A DNA stretch of 10,427 nucleotides from UHGV virus genome UHGV-1714787. The stretch is one strand, 5' to 3'. Shown one piece after another: positions 1 through 10,427 of the stretch; position 1 is the first letter of the stretch; each line of letters opens with the position of its first letter. The notes below the pieces were generated by a model that saw only the letters and a list, made by a program, of their open reading frames with translations, was not told the origin of the DNA and did not search any database. Source of the stretch: a virus. The translations under genes were made by a program, and so were the position numbers.

Positions 1-154
1 GCCAGGTGACCGGCTCACCTTTTTCGTTCTGCTCATTACAGAAAAAATAACGTTCACCACCGACCTCTGTCAGATCGATTTCCCAGAGCACCACCTGGGC
101 TGACTGAGTAAGGCGTGTCGTCTCATGATGTGTTTCCTGTGGAATATCCTGCAT
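1..154 (-). CDS. L: Minor tail protein L, N-terminal 51 codons only; gene continues beyond the left edge of the window
   Basis: Hand translation of the minus strand from ATG at 154..152 gives MQDIPQETHHETTRLTQSAQVVLWEIDLTEVGGERYFFCNEQNEKGEPVTW, close to the lambda gpL N-terminus as I recall it. It starts 9 nt after the M stop (TAG 166..164). Not in the ORF track because no stop lies inside the window. Confidence 0.85.
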   Translation of the reverse strand, partial: MQDIPQETHHETTRLTQSAQVVLWEIDLTEVGGERYFFCNEQNEKGEPVTW

Positions 155-163
155 CAGGGCCTC

Positions 164-493
164 CTATGCCACGACCTGTTCAAAATCTGCCGTTATGGTT
201 ACCCACAGCGCCCCCACGCTTGCCGACCATTTACGACAAACCACCCTGATCGGCTTCCAGTCATAAGGTGGCGTCCACTGAAATGCGCGGACGCCACCGT
301 GCCGTTCCAGAAAGGCTTTCAAAGATGGGTGTTCACATTTACGAACACGTATCGTCACGCTGTAAGTCGACAACTGGTTATTCAGTCCCGCCGCACGACG
401 CTGTTCATAACCATCGCCCAGCTTCACTGTCACCACTTTCGGCTCTGATACCACATTCATATCCGGGCGCACTTTCCAGTGAAACGTCTCCAT
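164..493 (-). CDS. M: Minor tail protein M
   Basis: 109-aa ORF; the translation (METFHWKVRPDMNVVSEPKVVTVKLGDGYEQRRAAGLNNQLSTYSVT...FEQVVA) aligns along its length with lambda gpM as recalled (MKTFRWKVKPGMDVASVP...FGDGYSQRAPAGLN...EFEQVVN). Its ATG (493..491) overlaps the tape-measure stop (TAA 495..493) as TAATG. Confidence 0.9.
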   Translation of the reverse strand: METFHWKVRPDMNVVSEPKVVTVKLGDGYEQRRAAGLNNQLSTYSVTIRVRKCEHPSLKAFLERHGGVRAFQWTPPYDWKPIRVVCRKWSASVGALWVTITADFEQVVA

Positions 494-3400
494 TACCGAT
501 ATGCTCCACTTAACCGACCACCATCACGGGCCTGCTGTTGCATAAAGTCCGCTGCCGCTTTTTTCCCAAGGTCATAAACCACCTTCAGGGCAGCCGGACC
601 TATCTGCCCGTTCGTGCCATCGTTATTGATCTCGATGTTGTACTGCGGGGCAAACATCGCCATACCTGAACCACCAATATCCGCCACAACCCCCAGCTTA
701 CCATCAGCACCACGACGCAGTGGCAGAATGGCTTCAGGTCCAGCTTCCCCCATCACACCCGCGCCTTTTGCAAAAGCAAAAAACGTCGGACGGTTAACCA
801 CCGTGCCACTGTAGCGACTCAAATCAGCCGACTGATAAACACCGCCATCAGCATTGGCTACAAAATCAAAAGGCAGCGCGGAAGCAATACCTTTTACCGC
901 TTTCATTAAAGCTATCTGAGCCATGATTCTGGACATATCTGACAGCACAGAAGAGGTGAAGGATTTGAAATTGAGTTTGCCTGTAGTACAGAATGTCGCC
1001 AGCCAGTCACTCATGCTACTGAACGCAGACGTGAACAACTGTTCCACTGTCCCGGCTGTGTTATCCGCTTTCTCAGTGACATTCTGGAGTGCACGCAGGA
1101 CTCCGTTTTTCCAGTCACCCTGAGCAATTTCAAGCTGTTGCCAATAACGGCGATTCTCATTCAGTTGTCGGTTCAGGCTCTCCGTCAGCGCCTGCTCGGC
1201 CTTTCTGTAGTCATCCGTGTTATATGTTCCTTTCTGCTCACTATCCCGCCTCAACTGCTCCAGCTGTTGCTGGTATTTCTGGCGAAGACTCAGTTGTACC
1301 TGATATCGCTGCCGCTGCTGATCACCCATACCCACCGTGGCGATATCCAGGTCATGTTGCTGGCGCTGAGCGCGCTCTTCTTCAGCCAGTTGACTGGTCA
1401 GCTGAATTGTTTTTTTCTTCAGATCGTTGAGTGCCGTCTGTTTCTGAAGCTCCTGCTGTTTTACATCCAGCAGCGTCAGTGCCTGAATCAGTTCATCTTT
1501 ACGGGCCAGCACACTCTTTTCATCTGCCGTCAGTTTTTTCCCGTCCAGATCGCTGATGCGCTGCTGCAGAGCCAGAAGCTGTTTATGCGCTTCTGTCATC
1601 CTGTCAGTGGCAATGCCTGCTGACTGTCTTGCAGCAGCAATCTGTCCTTCCACCTGTGCCTGTTGCTGACTGTACTGCAGCAATAACCGGGTGGCCTCAT
1701 CATTACGGGTTTCGCGTGTTTTTTTCTTACCGGATGCCAGGGCTTTCTCGTAACGTTCATTTTCACGTTGTATCGCCGCATCCCTGACAGCCTGATCGGC
1801 GTACTGCATGGCATTAATACGCGCAATTTCACGCTGATGTCGTGCTGCTTCCGTTTCATTCATCCGGTTCAGTGCAGCATTTTCAGCATTACGGCGTTTC
1901 TGTTGCTCCTGATAATTCCGCTCTGCCTGCTCTTTTGCATCCTGCAAATCCTTCTGGCGTTTTTTCTCCTGAAGCTCGTTAAGACGCTGCTGATCGTACT
2001 CAACCTGAGAAGATGATGCCGTCCAGGGGAGTCTTTTCGCCCGCGACACTTTCTCCTGTAAAGCGGAAATCTGTTCATCCAGCGAGTCTTCACGACCAAT
2101 ATTCATGGCCGCATCCCAGAAACGACTCCATAAATCAGACAGATACTTCAGCGTACTGCCCAGCGCATTGAGGTTATTATCAATATCCGCAGTACGCCGA
2201 CCGGTTTCCTCTGCCAGTGCAGACATGGCTATCCGTGCCGCATCACTGGACCGCCCCTGTTCCCCAAGGACGCGTATCTGCTCAAGCTGAGTGGCAGTAA
2301 GAAAATGCAGCTCATTGTCCAGAGCCTTCGCGGCATTTACAGGATCATCCTTCAGCCGCTTAAACTGATTTATGGTATCGCTGACCGACTGGCCAACCGA
2401 TCGCTCCATCTGTGCGGCAGCTCTCGCCACCATACCGATATCGTTTCCACGAAATGCACCACTCCCCACCACCTGAGCCAGCGCACCGGCTGCAGCATGT
2501 TGCGTGATACCATTCCCGGAAATAGCACGACTGAGCGTCCACAGCTGCCCGGCAGTGACTCCGGCATAATGCCCCGTCAGCGACAGCTGGCGGTTAAATT
2601 CTTCCCCCTCCTTCTGACCGTCATACCAGGCTTTACCCAGACCATAGACAGCCGCGGCAATACCGCCAATAACCCCGCCAAGCATCATGCCTTTCGGTGA
2701 CATCAATGTGTCTATCCATCCGGCACGGTTAGCCAGCGTTATTCCGGATCCCCTCAGCGCACCTAAATTGCCGCGGGCCAGTTCACCTATCAGAACGCCT
2801 ATCTCCTGACGGGCCGCTGCACTTTTCAGACCCAGCGAATGCGTTGCTTTTCCTGCCTGCTCCATTTTGCGGATATACACTTCTGCAGCACTGCTTACCC
2901 CCAGCTGGGCAGCCTTAGCACGAAGCAACTCAGAAGAAGAAAGATTCTGGCGGGTTGCCTGCTCTTTAAGCTGACGGATAAACGCCACTTTCTGTCGGGT
3001 AGCCTCTTCCTCAGCCTGTGTAAGAACACGGGTTTTCGCCGTAACCTCAGAAATCAGCGCCAGATAATCCTGCTGACCAATCCCGCCACTGTTTCTGGCC
3101 TGTCGGATCTGCTGCTGAATACGCTGTAATTCCTGCAGCCCCGCACTGGCCTGTTTTACACTGTCAATCTGACGATAAAACGCGGCAGCCGCTTTATCCT
3201 GAGCCTCCGCCAGAGCCATGGCCTGCGCCTGTTCCTCGCGCATTTTCTGGCTCAGTGCCTCCATGCGCTGGCGGGTTTTCTCCACCTCGCGGGCCATGCG
3301 TTCATGAGCCTGTGCGTTTTTCTCCACCGTCTGCGCATGGACGGATGCGGCTGTTGCAGCCGAAGAAGCCGCCTGCGTTGTCTGCCGGGCGGCCTGAGTC

Positions 3401-3549
3401 TGACGCTCCATAAAACGCTGCATACGGGCAGAAGACCGTTCTGCATCGCTGGCTGCACCATTCAGAAGGTTTTTGATACGGGGAATTTCATTTTTAAACT
3501 CTGCCGCATCAATCCCCAAATCAATGACCAGGTTGGCTATCTGGTCCAT
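493..3549 (-). CDS. H: Tail tape measure protein (lambda gpH-like)
   Basis: Long ORF (track: 493..3579, 1028 aa). The C-terminus (...NNDGTNGQIGPAALKVVYDLGKK...DGGRLSGAYR) matches the lambda gpH C-terminus; there is a long Q/A/E/R-rich coiled-coil-like central region and a Gly-rich hydrophobic segment. I place the start at ATG 3549..3547 (MDQIANLVIDLGIDAAEF, like lambda MAEPVGDLVVDLSLDAARF), preceded by GGAGGTG about 8 nt upstream; the track start at 3579 is the alternative. Confidence 0.9.
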   Translation of the reverse strand: MDQIANLVIDLGIDAAEFKNEIPRIKNLLNGAASDAERSSARMQRFMERQTQAARQTTQAASSAATAASVHAQTVEKNAQAHERMAREVEKTRQRMEALSQKMREEQAQAMALAEAQDKAAAAFYRQIDSVKQASAGLQELQRIQQQIRQARNSGGIGQQDYLALISEVTAKTRVLTQAEEEATRQKVAFIRQLKEQATRQNLSSSELLRAKAAQLGVSSAAEVYIRKMEQAGKATHSLGLKSAAARQEIGVLIGELARGNLGALRGSGITLANRAGWIDTLMSPKGMMLGGVIGGIAAAVYGLGKAWYDGQKEGEEFNRQLSLTGHYAGVTAGQLWTLSRAISGNGITQHAAAGALAQVVGSGAFRGNDIGMVARAAAQMERSVGQSVSDTINQFKRLKDDPVNAAKALDNELHFLTATQLEQIRVLGEQGRSSDAARIAMSALAEETGRRTADIDNNLNALGSTLKYLSDLWSRFWDAAMNIGREDSLDEQISALQEKVSRAKRLPWTASSSQVEYDQQRLNELQEKKRQKDLQDAKEQAERNYQEQQKRRNAENAALNRMNETEAARHQREIARINAMQYADQAVRDAAIQRENERYEKALASGKKKTRETRNDEATRLLLQYSQQQAQVEGQIAAARQSAGIATDRMTEAHKQLLALQQRISDLDGKKLTADEKSVLARKDELIQALTLLDVKQQELQKQTALNDLKKKTIQLTSQLAEEERAQRQQHDLDIATVGMGDQQRQRYQVQLSLRQKYQQQLEQLRRDSEQKGTYNTDDYRKAEQALTESLNRQLNENRRYWQQLEIAQGDWKNGVLRALQNVTEKADNTAGTVEQLFTSAFSSMSDWLATFCTTGKLNFKSFTSSVLSDMSRIMAQIALMKAVKGIASALPFDFVANADGGVYQSADLSRYSGTVVNRPTFFAFAKGAGVMGEAGPEAILPLRRGADGKLGVVADIGGSGMAMFAPQYNIEINNDGTNGQIGPAALKVVYDLGKKAAADFMQQQARDGGRLSGAYR

Positions 3550-3871
3550 AACGCACACCTCCGGAAATACCTTCCCCAAGATGCATCAGTTCTTCGTCCG
3601 TTCGCTCCGGTATCCCGTTCTCTTCCGGTAAAAGGCTGAAATCAGCCACCGCAGCATCACTGCTGCCGGACACCATTCTCACGATCAATGCCTTCAGCGA
3701 GGCAAACTGCGCATCCATCCACACATCACTGAAGCTCTGCATCCGGAAATAATCGCCCCACTCACCAAGCTCAGTGGCCGACATTTCCGACAGCATCCGC
3801 CGCCAGTCTGCCCGCCGGAACTCCCGGGCAAGCCGCATGACAAACTGCATTTCCCGCGTCAGGACTTTTCC
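3521..3871 (-). CDS. T: gpT-like -1 frame extension of the tail assembly chaperone (G-T fusion made by programmed -1 frameshift near the end of G)
   Basis: ORF 3521..3850 is in the -1 frame relative to G and overlaps the 3' end of G. That frame is open from 3883 (bounded upstream by TGA 3886..3884). The heptamer G GAA AAG lies at 3871..3865 on the minus strand, just before the G stop (TGA 3861..3859). Position between the major tail protein and tape measure genes matches the conserved G/GT arrangement in long-tailed phages. Confidence 0.6.
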   Translation of the reverse strand, partial: GKVLTREMQFVMRLAREFRRADWRRMLSEMSATELGEWGDYFRMQSFSDVWMDAQFASLKALIVRMVSGSSDAAVADFSLLPEENGIPERTDEELMHLGEGISGGVRYGPDSQPGH

Positions 3872-4245
3872 GGCGTCAGCACCTCATGCTCCAAATCCCC
3901 GGCATTATCAATGGCCCCCATACCGCTCAGCGACAGAACCATCTCCGCCCCCGCTCCCAGGGCATCATACGACCATGTTGTAATAACGGATGCGTAAAGC
4001 GTCTCAACATCCTGAGACTGTTCCGCATTCCACAGTGAGCGGGAAACCAGCCAGGCATTGATATCCATCCCCATCCGCAGAAAAGCAATCTGTCGTTCAG
4101 CCTCCGGCAGTTCTCCCTCCCCGGCATCAAACTTTGCCGTTCGCTGCTGAACAAACGTCAGATATTCAATTCTCTGCAGCCCGGACAGCTCACTGAGCAC
4201 CACGGACTGTTTTTCATAATTAAACGTGTCCTGTTTCAGAAACAT
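3859..4245 (-). CDS. G: Tail assembly chaperone (lambda gpG-like)
   Basis: The translation from MFLKQDTFNYEKQSVVLSELSGLQRIEYL resembles the lambda gpG N-terminus (MFLKTESFEHNGVTVTLSELSALQRIEHL). Start chosen at ATG 4245..4243 with GGTGGAGA upstream; an adjacent ATG at 4248 and the longer track start at 4287 are alternatives. Confidence 0.8.
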   Translation of the reverse strand: MFLKQDTFNYEKQSVVLSELSGLQRIEYLTFVQQRTAKFDAGEGELPEAERQIAFLRMGMDINAWLVSRSLWNAEQSQDVETLYASVITTWSYDALGAGAEMVLSLSGMGAIDNAGDLEHEVLTPEKS

Positions 4246-4260
4246 CATGTTCTCCACCTG

Positions 4261-4285
4261 TAAAAAAGCCCCGAATAACCGGGGC
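4261..4285 (-). terminator. Rho-independent terminator hairpin between V and G (minus-strand transcript)
   Basis: Minus-strand RNA reads GCCCCG-GUUAUU-CGGGGC followed by UUUUUU(A): a 6-bp all-GC stem (plus strand 4268..4273 pairs with 4280..4285), 6-nt loop, then a U-tract (plus-strand A-run 4262..4267). It sits in the 60-nt gap between the V stop and the G start. Confidence 0.6.
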
Positions 4286-4305
4286 AAATGATGAGTATCG
4301 TCCTG

Positions 4306-5049
4306 TTAACCTGCTGCGCTGACAGTCACCGCAGCCACAGCCACAAAATTCCCGTCAGCGGTCATGCCCACAATGCTGACACTGCCCTGCTTCACGCCTT
4401 TCACCGTGGCCACAAGCCCGTTCAGGGTCACCGTGGCAGTCTGTGGATCTGTCGAATGCACACTGATCGCTTTGTCACTGGCTCCGTCAGGTTTTACTGT
4501 AAAGGTCAGCGTGGTGGTTGCTCCCACTTTTACACTGGCAGATGCCGGTGCCACCGTCAGCCCGGTAACGCTCACGGTTTCAGTGCCTTCTTCTGCCAGA
4601 TACGGACGCCCCACACCGCTGATTTTCACTGTGCGGGTCATCACGTCTTTTGAGGCAATGGTTTTACCCAGTGAACTCAGCCAGCCACGGAAAACATCAA
4701 CAGTACCGTTGGGATATTTGATACGAAACGCGCAGACTTCACCGGAGTCGAACAACTGAACCAGTTTTTTCTGCCCGCTGTCACCCGGACGCCAGGCCAG
4801 CGTCGCCGAAGTATCACCGACGGATTTCTGCCCCTGGGTTGTCGTTTTCCAGTCTGCATCTTCATCATCGAGATAAGTGTCATCTTCTGCATCAGCGGTC
4901 ATTTCGCCAGGCTGCAGATCCTTCACCATCGCAAGACGCAGCCAGTCAGTGTCCGATAAAGGGTTCGCAAACGCATCGCCCTTGCCGGTGTACATCCAGA
5001 ACGTCGTTCCCGCACCTTTCGTTTTTGCCAGTGGATTTGGTGTGGTCAT
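4306..5049 (-). CDS. V: Major tail protein (lambda gpV-like) with C-terminal Ig-like domain
   Basis: The translation from MTTPNPLAKTKGAGTTFWMYTGKGDAFANPLSD...YLDDEDADW...GQKSVGDTS...NGTVDVFRGW...TRTVK aligns with lambda gpV ([33 protein letters not shown]...YLDDEDADW...). The C-terminal ~90 aa are Thr/Val/Ala-rich beta-like sequence, as in the gpV Ig-like domain. ATG 5049..5047 is preceded by a strong SD AAGGAGGT at 5061..5054; the track start at 5124 is rejected. Confidence 0.9.
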   Translation of the reverse strand: MTTPNPLAKTKGAGTTFWMYTGKGDAFANPLSDTDWLRLAMVKDLQPGEMTADAEDDTYLDDEDADWKTTTQGQKSVGDTSATLAWRPGDSGQKKLVQLFDSGEVCAFRIKYPNGTVDVFRGWLSSLGKTIASKDVMTRTVKISGVGRPYLAEEGTETVSVTGLTVAPASASVKVGATTTLTFTVKPDGASDKAISVHSTDPQTATVTLNGLVATVKGVKQGSVSIVGMTADGNFVAVAAVTVSAAG

Positions 5050-5052
5050 TGC

Positions 5053-5061
5053 CACCTCCTT
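5053..5061 (-). promoter_or_regulatory. Shine-Dalgarno site for the major tail protein gene
   Basis: The minus strand reads TAAGGAGGTGGCA-ATG; the SD overlaps the U stop codon (TAA 5062..5060) and gives a 5-nt spacer to the ATG. This is one of the strongest RBS matches in the window, consistent with a highly expressed major tail subunit. Confidence 0.7.
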
Positions 5062-5461
5062 AATTCGTGTACGTGATCTGGTAAGTGATTTCCGCCATCG
5101 CCCAGGTGGCCATCTCATTATCACGTTGATAGTTAAAACCGAGTGGGATCAGGGTGTCGATGAGTCCGGAAAGTGCCGGTACATCATTCAGGGCCGGGAA
5201 AATGGTGCTCTCCATCCACATATCCAGCTCTGAATCCGGTGCCTGTGCCCGGATGAAGACAGCAATATGCAGAACAGCCTGCCAGTCATCTTCATCCGTC
5301 ATTTTTCCGGTGTACAGAGCATCACTCAGCCACACCGCCACGGCAGGCAGTTCCTGCGCATCAACAAATGCCGGAAGCCCGTCAAAAAACGTGGCGCTGT
5401 CTCCACACTGTTCCCGAAGGCGTGCCAGTACGGCCTGGCGGATTTGTGTATGTCGGTTCAT
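5060..5461 (-). CDS. U: Tail terminator protein (lambda gpU-like)
   Basis: The translation MNRHTQIRQAVLARLREQCGDSATFFDGLPAFVDAQELPAVAVWLSDALYTGK...WQAVLHIAVFIRAQAPDSELDMWMES...ITYQITY aligns closely with lambda gpU (MKHTELRAAVLDAL...ATFFDGRPAVFDEADFPAVAVYL...DSELDAWMES...LTYVITY). ATG 5461..5459 overlaps the Z stop (TGA 5460..5458) as ATGA; an upstream ATG at 5473 is the alternative. Confidence 0.85.
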   Translation of the reverse strand: MNRHTQIRQAVLARLREQCGDSATFFDGLPAFVDAQELPAVAVWLSDALYTGKMTDEDDWQAVLHIAVFIRAQAPDSELDMWMESTIFPALNDVPALSGLIDTLIPLGFNYQRDNEMATWAMAEITYQITYTN

Positions 5462-6036
5462 CGGGTCAGCCATAACCTCAGTTGTTGTTTCAGTGCATAC
5501 CCCAGCTGTTTCGGCATTTCCGCAGCAATGATGCGGTCGCGGGCATCTTCAAATGCCTGCGTCAGCGGTCCGGACAGAGGGATTTTCACCACATCAATGG
5601 GGTAACGATTTTTGCCATCAATACGCCGCATCACATGCCAGCGACCATTCGCCAGTTGCTGAATAAACGCATCCCGGAAAAGATATTTACCCACCTTCAG
5701 CACGCTGCCACGGTACTGCAGTTTTCCACCACGCCGGGTCAGTCTGACCCGGGCGGTCCCCAGCTTAATGGCAGGCAGATTGCCCCGGTTAACGCGGATC
5801 CTGGCCGTCATTTTTCCTGACGGATTGGCTTTAAACACCCGGACACGCTGACGTACCAGTTTCAGGGGGATCCCTTTCACCTGGTTATCTCCCGCAACGG
5901 TATTCCCGGCAACCTGCCGGGTGGCAACCGAGACCGCTTTCTGTGCCACACGGTTTATCGCCCATGCGCTGGCCTGTGGCACCATACGGGTATCAAGGCT
6001 GTTCAGATTGCGGATGGCATTCTCAAGCCCCTTCAT
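5458..6036 (-). CDS. Z: Minor tail / tail completion protein (lambda gpZ-like)
   Basis: 192-aa ORF. The translation (MKGLENAIRNLNSL...AINRVAQKAVSVATRQVA...NGRWHVMRRIDGKNRYPIDVVKIP...LGYALKQQLR) matches lambda gpZ (..IKGLEQAVENLSRI...AINRVASSAISQSASQVA...NGRWHVMQRVAGKNRYPIDVVKIP...LGYALQHQLR). SD AGAGGTG lies upstream of ATG 6036..6034. Confidence 0.9.
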   Translation of the reverse strand: MKGLENAIRNLNSLDTRMVPQASAWAINRVAQKAVSVATRQVAGNTVAGDNQVKGIPLKLVRQRVRVFKANPSGKMTARIRVNRGNLPAIKLGTARVRLTRRGGKLQYRGSVLKVGKYLFRDAFIQQLANGRWHVMRRIDGKNRYPIDVVKIPLSGPLTQAFEDARDRIIAAEMPKQLGYALKQQLRLWLTR

Positions 6037-6047
6037 CCCACACCTCT

Positions 6048-6323
6048 TTACTCAATAAAGATCATTGGCTTACCGTTAAAGCGTTCATGCCGTGTGACCG
6101 TCCATTGTTGTCCGTCATAAACAACGCGATCCCCGCGCCGTGGGCGGTATCCCGAAGAAAACACCACCAGAGAGACCGCAGGTCCGGACAGAGCATTCAG
6201 CTCTGCCAGTGTTTCTCCCGGGATCACAGTCATATCGACATCATTAATCGAGGCTGTCTTTCCCATCTTTCTGAGCGTGATCGCATCCATACGCGCTGCC
6301 AGCCGGGAAAAGGGATCAGACAT
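6048..6323 (-). CDS. FII: Head-tail joining protein (lambda gpFII-like)
   Basis: 91-aa ORF in the FII position (between the head genes and Z). Limited similarity to lambda FII in the C-terminal region (RRGDRVVYDGQQWTV vs RRGDTLTIGEENFWV). The start overlaps the upstream stop as ATGTCTGA. Confidence 0.6.
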   Translation of the reverse strand: MSDPFSRLAARMDAITLRKMGKTASINDVDMTVIPGETLAELNALSGPAVSLVVFSSGYRPRRGDRVVYDGQQWTVTRHERFNGKPMIFIE

Positions 6324-6639
6324 TGAGTTTTACCGGCACTTCTTCTGCACTGGTTCCGGCATCTGCCCAGACAACCCCGACCAGCGGATCAGAGCCGCTG
6401 TTAGTCAGCTGAACTTTTCCGGACTTCAGATAAACCTTCTTACCCGTTTTCATATCATCCGTTTTCAGCTTAGGCAGCATAAAAACACCTTCGGTCATGC
6501 CGTCGCCTGTTTCACCCTGTGGAATATCGGTCAGCGCCACCGCAAAAACATCACCCACCTGCACCAGATCTCCGCTGCTGATGGCTGCACTGGCAACAAT
6601 CGCCACCGTTTTTCCTTCTTCTACAAAATTCTTTGCCAT
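6316..6639 (-). CDS. Small head protein, DUF2190-like (putative capsid decoration/cement protein)
   Basis: 107 aa from MAKNFVEEGKTVAIVASAAISSGDLVQVGDVFAVALTDIPQGETGDGMTEGVFMLPKLKTDD..GKKVY...VPVKLNV. This pattern (MAKN..., SGD, GVF.LPK) is what I recall of the DUF2190 family found just downstream of major capsid genes. ATG 6639..6637 has GGAGA about 7 nt upstream; the track ORF start at 6684 is rejected. Confidence 0.55.
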   Translation of the reverse strand: MAKNFVEEGKTVAIVASAAISSGDLVQVGDVFAVALTDIPQGETGDGMTEGVFMLPKLKTDDMKTGKKVYLKSGKVQLTNSGSDPLVGVVWADAGTSAEEVPVKLNV

Positions 6640-6682
6640 AACTGTCTCCGCACAGCCCCGTTCAGGGGCTGATTTCAGGTAC

Positions 6683-6701
6683 AAAAAAAGCCCTTACGGG
6701 C
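6683..6701 (-). terminator. Possible short intrinsic terminator/attenuator downstream of the capsid gene
   Basis: Minus-strand RNA reads GCCC-GUAA-GGGC then UUUUUUU: a 4-bp GC stem (6690..6693 with 6698..6701) capped by a GNRA-type tetraloop, followed by seven U (plus-strand A-run 6683..6689). It lies in the 86-nt gap between the capsid stop (6726) and the next start (6639). The stem is short, so confidence is limited. Confidence 0.4.
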
Positions 6702-6725
6702 CATCAGAGTTGTTGTCTGCGACGT

Positions 6726-10427: not shown

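What the first reader, a model, noticed from the sequence alone, without database searches (positions are those of the whole stretch)
3859..3886. G/T programmed -1 frameshift site with a non-lambda heptamer (G GAA AAG)
The last eight codons of G (GAG GTG CTG ACG CCG GAA AAG TCC TGA) overlap an open -1 frame that continues into the 109-aa T ORF. That frame is closed upstream by TGA at 3886..3884, so the shift must occur within 3862..3883. The only slippery-looking element there is G GAA AAG (3871..3865); lambda uses G GGA AAG as I recall. The A-site AAG-to-AAA slip is standard, but a P-site GAA-to-GGA re-pairing is not canonical, so this may be a single-tRNA (A AAG) slip or a lower-efficiency variant.
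Basis: partly seen in the sequence, partly recalled or inferred. Interest (0 to 1): 0.5.

Follow-up and report, generated by a model that had tools for sequence, protein, structure and literature searches.

The report
Known N15-type G/T tail frameshift site
This is the ordinary programmed -1 ribosomal frameshift site of a lambda-like prophage's tail-assembly chaperone genes G and T; its G GAA AAG motif differs from lambda's by one base but is the same motif already annotated in phages N15 and phi80, and it is the commonest form in this gene family.

Summary
On the minus strand, gene G (4248..3859) ends CCG GAA AAG TCC TGA. The -1 frame is closed by TGA at 3886..3884 and then stays open to 3521 through a Phage_tail_T domain. 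G GAA AAG (3871..3865) is the only in-register site in the 22-nt overlap that allows cognate A-site re-pairing.

The window is the tail module of an mEp460/cdtI-type prophage found in about a third of complete E. coli genomes.

The heptamer is not unusual:
- It sits at the homologous position in N15 and phi80, whose GenBank records annotate it as the slippery sequence. Gifsy-2 has it too.
- It occurs in 44-45 of 57-58 distinct G/T junctions sampled across Enterobacterales. Lambda's G GGA AAG occurs in 8-9.

Heptamer position 1 is a four-fold synonymous site. It changed once on the family tree, against 18-21 changes at neighbouring synonymous sites. This favours a seven-base, two-tRNA slip, with tRNA-Glu re-pairing GAA to GGA through a central G.U pair, over a pure A_AAG slip.

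The ATG at 3850 is a Leu, Arg or Val codon in most homologs (ATG in 5 of 59 junctions). No fused G-T homolog was found. No conserved stimulatory RNA structure was detected.

No experiment on this locus was found. Verdict: real, functional-looking and already known. Interest is low.

The parts
3859..4248 (-). Gene G, the tail assembly chaperone and zero-frame product. It is 129 aa from the ATG at 4248; PGAP starts it at the next ATG, 4245. It ends ...LTPEKS-TGA.
   Evidence: Translation. Pfam PF06894 Phage_TAC_2, E = 1.4e-40. PGAP calls the identical gene in E. coli CUVET20-1667 'phage tail assembly chaperone G'.
3865..3871 (-). Slippery heptamer G GAA AAG. In the zero frame it reads (CC)G GAA AAG; in the -1 frame it reads GGA AAA G. 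This is the proposed site of the -1 shift.
   Evidence: The same heptamer sits at the homologous position in N15 and phi80, annotated as 'slippery sequence for -1 translational frameshift'. It is present in 44-45 of 57-58 distinct family junctions.
3884..3886 (-). TGA stop in the -1 frame. It closes the T frame upstream and sets the 5' limit of the shift window.
3521..3865 (-). T segment of the GT fusion, read in the -1 frame after the slip (GTC CTG ACG ...; 114 codons plus a stop at 3523..3521). The predicted GT product is join(4248..3865, 3865..3521) on the minus strand, 242 aa.
   Evidence: Pfam PF06223 Phage_tail_T, E = 5.1e-15. The sequence aligns to lambda, N15, phi80 and Gifsy-2 GT from the Lys of the heptamer onward; K128 is invariant.
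3848..3850 (-). The ATG that annotation pipelines use as the start of a stand-alone 109-aa 'T'. It is probably an internal Met codon of GT and not a real start.
   Evidence: Searches show the annotations. The homologous codon is CTG, CTT, CTA, CGN or GTG in 54 of 59 junctions. In 37 of 59 junctions there is no ATG at all between the heptamer and the LARE block. The only upstream purine run is GGGAA, 0-2 nt from the ATG.
3881..3885 (-). Shine-Dalgarno-like GAGGT, with 9-10 nt between it and the heptamer. It is a possible but unproven 5' stimulator.
   Evidence: The spacing resembles the dnaX SD-like stimulator described in PMC6924986. An SD-like tetramer in the -18..-6 interval occurs in only 15 of 46 G GAA AAG junctions, so it is not a conserved part of the signal.
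4306..5049 (-). Gene V, the major tail tube protein, immediately upstream of G. It provides the gene-order context.
   Evidence: Pfam Phage_TTP_12, E = 1.9e-66. PGAP coordinates mapped.
493..3549 (-). Gene H, the tape measure protein, immediately downstream. It overlaps the end of T by 29 nt. It provides the gene-order context.
   Evidence: Pfam TMP_2, Tape_meas_lam_C and TMP_4. PGAP start mapped.

Best explanation
The site is the programmed -1 ribosomal frameshift signal of a lambda-family tail assembly chaperone pair.

Most ribosomes translate G to its stop at 3861..3859 and make gpG. A minority slip back one base when GAA (Glu) is in the P site and AAG (Lys) is in the A site of G GAA AAG (3871..3865). 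They then read GTC CTG ACG... in the T frame to 3521 and make a 242-aa gpGT fusion (...LTPEK|VLTREMQF...).

By analogy with lambda, the G part binds the tape measure protein and the T part recruits the tail tube protein. The low GT:G ratio would be set by the slip frequency.

Inferred mechanism of the slip:
- tRNA-Lys re-pairs perfectly, AAG to AAA.
- tRNA-Glu (anticodon mnm5s2U-U-C) re-pairs GAA to GGA with G-C, a central G.U and A-U.
- The motif therefore acts as a seven-base, two-tRNA slippery sequence even though it is not a formal X_XXY_YYZ heptamer.

Shown here: the sequence anatomy, the homology, the positional conservation and the nucleotide-level constraint. Inferred: the slip itself, its efficiency and the two-tRNA mechanism.
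For: Anatomy and register.

Family and gene order V-G-T-H.

Precedent in public records:
- The identical heptamer sits at the homologous codon in N15 and phi80, whose depositors annotate it as the slippery sequence. phi80 also carries a joined gpG-T CDS.
- Gifsy-2 has the identical CCG GAA AAG TCC TGA, and its T is annotated as part of a frameshift hybrid protein.

Family survey, with the site defined only by the -1-frame protein motif:
- There were 57-58 distinct junctions. Of these, 44-45 are G GAA AAG, 8-9 G GGA AAG, 1-2 A AAA AAG, 2 G GCA AAA and 1 G GGA AAA.
- The Lys of the heptamer is invariant in the GT alignment.
- Sequence variability has zero-frame periodicity upstream of the heptamer and -1-frame periodicity downstream.

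Nucleotide-level constraint:
- Heptamer position 1 is the third base of GCG, CCG, CTG, GTG or ACG; Sodalis has TTG. It shows 1 Fitch change on the neighbour-joining tree.
- The five preceding third positions show 18-21 changes each.
- The first and second bases of that same codon show 9 and 3 changes.
- Heptamer position 3 flipped between A and G at least 6 times, so the N15-type and lambda-type motifs interconvert freely in nature.

Lambda biology: the G:GT ratio of about 30:1 and the chaperone roles are from PMC5009743.
Against: - No experimental demonstration of a GT product was found for this prophage lineage, or for any G GAA AAG site, in the searchable library.
- In a reconstituted E. 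coli system, AUG GAA AAG (the same seven bases) gave mainly zero-frame product. It was used as the 'less slippery, one-tRNA' control against G GGA AAG (PMC6924986).
- The A_AAG tetramer alone gave about 0.15% frameshifting without a stimulator, rising to 5.6% with a strong pseudoknot (PMC4066793).
- No convincing downstream structure was found here; fold z-scores were -1.2 and -1.7.
- The SD-like element is not conserved across the family.
- Two related junctions (G GCA AAA TAG) keep the position-1 G although P-site re-pairing would be poor. This weakens the re-pairing argument slightly.
- This particular prophage copy carries an amber stop in its protease/capsid gene. The signal may therefore no longer be under selection in this host.
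Confidence: 0.85

Rival explanations
1. The frameshift product is the same, but it arises from a single-tRNA slip. Only tRNA-Lys slips on A_AAG, as in the hexanucleotide/tetranucleotide class (for example IS1222 CGA_AAG). The P-site tRNA-Glu does not re-pair, and heptamer position 1 is irrelevant.
For: - G GAA AAG is not an X_XXY_YYZ heptamer.
- PMC6924986 treats it as a one-tRNA site with a second-position mismatch.
- PMC5009743 describes utilised A_AAG sites whose efficiency depends on the two 5' bases.
- The G GCA AAA TAG variants in Kluyvera and Ewingella can only use A-site re-pairing.
Against: - Heptamer position 1 is a four-fold degenerate site. It changed once, against 18-21 changes at neighbouring synonymous sites across 58 junctions, while the same codon's amino acid changed repeatedly. 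A pure A_AAG model predicts no such constraint.
- The only position-1 change is the concerted switch to A AAA AAG, which preserves two-tRNA re-pairing.
Confidence: 0.2
2. T is made on its own by initiation at the ATG at 3850..3848, as current annotations draw it. No frameshift is needed.
For: - A 109-aa ATG-started ORF exists.
- The mEp460 and Tritos records and PGAP annotate it that way.
Against: - The ATG is present in only 5 of 59 junctions. It is Leu, Arg or Val elsewhere, and 37 of 59 junctions have no ATG before the conserved LARE block.
- The -1-frame residues upstream of it (GKVLTRE) align with lambda, N15 and Gifsy-2 GT.
- There is no properly spaced Shine-Dalgarno sequence.
- From established knowledge (Levin, Hendrix and Casjens 1993, cited in PMC5009743), lambda T is made only as GT.
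Confidence: 0.04
3. The reading frame is changed by RNA polymerase slippage on the A4 run, not by the ribosome.
For: A run of four A residues lies at the junction.
Against: - From established knowledge (reviewed in PMC5009743), productive transcriptional slippage needs much longer homopolymer runs, typically at least 7-9.
- The conserved features (G at position 1, G at position 7, exact codon register) are those of ribosomal slippage.
Confidence: 0.01

Closest known systems
Phage N15 genes 14/15 and phage phi80 gpG/gpG-T (GenBank NC_001901, FN582354)
   Same: - Same protein families.
- Same V-G-T-H gene order.
- Same heptamer, G GAA AAG, at the homologous Glu-Lys codons. The depositors annotate it as the -1 slippery sequence.
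   Different: - GT identity to the window protein is only 37-39% (using N15 and the phi80-like mEp213).
- The preceding codon is GCG (Ala) rather than CCG (Pro).
- Their G stop lies 5 codons after the heptamer; here it lies 1 codon after.
- They have no SD-like GAGG upstream.
Salmonella prophage Gifsy-2 STM1039 / STM1041.1n
   Same: - It is the closest diverged relative, at 55-56% GT identity.
- It has the identical CCG GAA AAG TCC TGA junction.
- Its T is annotated as part of a frameshift hybrid protein.
- It also has an SD-like GAGGA about 9 nt upstream.
   Different: There is no ATG at the position of window 3850; the codon is CTT. The -1 frame opens 6 nt further upstream.
Phage lambda G / G-T (Levin, Hendrix and Casjens 1993; Xu, Hendrix and Duda 2004, 2013, 2014)
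   Same: - Homologous G and T domains.
- The slip occurs at the homologous Lys codon.
- The same GK(V) junction appears in the -1 frame.
- The presumed function is the same: chaperone for the tape measure protein and tail tube polymerisation (PMC5009743).
   Different: - Lambda's heptamer is G GGA AAG, which has G at position 3 where the window has A.
- Its P-site tRNA is tRNA-Gly, with the G.U pair at the wobble position. Here it is tRNA-Glu, with the G.U pair at the middle position.
- Lambda's frameshift is experimentally proven; this one is not.
E. coli dnaX and the IS-element A_AAG motifs (A AAA AAG; IS1222 G CGA AAG)
   Same: All use the shift-prone single E. coli tRNA-Lys moving from AAG to AAA in the A site. 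dnaX also has an SD-like element about 10 nt upstream, as this window does (PMC6924986, PMC5009743).
   Different: - The genes are unrelated.
- dnaX needs a strong downstream stem-loop and shifts at 50-80%. No such structure is evident here, and only a few per cent would be needed.

Membership tests
Lambda-type tail assembly chaperone G/GT programmed -1 frameshift | Two overlapping ORFs lie between the major tail (tube) gene and the tape measure gene. | tested here: met
   The order V (4306..5049), G (3859..4248), T frame (3521..3883), H (493..3549) is supported.
Lambda-type tail assembly chaperone G/GT programmed -1 frameshift | The upstream ORF is a gpG homolog (Pfam Phage_TAC_2) and the downstream ORF is a gpT homolog (Pfam Phage_tail_T). 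| tested here: met
   PF06894 at 1.4e-40 and PF06223 at 5.1e-15, both above the gathering cut-offs.
Lambda-type tail assembly chaperone G/GT programmed -1 frameshift | The downstream ORF is in the -1 frame relative to G and lacks a conserved start of its own. Its coding conservation extends up to the shift site. | tested here: met
   Frame arithmetic. The ATG is conserved in 5 of 59 junctions. The -1-frame block GK[VA]... is conserved directly after the heptamer. The periodicity of variability switches frame at the heptamer.
Lambda-type tail assembly chaperone G/GT programmed -1 frameshift | A slippery sequence lies in the correct register inside the overlap, at the position homologous to lambda's G GGA AAG. 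| tested here: met
   G GAA AAG at 3871..3865 aligns codon for codon with the lambda, N15 and phi80 sites.
Lambda-type tail assembly chaperone G/GT programmed -1 frameshift | A GT fusion protein is made at a low fixed ratio to G and is required for tail assembly. | not testable with these tools
   This needs a reporter assay, western blot, mass spectrometry or genetics. No published test for this lineage was found.
Canonical X_XXY_YYZ tandem-slippage heptamer | Positions 1-3 are identical and positions 4-6 are identical, so both tRNAs keep their first two base pairs after the shift. | tested here: not met
   Positions 1-3 are G, G, A. The P-site GAA-to-GGA re-pairing has a central G.U pair (PMC6924986 calls it a second-position mismatch). 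The motif behaves like a heptamer in evolution but is not a formal member.
A_AAG tetranucleotide / NNA_AAG hexanucleotide single-tRNA motifs | An A_AAG tetramer is in register, and efficiency does not depend on the base at heptamer position 1. | tested here: inconclusive
   A_AAG is present in register. However, position 1 is under strong constraint, with 1 change against 18-21. That argues against independence from position 1. No functional assay is available.

The most novel reading that the evidence does not exclude
G GAA AAG is a genuine two-tRNA slippery heptamer and not a crippled one. The P-site tRNA-Glu tolerates a central U35.G pair on GGA.

On this reading, selection keeps the position-1 G at a four-fold degenerate site across Enterobacterales. 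The motif is the preferred G/T signal in this family and interconverts repeatedly with lambda's G GGA AAG.

If so, the bacterial -1 motif rules (X_XXY_YYZ or Z_ZZN) would need a third class. The in vitro label 'one-tRNA, unfavourable' would understate what the motif does in vivo.
Probability: 0.5. Interest if true: 0.3.

Novelty: already known. Interest (0 to 1): 0.12.

Why it matters
For this window the finding mainly corrects annotation. The 109-aa 'tail assembly protein T' drawn from the ATG at 3850 in PGAP and several phage records is almost certainly the C-terminal part of a 242-aa GT fusion, join(4248..3865, 3865..3521). That gene model recurs in about 1,850 complete E. coli genomes.

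For frameshifting research, the family survey gives a small, testable point. A motif used in vitro as a poorly slippery control is the commonest natural G/T signal in the sampled enterobacterial prophages, and its first base is under nucleotide-level selection. Nothing here changes the known biology of tail assembly chaperones.

Tried and rejected
1. The viral-contig scan with the T protein returned 80 near-identical (99-100%) loci. They confirmed invariance of the heptamer within the mEp460 clade but gave no comparative power.

2. I looked for a downstream stimulatory structure. The 105-nt and 161-nt folds are no better than shuffles (z = -1.2 and -1.7). The predicted helices are not retained in Gifsy-2 or N15-type sequences by eye. 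I did not run a covariation analysis, because protein-coding conservation confounds it.

3. I tested the SD-like GAGGT as a conserved stimulator. It is present in only 15 of 46 G GAA AAG junctions, so I kept it only as a lineage-specific possibility.

4. I considered other shift sites within 3883..3862. No other zero-frame codon can re-pair in the -1 frame (direct reading).

5. I rejected independent initiation of T, transcriptional slippage and fused G-T homologs (see the rival explanations).

6. Some literature could not be read. Licznar 2003 (PMC212731), Xu 2004 (Mol Cell) and the phi80 genome paper are not held, and one phrase search returned nothing. As a result, I could not obtain the measured efficiency of GAA_AAG in vivo or what Xu et al. 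list for N15. Anything I say about those papers rests on reviews or memory.

7. I initially counted the five different NNG codons before GAA as independent evidence. I dropped that argument because they are single first- or second-base steps from each other. I replaced it with the parsimony comparison of change counts.

Full report
**What is in the sequence**

All genes in this part of the window lie on the minus strand.
- The G reading frame ends ...GAG GTG CTG ACG CCG GAA AAG TCC TGA, with the stop at 3861..3859.
- The frame one base back reads TGA (3886..3884) GGT GCT GAC GCC GGA AAA GTC CTG ACG CGG GAA ATG CAG..., and stays open to a stop at 3523..3521.
- The mechanical ORF list shows the 142-aa TTG-started ORF 3859..4287, of which G is the ATG-started part from 4248. 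It also shows the 109-aa ATG ORF 3521..3850.
- G GAA AAG occupies 3871..3865, in the register needed for a -1 slip.

Of the zero-frame codons inside the 22-nt overlap, only AAG can re-pair cognately in the -1 frame (to AAA). GAA to GGA gives G-C, G.U, A-U. The others cannot re-pair.

The bare heptamer is not rare, with 5 copies in the window against 1.6 expected. The other two coding-strand copies are out of register with their ORFs.

**What the locus is**

- G matches Pfam Phage_TAC_2 (lambda gpG) at 1.4e-40.
- The -1 ORF matches Phage_tail_T at 5.1e-15.
- The upstream gene is a lambda-type tail tube protein.
- The downstream gene is a lambda-type tape measure protein.

The DNA is 98-99% identical to phages mEp460, cdtI, Ayreon, Tritos and phi458. 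It is at least 95% identical to prophages in 1,848 of 5,426 complete E. coli genomes, including O157:H7 strains.

None of the close records inspected draws a joined GT coding sequence. mEp460, Tritos and PGAP annotate a stand-alone T from the ATG equivalent to 3850. Ayreon calls a shorter ORF 'GpGT-like'.

**Comparison with related phages**

I extracted the G/T junction from twelve diverged phages found by tblastn with the predicted GT fusion.
- Lambda, PhiR5_1 and PhiR12_1 have G GGA AAG.
- VT1-Sakai and an Stx1 phage have A AAA AAG.
- N15, phi80, mEp213, mEp237, Gifsy-2, an Enterobacter phage and a Klebsiella phage all have G GAA AAG, at the codon homologous to lambda's site.

In the N15 record, bases 10027..10033 carry the feature 'slippery sequence for -1 translational frameshift'. 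In the phi80 record, bases 10194..10200 carry the same feature, and phi80 also has a joined gpG-T CDS. I read those bases directly and both are GGAAAAG.

Gifsy-2 is 55-56% identical in GT. It has the same CCG GAA AAG TCC TGA as the window, and its T is annotated as part of a frameshift hybrid.

The 'non-lambda' heptamer is therefore the N15/phi80 heptamer and is already in public annotation.

**Family survey**

An alignment of eight GT fusions (the slip-site Lys is invariant) was used to scan one genome per bacterial species. I located the site in each locus using only the -1-frame protein motif that follows it, leaving the first three heptamer bases free.

The 57-58 distinct junction contexts were distributed as follows:

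| Heptamer | Junctions |
|---|---|
| G GAA AAG | 44-45 |
| G GGA AAG | 8-9 |
| A AAA AAG | 1-2 |
| G GCA AAA followed by TAG | 2 |
| G GGA AAA followed by TAG | 1 |

- Loci that my first filter missed (Proteus, Xenorhabdus, Providencia, Klebsiella spallanzanii, Sodalis) also have a Leu-Glu-Lys junction (CTG or TTG GAA AAG read directly for the last two) and the -1 arrangement.
- No locus has G and T fused in one frame.
- The sample is biased towards relatives of the query. 'Majority form' therefore applies to this sample only.

**Evidence that the ribosome changes frame at the heptamer**

- The -1-frame peptide immediately after the heptamer is conserved across the family: GK-V/A-L/F-x-x-E-L/M-x-F-x-x-x-L-A-R-E-F. 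The -1 frame upstream of the heptamer is unconserved and is closed at varying distances.
- Column variability shows third-position periodicity in the G frame upstream of the heptamer and in the T frame downstream.
- The ATG at 3850 is ATG in only 5 of 59 junctions and is CTG in 35. In 37 of 59 junctions there is no ATG before the conserved LARE block.
- The bases before the window's ATG offer no properly spaced Shine-Dalgarno sequence.

Independent initiation of T is therefore very unlikely.

**One tRNA or two?**

Heptamer position 1 is the third base of the codon before GAA. That codon is GCG, CCG, CTG, GTG or ACG in the survey, and TTG in Sodalis. All except TTG belong to four-fold degenerate families.

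On a neighbour-joining tree built from the 120 nt downstream of the heptamer, Fitch parsimony gives the following:
- 1 change at position 1, which is the concerted switch to A AAA AAG;
- 18-21 changes at each of the five preceding third positions;
- 9 and 3 changes at the first and second bases of the same codon.

A pure A_AAG slip predicts no constraint at position 1. A two-tRNA slip predicts it, because tRNA-Glu must keep its C36-G pair on GGA.

Heptamer position 3 switched between A and G at least six times. The N15-type and lambda-type motifs therefore appear to be interchangeable in nature. In both, the P-site tRNA ends up with exactly one G.U pair: at the middle position for Glu (GAA to GGA) and at the wobble position for Gly (GGA to GGG). 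This is an inference from anticodon sequences, which are established knowledge.

One caveat applies. Two related junctions (G GCA AAA TAG) keep the position-1 G although re-pairing there would be poor.

**Efficiency and stimulators**

The literature points to low intrinsic slipperiness.
- Peng et al. 2019 used AUG GAA AAG, the same seven bases, as the 'less slippery' control. They saw mainly zero-frame product in a purified E. coli system (PMC6924986).
- Sharma et al. 2014 measured about 0.15% for tetramers without a stimulator, and 5.6% for A_AAG with the IS3 pseudoknot (PMC4066793).
- Lambda needs only about one GT per 30 G (PMC5009743).

I found no convincing 3' structure; the fold z-scores were -1.2 and -1.7. 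The window has an SD-like GAGGT separated from the heptamer by 9-10 nt, at dnaX-like spacing, and Gifsy-2 has GAGGA at similar spacing. Only 15 of 46 G GAA AAG junctions have any SD-like tetramer in that interval. The actual frameshift frequency here is unknown.

**Status of this particular copy**

The window carries TAG at 7754..7752, inside the ClpP-like protease/major capsid fusion gene. The near-identical prophage in strain CUVET20-1667 has CAG there. Among 1,504 E. coli records matching a 57-mer centred on the site, only strain Z247 matches exactly. There, PGAP flags the gene as a pseudogene with an internal stop. This prophage is probably head-defective, so the intact G/T signal may be inherited and not currently selected.

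**Verdict**

It is not new. The same heptamer at the same site is annotated in N15 and phi80, and the G/GT frameshift is textbook phage biology.

The analysis adds two modest points. G GAA AAG dominates the sampled family, and its first base is under nucleotide-level selection. Both argue that it works as a seven-base motif. Interest is low.

Noticed in passing
window 7752..7754 (minus strand): There is an in-frame amber stop (CGC TAG GCG) inside the ClpP-like prohead protease/major capsid fusion gene, where the close relative CUVET20-1667 has CAG. Of 1,504 E. coli records matching a 57-mer centred on the site, only strain Z247 matches exactly. PGAP marks the gene there as a pseudogene with an internal stop. 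This prophage copy is probably head-defective.
   Followed up: yes
window 4262..4285 (minus strand), between V and G: A GC-rich hairpin (GCCCCG-GTTATT-CGGGGC) is followed by T6. It lies between the stop of the tail tube gene and the start of G. The mEp460 and Ayreon records annotate it as a rho-independent terminator. It may lower G/T/H transcription relative to V.
   Followed up: partly
family junctions, loci L086-L171 (offsets -14..-12 from the heptamer; window 3885..3883): A GAR (Glu) codon 14 nt upstream of the heptamer is nearly invariant: G in 54 of 58 and A in 52 of 58 junctions. The rest of G's C-terminal tail varies freely. The G stop falls only 0, 1 or 5 codons after the heptamer in every junction. 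The reason for either regularity is unknown.
   Followed up: no
L106 (Kluyvera genomosp. 1) and L108 (Ewingella americana), G/T junction: A variant junction reads CTG GCA AAA TAG. Only the A-site AAA can re-pair (A_AAA), and the G stop codon directly follows. This may be a stop-adjacent single-tRNA version of the signal.
   Followed up: no
L148-L160 (genome-contig hits from Neobacillus, Oceanobacillus, Kitasatospora, Pseudomonas, Shewanella, Chromatium, Leeuwenhoekiella and others): Ten assemblies from unrelated phyla carry a G/T junction identical to phage lambda's. Several of the contigs are short or low-coverage. This looks like lambda DNA contamination of the assemblies rather than real prophages.
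   Followed up: no
window 10374..10427: The best E. coli matches to the whole window stop at 10373. The last 54 bases are not covered by those hits.
   Followed up: no
window 3521..3549 (minus strand): The end of the T frame overlaps the start of the tape measure gene (ATG at 3549) by 29 nt. This is a lambda-like arrangement.
   Followed up: no

Follow-up and report, generated by a model that had tools for sequence, protein, structure and literature searches.

An intrinsic terminator hairpin between the major tail protein and tail chaperone genes of a cdtI/mEp460-type lambdoid phage

The V-G junction and its hairpin

The DNA analyzed here, referred to below as the window, is a 10,427-nt stretch of the virus genome UHGV-1714787. 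Throughout the window, the long open reading frames are all encoded on the minus strand, where they make up a head-tail module of the lambda type. The window represents a lambdoid phage of the cdtI/mEp460 type (~98% identity), and identity of 96–99% extends across almost its full length in cdtI, mEp460, Ayreon, Tritos, HannyBb, and several PhiR and vB_EcoS phages. At one edge, the last 54 nt (10374–10427), which precede the portal gene when read along the coding strand, have no megablast match to cdtI, mEp460, or other close relatives, which suggests a small mosaic difference. The genes of the module, in their order, and the elements of the junction between V and G are the following:

Minus strand, portal protein (PF05136)
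Minus strand, ClpP-type protease and capsid protein fusion, next after the portal gene
Minus strand, cement protein, between the capsid fusion and the Gifsy-2-type gene
Minus strand, Gifsy-2-type protein (PF13856)
Minus strand, Z and U, preceding V
4306–5049, minus strand, V, major tail (tube) protein (PF16461, E = 1.9e-66, plus an Ig-like Big_2 domain); stop codon TAA at 4308–4306
4246–4305, minus strand, V-G intergenic gap of 60 nt
4268–4285, minus strand, terminator hairpin GCCCCGG-UUAU-UCGGGGC, supported by fold and shuffle tests
4262–4267, minus strand, U6 tract abutting the stem (0-nt spacer), then ACA
4259–4261, minus strand, predicted transcript 3' ends for unmodified RNA polymerase, 7–9 nt past the stem, deduced from canonical terminator geometry
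4252–4258, minus strand, ribosome-binding site of G (Shine-Dalgarno GGUGGAG), 10 nt past the stem and left accessible by the hairpin
3859–4245, minus strand, G, tail assembly chaperone (PF06894, E = 1.4e-40)
Minus strand, T (PF06223), after G
Minus strand, tape-measure protein, last in the module, after T

The counterpart of V in mEp460 is CDS 7987..8730. Translation of G starts at ATG 4245 (MFLK...) or at the adjoining ATG 4248; in a related prophage, PGAP chose the second ATG, which gives the same 60-nt gap. This gap, one of the few true intergenic gaps in the window, coincides exactly with the interval 4246–4305 in which the first-pass annotation had placed a terminator hairpin. On the coding strand it reads CAGGACGAUACUCAUCAUUU-GCCCCGG-UUAU-UCGGGGC-UUUUUU-ACAGGUGGAGAAC, followed by AUGAUG. 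The hairpin is located on the sense strand, with its 5' arm at 4285–4279, its loop at 4278–4275, and its 3' arm at 4274–4268; the stem is composed of six G-C pairs and a loop-closing G.U pair (G4279.U4274), that is, 7 bp closed by a 4-nt loop. The 6-bp all-GC stem with a 6-nt loop described in the first pass is the same structure counted without the wobble pair, and the U6 run reported there on the transcribed strand is indeed present at 4267–4262 with no spacer. The hairpin starts 20 nt past the V stop codon, out of reach of a ribosome terminating there, and 16 nt separate the end of the U-tract from the G start at 4245. A transcript end near 4261, as proposed earlier, agrees with the ends at 4261–4259 predicted from the geometry.

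The folding calculation that had been suggested as a check gave −12.6 kcal/mol for the hairpin by itself and −13.8 kcal/mol when its flanks were included, and in the latter form none of 200 shuffles folded equally well (z = −4.2). In dinucleotide-preserving shuffles of the whole window, with both strands counted, only 3 of 500 shuffled windows (0.6%) had a hairpin of at least six G-C pairs with at least six T among the next 7 nt, and the V-G hairpin is the top-ranked terminator-like site within the window. It has the features of a canonical intrinsic terminator: a GC-rich stem and a loop within the usual ranges (~5–14 bp and 3–8 nt, respectively), a U-tract directly 3' of the stem, and a noncoding position past a stop codon on the sense strand. 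An A-tract upstream of the stem, expected of a bidirectional terminator, is absent, the upstream sequence being CAUCAUUU; on the plus strand the hairpin is followed by AAAUGAUG, and the terminator is therefore one-directional. By its structure, then, the V-G element is a canonical one-directional intrinsic (Rho-independent) terminator, and judging from this architecture it very probably terminates unmodified RNA polymerase.

Several other roles were considered for the gap. An Rfam 15 covariance-model scan of the whole window, with E-values up to 1, returned no match. The fold of the 91-nt context is not more stable than its shuffles (z = −0.2), so that what is special is the local hairpin only, and a larger structure hiding the ribosome-binding site of G is ruled out by the same result. 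A promoter or operator role is likewise ruled out, as there is no promoter-like site in or near the V-G gap. RNase III is unlikely to process the element, since its stem of 7 bp is much too short.

The element is not new as a prediction. A "rho-independent terminator" feature already covers this hairpin in mEp460 (JQ182728.1, 8751..8774), and a terminator feature covers it in Ayreon (MF807953.1, 8742..8782), so that two independent phage annotations mark the site at which the first-pass annotation saw an intrinsic terminator between V and G within the late operon. Both phages are at least 96.6% identical to the window across the V-G region (96.6–97.5% over the surrounding 1 kb), and any difference between their hairpin and that of the window is confined to the loop-closing base and one base past the U-tract. 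These annotations are computational, the Ayreon terminators having been predicted with ARNold (PMC5764929), and the function of the element is not discussed there. The 151-nt region around the hairpin is present in 1834 of 5426 complete E. coli genomes (about a third). Since it is annotated in near-identical phages and frequent in E. coli, the element is already known as a predicted terminator, and common. We found no experimental mapping of the V-G element or a homologue (transcript, 3' ends, or decay) in the literature.

Capsid-gene elements and translation signals

The capsid protein and V are the two most abundant virion proteins, and in the morphogenesis region of mEp460 from A to J, the only two intergenic sense-strand elements that combine a hairpin with a T-run are located after the capsid fusion gene and after V; more such elements occur in this phage after J and lom. 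A further terminator directly after the capsid gene is also annotated in the mEp460 and Ayreon records. In the window, the gap after the capsid gene is 86 nt long (stop at 6726, next ATG at 6639) and holds two tandem GC hairpins:

6683–6702, minus strand, sister hairpin GGCCC-GUAA-GGGCU followed by U7, starting 24 nt past the stop of the capsid fusion gene (6726)
6670–6654, minus strand, second post-capsid hairpin AGCCCC-UGAAC-GGGGCU, with no U-tract

The sister hairpin is the one annotated as a rho-independent terminator in mEp460 (6334..6353) and is annotated in Ayreon as well. The same two-hairpin layout was observed in V-G gaps of Symbiopectobacterium (L092, L094). Lambda carries AUGGCCC-UUCG-GGGCCAU at 7164–7194 (L003 2165–2195), followed by UGUUUCUCUG, in a 41-nt gap after the major capsid gene E. 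This lambda hairpin, which has a poor U-tract, parallels the post-capsid element of the window, whereas the V-G junction of lambda has no hairpin.

Two further observations concern the head genes. The ClpP-protease/scaffold/major-capsid fusion contains an in-frame TAG at 7752–7754 on the minus strand (...GDGIR*ALMARAG...), where the codon is CAG (Gln) in mEp460 and in all 120 of the matching IMG/VR contigs. The TAG allele was found in only ~10 of 5426 complete E. coli genomes, and in strain Z247 PGAP calls the fusion gene a pseudogene ("internal stop"). A prophage copy with this codon may have lost the capacity to form capsids, unless translation of the capsid part restarts at ATG 7745. At 9570–9590 on the plus strand, antisense to the portal gene, there is a strong terminator-like hairpin, GCCGUCCGGAUACGGGACGGC, followed by UUUUAU, which mEp460 shares (3466..3446). 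Its role might be to end antisense transcripts, or it could be no more than a by-product of the coding sequence.

The translation signals of the two genes flanking the gap differ in strength. The Shine-Dalgarno sequence of V is the consensus AAGGAGGU, located 5 nt before ATG 5049, and that of G is the weaker GGUGGAG; thus, translation already favors V. Near the end of G, at 3871–3865 on the minus strand, the heptamer G GAA AAG is found upstream of the annotated ATG of T (3850), and slipping by −1 on AAG would bring a ribosome into frame with T. Lambda-type tails have a conserved programmed frameshift between G and T, with which the site is consistent, even though lambda itself has the heptamer G GGA AAG. 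The gpG chaperone is abundant relative to G-T, with a frameshift ratio of ~30:1. The earlier description of the genes downstream of the hairpin as needed in low copy number accordingly holds for G-T, H, M, and L, and less so for G.

V-G junctions in related phages

To place the hairpin in a wider context, V-G junctions were surveyed in 282 sequences, comprising 278 loci from IMG/VR and GTDB genomes together with the window, lambda, mEp460, and Ayreon; eight named phages and one E. coli chromosome were also included. Scans of IMG/VR with G, or with an alignment of 12 G sequences, returned only loci at least 95% identical, and a scan of genome contigs gave 11 loci, so the diversity of the survey came from distant single queries and from the named phages. 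Stem pairs were counted by script from the base of the stem, as MAFFT put the 3' arms out of register owing to differing loop lengths. The junctions fall into 18 classes. A Stx2a phage (L404) was left uncounted as a class; by eye, its sequence before the G start resembles the tight junction of an Stx1 phage.

Four of the 18 classes are tight, with 10–15 nt between the genes and no hairpin: lambda (TAATCCGGAGAGTCAGCGATG), 1720a-02, mEp043/Eeyore, and an Stx1 phage. The element is thus dispensable for lambda-type tail assembly. A GC-rich hairpin (−8.5 to −15.0 kcal/mol) is present in every one of the 14 classes whose gap measures 36–77 nt, and when each gap was shuffled, no more than 1.3% of the shuffles equaled its hairpin. 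These hairpins start 4–27 nt past the V stop codon and end 15–32 nt before the G start. A T-rich run abuts the stem in eight of the 14 classes:

Two cdtI alleles
Two alleles of an E. coli class (G 66% identical), ACCCCGG-UAUG-CCGGGGU-U6
Two metagenomic classes
Providencia PSTCR8lys
Symbiopectobacterium, at the first of two hairpins

Within this group, a clean T5–T7 run abuts the stem in the cdtI class and in P0059, L118/L121, Providencia, and Symbiopectobacterium L092. The remaining six gap classes carry a hairpin with no U-tract:

Three Salmonella classes, GCCCCG-CCUGU-CGGGGC-AUCUUCUG
Fels-1
The N15-like mEp237, CGGGGC-GAAA-GCCCCG-UUCCCCC
Symbiopectobacterium L091

In a Serratia marcescens contig (L093), the V-G gap reaches 236 nt; the first hairpin and a U7 run are kept, and an apparent insertion of ~160 nt into the junction seems to have split the second hairpin.

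Across the classes, the loops vary freely, and compensatory, two-sided changes are seen in the stems at pair 1 (G-C to A-U), pair 6 (G-C to A-U), and pair 7 (G-C to C-G). The remaining stem changes are one-sided wobbles, save for rare alleles in which pair 6 or 7, next to the loop, is lost. The flanks, namely the 3' end of V and G, have diverged to ~60% nucleotide identity in the gap classes. A mosaic recombination joint at the hairpin is ruled out, as identity falls gradually across the 3' end of V into G. Because the hairpin is kept and compensated despite flanks at ~60% identity and with no sharp breakpoint, the comparison argues that it is under selection, as RNA or as DNA, wherever a V-G gap exists. 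The common "GCCCC...GGGGC" core could nevertheless reflect shared descent instead of repeated selection.

Within the cdtI class, conservation of the stem is no higher than that of its flanks, and variation is too low for recent purifying selection to be demonstrable. The U-tract is T5–T6 in every cdtI-class haplotype listed. Position 4274 is the one common polymorphism: the window, mEp460, and a minority of relatives have U (G.U pair, −12.6 kcal/mol), and most relatives have C, which gives seven G-C pairs and −15.0 kcal/mol. Rare alleles with G or A in the 3' arm at 4274 or 4273, or with A at 4279, reduce the stem to 5–6 bp.

Late transcription and the role of the hairpin

Whether the terminator acts during lytic growth depends on the polymerase that reaches it. 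The Q gene lies outside the window, and dependence on Q is deduced from the ~98% identical mEp460, the closest complete relative, in which a 250-aa protein matches PF03589 (E = 9.6e-54), the Q-lambda family (PMC9388147). Several sense-strand terminator-like hairpins are located in mEp460 between the Q gene and the terminase genes, as expected of a Q-gated late operon. Q-lambda forms a nozzle on the RNA-exit channel and blocks standard terminator hairpins; the authors of that work speculate that the Q complex might be stopped only by non-standard terminators, in which a spacer separates the hairpin from the U-tract (PMC9388147). In the V-G element this spacer is 0 nt. In the conAn system, only unusually long stems (15 bp in TerR of pLS20) resisted antitermination, and this resistance was lost when they were shortened (PMC10325885); the V-G stem has 7 bp. 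Given the short stem and the lack of a spacer before the U-tract, Q-loaded polymerase should read through the site in lytic growth. The first pass had offered two functional options, a stoichiometry-setting attenuator or a site overridden by Q-dependent antitermination, and from the sequence context the latter fits better.

Some leakiness is plausible all the same while V is being translated, since the hairpin lies only 20 nt past the stop codon. In reporters carrying lambda tR2, termination efficiency rises with distance from the stop codon to a maximum beyond ~30 bp, and at 17–18 bp it ranges from 0.12 to 0.8 depending on sequence (PMC4824070). A leaky attenuator, in which a fixed share of late polymerases, Q-loaded ones included, would stop at ~4261 and yield high V and low G/H/M/L, could draw on this partial-efficiency distance (PMC4824070). 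It could also draw on the position directly after the gene of the most abundant tail protein, with a sister element after the capsid gene, and on the U6 tract kept in every cdtI-class haplotype listed. We regard it as rather unlikely, as this is a standard short-stem terminator in a Q context, six related lineages hold the hairpin with no U-tract, and lambda has no V-G element, which means that a lambda-type tail needs no such device. In addition, Sampson et al. (PNAS, 1988) reportedly concluded that the relative yields of lambda late proteins are set mainly by translation initiation. The same architecture, standard and bypassable by Q, would suit an insulator that works in the lysogen only, blocking leakage past tR' or spurious internal initiation with no lytic role, and the high frequency of the element in resident prophages (1834 of 5426 complete E. 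coli genomes) is in keeping with this. Such a role is unlikely, however, because there appears to be little to block: no coding-strand promoter-like site was found upstream within the head and tail genes, the window has three promoter-like sites against 8.1 expected, the sole one on the minus strand lies downstream at 73–44, and mEp460 already has several terminator-like sites between Q and the terminase genes. It would also leave unexplained the exact placement after the capsid gene and V, as well as the hairpins with no U-tract.

These U-less hairpins, kept in six lineages, point to a role of the RNA hairpin itself, and the V-G element has sequence features expected of an mRNA-stabilizing hairpin, namely a stable structure after the more highly expressed cistron that is kept independently of the U-tract. 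In its pure form, this explanation holds that the hairpin is a 3'-end stabilizer or processing barrier guarding the V segment from 3'-to-5' exonucleases, with the U-tract incidental. It would account for a GC hairpin with compensatory changes in every V-G gap of at least 36 nt, for the lack of a U-tract in six of 14 classes and in the post-capsid hairpin at 6670–6654, and it would still work under Q antitermination; the clean T5–T7 runs set against the stem in five lineages, which chance seldom yields, speak against it, and we consider it less likely than not. A neutral relic that no longer has a function, for example a terminator left behind by an inserted gene (moron) that was later lost, or a GC palindrome that hitch-hiked along, would fit the dispensability of the element in lambda-type junctions and the cdtI-class stem being no more conserved than its neighbors. 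The hairpin is nevertheless present in 14 of 14 longer gap classes despite ~60% flank identity, shows compensatory changes, keeps a constant position 15–32 nt before the G start, and coincides with no mosaic breakpoint, and for these reasons a relic is very unlikely.

The reading that we prefer, with a probability of roughly 0.6, is a combined one, in which the element is a conditional stop for polymerase lacking Q, is passable with Q, and then caps the 3' end of V mRNA. From the observed structure, rarity, position, conservation with covariation, and the Q gene of the relative, we infer that the element would work in the following manner. When polymerase without Q transcribes the gap, the GC hairpin would form, the enzyme would stall on the U6 tract, and the RNA would be released at ~4261–4259, so that stray transcription would be kept from G, G-T, H, M, and L. 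In lytic growth, Q-loaded polymerase coming from the late promoter would pass the site, and the hairpin would fold behind it and remain part of the long late transcript. Should a minority of polymerases terminate, or should an endonuclease cut within the U-rich stretch, the V message would end in the hairpin and be protected by it from 3' exonucleases, and V mRNA would survive longer than the segment encoding the chaperone and the tape-measure protein. V would thereby gain modestly over G-T-H-M-L, in addition to the advantage given by its stronger ribosome-binding site. A more far-reaching version, which we put forward tentatively from the comparison of junctions, is that the junction has two states, tight (10–15 nt) or 36–77 nt with a hairpin, and that the hairpin rather than termination may be selected, as a 3' cap that would prolong the life of the V mRNA segment, and likewise that of the capsid gene, under Q antitermination. 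On this view, the U-tract could have been retained in some lineages, such as the cdtI class, and lost in others, such as the Salmonella, Fels-1, and N15-like classes.

Elements of this kind are familiar from other phages and bacteria. In lambda, tR' and the late-operon terminators overridden by Q share the hairpin-plus-U-tract geometry and belong to a late operon with a Q-lambda-family regulator; however, tR' sits right after the late promoter as an on/off gate, whereas the V-G element is located ~9 kb into the operon, between structural genes. The T-phi terminator of T7 after gene 10 and the Ff terminator after gene VIII are leaky sites with measured partial termination. As in the window, an intrinsic terminator there directly follows the gene of the most abundant virion protein, and more message upstream than downstream would be the shared outcome, but those phages use T7 RNA polymerase or unmodified host polymerase, while the polymerase reaching the V-G site is expected, as a prediction only, to be termination-resistant. 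The REP sequence between malE and malF and the hairpins of the Rhodobacter puf operon are intercistronic mRNA stabilizers, and they likewise place a stable GC hairpin between highly expressed upstream and less expressed downstream cistrons. REP elements differ in being a dispersed repeat family, the V-G hairpin being a single-copy local element.

As a terminator, the V-G element is ordinary and of a familiar kind. Only mildly new is what the surveyed junctions show when compared, namely that each is either tight or furnished with a hairpin whose U-tract is optional. This pattern bears on whether late operons under Q antitermination still rely on RNA hairpins to adjust the supply of their two most abundant virion proteins, which could be of use in engineering phage or tailocin expression cassettes and in annotating prophage operons. 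If true, segment stability mediated by the hairpin would constitute a transcript-stability layer of late-gene dosage control that is absent in lambda.
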